DNA from: Octopus vulgaris
Lineage: Eukaryota
Reading direction: 5' to 3'
Length of the DNA stretch: 64,000 nucleotides
Assembly: GCA_951406725.2 (NCBI GenBank)
Contig: OX597825.1
Coordinates: forward strand, 76,818,001-76,882,000
The translations under genes were made by a program, and so were the position numbers. This document shows positions 1 through 64,000 of the stretch, piece by piece. Under the pieces are notes generated by a model, which did not search any database, was not told the origin of the DNA, and worked only from the letters and a program-made list of their open reading frames with translations. The first letter of the stretch is position 1; each line of letters opens with the position of its first letter.

Positions 1-237
1 TATATATCATGTATATGTGTGAGTGTGTGCATGTATGTGTGTATATACATATAACTGCTTTGCTTTTATATATATGCATACATATATATACATATACATA
101 TTCATATATGTACATGTATGTATGTACGTAGGTATGCATGAATGTATGTTTATATACATATATACATGCATATATATATATGAATATATACATATATATA
201 TATCGAGGGAGAGGGATAGAATGAGAGAAAGAAGCGA

Positions 238-274
<37 letters not shown>

Positions 275-279
275 TCATG

Positions 280-337
<58 letters not shown>

Positions 338-699
338 ATCACACACTCACACACTCACTCACCCACTCACGGATATACATAGATATTCGTCTGTCTACCT
401 AAACGTAAATGTTGATTTGGCCGCTCCATTTTAGGCTGCTGGTCGATTAATATAAGTACCTGACGAAATGTTGGCGGCGCTGTTATTGACGAGTGATGTG
501 TACATACGGTTGGTGCCTAAACATGTCCCTAATCGAACAACCAAAAGCAGCGAAGGAAATGATAACTTGATCGTTGTACTGTCACTTGTAATTTAATAGG
601 AAGTATGAGGCTGTGTTCGTTGACAAGATCGACCATGCAATTCATAACATGTGTTTCAATTGAGTTATTGTGTTAAATTATTTCACATTATTTAACACA

Positions 700-858
700 G
701 TCGCAGGAGTGACTGTGTGGTAAGTAGCTTGCTTGCCAACCACATGGTTCTGGGTTCAGTCATACTGCGTAGCACTTTGGGCAAATGCTTTCTGCTATAG
801 CCTTGGGCCGATCAAAGTCTTGTGAGTGCATTTGGTAGATGGAAACTGAAAGTAGCCC

Positions 859-862
<4 letters not shown>
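700..862 (+). mobile_element. SINE family B, 5' half only, running into (TA)n
   Basis: GTCGCAGGAGTGACTGTGTGGTAAG...GGTTCAGTC (A/B-box-like), CORE-like TTGGGCAAATG, ends GGAAACTGAAAGTAGCCCG then (TA)n; matches the full copy at 11290-11723. Confidence 0.8.
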
Positions 863-909
<47 letters not shown>

Positions 910-1377
910 GATGACGCCGTTAATCGCTACACACCAGCCGATGCTAATTGGTCGGTAAAAATTTAAGATGGCTTTTGTGGCTTTTAAGCTTATATAATTA
1001 GTTCCAAGAAGCCAATCATGTCATTTAAGGCTGTGTTTCAAAATTGAAAATCTGAGTAATGAGTTTCGAAACGCGGTAGAGACCCCTTTACAATATGCAA
1101 AATAAAAGAATATATGATAAAAAAAGAATAATAAAAAGTAACACATGAATATATATAAACAAATAATATCTACATATGTCAGAAGTGAACTGCGATGTCA
1201 TAATCGAGTTAAACTATGATCAGAAGACAATACAATCTAGACATATAACCATCCTACAATATACATATAATAGTATATTACCCGACGCATTATTTGTCAG
1301 GGAATTTAGCTGCAACAACTCGTCTGACGAGTGATGTAAAAGATCTATTATTTGCACAGTGGTATCATTAATTGTAA

Positions 1378-1610
1378 GGCGGCGAGGTGGCAGAAACGTT
1401 AGCACGCCGGGCAAAATGCGTAGCCGTATTTCGTCTGCCGTTACGTTCTGAGTTCAAATTCCGCCAAGGTCGATTTTGCCTTTCATCCTTTCGGGGTCGA
1501 TTATATAAGTACCAGTTACGCACTGGGGTCGATATAATCAACTTAATCCGATGGTCTGTCCTTGTTCGTCCCCTCTGTGTTTAGCCCCTTGTGGGTAGTA
1601 AAGAAATAAA
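1378..1610 (+). mobile_element. SINE family A (tRNA-derived, Meta-like core), full-length young copy with TSD
   Basis: Head GGCGGCGAGGTGGCAGAAACGTTAGC, B box GAGTTCAAATTCC, core GCCTTTCATCCTTTCGGGGTCGAT..AAGTACCAG, tail AGCCCCTTGTGGGTAGTAAAGAAATA; TSD TATCATTAATTGT at 1363-1375 and 1611-1623. Confidence 0.9.
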
Positions 1611-1669
1611 TATCATTAATTGTTGTAGTGGTGGTGGTGGTGGTGGTGGTGGTAGTATTAGTAGCAGCT

Positions 1670-1752
<83 letters not shown>

Positions 1753-2205
1753 TGTTGTTGTTGTTGTTGTTGCTGTGAGGTTTTGGCGTTAGCTCTGTCT
1801 GTTCTTCACTGTAGAAATCAGATGTGATATGCATAACAGACCTAAAACCCAAGATATTCCTACTGCGACCATCCCCACTTTTCTTTCGGGCATGCCATCC
1901 AGATTATTCAATATTCCATTGACTTTACAAGACTATAATATTCGGAGAGGTTTCGCTGCTATTTCTAACAAATTCTACGAATGCACATAGTGGCTGTCAT
2001 TCGCCCGTTTTGGTGTCTCGCAGTGCCATTCCTCAACGTCGGTGCTGTGTTTGGTTAAAAGAGAATTCCAAACACCAATATCACGTTTCCTTTGAGATAT
2101 GTGATAATGATTCTTCTACAAATTAATTATTGTCTGTAACAGTTTGGTAAATCGATTCCTTTATGTCTAATTACAACGTCTCCACGACGAAGTGTATACA
2201 TATAT

Positions 2206-2272
<67 letters not shown>

Positions 2273-2914
2273 CACATATACATACATACATACATACGCA
2301 TATATCTTTATTGCACGCAAATACATACGTACGCACAGATACATGTATACGCTCACTCATACACACATACACACACACACACGCACACACACATCGTTAT
2401 ATAATTATCAATCTACATGAGTTCGAAGGAAATCAATTGTATCGACCTCATTAGTCTTTGAAGGATTTTCAAAGTCTGTGGTCATTGCTCCGTCTCCTCT
2501 TGCTAAATAACAACAACAACAACAACACTAATAATAATAATAATAATAACAATCAACATCATCATCATTTTTATTATTATTTACTTTGCCACAATGGCGA
2601 TCATAAGAGACTCCATAGAGCCACATTTGTACATGTGCGTACGTACGTACGTGTCTATGTTTGTATATATTCGTTATATAAGTGTTACAAGCACTACGTA
2701 TACATAGACGCGTATGAGCACACCACACATTTTTCAAATAATTATGTATGTATGTGTGTGTGTGCACGTGTGCATGTGTGTGCGTGTGTGTGTGCGTATG
2801 CGTGCATGTGTGAATAGAAAGGCAGACAGACCACCAGACAAACAGATAGATCGATATAGCTCCATATACAATTATACATATACTCACACACTCGCGCATG
2901 TATTGAGAAGAGAG

Positions 2915-2961
<47 letters not shown>

Positions 2962-3306
2962 CAAAGAGAGAGAGAGAGTGGGAAGACAGAGAGAAATAAA
3001 GAGAAAACGAGAAGGAGAGATAGAGGAGGAAAGAGGTGGAGAGAGAGATGGGGAGATAGAAGAAGGGTGAGAGTAGGAAGGGAGAGAGAGAGAAATGGAG
3101 ATTGAGGAATTTGTAAGATAAACTTATGGGCATGTGCTTTTAGCAAACTAAAATTTAGTTTCCAATGAAATCGTGATATAATTAGATGCTTGATTTCTTT
3201 TCCTCCGTATTTAGGAAAAGATTTCCATTTCAACTTCTGTAAATGTTTCAGCCTCGGTTAAGGTCTCATCAGAAATTCGTTGCTGTTGCTTACTCCTGTT
3301 CAAATG

Positions 3307-3590
3307 TTATTATTATTATTATGGCTTGGCTTCGCGAACGAAGATCAGGAAGGCTGTCCACGTCGCGTGCATGGATGCTCATGACTGACAAGTCCGATAT
3401 AGGAAAGGCAGGTCCGTGAGCAGTGTCCCCAGTCGAAGGTAACATCCGGTGTGGTGTCAGAGACGGCTCGCGCCTTCCTCCTGCGTCTCTTGTCTTTAAG
3501 TGTATCTCAAACTTGCTGACTGCGTTGAAGATCGTGTGGCGCCAGACATCACGGTCCGCAGCCAGGTCCGACCAGCATTGGTGCCTAATG
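3307..3590 (-). mobile_element. RTE-clade LINE, 3' terminal fragment
   Basis: Minus translation WSDLAADRDVWRHTIF...KDKRRRRK...HCSRTCLSYIGLVSHE (C-terminal zinc-finger-like region), followed by tail TCTTCGTTCGCGAAGCCAAGCCA(TAA)n. Confidence 0.85.
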
Positions 3591-4031
3591 TAGTTATTAT
3601 ATAAAACACGGATATAACTAACTCGGCTTGTATAATTTGTATAACAAGGTAGTTATTCATGTTAGGGACACCGGAAGACTTGGTGCTTTGTACTTCAGGT
3701 GGAACACAATATTATCGACATGAAAACACCTCCCATGGATGTTGATAATATATTAAAATTTCGTTATGTCTTTATCGGTGCAAATCAAATCGAACTCAAT
3801 AACTTCGTTTTTAAGGAATAATTGACGATCGACCGAATTACGACCGACCGATTAGAAATAGCAGGCTGATTTCCCTCAAATTACATGCTACCCTGTTATT
3901 TTTCTTTTACACTGCGAACGTGATATTGACCCGTGTGGACATAAATATACAAAACTGTGTCGGACGGACACGAACACCTGAGCACACCTTGAAATATTAG
4001 GTCAGTTGCATTTGGTGTATAAGGAACTGAG

Positions 4032-4064
4032 CTACTACTACTACTACTGCTGCTGCTACTACTA

Positions 4065-4131
<67 letters not shown>

Positions 4132-4175
4132 TGCTGCTGCTGCTGCTGCTGCTGCTACTACTACTACAACTACTA

Positions 4176-4252
<77 letters not shown>

Positions 4253-4290
4253 GCTACTGCTGCTGCTGCTGCTGCTGCGCTGCTGCTGTT
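4032..4290. repeat. Compound (TAC)n/(TGC)n trinucleotide tract
   Basis: Alternating blocks of CTA and CTG units read directly. Confidence 0.95.
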
Positions 4291-4438
4291 GTTGATGGTG
4301 GTGATACTACTGCTGCTAGGGCTCTTGCAATGTACGTTATATTTTCTGGGCCTATGATGTAGACGCCACTGATTTATGTGGGTAAAATCTGTCTGTCTGT
4401 CTCTGTCTTTTACTGTATTTACAAATGTGTGAGTGTAA

Positions 4439-4505
<67 letters not shown>

Positions 4506-4949
4506 AAGTAGAATAAATCTGTCCCACATTTCCCTTAGCTAAGAGAGAATTGTATTAAATCAATCGAAATCATTGCTCTGCACCACACAATTGCATATGC
4601 TTTTGCTTGCTTCAGTCAATAGACTGCGGCCATGCTGGGGCACAACCTTTCGTTTTAAGCTTGGCAATTATTCTATCAGTCCCTTTTGCCGAAACGCTAA
4701 GTTACGGATTTAACTTGGAAAATTACTTCAATATACCAAATTTGAAAGTTTTGACGTAATTTTAAAAATCACACAATATGTGACAACAACCGGAAAGACC
4801 CAACAGAAGTAGAGAGACAGACAGTTACAGGACATAACGCGCGCGCGCACACACAGAGGCACAGACAGACATACAGAGACACACACAGACACACGCATAC
4901 ATATTTTCAAACGTACACACAGGTAACTACGAGGTTAAAATAGTGAATA

Positions 4950-5142
4950 CTCTCTTTACTCTTTTACTTGTTTCAGTCATTTGACTGCGGCCATGCTGGA
5001 GCACCGCCTTTAATCGAGCAAATCGACCCCGGGACTTATTCTTTGTAAGCCCAGTACTTATTCTATCGGTCTCTTTTGCCGAACTGCTAAGTGACGGGGA
5101 CGTAAACACATCAGCATCGGTTGTCAAGCAATGCTAGGGGGA

Positions 5143-5212
<70 letters not shown>

Positions 5213-5375
5213 CGACAGGCTTCTTTCAGTTTCCGTCTACCAAATCCACTCACAATGCATTGGTCGACCCGGGGCTATAGCAGAAGACACTTGTCCAAGA
5301 TGCCACGCAGTGGGACTGAACCCGGAACCATGTGGTTGGTTAGCAAGCTGCTTACCACGCAGCCACTCCTGCACC
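4950..5375 (-). mobile_element. SINE family B, full-length, with internal (CA)n(TA)n
   Basis: Reverse complement of head (GGTGCAGGAGTGGCTG), internal microsatellite, and tail GCTCCAGCATGGCCGCAGTCAAATGACTGAAACAAGTAAAAGAG. Confidence 0.9.
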
Positions 5376-6131
5376 TGTTGACATATATATGTACTATGTA
5401 TGTATATACATATATATGTGTGTGTAACTATGTATGAGTGTTTCTTTACGTTGGACGCCAGAAAATCCACCTACTCCCTCTCTCCTTAAAGCTACGTATT
5501 TCCTACACACACCTTTCGTTCCATTCCGCGGCGTTTTAAAAGTTGGTTATGTGTATGTGCATGTATGTGTGTAGTGTGTGTGTGTGTGTATGCATGTATC
5601 TATGTATTTACAAAAGTATGAATGACAGCTGTATTAACGTTACCATCCCACCACCACGCCATAATTGTCGCTTACATAACGTTGTTCTGCCCTTCCCTGA
5701 TATCAGCCATACTCACTATGTCACCACATTTTCCTCACACTAACACTCTTTGCACCCTTCTCAGTTTATCAAATAATAACCCAACCCCGCTTAGTGGCCA
5801 ATTATCGATGATTATTGAAATCTAATTAGCCTGTAATTGAATTAGATGTTAGTTTAACATGTATGCAAAGTTTTTGCCGTTTAAGTATACATGCGGCCAT
5901 GTTGGGACACCGCCTTGAATTTGTAATCGAATGGATCGACCCAAGTACTTCTTGTTTTTTTTAAGAAGTGGTATTTATTCTGTCGGTCTCTTTTGCCGAA
6001 CCGTCAAGTTATGGGGACACAAACACACCAACACCGGTCGTCAAGCTGTGGTGGTGGAGAGAAACACAGACGCAAAGACACACATAGATATGTATACACA
6101 CACATATATATATACATAGATATACACATAC

Positions 6132-6163
<32 letters not shown>

Positions 6164-6612
6164 GTATACACACACGCATAAATATATATATGCATGTTGT
6201 AAGATGTTTTGCATTATACATACTACAACATATATGTAAATGACTATAGATAGAATCACGTCTATTTTTAAACACCCATGCTCATGAACACCCATAAACA
6301 CTTATAAACAACCATATTTGCATATATACAGACGGACAAATCCATCAAGACAGACGCGCATATACACAGATACATGCGTGCATATATATTTCCACATACC
6401 CCCGCCTACACACGCAATCACATACACAGACATGCACACATATATGCATATATCTACGCAGATCTGTATGATATTTTGGTCTTCTATATGATAGCCTCAT
6501 ATGATGTGATAAAAAAATAGATTTATAACCATATGTCATGCCAAAATATACTGTCTTCACAGATGTCCGGCTTATTATTATTAATTGCTCTGGTTATTAA
6601 TACCGTCATGAA

Positions 6613-6814
6613 CGCAGTGAGCCAGCAGAACCGTTAGCACGCCGGGTTAAAATGCTTAGCAGCATCTTTTCCATCTTTACGTTCTGAGTTCAAATTCCGC
6701 CGAGGTCGACTTAGCCTTTCACCCTTTCGGGGTCGATGAATTAAGTGCCAGTTACACAGTGGGGTCGACGTAATCGACTAGTCCCTGGTTCCACAAATTT
6801 TAGTCTTTGTGCCT
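6613..6814 (+). mobile_element. SINE family A, older-tail subtype, interrupted at its tail by a SINE-B
   Basis: Head, B box and core as at 1378; tail TTGTGCCT stops at 6814 and resumes as TAGTAAAAAAGGATTAT after 7240. Confidence 0.8.
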
Positions 6815-6976
6815 GGCGCAGGAGTGGCTGTGTGGTAAATAGCTTGATTACCAACCACATGGTTCCGAGTTCAGTCCCACAGTGTGGCACCTTGGGCAAG
6901 TGTCTTCTACTATAGCTTCAGGCCAACCAAAGCCTTGTGAGTAGATTTGGTAGACGGAAACTGAAAGAAGCCCGTC

Positions 6977-7026
<50 letters not shown>

Positions 7027-7240
7027 GTGTGTATGTGTATGTCTATGTGTATGTTTGTCCCCCCAACATCGCTTGACAACCGATGCTGGTGTGTTTACGT
7101 CCCCGTAACTTAGCGGTTCGGCAAAGAGACCTATAGAATAAATACTAGGCTTACAAAGAATAAGTCCTGGGGTCGATTTGTTCGACTAAAGGTGGGACTC
7201 CAGCATGGCCGCAGTCATATGGCTGAAACAAATAAAAGAA
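6815..7240 (+). mobile_element. SINE family B, full-length
   Basis: GGCGCAGGAGTGGCTGTGTGG head, GGCACCTTGGGCAAGTG CORE-like motif, (TA)n(TG)n, tail. Confidence 0.9.
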
Positions 7241-7274
7241 TAGTAAAAAAGGATTATCATTGCTCTGGCTATTG

Positions 7275-7760
7275 GTACTGCGAACTGGCAGAGTCGTTAG
7301 CACGCCGGATAAAATGCTTATCGGCATTTTTTGCGTAGTTCCATTGTGAGTTCAAATTTCACCGAAGTTGGATTAGCTTTTCATTCTTGCGGGATCGATA
7401 AGATAAATACTCGTTGAACATTGGAAACGATGTTATCGACTAATTCTCCATCACCGAACTTCCTGGTCTTGAGAGTCAAAATTTGATACCATTTTAATAC
7501 TATCATTTTATTATACCTGGATTATTATTATTATTATTGTTATTATTATTATCAAGGCGGCTAGCTGGCAGAATCGTTAGCACGCTGGGCGAAATGCTCA
7601 ATGGTATTTCGCCCGTCGCTACGTTCTGAGTTCAAATCTCGCCGATGTCGACTTTGCTTTTCATCTTTCGGGGCCGATAAATTGAGTGATGGGTCGATGA
7701 AATCGATTTAACCCCTCCCCACAAACTTCAGTCCTTGTGCCTATGATTGAAAGGATTGTT
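7275..7760 (+). mobile_element. Two adjacent older SINE-A copies (about 7275-7490 and 7556-7760)
   Basis: CTGGCAGA..CGTTAGCACG head and GAGTTCAAAT B box in both copies; separated by (TTA)n. Confidence 0.75.
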
Positions 7761-8478
7761 ATTATTATTATTCAGTAGTTTTATTTTTATAGCGTGCTTT
7801 CACTTCACTACCGAGCGCAACTCTGTGTGCCTTGGGTATGTGCTGTGATTTGTTGTGATGCTCTGATGGTTATTGTATTGAAAATGTTTTGTGTAGGATG
7901 TGTGCAGTGCCTATTAGTACAATTTTCTGTATCTTATATATATTTGTGACTCCTGGTGCTTTTGTTATGCATTTGTCTGAATGTTTTTTTTATCATACCT
8001 GATGCGCCAACTATGATAGGAATTGCTTCTGTGTTTACATTTTACATTCGAGTTACCTCTATTTCCAGGTCTTTGTATTTTGAAAGCTTCTCCATTTCTT
8101 TTAGAGAATCGTTATCATCTGCTGGTATTAATACATCAATTAGAAAGCATTTTTTTTCTTCATGATCCCTGACAACTATATCTGGCCTATTGGCCTTAAT
8201 TTCTCTACCTTTGTGTATTGGCATATCCCAGAGCATGGTTGCTTTCTCGTTTTCTGTTATCTTTTTCTGGCGTGTGCTTATACCATCCCTTTTCTGTAGT
8301 TATTCTATAGTGTTGGCATAGCTTCCAGTGTATGTAGGTCCCAACTCTGTCGTGTCTGTGAATATATTCCTTATTAGCCAGGACTGGGCAGCCAGAGATA
8401 ATATGATTTATTGTTTCTTGTCCATCTCCACATATTCTGCAGTTACTTGTTTCTTTCCATTATATGTTTTTTGGTAAT
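7760..8478 (-). mobile_element. R4/Dong-like (RLE-type) non-LTR retrotransposon, decayed 3' fragment
   Basis: Minus translation: CCHC knuckle CRICGDGQETINHIISGC, YIHRHDRVG, LWDMPIH..NRPDIVV..CFLIDV..EKLSKYKDLEIEV (PD..D endonuclease), IQKIVLIGTAHIL; frameshifts and stops present; ends in (TAA)n. Confidence 0.9.
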
Positions 8479-8762
<284 letters not shown>

Positions 8763-9417
8763 TCGTTGATGTTATCCAGGAAGCGACTTTGGAGATTCGT
8801 TAGCGCATCAGTAGTTAAAATTCCTTGAATTATATCACCTTGAATATGATTGTGGACTGATAATGTCCGAATCGTGCAATCCGGGGCAGATGACTCCGAC
8901 GAAGTGACAACCCACGGAACTTGGCCCTGATTGCATAATTCGATCATTATCTTCACTGAAACACTTGTAAGATGGCGTAATTAAATAAGTTACGAACCGA
9001 CTCACTCGTTTTGTTTTTTGCGTACACACACACACACGTACAATACACAAATATATGTATATGATGTACAAGTGTACATGTATATATGTATGCATGTATG
9101 TATGTATGTATGTATGTATGTATGTATGTATGTATGTATGTATTTATGTATGTATGTGTGTATGTATGTATGTATGAACGTATGTATGTATGCATGTGTG
9201 TACGTACGTATGCACACTAGTATGTATGAATATGTGTGTATGTCAGTGTGTACGTATTTATGTATCTATGTATCGATATCTAGAACTATATTTATCTATG
9301 TCTCTCTCTCTCTCTCACCTAATATATATATATGAACGCGTGTGTATACACACACATATACACGCACATATAACGAGAGATAGAGAGACGGACAAAGAGA
9401 CAGAGGGAGAAAGAAAT

Positions 9418-9457
<40 letters not shown>

Positions 9458-9790
9458 AAGAGAGAGAGAAGGTGATAGATGGCTACACACGTAGATATAG
9501 AACTATACTCATATACACAAAAATAGAATAGGGGTTTATTTGCAAATAGCCAATTTTGGTCGAGTAAACGTACGCCAAATGACGCTCCAGCCGTAACTAG
9601 AAGTGTTTTTTTCATAAATCTATTGGTTTGTGACTTCATCGGTTGAACATCGACCGCAACAATCTCACCGATCTTCAGTGGATTTGTGCAGAATATGGCG
9701 CAACTTCTCTTTATCCAGATTAATCCAACAACAGCAATATCAATAACACACACATATGCATAAATGCACACACACACTCACACACACACA

Positions 9791-9877
<87 letters not shown>

Positions 9878-9878
<1 letters not shown>

Positions 9879-10010
9879 AGGCGCTAAACATAGAGGGGAC
9901 AAACAAGGACAAAGTGCGTAACTGGTACTTAATCTATCGACCCCGAAAGGATGAAAGGCAATGTCGACCTCGGCGGAATTTGAACTCAGATCGTAACGAC
10001 AGTCGAAATA
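9878..10010 (-). mobile_element. SINE family A, partial
   Basis: Reverse complement of B box, core and young-type tail with an internal deletion. Confidence 0.75.
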
Positions 10011-10201
10011 GGACACACACACATATATATTAGCAAATGCTTTTCCTTTCAAACTGCTATATTAAACACACAACAGTCTTCGTGTTTAATCTTTGTTGTA
10101 TTTATTGTTTGTTTTCATAATTTTTTGTTAGTTTTCATATTCAGTTGGGAACTGGCGCTCCAGGTCTGTTAATAATTCCGGTCTCATCTCTTGAATTACA
10201 T

Positions 10202-10673
<472 letters not shown>

Positions 10674-11021
10674 TGGCAACACGGTTCTTTTAGATAACAA
10701 ACGATCTTAGGAATATTGCTTTAATTGATAAAATAATCATCGCCCGATCCTAGCTTCTACAGTTTCTCTTCTCTGCGCTGCACATGTGCGTTGCTTTCCA
10801 TTGTGATGTTATATACAAAGTTTCATTATATAAACATAGTGAATCTATATTTTATATTATTGTTGAATTCTACAGAGAATATCAGTGTTATTTACTAATG
10901 TATTTCGATCATGTTTGGTTTGGGGTTATAATGCATTTTAATGGCTTCTACTGAATAAATAGTGAAAGGACAAGCAAAGTGACCCATATATACATACATA
11001 TACATATATACATACACACAA

Positions 11022-11056
<35 letters not shown>

Positions 11057-11165
11057 AAGATATATTTATATAAACACATACATATATATATATATATTTG
11101 CATATATGTATATGTGTATTTAGTGTATATATATACGTACTTAGTGTATTTATATATATATATAT

Positions 11166-11214
<49 letters not shown>

Positions 11215-11289
11215 CACACACACGCATACATATATAAATCATATACAAGTAGGTAGATAGAGAAGTAAAAGTAAATATATGTGTATGTA

Positions 11290-11455
11290 GGCGCAGGAGT
11301 GGCTGTGTGGTAAGTAGCTTGTTTACCAACCACATGGTTCTGGGTTCAGTCCCACTGCGTGGCACTTTGGGCAAGTGTCTTCTACTATAGCCTCAGGCCA
11401 GACCAAAACTTTGTGAGTGGATTTGGTAGACGGAAACTGAAAGAAGCCGGTCGTA

Positions 11456-11527
<72 letters not shown>

Positions 11528-11723
11528 TGTGTTTGTCCCTCCCAACATCGCTTGACAACCGATGGTGGTGTGTTTGCGTTCCTGTAACTTAGCGGTTCGG
11601 CAAAAAGAGACCGATAGAATACGTACTAGGCTTACAAAGAATAAGTCCTGGGGTCGATTTGCTCGACGAAAGGTGGTGCTCCAGCATGGCCGCAGTCAAA
11701 TGACTGAAACAAGTAAAAGAGTA
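11290..11723 (+). mobile_element. SINE family B, full-length
   Basis: GGCGCAGGAGTGGCTGTGTGGTAAGTAGC...AAGAAGCCGGTCG(TA)n(TG)n TTTGTCCC...GACTGAAACAAGTAAAAGAG. Confidence 0.9.
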
Positions 11724-11791
11724 TGTTTACATGATATATTCATAAATTACATCAACATAAAATTTTATGGGGATATGTGCGTGAATGCGTG

Positions 11792-11863
<72 letters not shown>

Positions 11864-12288
11864 TGTGTATGTGTGTGTATGTGTGTGAGGAAGAGATACA
11901 GAAACAGATACGGAAAAGGTTGCGAGTACACCAAAGGTTTGCTGACAATTATGCTTCGTATTAAATCTGAAACGAACCCCTGGGGAAAATATTCGTTAAT
12001 CTGTGAGACCTGAACGTCAACTTTTGTATTTAGACTATCGGTTTCTTTGTAATACTGAACAAGCCTCTTCAAATTTGTGTATGAATGAATACCTGCATGG
12101 ATTATGTGTATGAAAGTAGACGTGTTTATAAGTATACATACACACTTACACGGTATATATACGTATAAATATATGTGTCTGTGCGTGTGTTTGTGTATGT
12201 ATAAATCTACGTGTGTATGTATATGCATACATATATTTATATACACACGTATATAAATACATACACACACACACATATATATGTGTGT

Positions 12289-12355
<67 letters not shown>

Positions 12356-12542
12356 ACATACAAACACACATACACACGCATTATATATATATACATATAT
12401 ATATGTGTACTAACACGCTCACACGTATATATAGATCGATAGCTAAATAGATGCTTGTACATATACTAACACACATGCACGTATATATGTATATAAGTAT
12501 TTTTGTAAATTAAATATATATATATATATGTGCGTTCGTACG

Positions 12543-12588
<46 letters not shown>

Positions 12589-12848
12589 TAGTTTAAACTT
12601 CATCTTTCAACTCAGAAGCAAATTACACAGGACCATATTATAATAAAATCAAAGAAAGCAGTCATCAATATCTATCTTCGATCCGATATATTCACATCGA
12701 GAATCAACTTCAAAATCTTTATTCCGAGACATTTTAGTTTATTATATATCCCTTTTAATGTCCTTTATATTTGTGTACACGCACACAGACGCAGACACAC
12801 ACAGATATATGTATATATATGCACACATGTATATACATGTATATGTAG

Positions 12849-12895
<47 letters not shown>

Positions 12896-12958
12896 TTTTT
12901 GTACATACACATACACATATCTATATACATATGTATCTACATACACACACACACATAC

Positions 12959-13000
<42 letters not shown>

Positions 13001-13090
13001 CACACACTCATATATGTTTTTCGTTGTTATTGTTGTTGCGAATTTTTGTGTTTCATTTGTTTGACTTTTTTCATATTGTGTGTATGAGTG

Positions 13091-13121
<31 letters not shown>

Positions 13122-13467
13122 ATGTGTGTGTGTGTGTGTATGTGTAGAGTCGGGGTGCGATGTGTCTGTTTTTTTTTTTTCTCGCAATTAAAACGAATTC
13201 AATAATGAAGCAGAACAAAATGAATGTTTTAAATCTAAAATACAGATAAATCAAAAAATATCGAAATAAAGAAATAAATATACGGATGAAATAAATACAC
13301 AAGAGAAACCATTCTTCGAAGATTTAATGCCTGTCAAACCTTTTTAATCAAAGAACTATTAATGTGTAACGAATTTTTCCTCCTTTACAATTTACACAGA
13401 TGGGCTGCCTACTCTGCTTAGTAATATATATGTGTGGATATCTATCTCCTATCCTATTCTATCCTAT

Positions 13468-13615
<148 letters not shown>

Positions 13616-13667
13616 TCCATATTCATATGTATAATTATTTTCATTATTAGCATTATTATTATTCCTG

Positions 13668-13880
13668 AGACGGCGAGTTGGCAGAATCGTTAGCACGCCA
13701 GCTAAAATGCTTATCTGCTTATCGTCGGTGTTAACGTAGTGCGTTCAAATTCCGCCGAGGCTGACTTTGCCTTATATACTTTCGAGGCCGATCGGGTAGG
13801 TTCCAGTTGAGCCGTTTGATGTAATCGACTTAACCCACTCCCGAGATTGTTGGTCATATGCCAAAATTTGAAACACCATT
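13668..13880 (+). mobile_element. SINE family A, degenerate
   Basis: GACGGCGAGTTGGCAGAATCGTTAGCACGCC, GTTCAAATTCCGCCGAGG. Confidence 0.7.
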
Positions 13881-13903
13881 TGCATTAGATCAAAGCAACA
13901 ACA

Positions 13904-13952
<49 letters not shown>

Positions 13953-13964
13953 CGCATATATATA

Positions 13965-14124
13965 GGCGCAGGAGTGGCTGTGTGATAAGTAGCTTGCTAA
14001 CCTACCACATGGTTCTGGGTTCAGTCCCACTGCGTGGCACCTTGTGTGTGTCTTCTACTATAGCCTCGGACCGACCAATGCCTTGTGAGTGGATTTGGTA
14101 GACAGAAACTGAAAGAAGCCCGTC

Positions 14125-14191
<67 letters not shown>

Positions 14192-14409
14192 TATGTGCAT
14201 GTATGTTTGTGTGTCTGTGTTTGTCCCCCTAGCATTGCTTGACAACCGATGCTGGTGTGTTTATGTCCCGGTTACTTAGCGGTTCGGCAAAAGAGACCGA
14301 TAGAATAAGTACTGGGCTTACAAAGAATAAGTCCCGGGGTCGAGTTGCTCGATTAAAGGCGGTGCTCCAGCATGGCCACAGTCAAAATGACTGAAACGAG
14401 TAAAAAAAA
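13965..14409 (+). mobile_element. SINE family B, full-length, with a short 5' duplication (TATATAGGCGCA x2)
   Basis: Head, microsatellite and tail as in the other copies. Confidence 0.9.
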
Positions 14410-14414
14410 TACAT

Positions 14415-14631
14415 ATAAGGTTGCTGTAAAGTTCTTGCCTTTAAGGGTATCGCGCAAGGTCTGACTGGGGGCCCAAGCTTTCAAGTTCTTTTACAGGTCT
14501 TAAAAAATTGACAGACAGCTGCAATAAGTGTGTGAATCTGAGAAGGGAATATGTTGAATAAAATCATAATTAACTCATCCTCCTGCATTTTCTTTTGCCC
14601 AAAGCCAGGAACTTTTCAGCACCCCTTCGTA
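14415..14631 (+). mobile_element. Tc1/mariner non-autonomous derivative
   Basis: Imperfect TIRs AGGTTGCTGTAAAGTTCTTGCCT and AAGCCAGGAACTTTTCAGCACCCCTTCGTA; internal remnant KLTDSCNKCVNLRREYVE* resembles the mariner transposase C-terminus. Confidence 0.7.
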
Positions 14632-15269
14632 TATATAGTTTCTTGTGGCTTTGACCGAGACGATTTTGTTGGTCATTTTTCTTTTATAACCGCCGTAATA
14701 CCTGCAAACAGCAAATTCTATTCCTGCTTAGCCGATCTAGCAGCTTTCATCTTTCCCTAGTGTACCACCTGAGTTAATGTCCACTCAGCTAGCAAAAAAG
14801 AGTTCTTCCTATACTTCAAAGGGCCAGCTTTGTAACATTCTTTGTCACGCTGAATCCCTGAATCTATGTTAATGGAACAGGTGTCTGTTGAGTGCTTAGC
14901 CACTTACACGTTAATTTCATGAGCAAGCTGTTCCGTTCAACTGGAATCAACTGGAATCCTTGTCGTAATCGACAGAGTACCAGTTTTCTGCTAATGATTA
15001 TCTCGTCCCCCACTCTATCTTTCTCTCTCTCTCTCTCTTCTAATATTTCGGCGAGCTTGTGTGTGTTTGCCTCCAGGGCCTAATACTCTCGTCGCTAAAA
15101 CAAGTTAAATGTCCACTTAGCTATTCCAAATCACCAGCGTTCAAACTGCCACATCAAATCGTTCCAATTCTGCTTCCAGGTCAATGGTTTCTGAAATTTC
15201 TCCATAGTGATCCTCGGTTTAAAAATCCTCCTGAACCAAATGATTGCCAACGAAACGAAAAGTAATAGT

Positions 15270-15860
15270 TTACACGGATGTATCTTTCTAGCTATTTCTC
15301 TGTCCACAATTCCTGGGAGTGTCGTTGGGATATAGTCCTTAGGTACCTCATCCATAGAGTCTTATTAGAATTTTCGGAAGGATTCTCAAGCGTGACCGAT
15401 TTAGACTATGGATATTATCCAACCATCTTGTCCTTCGTCTACCCCAGTGCCTCCTAGCTGGTTGGCTCAGTTTGAAGAATTTGTTTTCTGATTCTTTATT
15501 GCAACATTCTAATCACATGTCTGTTATACTAAACCTGTGACCTCTTAATGTCATGGTTTGACCTGGAGAGAGAACCTGATCTCCGAGCTACGCACTCTGT
15601 CGAATAACGTTACTCCAGAGATTCTTCAGAAGAAACTCATTTCGGCCACTCGTATTCACAATCGTACTTCTTCGGTCATTACCCACCAATCCTGACCATA
15701 GATAAGGATAGGCACAAAGACCAAATTAAAGATAGCATATTTAGCTAGTTTACCAACCTCCCCTCTTTAGAGAATCGAATTCTTGAGCTCGGCACATTGC
15801 TATGCCAGCACCTGCGATTCCAGCATCCAATTCAGCCTCCTGCTTCCGTTCATATCAATT
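15270..15860 (-). mobile_element. RTE-clade LINE fragment (Expander/Rex3-like, downstream of RT)
   Basis: Minus translation AKYAIFNLVFVPILIYGQDWWVMTE...AEMSFF*RISGVTLFDRVRSSEIR...GRRRTRWLDNI, with stops. Confidence 0.85.
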
Positions 15861-16765
15861 GATTCGAAACTATTTTGGTGATTATGGTGTGCGTTTATCA
15901 CCTCATTATTGGTACAGCTGGTGAGATACAGTAGCATAACTGTCAAGACACAGATACCCATAGGTATGTTCTAGAAATGAGTAATAGTAGCTTTTGTAAA
16001 TATTGTTCGGTCCTTCATTCCGATAAAGCATGAATACTTTTACGCATGTTTCTTCCAGATATGCCAAATTCTTCTTTTGTTTTTCAAGAAATAAAAAAAG
16101 CTTCGTGTATTTTCACAAACCTTGACTAATCAGGACACTCATAATGAGAGTAATAATAATAGCAATAATATTAATGATGGTAATGGTGATGATGATGATG
16201 GTGATGATGATGGCAGTTATTATTTCTGCGTTGTTGTTATCATCAAAATATTTCAGCTAAGTATTAACCGACATTTCTGCGTATTTTACTTGCATTAAAT
16301 TCCAGTAATTCTTAGAGAGATAGAGAGGCAAAGAGAAAGAAGCAGAGAAAGAGGGAGAGATAGAGAGATAGATAGAGAGAGAGAGAGACAGAGAAAGAGA
16401 CAGAGATAGACAGACCGACTCAGAGAAAGAGAGAAAGGGAGAGGGAATGAGACGAGCAAGAAAAGAAAAGAACAGACAAAGAGAGGTGGAGAGAGAGAGA
16501 GAAAGAGAGAGCAAGAGATGAGCAGGGAAACAAAAGAAGAGAGAAAGAGAGAGGTGGAGAGAGAAGGAGAGAGAGAGAAAGAGGAATCTAAAACAGAAAG
16601 GTTTTCAATGGAACAAATTTTTGTTCCCAAAGCTTTTAAGGAAATGGGATTTTAAAATGAATGTATTACATATGTATACGTGTGTGTATGTGTGTATATA
16701 TATATATATATATACACAAACACACACACACGCTAACACACGCTTGTAAGCGTGTGTGTGTATGC

Positions 16766-16800
<35 letters not shown>

Positions 16801-17323
16801 TGTACACACATACATGTATAGAGAAGACCATGTAATGACCTTGTCTTGTAAATCTTTATATGTTGATACACACACACACACACGTACATTCAAACACACA
16901 TATACACATATGTGAGTGCTCACACACACACATACATATATACACACACACACATATATACACGTATGTGAGTGTTTGTATACACATATCAAATGAATAT
17001 TATATGTATGCATATGTGTATATATATTTATACGTGTATGATGTGTATGTGATTGAATGTATGTGCGCGTGTATGCACGAACTTGTGTGTGTATAGATGC
17101 GTATGTGTGTGTGTGTATATATATATATATAACTTTGTAAGCTTTTGTGCATATATGTGTGTGTGAGTGTGTGTATGTGTGTGTGTATACATGTGTGAGT
17201 ATGTATATGTATGTGTGTGTATGAGCAAGCCAATAAACTTGTAGCATTTGTGCGATAAAAATGCATTTGGTAATATCACACACACAAAACAATCAGTAAA
17301 AAAAGACATACATACACTCCCAT

Positions 17324-17365
<42 letters not shown>

Positions 17366-17699
17366 ACACAAATATTAATAATTAAAACATCAGGGGGATA
17401 CAGAAAACATGCAAAATAACAATGCCCCAACATGGCCACAATTCTAAAGCTGAAACTAGTAAAAGAATAAAGAATTAAAAGAAAATAAAACAACGAAAGT
17501 AAGAGTCTATATGCATTTTTAATAAGAAAAAATTTAGCTTTTTGGGGGGTGGGGGTGGGGTGGGATATTTGTGAAACATTTAAAGAAAATGTTTGTTTGT
17601 TTTGTGGTTGTTTTCGTGGCTACTGTTTTTGTTATGAAGAAAATGTCAGAGTCTGTACACCCAGTTGGTTTTAATAGCTTTTATAATAATGATTGCGAG

Positions 17700-17940
17700 G
17701 GTAGTGGCGATGGTGGTGATGGTGGTGGTGGTAGTGGTAGTGGTGTTGGTGGTGGTGGTAGTGGTGGTGGTGGTAGTGGTGGTTGTGGTGGTTGTGGTAG
17801 TGGTGGTGGTGGTAGTGGTAGTGGTGGTGGTGGTGGTGGTGGTGATGGTAGTGGTGGTGGTAGTGGTGGTGGTGGTGGTGATGGTGGTGGTGGTGGTGGT
17901 GGTGGTGGTGGTGGTGGTGGTGGTGGTGGTGGCAGTAATG
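17700..17940. repeat. (GGT)n-rich tract
   Basis: Direct reading. Confidence 0.95.
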
Positions 17941-18104
17941 GTAGTAGAGTGGTAGCAGCAGTCCCTCATCTTGTTGACGTAAACAATCGCACTAACTGTA
18001 AACTGTCCTTGTAAATGAATGTCTTCTTCGTTTGATGCCCCTGTGGCAAATAAATTAATACCCATCATTATTTTCCTTCAACATTACTGACCTTGTGCCT
18101 ATGT

Positions 18105-18322
18105 CGGTTTCAGATTTTGACACAAAGCCAGCAAGTTCGTTGGGGTTGGCTAGTCCATTACATTGAACCCAGTGTTTAACTGGTACTTATTTTCTCGACT
18201 GCCGCGAAAGGGTGAAAGGTAAAGTCGATCTCAACGGAATTTGAACTCAGATTATGAAAATGGACGAAATGCCTCTAAGAATTTTGCTTGCCGCGTTAAC
18301 AATTCCGCCAGCTCGCCGCCTT
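18105..18322 (-). mobile_element. SINE family A, older-tail subtype
   Basis: Plus strand shows GGAATTTGAACTCAG...CCAGCTCGCCGCC. Confidence 0.8.
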
Positions 18323-18359
18323 ATTTCTGTGCCTCTATTAGACTGAACTATTGGCTGCT

Positions 18360-18960
18360 AATGCACCGACTAATGTCCCGACTACATCACTAACAGATTC
18401 TCCTAAATGGTGAGTCGGTGTGGTCTCCGTTTGTATGATACGCCTTTCCGCTGCTCATCTCTTTGACAGAGATACAATCTTGGGTCGAGATAAAAGCAAG
18501 ATTCCTGGCATCCGGAATCTCATCAGGCGCTCTTCTCGGTTAATCAGACAATGCGATCGGTAGCGATATATAAAAATCTAGCGGTAGGTAAGAGCAAATA
18601 CGTTCTCAAGAAAACTATCGGCGTCGACGAAGATGAACTTGTTGGTCTGCTTCAGAGGACTTTCGGACCAGGTACTACTATGGATAACTTTCAGAAATCC
18701 TTGGTCTGACAGTGCTACTGAGGAGCAGTGACGAAACCTTTCGGCATGCACTCGTGCAGTGTCCGAGTATTGTTGACTTGAGGAGTATGAAACGAATCAG
18801 ACCATGGGTTGAGTCCACCGTGAGGATCTCCTCCACCACCCACCACTAACAAGGTAGGGCAGGCGATGCTCTTTTGTCTAATGGCTATGGTGAAAGTGTT
18901 TGGGTGGTGGACGAGGCCGAAAAGATTGAGAGAATAAACCTTTTTCCTCGGCCAAACTAT
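18360..18960 (+). mobile_element. L1/Tx1-like LINE ORF2 C-terminal fragment, decayed
   Basis: TFGPGTTMDNFQKSLV*QCY*G followed by SDETFRHALVQCPSIVDL (second half of a CCHC zinc knuckle). Confidence 0.6.
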
Positions 18961-19345
18961 CATCGACAGTGCTCGACAAGTATTTATTCTTATCGACTCT
19001 GATAGGATGAAAGGTAAAGCCAGCCTCGGCGGAATTTGAACTCAGAACGTAAAGACGGACGAAATACTGCTAAGCATTTTGCCCGGCGTGCCAATGATTC
19101 TGCCACCGCACTGCCTTAAAAAAAAAAAACAATAATAAAATCCTTTCTGCTAAGGCCTGGAAATTAGGAGATGACTAGTCGGTTACATGGACCCCAGTGT
19201 TTCACTGGTACTTATTTTATTGACCCCGAGAGGATGAAAAGCAAAGTCAATCTCGGCGGAATTTGAACTCAGAAATTTAAAGACGGACGAAATGCTGCTA
19301 AGCATTTTACACGGCTTGCTAACGATTCAACCAGCTCACTAACTT
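18960..19345 (-). mobile_element. Two tandem older SINE-A copies
   Basis: CCTCGGCGGAATTTGAACTCAG motif near 19025 and again near 19252. Confidence 0.8.
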
Positions 19346-19421
19346 AATGACGACGATGATGATGATGGTGATGACGATCATGATGATGGTGGTGATGATG
19401 ATGATCATGATGATGATGATG

Positions 19422-19459
<38 letters not shown>

Positions 19460-19475
19460 TTTATTATTATTATTA

Positions 19476-19507
<32 letters not shown>

Positions 19508-19560
19508 GTTATTATTATTATAATAATAACATAACTGATTGGATCGTCACCGATTGGTCT

Positions 19561-20046
19561 CAACTGATTGGAAGTGCTGTCATGTACATTGTTTTGTCTT
19601 GGTATAAAAGATGGGCTACAGCAAATATTCTGCTCACTACCACAGGTTTACTAGTCAGTTGTTTGACCATAACCAATTGAGCATGTCCCTTAGTGGCTGA
19701 CATGTGCATCACTGATTACGGACAGAAGTAGTGTGTTGTGGGGAATTCTTTGAGGTTTGAATAATTCACTTCTAGAAATATGGGTGTTGTGTTCATCTTT
19801 AAACAGACATTATTCAGGGACATTTTGAACAAGATGAGCTAATCAACCTGAAGAGAATTCTAAGTGGGCCCTACTTGCAAGGTCTTGCGCTGTTTATCTT
19901 GATATAAGTTAACCATGTCGCGCACATATGGTTGTGATGCATGTGCCCGGTATACCCTTATCAGACGGGTAGTCATGATGGGTATACTGGTCTTCGTATG
20001 TTTGTACCCCTGTCTCATATTGATAGCATGCGCAGTTCTCTCACTC

Positions 20047-20048
<2 letters not shown>
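19561..20048 (+). mobile_element. Unclassified retroposon 3' region (family D), embedded in (TAA)n
   Basis: Clearly homologous to 60701-61217; ends CTCTCACTCAA(TAA)n. Confidence 0.75.
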
Positions 20049-20101
<53 letters not shown>

Positions 20102-20102
<1 letters not shown>

Positions 20103-20490
20103 GCGCAGCAGTGGCTGTGTGGTAAGTAGCTTACTTACCAACCACATGGTTCCGGGTTCAGTTCCACTACATGGCACCTTGGCAAGTGTCTTCTATTATA
20201 GCCTCGGTAGATGGAAACTGAAAGAAGTCCGTCGTATATATGTATATGCATATGTGTGTGTGTGCGTGTGTGTGTGTGTGTGTCTGTGCTTGTCCCCCCA
20301 ACATCGCTTGACAACAGATGGTGGTGTGTTTACCTCCCCGTAACTTAGCGGTTCGGTAAAAGTGACCGATAGAATAAGTACTAGGCTTACAAAGAATACG
20401 TCCTGGGGTCGATTTGCTTGACTAAAGGCAGTGCTCCAGCATGGCCGCAGTCAAATGATTGAAACAAGTAAAATAAAATAAAAAGAGAGT
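20102..20490 (+). mobile_element. SINE family B with an internal deletion
   Basis: Head, short microsatellite and tail; flanked by (TAA)n. Confidence 0.85.
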
Positions 20491-20512
20491 AAATAATAAT
20501 AATGATAATAAT

Positions 20513-20561
<49 letters not shown>

Positions 20562-20699
20562 CTTTCAAATTTTTCCACAATGTCAGCAATTTTGGAAGAG
20601 AGTACGTGTCAATTACATCGACCAGTGCACAACTGGTGCTTATTTTATCGCCCCCGTCAAAATGAAAAGCAATGATCGGAGTGAGGAAAGTTAAAGCTG

Positions 20700-21000
20700 G
20701 ATAAAGCTTAGAAAACCCGAACCAAAATTAACCATTTGCTTTTCATGGCTGACCTAAATATATGTAGCAAGACGTAGAGATAAATTGGATATACTTGCCT
20801 GTAAAGCGAGGGCTTTCAGCAGTGACACCAGAATGGAATTTGGTATTCCCAAGTGAGGAATCTTTGCAATGAAGAAAGGGAAATGCCATGAAATTGAAGG
20901 AATATATCTACTGATGAAGGAGAGGTTACGGGAGATTTATGTACATGATAGATTTAAATGCCTAAGAGTTTTGGAAATCTGATAGTATGAAACTATGACA
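20700..21000 (+). mobile_element. R4/Dong-like reverse transcriptase fragment
   Basis: FNHLLFMADLNI (corresponds to NHLLFMDDLKL), FSSDTRMEFGIPK*GIFAMKKGK..EGI, FKCLRVLE (corresponds to YKYLGILE). Confidence 0.7.
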
Positions 21001-21619
21001 TAGTTGCATACCAAGAACCAAATAACGGTGATGGTATTAAATCAGATGATTTATTAATTCGGATTCGGGGGAGGAGCATGGCCAGTTGGTTATGGAGTTT
21101 ACATCCTATTCATTACGAACTGGTTTCGGTTTCGCTGCATGATATGTTGCGTAGATACTGTACCGGGCCGAATCCAGCTTTTAGAAATCTCGAAATGCTG
21201 CAATATCATGCAATATTTTGTACTCGTTGATTTTGAAGCTGGTTAATTTGCATAGGGTGTCTTAAAAAGTTATTTTGGAATCTATTTTTTCAAATGGAAT
21301 AATTGATTTGTACCTGTATCTGTTAAATAAAGTCATATTCTTTACTTTTTATCCTTTAATTTTCATCTTATAAATATTATGCTGGAGGTATGGTGTCATA
21401 TGGTATATTTTAGCAACCAGATTCTTTTAAAATTAGGTTCTTTGAAATAATTTTTCTTCGTTCAACTTTTATCCGATAAATACTAAACTGTATAAATGGT
21501 ACAGTCTGATATATTTTAAGAATTTTAAGTGGATTAATAAATACCAAAAACACCGTTTTAAATGTGTATTCATTTGGGTCTGTTAAATACAATTTAGTTC
21601 TGTACTTTTCATTAGTTTA

Positions 21620-21873
21620 TTTGACAGAAACTGAAAATAGCCTGTCGTATATATGTATGTGTGTGTATATGTTTGTGTGTCTGTGTTTGTCCCCCTAGCA
21701 TTGCTTGACAACCGATGCTGGTGTGTTTATGTCCCCGTCACTTAGCGGTTCGGCAAAAGAGACCGATAGAATAAGTACTGGGCTTACAAAGAATAAGTCC
21801 CAGGGTCGGTTTGCTCGACTAAAGGCGGTGCTCCAGCATGGCCGCAGTCAAATGACTGAAACAAGTAAATGAG
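21620..21873 (+). mobile_element. SINE family B, 3' portion
   Basis: TTTGTCCCCCTAGCATTGCTTGACAACCGATG...GACTGAAACAAGTAAA. Confidence 0.85.
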
Positions 21874-22422
21874 TAATTATTTTAAAATTTTAAATATAAA
21901 TCTAGACTCCAGAAAAATGGGACACGTCCATAAATCAGAGACACTTCCGGTCCTAAGCTTGGCGGATAAAGAGTTCGGCAGAGTATAATTTCTTATAGCC
22001 ACAGGTCACCCCGTACCTTGTGAGTGAAAACGGGTGGACGGAACCAGTACAGAATCCAGCCGGGTGGATAGACTGTATCTGTAATACAAAGGGTCCAGCC
22101 TCGTCACAACGTGTCACGCTGATTCTCTCTGAGGACTACGTCACGAAGAATATTCAGTCATTTATGAGATTAGTCTGCTTCACAAGACTTCATAACGCAA
22201 AGAAAATCTTGTCTGTAAAGTGAGAAAGTTTATTATTCACAGTAAATTTCATGGACAGTCTTGTTTGTTGATTTTTTTCCTTATAATTCTCTGACTCTGA
22301 TCATGTTTCACATTCGAAGAATACATTCTTACTTTACTAACGTAGTCCAAACCTAGGAAAATGGATTTATAATAATAATAATAATAATAATAATTATTAT
22401 TATTATTGTCATAATAATAATA

Positions 22423-22453
<31 letters not shown>

Positions 22454-22987
22454 TTCTTTTTCTTCTTCTTCTTCTTCTTCTTCTTCTTCTTCTTCTTCTT
22501 CTTCTTCTTCTTTTTTAGCATTAGTATTAGGAAATCACCACCACCACCACCACCACCACCACCACCACCACCATCATCATTGTCATCATTATCATCATCA
22601 TCTGTATCATTATGCTGAGTGAATCTCTCTCTCTCTCTCTCTCTCTCTCTTGCTCTGTCTCTGTCTGTCTCTCTCTTTCTCTCTCTTTCTGTCTGTCTCC
22701 CTCTCTCTCTCTCTCTCCATATACATACACACACATATTTGCTTGTGTATGTGTATGTGTGCGTGTGCGTGTGTATGAGTATGTATGTGTGTGTGTGTAT
22801 GTGAGTGTGTGTGTGTCCATATTAAAATTGCATAAATGTTCATAATCACCGAAATGAGGAAAAACGTAAAAATAAACTGACGAGATTTCTTCTGCATTCC
22901 GCCAGGTGTATTTCGAGACTGAAAACTTACTTACACAAGGTGTGTATGGCAGAATGTGGGTGCATAGAACACACACACACACTCACA

Positions 22988-23045
<58 letters not shown>

Positions 23046-23429
23046 CACACACACACATATATATATATATATAAATAGATACACACGCACGTATACATTT
23101 GTATGTATATGCCTATAGATCTATAATTACACTCGTATTTATGAAAAAGGTATACACGTTTACACACGGGTGTATATGTATGCGCGTGCGCGCGTGAGGA
23201 TGGGTGCGTTGGTGCAGGAGTGGTGGCACTGGGGTGAGGTGACGGGTGGGGGTGGGGGCGGGGGTGGGGGTGGGGTGGGTGTAAAGAACAACAATAACCT
23301 GGCGTTGATATGTAGCACAGTTTTTCGTGAAAGTAGGATTCTTGTCTATTTTCATAGTTGAAACTCAGATGATCTGTTTACATTCCGCCATTCGTTTTTA
23401 GCATCGTCGCTTGTTGCCGTTTAGAAGTG

Positions 23430-23952
23430 TGTGCTTGTGTGTATGTATGTATGTATGTGTGTATGTATGTATGTATGTGTGTATGTGTGTATGTATGTAT
23501 GTGTGTGTGTATGCATGTATGTGTGTGTGTGTGTATGTATGTGTGTATGTGTGTATGTATGTATGTATGTATGTATGTATGTATGTATGTATGTTTGTAT
23601 GTATGTATGTGTGTATGTGTGTGTGTGTATGTATGTATGTATGTATGTATGTATGTGTGTATGTGTATGTATGTATGTATGTATGTATGTATGTATGTAT
23701 GTATGTATGTATGTATGTATGTGTGTGTGTATGCATGTATGTTTGCATGTGTGCGTATGTATGCATTCGTGTGTATGGGTATATGTATGCATGTATGTGT
23801 GTATGTATGTATGTATGTATGTATGTATGTATGTATGTATGTATGTATGTATGTATGTATGTATGTATGTGTGTATGTATGTATGTATGTATGTGTGCGT
23901 ATGTATGCATTGTGTGTATGGGTATATGTATGCATGTATGTGTGTATGTATG

Positions 23953-23984
<32 letters not shown>

Positions 23985-24590
23985 TGTGTGTACGTATGCA
24001 TGTATGTATTTGTGCGTATGTATGCCTGTGTATGTGTATATGTATGTATGCATGTATGTGTGTGTGCATGAGCGTATGCATGTGTGTGTATGCATGCATG
24101 TATGCATGTATGTATGTATGCGTATATGCATGTATATGTATGTATCTATGCGTGTGCGTATCTATGCGTGTGTGTACATGTATGTATGTATGTATGTATG
24201 TATGTATGTATGTATGTATGTATATTTGTATCTATGTATACATGTGTATATGTGTATATGTATGCATGCATGTGTGTATATGTATGCATGTATGTTTGTA
24301 TGCTTGTGTATATGCATGTTTGTGCATGTAGGTATGTGTATGTATGTATTTATGTATACAAGTGCGCGTATGTGTATATGTGTGTATGTATGCATGTATA
24401 TATAGATATGTATTTATGTATGCATTTATCTATTTATATATGAATGCATGTATATGTTCTTGTATCTATGTATGTTCGTACGCATGGGTATGTATGTGCG
24501 CATGTATGTGTGCGTACGTATGCGTATGTATATGGATGTATATGTGTGTATGTATATATGTATGAATGTATGTGTACACACATACATACA
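23430..24590. repeat. Long degenerate (TATG)n tract, about 1.1 kb; complementary (CATA)n tracts at about 37000-37548, 44035-44150 and 56660-56990
   Basis: Direct reading. Confidence 0.95.
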
Positions 24591-24598
24591 CATTGTCA

Positions 24599-24809
24599 GG
24601 CGGCGAGCTGGCAGAAACGTTAGCATGCCGGGCGAAAATGCGTAGCCGTATTTCGTCTGCCGCTACGTTCTGAGTTCAAATTCCGCCGAGGTCGACTTTG
24701 CCTTTCATCCTGTATAAATTAAGTACCAGTTACGCACTGGGGTCGATATAATCGACTTATTCCGTTTGTCTGTCCTTGTTTGTCCTCTCTTGTGGGTAGT
24801 AAAGAAATA
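24599..24809 (+). mobile_element. SINE family A, young tail, with small deletions
   Basis: GGCGGCGAGCTGGCAGAAACGTTAGC...GTGGGTAGTAAAGAAATA followed by GGTAT. Confidence 0.9.
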
Positions 24810-24893
24810 GGTATATGTGCATGTAAATATATATTTGTGTAGAGTATGAACGTATCTATATCTGTATATGCACATATACATATGAATATATAC

Positions 24894-24926
<33 letters not shown>

Positions 24927-25015
24927 TGTGCGTATGTGTATGTGTGTGTATGTGTATGTGTAGGTATGTATGTCTGCATATATGCATAATCAGAAGATTA
25001 TTTTGATATTAAGTC

Positions 25016-25306
25016 ATAGCTTCTCAAACTATCTGATGTGGTGTGCCGATATTTTTTTTCCAGTTTGCCAGGGACCGGTAATATTTCTTAGTAATATTAA
25101 TTTATACCGGAGACAATATATTTATAATGAATATAATAAAAGTTGACAACATTTTTTATCTTATATTTATTTTATAAACAAATAATACAATATTACATAA
25201 GCATTTTATGATGTTTGTTACTTTTCTGGAAACTCGCCGCGTATCGACAGCTGATGGCACGCGGACTGGTATCGGTCGGCGGACCACCACGGTGTTAAGC
25301 AACGCT
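25016..25306. mobile_element. Possible hAT (Charlie-like) MITE
   Basis: Degenerate ends CATAGCTTCTCAAAC and GTTAAGCAACGCTG, with subterminal GGACC motifs. Confidence 0.35.
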
Positions 25307-25471
25307 GGGTTCAAACGCATAGAAGATGACCTTTTGAAGTGCTTTTCGGCCCAGAAAGCAGTTATAAAAGAACTACCAACAAATGGTTTCAGCATAATCT
25401 TTTGAGAGATTTAGAACTATTGTCCCAGGATGATTGAAGTCTGAAAATGTTTCAAATAATAAAGCGCACGA

Positions 25472-25504
<33 letters not shown>

Positions 25505-25828
25505 TAGACGCGAACACACGGACAGGCGCATACATAGATGTACACATGCAGGTATACAGATACCTACTTACATATACACGTATGTGTGTGAGTTTATCAA
25601 TCTATATATGTATCTATCTATGTCTCTCTCTCTCTCTCTCTCTCTCTACATATACATACATACATATATATATATATATGAATGTACACACTCTCACTTG
25701 CAAACGCACAAATGCATGCAAACATGCATGCATACATACATACATACATGCATACATACATGCATACATACATACATACATACATGCATGCAAACATGTA
25801 TAAACACATAAATACACGCGAACATGCA

Positions 25829-25896
<68 letters not shown>

Positions 25897-26797
25897 TATA
25901 TTATTATATGATTGAACGCCACGCATCCTCTTCCAAGTAAGTTTAATCTTATATATATATATATATATATGTATGTATATACACACACACACACTCACAA
26001 ATATAATATACATACACACACACGCACACATGTAAACATCTATAAACAAACACATACAATCACACACATACACGCACAAACAACCCCCCACCCCCACCCC
26101 CCAAATCCACTCTTCTTATAAAAATAGAAACGCAAACCACAACGAGAGGAAGAAAGAATGGAGGAAGATATTGTATGAAAAACATTTAGAAATACATAAA
26201 TATCGAAAGAAAACTGCGATAGAATTAGTTAAACGAGTAGAATGATGAGAGCGACATGTTGAGGAAATAGTTGGGTTTTATATCGAGTTATGGTGGACGT
26301 TTTTCTTGTATGTTTTGGATGCAGCCGACAGACGAAGAAATGACGTCATTCAGCTCTCTCTCCCTCTCTCATACTATAGCTTCCTCTCCCTCCTGCTATA
26401 TCTCACTTTGTCGCTGTCTATATATCTCTTCTTCTTTCTATCTCTCTCTCTCTCTCTCTTTCTGTCTGTTTTTTTGTTTCTTTCCCTCTTTTTCTCCTTC
26501 CCCCCTTTTCTCTCACTGTTTCTCTGCTTTCGTGAAGCTTTCACGATAAACATGTAATATAGTATTGTCTGCCTGTCTGCCTGCCTGCCTGTCTGCCTGC
26601 CTGCCTGTCTGCCTGCCTGCCTGTCTGCCTGCCTGCCTGCCTCTCTCTCTCTCTGTCTCTCTGTCTCTCTCTCTCTCTCTCTCACTTATTGGCCCTGATC
26701 ATACATCTCTCTTAGTTTCAATGTATGTACGTGTGCGTGAGTTTTTGCGCAAACACGTTTGTATATATATATATATATATATTGTATACATACATAC

Positions 26798-26844
<47 letters not shown>

Positions 26845-27065
26845 CATACATACATACACACACACATATATATATATATATGTACATACATACCTACATC
26901 GGTTTGTCTGTGTGTGTGTAATTTATATAAAATGTGTATATACTCAAATACATGCAAGCGCATATTTTATATACATATAAACACACGTACGTTTCTCTGT
27001 GTGTATGTATGAATCAATGCATGTATGTATGTTTGCATGTATGTATGCATCTACCTATCTGTCTG

Positions 27066-27228
<163 letters not shown>

Positions 27229-27328
27229 GTACACTCACATACACATATATATATGTTGGTATAAGGTCCGTATTTGTCTACATGCACACACATTCAGTCA
27301 GACACACGCACACACACGTGACTGTATG

Positions 27329-27359
<31 letters not shown>

Positions 27360-27552
27360 ATATATCTATAATTATGTGTGTTCTATATGCACATATAAAT
27401 ATATACATATATCTGTAGGTATTTACACACGCCCACACATATATATACTTATAGATATTTTATACATACATATATATATGTGTATATATGTATATATATA
27501 TATATGTATATATATTTATATATATATATACATATATATATATGTATATATA

Positions 27553-27589
<37 letters not shown>

Positions 27590-27764
27590 ACATGTATTTA
27601 TGAGTGTATATATAGTGTTGGTTGTCGAAAGCCGCAGGACATTGGCATACTGACAACTCGCTTTTCTACACGTTTCAGCACCTACATATATGCCATTTTG
27701 TATCTGTATATATTTCAATGTAGATGTGTATGTGTGTGTATACATACATACACACACATATATA

Positions 27765-27820
<56 letters not shown>

Positions 27821-27906
27821 TAAATATATATGTATATATGTATATATATATATACATATATATATCTATCTATATATGCATGTATGTACATATATATATA
27901 TCTATC

Positions 27907-27940
<34 letters not shown>

Positions 27941-28013
27941 TCTATCTATCTATCTATATATATATTATATATATTGTCTGTCTGTCTGCCTGTCAGTCTG
28001 CCTCTCTGCTTGC

Positions 28014-28072
<59 letters not shown>

Positions 28073-28194
28073 CCTATCTATCTATTTATCTATCTTATCT
28101 ATCTATCTGTCTCTCTGTCAGTCTGTCTGTCAGTCTGTCTCTCTACCTGCCTCTCTGTCTATCATTCTATGTATTTACCTATCTGTCTACCTGA

Positions 28195-28970
<776 letters not shown>

Positions 28971-29215
28971 ATGTATATTACACACGCACACACATATATA
29001 AGTTTATATATGATATAGATACATATATTTACTCATACATGTATATACAGCTATCTATCTATCTATTTATTTATTAATTTATTTATTTATCTATCTATCT
29101 ACACATACACACATACACATACACATATATACATATGTGCATATACATTCATATATATATATATATTCGATTCGATTCGTTTGGTCTCGTTTCGTTTCTT
29201 CTTCTTCTCTAAGCT

Positions 29216-29309
<94 letters not shown>

Positions 29310-29312
29310 CAT

Positions 29313-29380
<68 letters not shown>

Positions 29381-29525
29381 AGGTAGATAGATAAACAAAT
29401 AGATAGACATACATACATACATGCATATATATGTGTGTGTGTTTATATATGCATACATATGCATGTGTGTATATATATATATATGTGTGTGTGTGTGTAA
29501 ATATGTGTGTGTGTATGTATATGTA

Positions 29526-29566
<41 letters not shown>

Positions 29567-30139
29567 CTGCCTGTCTGTATTCCCGTTAGTCTACCCATCT
29601 CTCTCTGTCTTATCATCACACAAACATTTCTAGTTAACTCTTTAATGTTCCGTGCAGTACATATGTTATCGTTATCATTAACTCCATTATTATTTCGAAC
29701 ACGCGTTCGACGGTGGATGTCAGCGACATTAACAGCACTAACAACATCATTATCAACAACAATAACAATAACATAATTAATTGATGGCACGAAAACAACG
29801 TACGAGGCCGACCACAAACATATGGAAGCAAAAAGCTGTCGCTGGTGAAACAACAGGAGGACCCAATTCTTCTGATGTAAGAACCAAACCCTGCAATAGA
29901 ATATGGCGTATCTGCAGACTTACCAGTTAAGATATTCTTGAGGATTAAATCTCAGGGCATTAACAAAATGGTGGGTGGCGGGGGAGGATATTATGAAAAA
30001 TAGAAAAGAAAAACAAAACAAGGGCGGTAAGAAAATCTAAAGAAGTCTTGCTAATTAATCCAATTATTATGTCTGTTATCTTTCTTTTATAATAATAATA
30101 TAATAATGAAATTATTGTATACAGTGCTCAGGTGCACCT

Positions 30140-30915
30140 TATATTTTATTTGTTTTAGTCATTGTGTGTGGCCATGCTGGGGCACCGCCTTGAAGAATTT
30201 CTTGTCGAATGAATCGACCCCAGTAATTATTTGTTTTATTTTGCTTTGTTTTTTTTTAAAAAAAAAACTGGTACTTATCCTATTGATCTCTTTTGCTGAA
30301 CCGCCAGGTTACGGGGAAGTAAACGCATCAACACAGGTCGTCAAGCGGCGGTGCGGAATAAATACACACACACACACGCACGCACACACCTGCGCACACA
30401 CACGGGCGCACGCACGCATGCACACTCAAATGTATACACGCATGGGTGCTTCCTTTCAGTTTCCGCCTACCAGATCCATTCACATGGCTTTGGTAGGTCC
30501 GAAGCCGTTGTTGAAGACACTAACTCAAGGTGCCCCGCAGATGGACTGAACACGGAATCATGTGGTTGGAATGCAAGCTTCTTTTATCATTAGATTGGCC
30601 ATAAAGGCCTTACAAAGAAAAGAAGCTGCGGGCTGGACGAAGACAATGAAAGGAAATGATAAATGATATGATAATAATGAGGGCAACAAGCAATGCCCGC
30701 CGATTGCTGTTTACCCGAGCACATAGTTCTTTATAATACCATATTTGAGGCAACAAACTTCTTACACAGTTCAAAGCTTTAATGAGGCAATAAACCTCTC
30801 ACATTTCCAACACAAAATCCACTGTGAGGCAACAAACCTCTTACACAAGTCAATAAAAATTCAGCAAAACAACAAAATGGGTAGAATGCAAGCTTCTTAC
30901 CACACAGCCATACCT
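30140..30915 (-). mobile_element. Older SINE-B interrupted in its head by a TSD-flanked insert
   Basis: Tail at about 30140-30350, head at 30450-30583 resuming at 30899-30915. Confidence 0.7.
30584..30883 (-). mobile_element. Unclassified 300-bp retroposed insert with a 15-bp TSD
   Basis: GAATGCAAGCTTCTT at 30569-30583 and 30884-30898; strand inferred from the A-rich end. Confidence 0.7.
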
Positions 30916-31169
30916 GTGAACTCGTTGCGATATATTTTCTTTTATAGGTGTGAGGTAATTCCGAAAACAATCCTTTATTATTATGTGAATTGCCAAAATG
31001 GGAACAATCTCCCCCATACACTCCACTCTCTGTTAATATGTTCCTGCTTTTAGATATCTTGTGTTTGTTGAGACGAATAATTGTTTTATTACGAGTTGCG
31101 CTCAAAAAGTATCCGACGTTATTTTTTCCCGCTAAAACTAATGTCGCGTGAGCAAACACCTTTTGCTAA

Positions 31170-31822
31170 GGTTAGCTCGATGGGAATATATGTCAGGTAT
31201 CGATCTTCTAGCCGCCTCTTTAATCTGTGCCGATCTGCTGCCAATTCAAAAGTTTTCCAGTCTCTTATTCGTGACCTTTATGCAGATGACTGTGACTTAG
31301 GCATTCATACAGTGGATGACATGCAAATACTTACGAATCGTATGGCTGCTTCTTGCAAGGCATTTGGACTCAGCGTTAGCCTGGACAAGACTGCTGTAAT
31401 GTTCCAGCCTGCACCAGCTATCTTGGTTATGGAACCAGCTATCTTGGCTGAAGGAACAATACTGAAAGTGGTAGACAAGTTCGTCTACCTGGGCAGCACA
31501 CTCAGCCATTCTTGCTCCCTATATAATGAAATATCTTTCAGGCTGCAGAGAGCAACTGATTCCTTCTGGTCTTCCCAGCATGACATCACAAGGCAAGCAA
31601 AAATTGCTGTGTACCGGGCATGTGTACTGACATAGCTCCTTTACTCATATGCGGCATATACCTTTTACAAACGTCGAGTAAGGATCCTTGAACGCTTTCA
31701 TCAGAGGTGTCTGAGGCACATTCTGAATGTTGGCTGGACCTTAAAAACTCCAGACACATAGGTGCTGAGGAAAACTGATAGCTTGAGTACTGAGGCGATG
31801 GTGCACCAGCACCGGTTACGAT
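31170..31822 (+). mobile_element. RTE-clade reverse transcriptase fragment
   Basis: IYVRYRSSSRLFNL..LIRDLYADDC..FGLSVSLDKTAVMFQPAP..VVDKFVYLGSTLS..KIAVYRACVLT*LLY..LERFHQRCLRHIL. Confidence 0.9.
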
Positions 31823-32079
31823 AGAATAAATCCTGGATCGGTTTGCTCGACTAAAGGCAGTGCTCCAGCATGGTCGAAATCAAATGAAACAAATAAAAGA
31901 GTATACGTGCGTGTGTATGTATGCCATTGTTCAGTTTTATTTCAAGATTTCTGGCCAATGTACGTGCATATTGTTATGTAGAGAGCTTTATCAAGCAGCC
32001 TATAAAGAGAGCTGCTTCTTTCGATGTGTGTACTGTACATAATGTTATGTCAAACGATATATAAAGCTTCATCTAATAA

Positions 32080-32293
32080 TGATTTCAAATTTTGGTACAA
32101 GGCAGTGATTTCCGCAAAGTGGATTAAGTCGATTTCATCCCAGTGATCAACTGGTACTTATTTTATCAACTCCTGAAAAAAAACAAAAGCCTAAATCGAC
32201 CTCGGCGGAATTTGAACTCAGAACGTGAAGAGGAACGAAATACCGCTAAACATTTTGTCCGGCATGCTAACTATTCCACCTGCTCGCCACCCT
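32080..32293 (-). mobile_element. SINE family A, older subtype
   Basis: CGACCTCGGCGGAATTTGAACTCAG...CTCGCCACC. Confidence 0.8.
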
Positions 32294-32627
32294 TAAACGC
32301 TACATTTGATAAAATTTTATTTTATACACAGCTGCATCTAACAATTGTGTATATTATACATACAGCTGTTTCTATCAATATTTATACTATATAGATATCA
32401 TCAACGACCCGTCACTTAAAAAAAACAAAACTTTATAATGTATAGTGGAAAAATAAAATATCAAATGTGTATACGTTGTACTCATGTGAATTCCAAATTT
32501 TCAAATCTACTTGCAACGCAGCTATAGAAGAGATTGCATCCCCTGTAATAGTTAACAAATAGGGGCGCACCATCTAAGGACCAATATCTTTCTCTTGTAG
32601 GCGGAACTAATAGAATAGCATATTTAT

Positions 32628-32834
32628 CTCTTTTACTTGTTTCAGTCATTTGACTGCGGCCATGCTGGAGCACCGCCTTTAGTCGAGCAAATCGACCCCG
32701 GAACTTATTCTTTGTAAGCCCAGTACTTATTCTATCGGTCTCTTTTGCAGAACCGCTAAGTGACGGGGACGTAAACACACCAGCATCGGTTGTCAAGCAA
32801 TGCTAGGGGGACAAAAACAGACATACAAACACAC

Positions 32835-32892
<58 letters not shown>

Positions 32893-32902
32893 ACAAAAAC
32901 AG

Positions 32903-32942
<40 letters not shown>

Positions 32943-33070
32943 ATATATATATAATAATACATAGAAAACAGACAACAAACACCATATGGACAAAAACAAC
33001 ATCAAACACATATACATATATATATATATATATTATATATGATATATATAATATATATATATATACGACA

Positions 33071-33124
<54 letters not shown>

Positions 33125-33265
33125 TTTCAGTTTCCGTCTACCAAATCCACTCACAAAGCATTGGTCGGTCCGGGGCTATAGCAGAAGACACTTGCCCAAG
33201 TGGGACTGAACCCGGAACCATGTGGCTGGTTAGCAAGCTACTTACCACACAGCCACTCCTGCGCC
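32628..33265 (-). mobile_element. SINE family B with an expanded, rearranged internal microsatellite
   Basis: Tail 32628-32820, about 300 bp of (TA)n with repeated GGACAAAAAC, head 33121-33265. Confidence 0.9.
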
Positions 33266-33559
33266 TATGTATATATAAAGTTATTAAATAAATTAATATT
33301 TAAAATCCATCAACTATTATTGGTCAGTAAAACAGTCAGATAAAAGTAGTCGTGTGAATATTTGCTAATTTCAGTCATAATGGGAAGGGAATTTGGTCCT
33401 GGATATTGGTCCTCTCAAGGAAGTTCTCCCAGACAAGTTTAAGTACGTTAGGGCGGAATTGATTGCAAGCACAACAAGGCATCAGATCCAGCCTTCAATC
33501 GTCAGAAGAATAGAAACTGTCACAAAACCGAAAAGTCAAATCCACGATCTACAGTTCGG

Positions 33560-34130
33560 TTTTCGTGCCTATCCTCATCTAAAGTCACAAATGCTGAGTA
33601 AGGACCTGAAAGGTACAATCACGATTATATAAGGAGCTGAAATGAGATTCCTCCAAAGGAGGGTGCGTTGTTCAGAGATCAAGAAATCCCTCCAGATCGA
33701 AACGCTAATTCCACTACGACAGATATGTGACTAGATTTTCACAGGGAAGAATCGCAAGACGGATTCTTCAAGCCGAGGCGGCGAGTTGGCAGAAACGTTA
33801 GCACGCCAGGTGAAATGCTCAGCGATATTTCGTCTGCCGCTAGGTTCTGAGTTCAAATTCCGCCGAGGTCGACTTTGCCTTTCATCCTTTCGGGGTCGAT
33901 TAAATAAGTACCAGTTATGCACTGGGGTCGATATAATCGACTTAATCCGTTTGTCTGTCCTTGTCTGTCCCTCTGTGTTTAGCCCCTTGTGGGTAGTAAA
34001 AAAATAGGATTCTTCAAGCCGATCCAATCAGCAGGAGACCTCGAAGTAGCGCATGAATGAAACTGTTGAATAATATCCATTGCCTCAGTTGTAAATCCAC
34101 CCGGAACGTGTAATGACGGTTACATTTGAG
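33560..34130 (+). mobile_element. RTE (Expander/Rex3-like) fragment split by a SINE-A
   Basis: GAEMRFLQRRVRCSEIKKSLQIE...GRIARRILQA[SINE]DPISRRPR; same family as 15270-15860. Confidence 0.65.
33777..34006 (+). mobile_element. SINE family A, full-length young copy with a perfect 16-bp TSD
   Basis: TSD GGATTCTTCAAGCCGA at 33761-33776 and 34007-34022. Confidence 0.95.
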
Positions 34131-34423
34131 AGGATCCTATGACCGGACTCTGACCCACCACTCACCCAGGATTAGCGGGCGGAGAAGAGATATGGAGTTT
34201 TCGATTCGTTACTTTCTGAAACGGTAACACCATCTGCTTCGTCTTTTTTAATATAATGAACGATATGATCCCTTTACGTGAGTTTATTTATTTACACTGC
34301 AATAAACTCATTAAACTTTCTCGTAAGCACTCCTCTGTATCACTTGTTACTGACGAAGACAGACCCGAGCGTTGGTTATCAGATATTATCCTGTAGTTCA
34401 TTCAGTCAGTAAGACCTACATCC

Positions 34424-34606
<183 letters not shown>

Positions 34607-35789
34607 GATCTGTCTGTCTGTCTGTCTGTCTGTTATTTTTCCCTCTTTCAACTTATCTATTTATCTCACTGACTATTTAGAAACTAGTATGTGTACTAAT
34701 TTATTTATCTTCCTGTCGGTTTATCTTTCTCTTTCTCTCTCTCTCTCTCCGTCCGTCCACCTGTCTCTATCAGTCTACCTGTCTGTTTGTCTGTCTATCT
34801 ATATCTATCTATCCTTATCTATTTATCTATTTTTACCTATTTTATCTATTTACCAATCAACCAATCTAGTTCTCTATCTTCCTAACAATACATATTTGCA
34901 TGTATCCATCTATCCTAACACATACTTACACTCACGTACACATACACATAAGTACATATCCATGCTAAGACAATCTCTTTCCTACTTATTTTAAAATATA
35001 TATTTAATACATATTTTTCACACGTATAATTAGTACATAAAACATTTTATGTCATCTAAAGCCTCATTACTTCATAAACCCCCAACAGCTAACCAACTTC
35101 CTAAACTACAGAACATCATATCTGTTGCATTTTCTGGTCATGGTTTAACATTTCACTCACTTTAGAACAATTTACCTGCTGTGTAAACCCTAATTTTATT
35201 CCATTCATACAAACATTTGAATGAAGGTGACGAATTCTGCTGGCTCTCTAGGTCTTCGGTTCAAATCCTGTCGAGGATGACTTCGCTTTTCATCCCTTCT
35301 GGGTCGGTGATATAAAGTACCAATCAATATAATTGATTTTCGCCATCCCCTCAAAATTATTTGTCTTGAGTCCTGCAACGGACTGGTGTCCAATTCAGAG
35401 CGAATAACATAATCTCTGTCACTTATATACCATAGAAACTGAGTTTCAGGCTTTATGAATCCTAGGGCTAGAAAAAACAAAAAAAAACATTTGAATTTCT
35501 TTTTTGATTATTTATTTTTCTTTTAGTTTCATCTCCTTTTCCGATAAATACGATATAAATTTATCGTATTTTCCTTAATTTTTTTCATCGACGTTAATGT
35601 CCACATTCCTGGCGGTGTTACTATAATATTACTGTACAGAGAAAGGCGGCGAGCTGGCAGAATCGTTAGTCGCCGGACAAAATGTTTAGCGGTATTTCAT
35701 CCGTTCTTACTTTCTGAGTTCATATTCGGCTCAGGCCGACTTTGCTTTTATACTTCTAGTAATTGTTGAAATCAATCCTCTTGATAACT

Positions 35790-36250
35790 GATAGCATTAT
35801 TCGTTTTTAAAGCATCATTTACACTCCCACACCTGCTGGTACGCAGAACAGTTATACGGATTCACAACTAACAGATTCAAGGCTCGTTACAAACAACCTA
35901 CATATTCCTTTAGGTCTAAGGACATCACTTTTTTTTATCCTGATTTCACTCGAAGCTCACAACGACATCACAACCCTGCAATATTTGAGATTATTTTTCA
36001 AAGAGCAACTCTATATTACAACAGACTACATAACTAAACTTTATTGATTACAAATATCGAGACAGCAATAGCAGTTAACAGAAAATCTGATATGCTGTCT
36101 GACTATCGTCACAGGTGGGTATTCCTTTTGGACAACATATAGTACTCTATAGAATTCTCGACCTGGGCCCATGCATACGAAAACACCCTTGTTGATGAAT
36201 ATGCTTCTTGACTGGTATGTTTCCTTTACGATTCAGCAGATACGTCAGCA
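35790..36250 (+). mobile_element. Penelope-like GIY-YIG endonuclease C-terminal remnant
   Basis: GFTTNRFKARYKQPTYSFRSKD and NRKSDMLSDYRHRWVFLLDNI*, resembling FKxRYxNHxxSF and LNKRSELxSxCRH. Confidence 0.6.
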
Positions 36251-36754
36251 TCTTCCAATTAGAGGTACTTCACAGTATATGTGTGTATGTATGTATGTAT
36301 GATCGTGTTTTCATATTTTCCGTTTCGCTGATTGACAACTGATTTGGGCTCGTTTCCGTCGCCGTAACCTGGCAGTTCGGCAAACATTCTTCGATAAAAT
36401 AAGTAGCAGACATACTTTAAATACTGACTTCAGTATGCTCAATAAAGTACTTGAGCGGGGTAATGGTCCCCTCCCCCATCAACCACCACATGTCTGCAGT
36501 CCGATGACTGACACGAGTAAAAAACTAAAAAGAAAAGAATATACATATACACACGAGGACGTAAACACACCAACACCGATTGTCAAGCAGAGGAGTGGGG
36601 AAAAATACAGACAGCAAGTCATACACATACACACACACACATATATTTATATATATGTGTGTGTGTGTGTGTGTGTAAATATATATATATATGCATATAT
36701 ACATATATACATATATATATACATACATATATATATATACATATATATACATAC

Positions 36755-36798
<44 letters not shown>

Positions 36799-36825
36799 CT
36801 ATAATATCTATCTATCTATCTATTT

Positions 36826-36857
<32 letters not shown>

Positions 36858-38106
36858 GCATATATGCAACGGGAGTCATTCATTCCGTCTACCAAATCGT
36901 CTCACAAAGAGTGAATTTGGCTGACCCATCATCAGGTTGGGAAGGAAACTTCCTACCACGCACTTCCCCCCTGCGCCTATCTGTACATCCGCACAATCAA
37001 TAATATATACATACATACATATACAAATGCATACATACATAGATACATACGTACATTCATACATATATATACATACATACGTACAAACATGCATGCATGT
37101 ATACATACCTACATACGTACGTACACTCAACCATGCGTGCTTGCATACATAGCCATACATACAACCACGTATAAACACACATACAAAAAAACATACATAC
37201 ATACACACATACATACATACATACATACATACACACACATACATACATACATACATACATACACACATACATACATACATACATACATACACACACACAT
37301 ACATACATACATACATACATGCATGCATACATACATACATACATACATACACACACATACATACATACATACATACATACATACATACACACACACATAC
37401 ATGCATACATACATACATACATACATACATACATACATACACACATACATACATACATACATACATACATACATACATACATACATACATACATACATAC
37501 ATACATACATACATACATACATACATACATACATACATACATACATACAATATTTTCTTAACTTAATATATTATTAGATTTTAAGCCGAACATAGAAGTC
37601 TTTAGAAAATTTCCCATTTCTGGTTTTCACGACTCGAAGAATATGGTGGTGAGGCCATAAGATGTCTTTCATTCTTCATTTCCTTCCTTCCGTTCTTTTT
37701 TCCTTTCTTTCTTTCTCTCTTTTTTCTTTCTTTCTTTCTTTTCTTTTCTTTTCTTTATCTATTACTTTATATTTTTCTTAAACACACACACAAACACATA
37801 CACACATACAAAGCTGTTGGTTTGTACTATTCATCTAAGAACTCGACAAAAATCTGCACAGGATTCTATAAGGAATATTCTTCTGTCAATTCAACTCAAC
37901 TGTGCCAACATAATCGATTTACATTTTTTTTTATCTATATCTATTGAAAACGAAGAAAACAAAAGTAAAAAAAATAACACATACAAAACACATATGTATA
38001 CACACAACATATATATATACATGTATGTATGTATATTCATATATGCAAGTATATATACATACATACATACATATATATATATATATATGTCCACATATAT
38101 ATATAC

Positions 38107-38147
<41 letters not shown>

Positions 38148-38514
38148 CATACACATATACATACACAGCACTTTCTTCTCCGTCTTGCTCGACGCCATCA
38201 GCAAAACCGAAAGCGCCAACATCCAAGACTAAGAAAACCATCAACTTAAACAACAACAAAAGTAGCAAACAATAATGGTAAAACACCAACAACAACAACA
38301 ACAGCAACAACAATGATAACAACTCCAACAGCAGCAGCAGCAGCAGCAGCAGCAAGATATACAGTTTATTGGATACAGACAGACGTATGTAGAACGAAAA
38401 AGAATACACCCATATTGAATCTACAGAACAGCTATGCTCCCCTATAGACAGACGTATAGATACACATAGACACATAGATAGAATCATACATACGTACGTG
38501 CATATATATATATA

Positions 38515-38573
<59 letters not shown>

Positions 38574-38638
38574 GCATGCATGTATGTATGTATGTATGTA
38601 TGTATGTATGTATGTATGTATGTATGTATGTATGTATG

Positions 38639-38682
<44 letters not shown>

Positions 38683-38735
38683 CATATACGTATGTACATA
38701 CTTATATGTGTATATGTGTGTATATATATGTATGC

Positions 38736-38798
<63 letters not shown>

Positions 38799-38845
38799 TA
38801 TATACATGCACACACAGATTTATGTATAAGTGTGTGTGCGTGTTG

Positions 38846-38901
<56 letters not shown>

Positions 38902-39178
38902 CACTAAGACAGAAATATACACAGAATTAACTCTCACATACATGTTTATGCACAAATATAATCGACACATACCTACATATATACATTCCCACTTGCTCAC
39001 ACATGCACGCACACATATCCATATCACTCTCTTCACACTTCATTCAGTTCTTACCAAAAAAAAAGTATTCCCATTCATTTCCATTTCGACAAAACTCAGA
39101 GAGAGAGAGAGAGAGAGAGAGATGTCCATACGAATACATATATATGCACATATGTATGTATATACAACAGATATATAG

Positions 39179-39215
<37 letters not shown>

Positions 39216-39221
39216 TATATA

Positions 39222-39275
<54 letters not shown>

Positions 39276-39288
39276 TATATTATATATA

Positions 39289-39430
<142 letters not shown>

Positions 39431-40294
39431 GGGTGAAAGATAAAAGAAATTGTGAAAGTGAAAGTAGGGGGAGTGAGGGAGAGAGAGAGAATGAACAAAT
39501 ATGGAACGTAGAATGCAGAGATAGTGAATATAGGATTTTTCTAGGGAACAAAAACTGAAAGCGTTGCATATCAATTTGGTGTTTGATGTAATCACTACCT
39601 GAGCGCCATCTCACGGACGATGGCAAAGCAAGATGAGATAATTCGATGGCATTTCAATAGTTTGGTATAGTTTCGATTTTTCTTTTCTGTTTTTTTTGTT
39701 ACTAATTTCTTATTTGTTCTCTTCTTGAGTTGAAGAACGTTGGGGATTGGGTATATAGGTATGATGGTGGGGGTGGGTGCTTTGTTCCCCCTTCTCTTCT
39801 CCCCCACTTTTTGCTTCCCTTCCTCCTCCTTTTAAAGATTTTTGCTCTATTTCTCCTCTGTTTGTAACGTTGCCTTAGTTGTTGTTTTTGTAGTTGTTGT
39901 CGGTACTCGTCGGACGGAAGACTTACTTAATGATCTAACTCGTTTCAGTCGTGGAAATCGGGTTCCCGCCTTTTTGCTTATCATTGTCTAGTTTGCCAAA
40001 GGAATTCTTTATTTAAGAAAGTAAGGTGCAGTGTGATGGAAATTCCGTTGCTATTTCTAGACGTTTGTATGAACCCTTGGTGTTTCCCCACGCTGACCTT
40101 TATTGCTGTTGCTGCTTTGTTTGTTTGTTTGTTGAGCGAAGCGGTCTTCGTCCCAGAGCTCGCAAGATCGCACCTCAGGATTGCCTGTGGTGGGAGAAGT
40201 TCGAAACGTGGTCCTTTGCTATTCGAAAGACCCGCAGAAGAGAAAGCAGGTCAACTCCCGACACCGAGAGCATCGACGGATGGATGAATGCGCA

Positions 40295-40498
40295 TCAAGG
40301 CTCAGCGGTTGCGTTTGAAGTCGGGGTGCTGTTGCTCCTGTTGCTGCTGCTACTGCTGTTGTTGTTGTTGTAACAGTGGTCAGTGCCACTAAGTTTGTTG
40401 CTCTCATCGTTGTTCCTGCAGATTTTACTTTCTTTTAGTGTTGTTGTTGCCAAAGCTGATACTGACAAACTCCCAACACCAACTGATACCAGATTAGG
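40295..40498 (-). CDS. Candidate terminal coding exon of an unidentified minus-strand gene
   Basis: Acceptor TTGTGTTGTAG, then 67 open codons PNLVSVGVGSLSVSALATTTLKESKICRNNDESNKLSGTDHCYNNNNSSSSSNRSNSTPTSNATAEP*; AATAAA on minus at 40099-40104 and 40008-40013; no recognisable domain. Confidence 0.3.
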   Translation of the reverse strand, partial: PNLVSVGVGSLSVSALATTTLKESKICRNNDESNKLSGTDHCYNNNNSSSSSNRSNSTPTSNATAEP

Positions 40499-40499
40499 C

Positions 40500-40680
40500 T
40501 ACAACACAACTCACAGCACAGTAACTCACAACACAACAATTCACAACACAGTAACTAACAATACACTTCACGATACAGTAACTAACCATTTTACAGCTCA
40601 CAACACCGAATCTAAGAACACAACAACTCACAACACAGCAAATCACAACGTATTAAATAACAACACAATTCCCAACATAC
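40500..40680. repeat. Degenerate 15-bp minisatellite (CACAACACAGTAACT)
   Basis: About a dozen diverged units read directly. Confidence 0.75.
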
Positions 40681-40736
40681 TAACAATATTTAGCTACAAT
40701 TACCATAACTGCAACCCAGATTCGAAATTTCCCCAA

Positions 40737-40782
40737 GACACCTGATGAAGGCTGGAGAGTATATCAGCCGAAACGTTGTGTC
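40737..40782 (+). ncRNA. Minimal type I hammerhead ribozyme motif (Penelope terminal-repeat type)
   Basis: Stem I GACAC/GTGTC, core CTGATGA plus one extra A, stem II GGCTG/CAGCC, GAAA, palindromic AACGTT in place of stem III, cleavage triplet GTT. Confidence 0.7.
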
Positions 40783-40979
40783 AAAAACAAACAATATGAG
40801 GACAAATATCCGTCAAATGTAAATAATTTAAATAATCTAATTATATTTATTTATAAAAAGGATTTTTATATACATCGAAAGGCTCTGAGGTTCCAGTAGA
40901 GTGAACTAAAAATCAAAGGGATTCATAGGCAAAAAATGTGGTTGGGAACCATTAATATAACATTAACCTAGATGTGTAA

Positions 40980-41460
40980 GGAGGCGAGCTGGCAGAAACG
41001 TTAGCACGCCGGGCGAAATGCTTAGCGGTATTTCGTCTCCCGTTACGTTCTGAGTGTAAATTCCACCGAGGTCGACTTTACCTTTCATCCTTTCGGGGTC
41101 GATAAATTAAGTACCAGTTACGTACTGGGGTCGATATAATCGAATTAACCCGTTTGTCTGTCTTTGTTTGTCCTCTCTGTGTTTAGCCCCTTGTGGGTAA
41201 TAAAGAAATAGGTATTTCGTGTCCCGTTACGTTCTGAGTTTAAATTCCACAGAGGTCGACTTTGCCTTTCATCCTTTCGGGGTCGATAAATTAAGTACCA
41301 GTTACGCACTGGGGTCGATATAATCGAATTAACCCGTTTGTCTGTTTTTGTTTGACCTCTCTGTGTTTAGCCCCTTTTGGGTAGTAAAGAAATATGTATT
41401 CGTTCGCTTTCACGTTCTGAGTTCAAATTATGCAGAGGTCAACTTTGTCTTTGGCCTAGT
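40980..41460 (+). mobile_element. SINE-A tandem array: head, two 184-nt units, then an older partial copy
   Basis: Units 41027-41210 and 41211-41394 both start GGTATTTCGT; a third diverged unit starts at 41395. Confidence 0.9.
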
Positions 41461-41761
41461 GCCAAAAAAATCTGAAAATAATATAGATCATTGCATGTCA
41501 TAGAGCTAAGCACAAACATCGTCATTGATACAACACAAAACGTAACACAGGGCACTATGAGACAATGAGGTCACTTGGCCGGCTAAATGTAGCAACCGAA
41601 TCACCCTCAAAACATAACGATCTACGAATGGAAGCAACGGATGCGAATTGGGCAGGTTTAGATGTCTCTAATATGATATGATGGCCATAACTGCAGTATA
41701 CAGCAGATCGAATGTCAGCAGTGGCAGAGGGCTAAATGACAACAACAGCAGCAGTAGCAGC

Positions 41762-42290
41762 GGAGGCGCAATGGCCCAGTGGTTAGGGCAGTGGAGTCGC
41801 AGTCGTAAAAAATGTGGTTTCGATTCCCAGGTTGGGCATTGTGAGTGTTTATTGAGCAAAAGCACCTAAGCTGCACGAGGCTCCGGCGTGTGTGTGTGGG
41901 GGGGGACCCCGCTGTACTCTTTCACCACAACTGTCTCTCACTCTTTCTTCCTACTTCTGCCACAAAGCAGAGGAACCATGGGGTAACCCACTATGGTGTG
42001 GTAAACTTTCAGACCCTAGTCTAGATTGCGAATCCTCTGTACCCCAGGATGGTTCAGTTCTCCACCCGTTAAAAGCCACCGTTTACGGAATGAGGATAAC
42101 AACGTAGTTTTCGCGCCCGTGCAACAACCAGTCTATCGCATGTGGTGGGTGGATCTTCAAGTTGCCACACGCATTCTTAGTAGCTTAGAGTAGGCTCGAA
42201 TTAGAGATTATTCTTTGTGGCTAATGGCGTGAGTCCTGGTTGGAAGAAGAAGAAGAAGAAGAAGAAGAAGAAGAAGAAGAAAAGGAAGAA
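41762..42290 (+). mobile_element. Third tRNA-derived SINE type (family E) with a (GAA)n tail
   Basis: GGAGGCGCAATGGCCCAGTGGTTAGGGCAG (A box), GGTTTCGATTCCC (B box); ends GGCGTGAGTCCTGGTTG(GAA)n; may be two joined elements. Confidence 0.6.
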
Positions 42291-42359
42291 GATGCGGCAA
42301 CAGCAATAATAACAACAACGACCATGAGTGAGGTTCTATGATGTTTATGCCATGTAAAA

Positions 42360-42905
42360 AAAAAACAGGCAAATCTCCCTCAAATCACCTCTTAAAAGAT
42401 AAAAAGGTTACATATTAGATAATGTAGTCGTAGATCGTTGCCTTAAGATAAAATAGAGTGGTCACGGCTGGAAGGTGTTTGACTGTAGGCCTGCTGTATC
42501 AAGACTGACCAGTGGCGGAGCAAAGCAACAACGAATTAGCGGCTGCGGAGTCGCATTCCATGCTATAAAAAGCAGTTAAATCTCATTCAAATCACATCTT
42601 CCCACCAGGGTCGTTTTAACAGAATTATTGGCGCCCGAGGAAAGCAATAGACAGAGGCCCCTTACATACACAACAACAACGCCAGTAGGTTAGCATGAGA
42701 CCCCTAGTCCCGTGGGACCCCCGAGAAACTGTCTAGTGTGTGTTAATACTTTAAGACGGCTCTACCTCCTGCTTTGAAAGAAATGCTGTGTATTAAATAA
42801 CTTAGACATAGATACGCTGCCTAAATATAAAACGGAGAGGTCACGGTTGGAAGACGGTTGATCATAGACCTGTTGTATTAAGACTGACCAGTGGCTAAAC
42901 AACAA
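42360..42905 (+). repeat. Two tandem copies of an old interspersed repeat (family C); further remnants near 1790-1970(-), 3860-4000, 41570-41740 and 50550-50720
   Basis: Shared AAATCTCCCTCAAATCAC...GGTCACGGCTGGAAG...AAGACTGACCAGTGGC. Confidence 0.6.
42606..42764. mobile_element. hAT-like MITE nested in family C
   Basis: TIRs CAGGGTCGTTTTAA and TTAAGACGGCTCT; TSD is degenerate. Confidence 0.55.
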
Positions 42906-43142
42906 CGAGGACGATGACGACGGCAACCAGAACATCAGGCACAACAAAATCTCTGTAGTGAAATTCATAGAAATCCACAAGACAGACGTAAGCAGAATTG
43001 ATGGCTATAGACCTAAGATATCAAGCAGTCTTCTGAGAAATCAGTTACTTATCGATCTATTGATTCTTATATCTTAGATTGGCTAGGTCTATTGGCGTTA
43101 TTTTGGTGCCATTCTTACATCAAGTCTCTCTCTCTATCACCC

Positions 43143-43184
<42 letters not shown>

Positions 43185-43528
43185 TTTCCCTCTGTTTCTT
43201 TCCTTTTTCTTGTTTTTTTTTTTGGTTTCTTCGCCACTCTTCGATGAATACTTATATATACCCACATGTGTGTATACATATTCATTTAGAGAAATTCGGC
43301 ATATTCCATCACACACGCATACCAACACGCACGTGTGTGGGCATGTATACCCATGCGCAAACAAGCACATGAAAGCACACGCACACATATACAAATGCAT
43401 ACATAATCACATACATAATACAGACATAATTAGATACATACACAGATACACACACACACACACATATAATACATACGCATACATAGTGAGTTTTTTCTTG
43501 AATGGTTCAGCTATATATATACATACAT

Positions 43529-43611
<83 letters not shown>

Positions 43612-43681
43612 ATTATATATATATATATATACACCATCTAAAGGCACATGCACAAACACACAAAATATATATATATATGTG

Positions 43682-43809
<128 letters not shown>

Positions 43810-44121
43810 GAGGGAGAAAATGAGAGATTTACTGATTGAAATACTTAACACAAACACCTACGCACGTGCGCACGCGCGCACAAATACGCAGAGGAAGATA
43901 CGCGCAGAAAGTAATATAGACGTGCATGTGCTCTTGGCCTTGAACCACACACATGCAGAAACACATTCACACATATATAAATAATACTTACGTACGTATA
44001 TATGCAAACATATACACAACATACATACGTGCAGACATACATACACACATACATACATACATACATACATACATACATACATACATACATACATACATAC
44101 ATACATACATACATACATACA

Positions 44122-44154
<33 letters not shown>

Positions 44155-44174
44155 CACTAGCTCCAAAAGATTTT

Positions 44175-44335
44175 TATTCTCTCTCTCTGTTTATTTCATC
44201 GTGTTCATCTCTGTTAAAGAGCGTAGGCTCGAAACGTAAAAGATTTTCTCATTTTTCCAGAGCGTGAAACTAATACACATATTTATTGTTTATACACCTG
44301 TCTTCGTCTTTTGTTTTTCTGCAAATTTTAACTAC
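44175..44335 (+). mobile_element. Short repeat carrying a degenerate hammerhead-like motif; second copy at 62260-62430 (-)
   Basis: CTGTTAA-A-GAGC-GTAG-GCTC-GAAACGTA, followed by TAATACA..CACCTGTCT shared with the 62260-62430 copy. Confidence 0.55.
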
Positions 44336-44439
44336 ATATATTCGTATATACGTAGGATAACAAAAAAGAAAAAACCTGCAGACGAAGTTTGACTATATTG
44401 AGACCGATGAGTCAAGAGAACATTGGCGGAATCTCAAAC

Positions 44440-44880
44440 GTTAAAACAGTCACCAAGTTAAAAAACAACCAGGCAGATATTGTTGTGTAGGACTACAAAG
44501 AAAATATATGTTCTGTTGTGAAAATCAGCTTCCCTCAGGACACAAATGTGGTTAGAAAAAATACAAGAGGAAAGAAGACATCTATGGACCATTGATAAAG
44601 AGTTTGCAAATCCCACGATACATTTTCATCCTCACAACTATCATCATTGGATCAAAAGGATACATACCAACCCTTCTGGGCAACATGTGGCTGAACTGGG
44701 GATACCGGAAAGAGAAAGCAAATCGTTAATACATACGGTTCAAATGATCATGATATCTGAGACCATAAACATCTGTAAGACCCTCTTTAGATTTGAAGCT
44801 TGAACAAAACACGATGCTTTCTTTCACAATCTTGAGACCAAGTAGGTGATCGGTCAAAATTGAATCTAAATTGAAAAGAG
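44440..44880 (+). mobile_element. RLE-type LINE C-terminal remnant
   Basis: NNQADIVV*DYKENICSVVKISFPQDTNV...IYGPLIKSLQI...ETINICKTLFRFEA*. Confidence 0.65.
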
Positions 44881-45627
44881 TAAAACATACATACATATAT
44901 AATTCACACATACGTACATACATATATACATGTATAGCATAAATATATACATGCATAAACGTAAACTTTTGATAGTTGTCTGCACTTTGTATTGGTCCAA
45001 TATTTAACTGAATGGCACCATCTAATGAAGTCTTTTACACTGTTTGATTCAACGGTCCACTTGAGTTGGGAATTGTTTTTGACCAAATCGTATTCGGGTT
45101 TCGGTTATCTGTCCAGGTATCATTAAAGGGGTCCTCTGTTTCCTTGTTTACATTGGAGATAAGTTTGAATTGAAGGACCCGGTCAGTAAAGCTTAAAAAT
45201 CAAACAAATCTCTTTCACAATAAACTCGTGCTCTGCGACCTTGAGTTTTGCATGGATAATATTTTATGGGTGGATGCGCCTGGCCTTGTGGTTATGGCGT
45301 TACATACACGATCGCAGCACTGAGGTTTCGATTCCTAGAACGGGTGGTGCGTTGTGTTTTTGGGCAAAACTTTTTATTTCTCATTGATCCAGTCTACCCA
45401 GGAGTTCCAGAAATGATTCCATCAATAAAAACGATGCTGGATAAATTGTTTGGCTTCAGAAGGGGGATATATGTTGTAGGTTTCTTTTTATAGCACCGAT
45501 CCCGATACTTTTTGATCAGACCTCGTGCATGCATACATATGCACGCATGCAACACATTATCGCCATCAAAACTAGAACTTTACTGCGTCGGGCCCTAGGA
45601 ACTCATAGGACCAGTTTTCTGGTTTCC

Positions 45628-45946
45628 GACCCAGTATGCAACTGGTACTTAATTTATCGATCCCGAAAGGATGAAAAGCAAATTCGACCTCGGCGGAATT
45701 TGAACTCAGATGAAATACCTATTTCTTTACTACCCACACATACATAGAGGGGACAAACAAGGACAGACAAACGGATTAAGTCGATTGCATCGACTCCAGT
45801 GCGTAACTGGTACTTATTTAATCGACCCCGAAGGGATGAAAGGCAAAGTCGACCTCGGCGGAATTTGAACTCAGAACGTAACGGCAGACAAAATACCGAT
45901 AAGCACTTCGCCCGGCGTGCTAACGTTTCTGCCAGCTCACCGCCTT
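45628..45946 (-). mobile_element. SINE-A dimer: full copy plus a partial second unit
   Basis: Minus-strand junction GTAAAGAAATA|GGTATTTC at 45720/45719. Confidence 0.85.
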
Positions 45947-46345
45947 AATTTTGATACATATTGGACAAACGAAAAACAATTTAATTTTCACGTCTAAAAG
46001 CCTAGTGGAATAGCCTAGAAATTTTTAGCGAATTTCTAAAACCCCAGACTTCAGCTCCCTGTAAGGGTTTCCCTTGTCGCTGCCGAAAACTATGCATCGT
46101 TCGACTTGAGTTTAATAGGAGAGATTTTTCATCCCACTTTCTGAGATGCCTTATATGAAATATTTCAGCTTTCATCTTTTGAAAATCTCGTTATTTCTTG
46201 ATGCATACTTATAACATACCCACAACAAATTGTACGTTATATCTAAATAAAAAATGTTTTGTGTTAAAATAAAGATCGTTATTAACGAACACTTATCTGA
46301 GATCTCTCAGTTCCCTCTTCATTAGTTAATTCACACAAAGACTCT

Positions 46346-46745
46346 AAGCTGGTAGAATCGTTATCATGCCGGGCAAACTTCTGCGCGGCAGTTCTTTTGC
46401 CTTTACGTTCTGAATTCAAAATTCTTTTCGAGATCTAAGTACCAGTTGAATACTGGGTTCATGTAATCTACTAGTCCCTTCACCCAAAACATCAGGCCTT
46501 GTGCCAAAATTATAAAGTATTATCAATTCACATGCAAAGGCGGGAAGCTGGTAGAACCGTTATCCCGTCGGACAATATGCTTTGTAGCATTTCTTTCAGT
46601 TTTACGTGCTGAGTTCAAATGCTGCCAAGGTCGACTTTGGCTTTCTAGCCCTTCGAGGCCGATAAAATAAATACGAAGTTGATTACTTGAGTCGATGTAA
46701 TCAACTAGCTTCCTTCGCCCAAAATCTTGGGCCTTGTGCTTAGAA
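46346..46745 (+). mobile_element. Two tandem degenerate SINE-A copies (older tail)
   Basis: AGCTGGTAGAA.CGTTATC heads and GGCCTTGTGC tails. Confidence 0.7.
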
Positions 46746-46888
46746 TAGAAAAATTTTCTATTGTCACATGGAATATACAGATAGCAAATTGTACATAATT
46801 TATATAAAGAGGATTAGCGTTAATAATGAACATTATTAATGACAGCTATTTCCTATTAATTCATTATTATTATTCGTTATTTTAAATG

Positions 46889-47295
46889 CACATGGATCCG
46901 GGTTCAGTCCCACTGCGCGACACCTTGGGCAAGTGTCTTCTACTATAACCATGAGCCGACCAAATCCTTGTGAGTAGATCTGGTAGACGGAAACTGAAAG
47001 AAGCCAGTTGTATATATTCATATAATATATATGTGTGTGTGTGTGTATTTGTGTGTGTGTGTGCGCGTGCGCGTCTTTGTGTCTATATTTGTCTCCCACC
47101 CCCACTTTATAACCGGTGTTGGTGTGTTTATGTCCCCATAACTTAGCAGTTCATCAAAAGAGCCAGATAGAATAAGTAGTGGGCTTAAAACGAAAAAAAT
47201 AAGTATTCGGGTCGATTAATTCGACTAAAAACATTCTCCAAGGCGGTGCTGCAGCGTGGCCGCAGCCTGATGAATGAACCAAGCAAAAGATAAAA
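46889..47295 (+). mobile_element. SINE family B, 5'-truncated
   Basis: GGTTCAGTCCCACTGCG..CACCTTGGGCAAGTG, microsatellite, tail. Confidence 0.8.
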
Positions 47296-48210
47296 AAAAT
47301 GTTAATCATAACACAAGTACAAAGTAAATAAAATTACCAGTCATGAACTGGGGTCGATTAATATTCCCATAAAACATCTTAGACGTAAATGGAATTATAA
47401 AAGAAAACGAAACAAGACTGCTACACTCATTAAAAAAAAATCGTGGCCTTGTGCCTGAGAAGGAAATGAGTTTTATGTTGGAGTTATAGTCTTCGTTAAG
47501 ATCAATTTCGATTTTCCATCGTTACATGATCGATAAAAGAAGTACCAGTCTTGTACTGGCGTCGTGGTAATCGATTGTAAACGATTTCTTACGCTCATCA
47601 CAAAATTACATGGCTCTTTGGTTTTATCTCAGAAAGTAATATTACTGATTATAAACGTAAAAACCGATAATATTTGCTCGTTGTTAACATTTCACAGTTT
47701 ACAGCGATTTCAATGTTATCGCAAAGTTATATACGTGCTTAAGTTAAACAAAATATCTTACACAACCCGATGATCTAGTGAGATATTTTTTTAAAATCCT
47801 ATATATTACTTTTATCAATCTATGTATCTATCAATTTATTTGTTAATTTTTATACATATAATCTAAGTATATAATCAACATACATACATAAATATATACA
47901 CATATATACACACATACATATATGTATGTATATATGTGCATGTATATGTGTGCATGTATACATATATATGTTCATATATATATGTATATATGTATGTGTA
48001 TGTATATACATATATTTACAGTATTAATTTTTTTTTGTGTTCCTTTTGATCTTCCATACTAAACAAACATTTAGAAATCGGTCCAATTTTTTCTCGGCAA
48101 TCTTCACTAAAATCTGTATTTATTGCTTCACAATTCAACATTTCATTGATTTATTTCTGATACGCGTGGCCGTGTGTAAATTAATATATCTCTCATACCT
48201 CTCTTTCTCT

Positions 48211-48360
<150 letters not shown>

Positions 48361-48367
48361 ATTACTT

Positions 48368-48407
<40 letters not shown>

Positions 48408-48569
48408 GCATTGTCTCATTCGTTCGCTCATCCACTCCCTATGATACGATTGTACGCATGTAATATGGTAATATTTTGCACACATATTTACATAAATGTT
48501 TATATATGTATGTGTGTGTGCGTGTGTATGCAGTTGTCTGTCTGTCTTCTGCCTGTCTATCTATCTATA

Positions 48570-48659
<90 letters not shown>

Positions 48660-48672
48660 CCTATCTATTTAT

Positions 48673-48796
<124 letters not shown>

Positions 48797-48800
48797 TTAT

Positions 48801-48842
<42 letters not shown>

Positions 48843-48874
48843 GTCTATCTGCCTGTCTGTCTGTCTGTCTTCTG

Positions 48875-48916
<42 letters not shown>

Positions 48917-48923
48917 AATATAC

Positions 48924-48985
<62 letters not shown>

Positions 48986-49139
48986 GCCTGTCTGTCTGTC
49001 TTCTGTCTGTCTATCTGTCTGTTTGTCTATCTATATATTTATCTCTCTCTCTCTCTCTCTGTATATATGTGTGTGTGACAGAGAGAGAAAGAGAGGCACA
49101 GGTGTTGCTATGTCGTAATAGAGTTGCCTGGGACTCCAA

Positions 49140-49668
49140 CCAGTCTTATCGCGATACCCTTAAAGCCAGGACATGCATACATACACATGGGATAGAGAAG
49201 AGAAACTGTGCACAATTGTAGAAATCAGCTGCCCAGCGGATGTTAACATAAAACGAAAAAAGGGAACACTTTCGCTAGAAATCTGCAGTTACTCTATCCA
49301 GATTATTGAGGCTCTTGGATATGTAACCCCCTGCCTAAATACCAATCTTGAGAAATTAGGCGTCTCAAAACCAGAAAGGAGAAAGCTGATTCGAAGACTA
49401 CAGATCCAATTCATCACTGGAACTGTAAAAATCTGTAAAACTTTCCTGAAGTTTATCATTTAAGTATATATGAGTATGTCTAGATATGCAATTGTAGGCA
49501 TGAGAATACATACATAAAGCAAAAGGTATGAATCTGCACGTATATATACATATATGCAAAAATAACCTGTTGTTGATGTTGAAATTCCAAAGAAGGGGCC
49601 TTGAATCTAGGTTAGAAACCAACACTTTCTCTATTGGCGGGAAATCTGGAAATAAAACTGAATAATGA
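49140..49668 (+). mobile_element. RLE-type LINE 3' fragment with UTR
   Basis: WDREEKLCTIVEISCPADVNI...ALGYV...LQIQFITGTVKICKTFLKFII*; ends AATAAAACTGAATAAT; related to 44440-44880. Confidence 0.75.
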
Positions 49669-49708
49669 CACACATACATACATACATACATACATACATA
49701 CATACATA

Positions 49709-49710
<2 letters not shown>

Positions 49711-49744
<34 letters not shown>

Positions 49745-49892
49745 GGCTGCCCCCTCGTTAACGAGTATGGCCATTGCACGAAGCTTAACTGTTACTGGTG
49801 CTGTGATCGAATGTGACTTTTTAGCCCAGCCAAAGATCTACCATGTCTTGTACAAAATTGGCACCTAAAACCTTTACTGGTAATAGCCGGCT
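49711..49892 (-). mobile_element. RTE-clade LINE extreme 3' end
   Basis: GFRCQFCTRHGRSLAGLKSHIRSQH* (C2H2-like), followed by ...GAGGGGGCAGCCA(TAA)n. Confidence 0.75.
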
Positions 49893-50221
49893 GTACATAC
49901 ATACATACATACATACATACATACATACATACATACATACATACATACATACATACATACATACATACATACATACATACATACATACATACATACACAC
50001 ATACATACATATATACATATATATATATATGTATATAGATAGATACACACACCATATATATATGTATATAGATAGATACACACATACATACATATGTCCA
50101 TACATACGCACACAGATTAATGCGGGTTAAGATATTATGTAATTCACTATATTTTTTTGTAGTTCGCGTAACGTTCTCGCGAGAATAACGACGTCTAACG
50201 TCGCTCTTAATCATCACTCAA

Positions 50222-50254
<33 letters not shown>

Positions 50255-50449
50255 TTTACTTTCTCTTGAAAGCTATCTTTTAAATCCAGTCACTGCACCA
50301 GCTGACTGATGGAGCACTGGGAGAGCCTGATACGGACAAACCAGCGGCATCTGAGTTGTTATATTGTAGTTCTGAGACTTGTCAGTGATGTTGATTCATT
50401 ATAAAATCCACAAAGATTAGCATGGATTAAAGATTTAATGTGTACTTAC

Positions 50450-50458
50450 AGGAAACAG
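50450..50458 (-). CDS. Candidate 9-nt microexon CTGTTTCCT
   Basis: Minus strand: TGCTAAT branch-point-like motif, TGC motifs, T-rich TTCTCTTTCTTTTACCTGTAG acceptor, 9 nt, GTAAGT donor. Confidence 0.5.
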
Positions 50459-50759
50459 CTACAGGTAAAAGAAAGAGAAAAAAAAATGTCGAATCAATGC
50501 AAGCAGCATTAGCAATAGTCATAGCAAGACTACAAAGTAACCTCTTTGTAGTCGGTTGATTTCATAGAAACAGCGGCCAGATCATCACCTGTGATTTTTT
50601 AAAGAAAGTCAATGACCCGTTGGAGGACATTTTGATTTCGTGTATGCCTAAAGAAGATGGGGTGCCCACTGCAAGAAACTCATTGTAAGAACTGATTCGA
50701 GACGGGGTCTAGGAGATAATAGCAACATCAACAACAAGAGTAAAAATTGCAGCAGCAGT

Positions 50760-50785
50760 ATCATCATCTACAACATCATCATCAT

Positions 50786-50835
<50 letters not shown>

Positions 50836-50861
50836 CCACCACCACCACCACCACCACCACC

Positions 50862-50913
<52 letters not shown>

Positions 50914-50971
50914 ACAACATCATTATCATCATCATCATCATCACCATCATCACCATCATCACCATCATCAC

Positions 50972-51015
<44 letters not shown>

Positions 51016-51019
51016 ACAA

Positions 51020-51102
<83 letters not shown>

Positions 51103-51106
51103 CCAA

Positions 51107-51167
<61 letters not shown>

Positions 51168-51300
51168 GCCGTCGTCGTCGTTGTCACCATCATCATCTTC
51201 GTTGTTACCGTGGCCATCATCGTCGTCGTCGTCGTCCTCCTCTCCCTCCTCATCACCATCAGCAGCAGCAGCAGAAGCAGCAGCAGCGGTAGCCTCAGCA
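50760..51300. repeat. (CAT)n/(CAC)n compound tract; related trinucleotide tracts at 51630-52030, 53145-54080 and 60410-60690
   Basis: Direct reading. Confidence 0.95.
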
Positions 51301-51633
51301 AAACAGTACAAACAACTGCAACAAGAACAGCAATAACAACCTACTAAGCGTACTCCTCTTTATCCTCCTCCTCCTCATCATCATCAGCAGCAGCAGCAGC
51401 AGCAACGATAGGAGCAAAAACAACAGCAACAGCAGCGGCAACTGTTATTGTTGTGGTTACTAAGTAAACAACAACAAAAACAAATCAAAAGCTAAAGAGG
51501 AGGAGAAGGAGGAGGAGGAGGAGGAGGGAATTTAGAGAGTGGGGGTGGGGTGATGTGATTGCTGGAGAATTAATAACGAAGTACTCTGAAGTGGTTGATT
51601 AATTAATTCTACGTATAATTAGGGCTGCAAGAT

Positions 51634-51674
<41 letters not shown>

Positions 51675-51741
51675 GGTGGTGGTGGTCACACAGCACTTGT
51701 TACTACTACTACTACTACTACTACTACTAATACTACTGCTG

Positions 51742-51795
<54 letters not shown>

Positions 51796-51826
51796 ATAAA
51801 AAATTGACGTGAACAGCACAGCCGCT

Positions 51827-51864
<38 letters not shown>

Positions 51865-52380
51865 CACAAGCATAACCATCACCTCCACCAACACCACCAA
51901 CACCAAAAACACCACCACAACCACAAACACAAACACCACCTCCACTACCACCACCAACACAACCAAAGTTATCACCACCACCACCACCACCACCACCACA
52001 AACACAGACACCACCGGAACCAGAACTGCGTAACAATAATTCGCACTACATACTATAGCCACAACCTCAACTGCAGCCGCACATCACAACGCCACCATAT
52101 CTGATTTACAATGTCTTTACTCAGCCGTAGATCGGCAGAAGAAGGATTTACACGGTATTAAATGATTATAACAATAAGAAGAACAACAATAGATAGGTTA
52201 TTGAGTGCAAGAAGATGTTAAGTTGTGCAGTTAAAAACTTGGCGTAATGCTCATGTTTGGTTTGAGGTTCGTTGCGTTAGCAACAATATGTATTTATAAA
52301 TGTGTAAAATGTGAAATAAATAAACGTGGATGTTACTGGAGTTTTGTCCGGAGATATCTGGAGCTGTAAGGGATCTGTAT

Positions 52381-52760
52381 ACGTCTGGAGGACCCTGTAG
52401 GACCCTGGAAGTGACTGGGGGTGACTGAAGGTGTTTAGAGATGCCTAGAAATGGTTAGAAGTGTCTGGAGGTGGCTGGCGGCGATAGGAGGTGATTGGAA
52501 GTACCCAGAGGTACCTGAGGATGCGTGGAAGTAACTGGAGATGTTAGAGGATGCCTAAAGTTGAATGGCGGTGGCTAGAGGTGATTGGAGGTGACTGGAG
52601 GTGCCCGGAGGAAATTATAAGTACTTGGAGGTGTCAAAAGATGAAAAGAGGTGACTACGAATGATTGGAAGTGCTTAGAGGTGCTTGGCGGTGCCTGAGA
52701 CGGACTGAGGTGATTGGGAGGGGCAGGAGATTTCTGACGGTGTCTCGAGGTGTCTGAAGG
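52381..52760. repeat. Diverged 10-bp minisatellite, consensus GTGNCTGGAG
   Basis: More than 30 units in constant 10-nt register (GTGACTGGGG, GTGTCTGGAG, GTGATTGGAG, GTGCCCGGAG...). Confidence 0.85.
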
Positions 52761-52849
52761 AGTGTGGAAATAAAGGGTGTTGAGTTTACTCCAGCACGTC
52801 TGGGTAGAACATAGAAAATATTTGTGTGTTTGTGTTTGTGTGTGTGCGT

Positions 52850-52898
<49 letters not shown>

Positions 52899-53172
52899 CG
52901 TGCAAATATCACTTTGTAAATTGTAAATGCATCAAAAGTAATTTAATATAACACAATGTATATATATATAATGTGTTTGTGTGTGTGTGTGTATGTATGT
53001 ATGTGTGTATATAGACGCACACAAGCATATCTACATACGCTCAGAATAATTAGTTAATATTTAATACCCGTGTAATTACATTGACTAAATCCACAGCTGA
53101 ATCAGGTATTTACAAGATTTCAACTAATTGATGTCTGGATCTAACACCACCACCACAACCACCACCACCACC

Positions 53173-53261
<89 letters not shown>

Positions 53262-53262
53262 C

Positions 53263-53310
<48 letters not shown>

Positions 53311-54050
53311 GTCTTCAGTACCACAACCGCCACCACTTGGACTTTCATTAGCGGCACCACCGCCTCCAATACTTTGCTGCTGCTCCCCCTCCCCACCAAC
53401 TGCAACGACTACCATCCGCCCACCATCTGCCGACCATCATCATCACCACTACCATCACCGCCGTCAACACCGCCACCACTGTTACATCACAATGGTTTCC
53501 ATGACACACATTGCAATAAATAGTGCTGCCGCAACCACCACCACCCTGCGCCGCCGTCACCACCGCAGACTGCCACCAACACTACTGTTGCCACCGTCGC
53601 CTCCACCATCGCCATTACCATCACCACTACCCATACTCATGGTCTCCATCGTCCCCACCCCAAACTACCATTATCACCATTCCAACCACCACCACCATCA
53701 CAATCTTCAACACCACCACCGTCACCAAGAACAACAACACGACTTCCACCACCACCACCAACAACAACATCACTACCAGCGCTACCTCCATTACCACCAC
53801 CACCACCACCCACCACCACCACCACCAAGAACAACAACACAAATTCCATCGCCGCCGCCACCACCAACAACAACAACATCATCACTACCACCGCTACCAC
53901 CACCACCACCACCACCACCACCACCACCACCAAAACCACCGCCGCCACCACCACCACCACCACCATCACCACCACCACAACCATCACCACCGTCATTGAA
54001 CACTACGACATACCGAGCCATTATTCACTTCCTCACTTCCTCACACCACG

Positions 54051-54086
<36 letters not shown>

Positions 54087-54425
54087 ATGCAACATCTTAA
54101 TCTCTCTTAATTCTGGTCCAATCGTTTCAAAGCCGCTTCAGCTTCTGATCTAACCGATGCTGCTGCTGCTGCTGCTGCTGCTGTTGTTCTTGTTACTGCT
54201 GTTCTTGTTGCTGCTGTTGTTGTTGCTTCAATATCCTTCACAGCTTCATTGAACTGAACGCATTCCAGCACATCACGTGACTCTTTGAAGGAGGCTGGTC
54301 GGCTGGTTGGGCGGATGGTTGGGACTTTTGCATCGTTGGATTTTGGATCCAGGTCAGTTTTGATCCATCACACAGCCATTCCAGTCATGGCTGTCCCGTC
54401 TCTTCCTTTTTCTGTTTTCTGTTTT

Positions 54426-54474
<49 letters not shown>

Positions 54475-54576
54475 CTCATGCACAATCCCGAACGCATGCG
54501 CAATTTAGATACCGCATCCGTATTTCTCATATACAGAGACACAGACAGACAAATTATATATATGTATATATATATA

Positions 54577-54642
<66 letters not shown>

Positions 54643-54738
54643 TATATATATATGCATATATATATATACATATATATATATATATGTATGGATGTATGTG
54701 TATATGTATGTATGTGCATATGTATGTATGTGTATATA

Positions 54739-54786
<48 letters not shown>

Positions 54787-55733
54787 CTCATATATATATA
54801 CATATATATGTGTGTGTGTGTATGTGTGTATGTGTATATATATATATATATATATATACACGCACATATATATTTAGTCGTAAAAAATTATTACCTTTGT
54901 ATGGTATTTTTTCCCATGTTGGCCACTTGATAATATCGATATTTAAATATCGATATTATCCTTATTTATAAATATATATATGTACGCTTATCTTAATTCT
55001 CTGACATAATACGTGTGACGCCGTGTGTTTGAATTTCTGATACAGTGTGACAGAAAAACCCCGAATGTCTTCCAGCGCCGTAAATGTGACCCTATGGAAG
55101 TTAGACTCACAGCAATGGAGTCTTCATATAACTCATGTCTTGTTGTTTTCCGGTTTATCATAAACATGATTTCTTCGTGAGGAGACTGCGGCTTTGAAGT
55201 TGAAAAGTTTACCGTGACTAGCGTTATCAGGAGGGACTTTTGGCGCAAACTGTTACTAGTCATGTGAAAGGCTCCTTCAAATCATCCTGTACGTAAGTTC
55301 ATTCACAAGACTAGTATGTATGTGTGTACGTACGCATTTATGTATGTATGTATGTATGTATGTATCTATGTATGTATGGATGGATGGATGGATGGATGGA
55401 TGCATGCATATATGCATGCATATATGCATGTGTGCTTGTATGTATGTATGTACGTATGTATGTATAGATGGATGGATGAATGGATCCTTGCATGCTTGTA
55501 TGCCTGTATGTGCATGTATGTATACGTATATACATATACATATATGCACGTATCTACATATACATACATACTTTATATATATATATATATATATGTAGTT
55601 ATTTGGTTATATATATATGTAGGTGTGGTTACGTAGTACTTTGGACAGATATTTTCTTCTATAGCCATGAGCCAAGCAATGTCTTTTCAGTAGATTTTGA
55701 TTGACGGAAACTGAAAGAAGCCCGTCCTATATA

Positions 55734-55788
<55 letters not shown>

Positions 55789-55789
55789 C

Positions 55790-56175
55790 GGGGATTAAAC
55801 TCACGCATGGTAAAGAGAGGCTAAAAGAGGACACAAGATGAGCTGGTATAGATAGGGATAATGGTGCAAATCAAGTAAATATATATATAGGAATATATGT
55901 AGAAGCAAAAACTGAAAATACACAGAAGAATATTCATATATAAGCATATAGATATTTATATATTTACAGAACAGATTCGCAGGGTGTACAAAGATACAGA
56001 AACCTAAGGGGATATGGCATGGTATTTCAAGTCCGACAGCTGTTTCTGGGGACTTGGAATTACGTAATAGTTGTAATGTTGGCAGATGAAGTTTGCAAAA
56101 AGTCAAAAATATAGAACCAGTAGTGGATGCATATAAATATTACCATAAATCCGGCTTCCGTCTTCAGGGGGAAGA
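55790..56175 (-). mobile_element. Penelope-like terminal-repeat remnant with an extended hammerhead-like motif
   Basis: Minus strand CCCTGAAGA...(about 110 nt)...GAAACAGCTGTCGG; adjoins the (TA)n of a degenerate SINE-B head at about 55615-55727. Confidence 0.45.
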
Positions 56176-56701
56176 GAACGCTCCTTTATAACCAGGGTAT
56201 ACAGACACGCTCCTATATAACCATGCGTACACGAACTTATTCACTTACATCCACATGTACATGTATACATCAACATACGCATACATATAGATATGCATGT
56301 GCATGAAATTATATACCCATACACACCGGCATGCAGTTTCACGATCCAGTGTAAGTTCCAGATCCAGAATAGAGAATGTTCTAGTTATGATGTTTACATA
56401 GAATAAGAACAGAAATTGGTTAAATGTTCACTATGGCTGTTTCAGACCTTTTTGTCATTGAATAATTTGATGACCTCATGAAAAACAGAAAAAAAAAAGA
56501 AGCCATTTTCTTCAAGTGAATTGAAATTTTAAAATTTGTTTCAGAGGGAAATATACATACCAAGAAATGGAATGGGAATTGACCCTCAACCAAATTATTC
56601 GTCCATAAAAAACGGGTCTGAAACAGATGTAGGGAATCTTAACCTGTTTGTGTTCTTTTTATACATACATACACACACACACACATACATACATACATAC
56701 A

Positions 56702-56733
<32 letters not shown>

Positions 56734-57357
56734 CACATACATACATACATACATACACACATACACACATACATACATACATACACACACACATGCATAC
56801 ATATACACATACATACATATATACATACACACATACATACATACATACATACATACACACATACATACATACATACATACATACATACATACATACATAC
56901 ATACATACATACAATCACACATACATACATGCATATATACATACACACATACATACATACGTACATACATACATACATACATATACACATATAAATACAG
57001 ACATACATTCTTCTGTGTGTGTGTGAGTGTGTGTGTGTGTGAGTGTGTGTGTGTGCGTGCATGTGTGTGTATACGAATGAACTGATTTATTGGTCAGTTA
57101 ATACAAGATTTGATATGCGATACGCAAAGGAATACATATACAAATACACATTAAAATAAAGAGGCATATGCACACAGTCCCATTCGTATGTTTATACATC
57201 AACACTCTCACTCAAACACATATCACACACACACACACACAAATACACAAACACGTACTCACACATGCATTAACACACACATGTACATATGTTCCATCCC
57301 ATCCTGTACCCGCATAGTCAGACATATGCACATACACTCACACAACCACACACACAC

Positions 57358-57393
<36 letters not shown>

Positions 57394-57678
57394 CACACAT
57401 ACACAAGGAATATAAGCATCAATACACACACTTCCATGAAGATACCTCAGTATAATTGACATGAAGCTTAATATAAAAACAACTATCAGATATCATAGCA
57501 GGTTGAGGGTGTCAATGTAATAGGATTAATCTCACTGTCTGTCCGTCTGTCTGTCTCACTCTCTCACTCTCTGTCTCTCACACACACACATACACACACA
57601 TACACGTACATATACACATACACACACATCCACGTACACAAACACACATAAGAGCACTCACATAATCGACAGATGTCA

Positions 57679-57727
<49 letters not shown>

Positions 57728-58054
57728 TGTTTATACAACGCCAACACAAACAAAAATTTACATAGATATAATTACATAGATACAATACTCACACAGACAT
57801 AAATACAGACACACACACACATACACACCGACGTATATATTTTCTTCTTTCCAACATCCGTTGGATAGCGCATCGGCAAACTATATACAGTACATACATA
57901 CATACATACATACATGCATACATACACACACGCACACACAAACACACACACACACATACATACATACATAATACATACATACATACATACATACATACAT
58001 ACATACATACATACATACATACATACATACATACATACATACATACATACATAC

Positions 58055-59279
58055 CTCTGTAATAGTTCTTGTCCATGATAACTTTTGCTCCACTTTTGTC
58101 AAATTCTTTGAAAATTATCGAAGAGTTTTTCTGTAAATGTTTTAATGTTAGGTTTACATTTCCTCTCTGTTATATTAGATTGAGCTAATTATCGTAGGTA
58201 GCTAATATATTCTTCGAGATTTTTGTCTCTATGTTCACGTGAGGTCTGAATCCTGTTCTGTTTTTAACCAATGATTTGTCTGTGTGTCCAGTGTTTAGAA
58301 AAAAAATCTCTCCATCGTTATTTACGACAAAATTCTTCCGTGTTGGGTTTTGGGGTGGGTGTAAATTTCAATCCATCTTCCAGAAGTTTAATTCCTTCTT
58401 TGGACAATTTCTTAGTGGATAAATTTAGTATTTTTGGCTTGCTTATATGTTTGTTTTCTGATATCTCAGGAAGAATGGAGTTATTTAATTTTTTGTGGGT
58501 GGGAGTAGATCTTCTGTCTTAGAAAATAGTTTCCATTGGAATTGGGAATGTTTATGTGGGAATTTTGTATTTTTCTCTATGTAAATATTTCAGGCTGGTT
58601 ATTCATGGGTAAGTATGCTCTTGGTTGTTGGATTGGGGGTCGACTCGTTATTCTGTTGTTGTTCCATGTGGTTCGTTTGGGTCTATGATTTTGTCTCTGG
58701 AAAGTTCTATTTGTTCTTTGGTTGCGGTTCTATGTTCTCTTGTTTCTTGTTATATCTGCGTATAATCGCAAATTTGTGTTTCTTAGAAGACTGAAGTATC
58801 TTCGTCTATTTTGTGAGAAAACTTCCTTTCTTTTGGTGTTGTTTTAAGGTCTGATGGTTGTCGTAGTAGGTCGGTGTTTAGGTTTTATCTGGTTTTTCCC
58901 ATAGGTGTTTTCGTATTCGTGTAACCAGAGGATTTTTGATTCCAAGATCTTCTAAGACTTCGTCTCCTATAGTGTCGGTTTTCTACAAATCTAGAAGTCT
59001 TTTCTGGATATTCCCACTGCTTCTTTTGTTAATTTCTTCATGTATATAGGTGTCATGTTTTTAAAACATCTTCCAGGGTCGTTCTTCCGCTTTTGGAGCG
59101 CCCATGCCACTCGAAACCTTTCGCACGACCCAGTTCCTCATCGCCAAAAGCTTACCGAAGCATGTCCAATGCCTCTAACAGCCTTCCCAAGTTTAACGCA
59201 AGAACACTAGACTCCTTGGAAGAAAGCATACGAATGTATACGAAAGCGAAGACGAAAAATACGGAGAAATAGTGCACAC

Positions 59280-59283
<4 letters not shown>
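58055..59283 (-). mobile_element. Penelope-like retroelement, decayed 5'/N-terminal part
   Basis: Minus translation GLKFTPTPKPNTEEFCRK*RWRDFF, LEEYISYL, IIFKEFDKSGAKVIMDKNYY (corresponds to IIIKxADKGxxxVIMDxxxY). Confidence 0.75.
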
Positions 59284-59371
<88 letters not shown>

Positions 59372-59374
59372 TAT

Positions 59375-59820
59375 TATATAAAATCCGTTCTGTCTGTCTG
59401 TGTCTGTCTTCTACGATCTCGGGCATCCTCCATCCGATTGCGCTCAAATTTGATATGAAGATACCGACGGTAGCAGGGCGTGTATAAGTCTTGAAGAAAT
59501 TACAAAAATCCAGGTGAGAATGCGATCGATAAAGCCGTGGGAACGTGCATTTGTACGCGCAAGTACATCAGCTGTTACGATGTACTTGATGGTGCCATAA
59601 ACTCTTCGCTTGCATATCTGAGTGAATAAAATCGTTTTTCTTTGGAATGGAAAAAAAGTCTATCTTTATTTCTTCTTTTGCTGGTGTCTCAAATTTAGGT
59701 TAAATCAGTGTTTCTCAATGACGAGGCCTATTGGACGGCCGGTCAAGTTGTTTTGAGAAAATTTGGCTTAAATGTTTGACAATTCAGCACCGTCCATTGT
59801 ACGGGGCGCGTTTTGCTCGT
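59375..59820 (+). mobile_element. Non-autonomous Helitron/DINE-like element
   Basis: TATATAAAAT..GTCTGTCTGTGTCTGTC start, CCGATTGCGCTCAAATTTG motif, 3' CGGGGCGCG..GCTCGT resembling hairpin plus CTAGT. Confidence 0.45.
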
Positions 59821-60060
59821 GTATATATATATACACATATAGATAGATATACAATATATATATATATATATATATACGGTCATCATGTTGAGTTGGTCAG
59901 AAAAGAGTGATACATTGTAATGCTTAGCTTGGTCAATACATCTGTCCATAGACATTATGCGCTCTTTTGTTGGTAGTACATTTCGTTCTTTTTTTTTCTT
60001 TTTTCTCCAATAGGGAGCATTTCACATAAATAACCTCTATACACGTACGTGCACATGATT

Positions 60061-60098
<38 letters not shown>

Positions 60099-60413
60099 GT
60101 GTGTGTGTAAACACGCGCAACGCTTACTCATACATATCCATGTGTGTGTAGTTAGTGGCGCGCGGCATTAGCAACAATTTAGTATCTTCAGCTCAGCAAA
60201 CATCAGACGTTCTCCGTTCCAAATTGGATCGAACTGTCCGCCATTGCTACCACATGACAGATCGATAAAGAGCGGCCTCTAATGACAATAAGTAGTGGCG
60301 ACCTGATTGATTGGTTCTTCACCTACTAAAAGTGGTTGTTAAACAACAGCTACACCAACACCAAGGTCAACAACATCCCTATAATACTTCCAGAAGTAGC
60401 AGTAGTTGTAATG

Positions 60414-60476
<63 letters not shown>

Positions 60477-60528
60477 GCAACAATAATCATAATTATAACA
60501 ATAAATGATGATGATGATGATGATGATA

Positions 60529-60564
<36 letters not shown>

Positions 60565-60571
60565 GTGGTGG

Positions 60572-60634
<63 letters not shown>

Positions 60635-60700
60635 CGATGATGATGATGATGATGGTGGTGGTGATGATGATGGTGGTGGTGGTGGTGATGATGCAATACT

Positions 60701-61217
60701 AGGCAGTAGCTCTCATGGCTTCTCATCTTAAATGAATGGAAGTATTAGCATGTACATGTTTCGTTTTGGAATAAAAGATGGGCTACAGTAAATATTCTGC
60801 TCAATACCACAGATCTGCTTTTCAGTTGCTTGGCCATAACCAGTTGATCATGTCCCTTGCTGGCTCACGATATGTGCATCTCTCATCATGAGCATAAAAA
60901 GTGGGGTAACATCATTTACCCCATGTTGAGAGGAATTTCTTTGGAGTCTCAATAACTCACCTCTGGAAACATAGGTGTTAATCAAGGGCCTTTTGAGCAG
61001 GATTTGCTACTCTTCCTGCAGAAAATTATAATAGGGCCCAACCTGCAACGCCAAGCGCTGTTTATCTTGATAGGAGATCACCATGTCGTGCACATATGGT
61101 TGCGATGCGTGTACCTCGTGTACACTTATCAGACAAGTAGTCATTATGGGTATACTGGCCCTTTGTATATTTGTACCCCAGTGTCCCTTTGAGGGCATGC
61201 CTTGTTCTCTCACTCAA
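60701..61217 (+). mobile_element. Family D retroposon 3' region, second copy
   Basis: Homologous to 19561-20048; ends CTCTCACTCAA then (TAA)n. Confidence 0.75.
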
Positions 61218-61219
61218 TG

Positions 61220-61254
<35 letters not shown>

Positions 61255-61264
61255 TATAATAATA

Positions 61265-61475
61265 ATCCTTTCTACTATAGGCACAAAGCCTTATATTTTG
61301 GGGAGAGTAATAATCTATTGCATTGACCCCAGTGCTCAACTGGTACTTATTTTATCAAGTCCGAAAAGGATAAAAAGCAAAGTTGACCGCTGCGGAATTT
61401 GAACTCAGAATATAAAGATTGACGAAATGCCGCTAAGCATTTCGCACGGCGTGCTAACGATTCAGCCAGCTCACC
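61265..61475 (-). mobile_element. SINE family A, older subtype
   Basis: CTTTCTACTATAGGCACAA tail...GGAATTTGAACTCAG...CCAGCTCACC. Confidence 0.8.
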
Positions 61476-61727
61476 AATAATAATAATAATATTTTTATTG
61501 TCACTATGACAACGGATGGATGACATTAAAACGTCAAATTACAAAAATATTGTTCGTTTTTATAGCAGTGAATATGTTTTTGGAACAGACAAGTGATAAC
61601 AACCAGAGTAAAGAACAATAAAATCATTGAGTAATTTAGTTTAAAATACGCATATGTACATGTATTTACCGATAAATAGATTGATAGACAGACAGATAGA
61701 CAGGCACCACACACATACACACAAATA

Positions 61728-61799
<72 letters not shown>

Positions 61800-61801
<2 letters not shown>

Positions 61802-62244
61802 GTCAGGTCGCTCTAGAGTGCTACTGGTAACATGTAATCCAGTACAACCTGTTGCCTGGTCGGGACGTCGGCGACTAAACTGACAACCCCACCAGGTTCG
61901 CTTGGTGAAGAGGGTGCTGTTGGACTCCCTGTGGGATGGAAAAATAAGACCCAACAAGGGCGGAAGAGTCAACGGCCATCCAACAAAATAGCGGCCTGCC
62001 CGCCCAGCCAGTGGGATGGCGTCATCTTATGGCTAAAACAGCACGAAGAACGAAGAGAAAAGGAAAAGGGCCTCAGTACCCTGCACGTCAATCGGGCCAC
62101 TCCATGACGGCGGAGTGCAACTCGAGCGACGAGAGGATCACGTGGATGAGAAAGGCGCGATCCAGAGAGGAGTGGACAGCGTGCTGTGACCAGCAGTGTC
62201 AAATGGACGCCTGACGGACTGGTCGGTCAAAGTGATCAAAGTGA
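61800..62244 (+). mobile_element. Short non-autonomous RTE-like element (5' UTR-like part fused to a 3' end)
   Basis: GC-rich 5' part with CTGACAACCCC; 3' end WMRKARSREEWTACC...*; tandem tail TCAAAGTGA x2; flanked by (TA)n. Confidence 0.55.
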
Positions 62245-62522
62245 TATATATATATATATAGGGAGAATTAACAAAAGAGACAAAAGTTGTAGACAGGTGG
62301 TGTAGGCAACAAACATATGTATTAATTTAACGCACGGGAAGTGAAAAAGTATTTAATGTTTCGAGCCGACGCTCTTCCACAGAAAGGAACGCAGACAGAA
62401 ACAAGGAGAGAAAATATAGATTGTGTAGTGGCTAGCGATATACGCACATACATATACACACAAATATGTATATGTTTATGAACATTACGCTATTATGCAC
62501 ATATAGAAGCATATATATATAT

Positions 62523-62596
<74 letters not shown>

Positions 62597-62809
62597 GTAT
62601 ATATATATATATATATACATGTATATATACATATGTATATATGAGAGGGGTACCCAACATTAACGTTCACTGTGGGAAAGACCCGTAGTAGTTCAGGCTT
62701 CCGCCGCTAGAAGCCACTTGATGCGATCCTCATGCATCGGACTGCTGAGCGGCGTTGTCCTGTGAAGTCATACTGCCACATGGCACGTCTTTCTTTTGCA
62801 ATACTTCTC

Positions 62810-63162
62810 CCTAGACTTATTCTTTGTAAGCCTAGTACTTATTCTATCTATGTCTTTTGCTGAACCGCTAAGTTACGGGGGACATAAGCTCACCAGCATC
62901 GGTTGTCAAGCGATATATATATTCATTCAAGTGTCCTGCACGGCTACAAGCAATGTGCCATAAATAAGAATATTTTACACGATTAGGATTTGACTGTCCT
63001 TTTTAGCATGTAGGAAGTCCGCATGGTGGCCTTGTCTCCGTCTATAAATTTTTATACACTCTTATATTATAAAAATATTTACGTCTTCTGACTTTTATTA
63101 CGCCTGCTAACCACTGGCATAAATCATTATTTTAATAATTTTTACCCTTATATATACAGGTA

Positions 63163-63196
<34 letters not shown>

Positions 63197-63400
63197 CATA
63201 AATTACATATACATACACACACACACACGGCGTGGTTCTTTCAGTTCCCGTCTGCCAAATCCACTTTTAAGGCTTTGGTCGGCCCGAGACTATAGTAGGA
63301 GACACTTGCCTAAGGTGCTTGCCTAAGGTGCCACGCAGTGGGACTGAACCCGGAAGTATGTGGCTGGGAAGCATGTTTCTTACCACACCCCCACGCCTAT
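62810..63400 (-). mobile_element. SINE family B halves (62810-62915 and 63230-63400) separated by extra sequence
   Basis: Tail and head motifs match the other copies; small tandem duplication CTTGCCTAAGGTG. Confidence 0.7.
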
Positions 63401-64000
63401 GCGCATGCGCGCATTTGTATGTTAATTGCACGGTTTCTAATAGTTTTTCGTTATTCATCTGTAACCTCAATGAGTTTTCCTAGAACGTTAATAATTGCAA
63501 CATTATTAATAACAACAACAACAGAAAACAATCAATAATTACAACAACAACAACAACAACAAACAATGTAACAGGTCAAAAGCAACAACAACATCTTACA
63601 CATCGTACGGAATGCTCAAAAAGAAAAAAAAAACAAAGAACAAAAACTGCAGTACGGTAGGCCAACAGCATCACCAACAAGGAAAACCAGTAAAAAAGGG
63701 ATAAACAACAGCAATAACAACCATGACAACAACAATGACAATAGGAAGAAGGTATGCCCAAAGGCCAGGTGACATTTTAAAGGGAATTGATTAAAGACGA
63801 TATATGCCCAAGAAACAAGAAGTATTTCTAAGTCTTTAGAGAGAGAGAGAGAGAGAGACAGGGTGAGAGAGATGGGGGGAGAAGAGATGGAGTCCCACCA
63901 CGAGCGCACAGACAGATACTACAAATATATAGGAACGCACGGAGGAAGGAGGAGGAAGTGGAGGAAGAAGGAAGAGGAGGTGAAGTAGGAGAAGGAGGAG

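Follow-up and report, generated by a model that had tools for sequence, protein, structure and literature searches.

A young octopus SINE inserts at GGTAT, over-uses the copy of this motif in its own head and stacks into ordered tandem rows

A young SINE in the 2.8-Gb, microsatellite-rich genome of Octopus vulgaris occurs within a single window (the whole stretch of 64,000 nucleotides analysed here) both as solo copies and as rows in which the next unit begins at one and the same point of the SINE sequence (Table 1). How does an element come to stand tail to head with itself, and what picks the site? The original prediction held that the SINE targets GGTAT, a motif in its own head, and offered two routes, a sequence-biased endonuclease driving self-insertion, or tail-to-head fold-back or circularisation allowing rolling reverse transcription.

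The 3' flanks cited in that prediction were all in place (GGTATTTCG at 41211, TGTATTCG at 41395, GGTATTTCA at 45719 on the minus strand, GGTATATG at 24810 and GGATTCTTCAAGCCGA at 34007), and the flank at 34007 proved to be a target site duplication (TSD) of 16 bp, as claimed. The upstream target of the 1378 copy is GGTATCATTAATTGT, and its downstream TSD copy begins AA. A TSD was sought for the 24599 copy and not found, and none was seen by eye around the 40980 array. The head hairpin with the target motif in its 3' arm was recovered with a predicted stem of 12 bp rather than 11 bp (z -3.1, folding of a 41-nt piece), and the Tx1-like remnant announced near 18360 is a piece of ORF2. Of the supposed tandem units, the first two are indeed alike (175 of 184 positions identical, unit length 184 nt), but the one at 41395 is an old copy with a B tail, likely the original host of the array. 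Two variants had been called private to the 184-nt units: GAATTAACCCG occurred in 0 of 463 other sampled units, but AATTCCAC occurred in 26 of the 463 and is not private. Sharing of a private variant characterizes the 40980 array and not arrays in general. A local duplication has probably contributed to the two window units. A Blastn search of the window with the 40980 copy gave 29 matches, which comprise five places with the long A tail and many older SINE copies that have a different B tail; a 55-nt head stretch of unit 1 has 2,153 exact matches genome-wide.

Table 1. Features of the SINE, its arrays and a related LINE remnant in the window
Position	Strand	Feature	Basis
1378..1608	+	Solo copy; 15-bp TSD, upstream copy begins GGTAT	
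18352..18834	+	Broken ORF2 remnant, L1/Tx1-like LINE group, 33-40% identity to intact copy	E 1e-18
24599..24809	+	Solo copy, followed by GGTATATG at 24810	
33777..34006	+	Solo copy; perfect 16-bp TSD beginning GGATT (GGATTCTTCAAGCCGA at 34007)	
40980..41210	+	Unit 1: young SINE at full length (231 nt), tail of TAAT type	Sequence match
41011..41038	+	Predicted 12-bp head hairpin; target motif in 3' arm	Fold prediction
41027..41035	+	Self-target site GGTATTTCG, SINE position 48-56	
41186..41210	+	Tail end common to SINE and L1/Tx1-like LINEs: stem-loop plus AATAAAGAAAT	
41211..41394	+	Unit 2: headless (48-231), TAGT-type tail	
41395..41480 (end approximate)	+	Unit 3: old, deleted, starts at position 48, B-type tail remnant	
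45630..45944	-	Second array: full copy, then deleted unit from position 48	

The element has several features of a SINE2: it is short (231 nt), non-coding and present in high copy number (95,589 exact young tails), it shares its last 24-26 nt with LINEs, and its insertions are flanked by TSDs. Its head is predicted to fold into a cloverleaf-like structure (z -2.3) and contains putative A and B box-like motifs, judged by eye against the consensus; ARAGORN and Rfam returned no tRNA or RNA-family match. The tRNA-derived octopus SINEs OK, OR1 and OR2 were reportedly described by Ohshima and Okada in 1994, and the present element is possibly of the same family.

Genome-wide, GGTAT follows directly upon 43,602 of the 95,589 exact young tails (45.6%), and GGTATTTCG, which is SINE position 48, upon 24,847 of them (26.0%). 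Set against 692 GGTAT per 908 kb in sampled stretches, this is not chance, and the bias predicted from the window holds across the genome. Flanks were read in 471 SINE-bodied tails, a non-random sample taken from those places on contig C1 that were listed first, from two lists selected for young copies, from a list of CAAT tails and from by-catch, and excluding the central tails of AGAAAC-selected loci and all loci from a pattern search for full-length copies after GGTATTTCG. In this sample 263 tails ran into unique DNA and 208 continued into SINE, at position 48 (n=175), position 15 (n=17), position 42 (n=4) or single other offsets (n=12); neither the flanks nor the multimer junctions are scattered at random, as they might have been.

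TSDs were scored from position 6 onwards with the first five bases left free, and the results refer to a 12-bp floor. The score was passed by 65 of 166 unique-flank tails vs 0.65% of shuffled pairs, with duplications of 12-20 bp and a mode of 15-16 bp; removal of 17 low-complexity or duplicate cases left a TSD set of 92/260. In the upstream TSD copies of the 70 T-type tails, the first five bases were G in 55, G in 55, T in 60, A in 51 and T in 40 (background frequencies: G 0.21, T 0.28, A 0.31), positions 6-10 were flat, and the start was GG in 51, GGTA in 36 and GGTAT in 21, a G at -1 being present in just 6 of the 70 (p 0.008). Because the motif lies in the upstream copy, the possibility that GGTAT is simply part of the consensus tail is ruled out. 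Targets that depart from the consensus were also duplicated exactly in the youngest sample (7 mismatches in 150 sites, directionless), as a nick at the motif edge predicts. For the T-tail subfamilies GGTAT is thus a soft target of five bases that is present before insertion.

The target class shifts with the SINE tail variant. Upstream TSD copies of C-type tails start with GG in 3 of 22 cases, compared with the 51 of 70 for T-type tails (p 2e-6), and TATAT and AGAAA predominate among them; the commonest flanks of B tails are ATATT and TTATT (together 32 of 71). Among 12,990 CAAT-type tails, AGAAAC, a second self-junction at SINE position 15, comes next in 1,995 (15.4%), compared with 1,146 of 82,599 others (1.4%). 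In all tail classes TAT recurs at +3 to +5, in GGTAT, TATAT, ATTAT, AATAT and GATAT flanks; the tail itself ends in the reverse complement of these three bases. Pairing of the tail with TATTTC was rejected as a general rule, since solo insertions show no preference for TTC at +6 to +8.

Insertion into the SINE's own head can be observed directly. A strict pattern for a full-length copy lying directly after GGTATTTCG has 159 matches in the genome, and in the 30 that were viewed the upstream sequence was a host head in 19 (two being one locus), a previous tail in 9 and unique DNA in 2. Several TSDs of such copies have host-private variants in both TSD copies; full-length SINEs stand at position 48 of older heads and are flanked by a duplication. 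Position 48 makes up 87 of the 692 sampled GGTAT sites (12.6%), yet it accounts for 57% of the GGTAT flanks in the genome and for 22 of 45 among the youngest copies, an over-use of about 4-fold that goes beyond what a five-base motif explains. Nine tails are followed by a GGTACTTA-type site, which is also present on the opposite strand of the SINE. In contigs of four other organisms, the SINE and tail-to-position-15 joints were found in 4 of 4, at a depth that is not interpretable; in the contigs of organism D (run X17), where depth is unreliable, tail-to-position-15 joints are better supported than any other joint, a hint that the favoured self-target differs between species.

The order of units within arrays indicates how they grow. 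Both tail types could be resolved at 138 of the 175 position-48 junctions, and they differed in 92. Read from 5' to 3', the order is TAAT, TAGT, CAAT, B, with TAGT before CAAT in 23:0 and TAAT before TAGT in 23:2 (arrays with B first stand outside this comparison), so that units of younger type lie 5' of units of older type. Most sampled arrays are dimers of unlike units; in 39 arrays the mean identity was 0.924 between neighbours and 0.904 between random units, some pairs reaching 0.97-1.0, and the 5' unit was the nearer to a central copy (0.931 vs 0.916, p 0.002). The youngest units are found on many different older hosts. Only 3 of 113 first units, and 1 of the 27 youngest, retain an extra head, so that merging of heads is the rule, at insertion or soon after. 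In the youngest arrays the crossover varies: a host variant at 48-59 is shared in 4 of 11 informative cases, together with one shared deletion, and head positions 8-25 are more diverged than in solos (p 0.01). A host-TSD signature at 48-63 was rejected as a general array feature, since across 84 arrays host variants at 48-63 were shared with unit 1 no more often than variants elsewhere. These results support sequential self-insertion with a seamless 5' join, and some arrays, the window pair included, were probably enlarged later by local duplication.

As the mechanism we regard as best, and as somewhat more probable than not, we propose a GGTAT preference set by an endonuclease together with homologous merging at the 5' end. 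The SINE lands at GGTAT with duplications of 12-20 bp and over-uses the GGTAT at its own position 48, and the endonuclease that reads the motif likely comes from an L1/Tx1-like LINE able to recognise the tail which the two elements share. A newer copy would then insert into an older one, and the matching heads would merge at the 5' join, by homologous annealing during insertion or by recombination soon after, to give headless 184-nt rows. The target motif, the TSDs, the fixed junction, the full-length copies in older heads, the position of younger-type units 5' of older-type ones and the tail shared with intact LINEs are observations; which LINE supplied the enzyme, that this enzyme rather than RNA picks GGTAT, and that heads merge by homologous annealing, we infer. 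The first route of the original prediction accordingly stands as to target bias and self-insertion, with a putative endonuclease step. Against this reading count the behaviour of the tail-identical LINE described below, the excess at position 48 and the lack of excess host variants at 48-63, and, as the target class follows the tail variant, carrier or enzyme would have to have changed with time.

A LINE sharing the SINE tail had been predicted and does exist. A zf-RVT search gave at least 150 matches, and 30 loci plus about 12 further copies were read. The last 24-26 nt of intact LINEs are identical to the TAAT tail of the SINE; their ORF1 has a CCHC knuckle, and their ORF2 an APE endonuclease, a reverse transcriptase and a C-terminal zf-RVT domain. 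The nearest solved relative is human L1 ORF2p; the best protein matches, at 29% identity, are to unnamed proteins or to hypothetical proteins from fish. The family found does not, however, use GGTAT, which follows 0 of 18 exact-tail copies, whose TSDs are diverse. Among the sister-family LINE ends viewed GGTAT came next in none, and of other ends one, from an unrelated family, was followed by GGATG and one by GGCAT. Most of the 18 copies are about 99% alike vs about 96% for the youngest SINE group (different regions were compared, and six LINE copies were too short to score); these LINEs look younger than the SINE burst and need not be its carrier, which weakens the 18 copies as proof against an endonuclease. 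A non-SINE tail led to an older sister LINE family, which lies within (ATT)n-type repeats in nearly all of 30 loci of its own, so that LINE families differ in the target they choose. In 1.6 Mb of loci no LINE family preferring position 48 was found; a single LINE end lay there (locus L187), and this LINE was rejected as a position-48 carrier because its relatives in four runs continue into (ATT)n.

The alternative that survives best, possible although we hold it unlikely, is that RNA guides the priming. The SINE lacks a T4 terminator, so transcription would run on beyond its tail into flanking sequence, and the first of these read-through bases would pair with nicked DNA and pick the site. A source copy would then pass its own target on to its progeny, and sources within arrays would favour position 48 in a self-reinforcing loop. 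The tail-identical LINE that never uses GGTAT, the tie between AGAAAC and the CAAT tail and the roughly 4-fold over-use of position 48 all speak for it, and there are precedents in the available text of the sources: read-through pairing raises R2Ol insertion (PMC6530143) and likewise acts for SART1Bm and R1Bm (PMC7265360), and L1 primers pair from 4 nt (PMC3649969). In those systems, however, pairing of the RNA 3' end assists at a site set by the enzyme; R2Ol, R1Bm, SART1Bm and human L1 are a model for such guidance, which in the present case is hypothetical. If RNA overwrote the target, the downstream TSD copy should be nearer to GGTAT than the upstream one. This was the case in the sample tested first (15:4 overall, p 0.02; 11:4 among T tails, p 0.12), but a pre-planned replication on the youngest copies gave 3:5 (T tails 2:3), and the pooled ratio is 18:9 (p 0.12), so that overwriting, seen in one sample only, is not supported; pairing without overwriting would leave no such trace. 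Also against RNA guidance, TTCG, which read-through from arrays would supply, is not preferred at +6 to +9 of solo targets, and the LINE, being apparently too young, need not be the carrier, so that its indifference to GGTAT says less. It may be, with a probability that we set rather low, that the SINE picks its site by its own read-through RNA and that an early landing in a head locked in the self-targeting loop, independently of any LINE preference.

A second alternative accepts the GGTAT bias as real but derives most arrays from a small number of early self-insertions, which spread as transcripts of entire multimers, the rows being enlarged by local duplication or unequal crossover. Dimers to pentamers are flanked by outer TSDs that match the class of the last tail, as copying of multimer RNAs would also lead one to expect; neighbours resemble each other slightly more than random units do, the two window units have a private variant in common, and ten tails occur at about 185-nt spacing at C1:4.676 Mb. 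An outer TSD is, however, also what the host keeps, and the full-length insertions at position 48 with host-private TSDs are evidence of repeated independent events, and the hosts of the youngest units are many different older copies; we consider this alternative improbable as the general route.

The second route of the original prediction, in which tail-to-head fold-back or a circular RNA would keep reverse transcription circling on a single template, is very improbable and as main route largely refuted: the tail GAAATA is complementary to TATTTC at 50-55 and a minority of neighbours are near-identical, but neighbouring units are mostly unlike in identity and in tail type, the latter with a fixed polarity, which a single circular template cannot give, the motif is also present in the upstream TSD of solos that lie in unique DNA, and RNAfold predicted no tail-TATTTC pairing in the junction piece.

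Endonuclease-set targeting, the reading we prefer, has its closest parallels in the Tx1 clade, where, in the available text of PMC4494074, target choice is set mainly by the endonuclease. As described there, crocodilian Tx1-Mar LINEs and SINEU share a LINE-SINE preference for a site in a repeat, tandem insertion and additions of 5' heads; their target, however, is a third element, Mariner-N4, whereas the octopus SINE uses its own head, with a motif of just five bases, and its rows are headless and seamless. Tx1L/Tx1D, Keno, Kibi and Koshi are, by the same text, APE-type LINEs with sequence preference, and the sister LINE in (ATT)n recalls the microsatellite-targeting members of this group; in contrast to their strict single targets, the tail-identical family is diverse in its sites. 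Squamate SINE-derived satellites and jerboa Dip/B1 multimers likewise consist of tandem units made from SINE parts, nearly half of jerboa Dip copies lying in multimers, but according to the available text of PMC10702118 these arose mainly by recombination, or consist of full-length monomers, with no fixed insertion motif reported. Local amplification of sub-SINE units, which defines SINE-derived satellites, is seen here in a minority (the window pair and the long arrays). No description of a SINE targeting its own head was found in the available text of PMC4494074, PMC3747384, PMC7265360, PMC6530143, PMC10702118, PMC4758252, PMC12988792, PMC9795677, PMC3649969 and PMC13282606.

Self-targeting and ordered stacking are real and genome-wide. 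About 25,000 exact junctions show a SINE using its own putative promoter-bearing head as a landing pad, a direct route from a dispersed SINE to a tandem repeat. The age-ordered tail variants with differing targets form a large natural data set that bears on the shares of endonuclease and RNA-DNA pairing in non-LTR target choice, and self-inserted arrays imply that SINE family counts in repeat annotation may be inflated or confused.

Several minor observations concern the SINE and its LINE relatives. Repeated partial heads lie 5' of full copies at C10:17996023-17996503 and at loci L079, L160, L210, L231 and L326, as eight 64-nt units in one case and pieces of 14-20 nt in others, and resemble template jumps. 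One SINE tail, at L027:~1180-1480 (+), is split by an insert of about 300 nt that is palindromic and MITE-like. A related stem-loop followed by a CTAATAAAGAAA-type tail forms the end of further, non-SINE elements (L076, L090, L158, L212, L084, and the window near 18000-18058), which suggests more passengers of the same LINE group, and at L323 (minus strand) an ORF1-only element with a LINE-like tail lies at SINE position 7. Related LINE families themselves stand in head-to-tail arrays of mixed families, with units of about 5.2-5.4 kb, at C10:76646000-76686000 (L299-L302), C6:94.75 Mb, C2:73.04-73.06 Mb and C22:14.18 Mb, where the tail of one unit apparently runs into the 5' region of another at a point that varies. 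Finally, at L309, L311 and L313 one LINE family is found three times in the same repeated element, at offsets of up to about 17 nt, a preference like that of Tx1/Tx1D without a fixed base.
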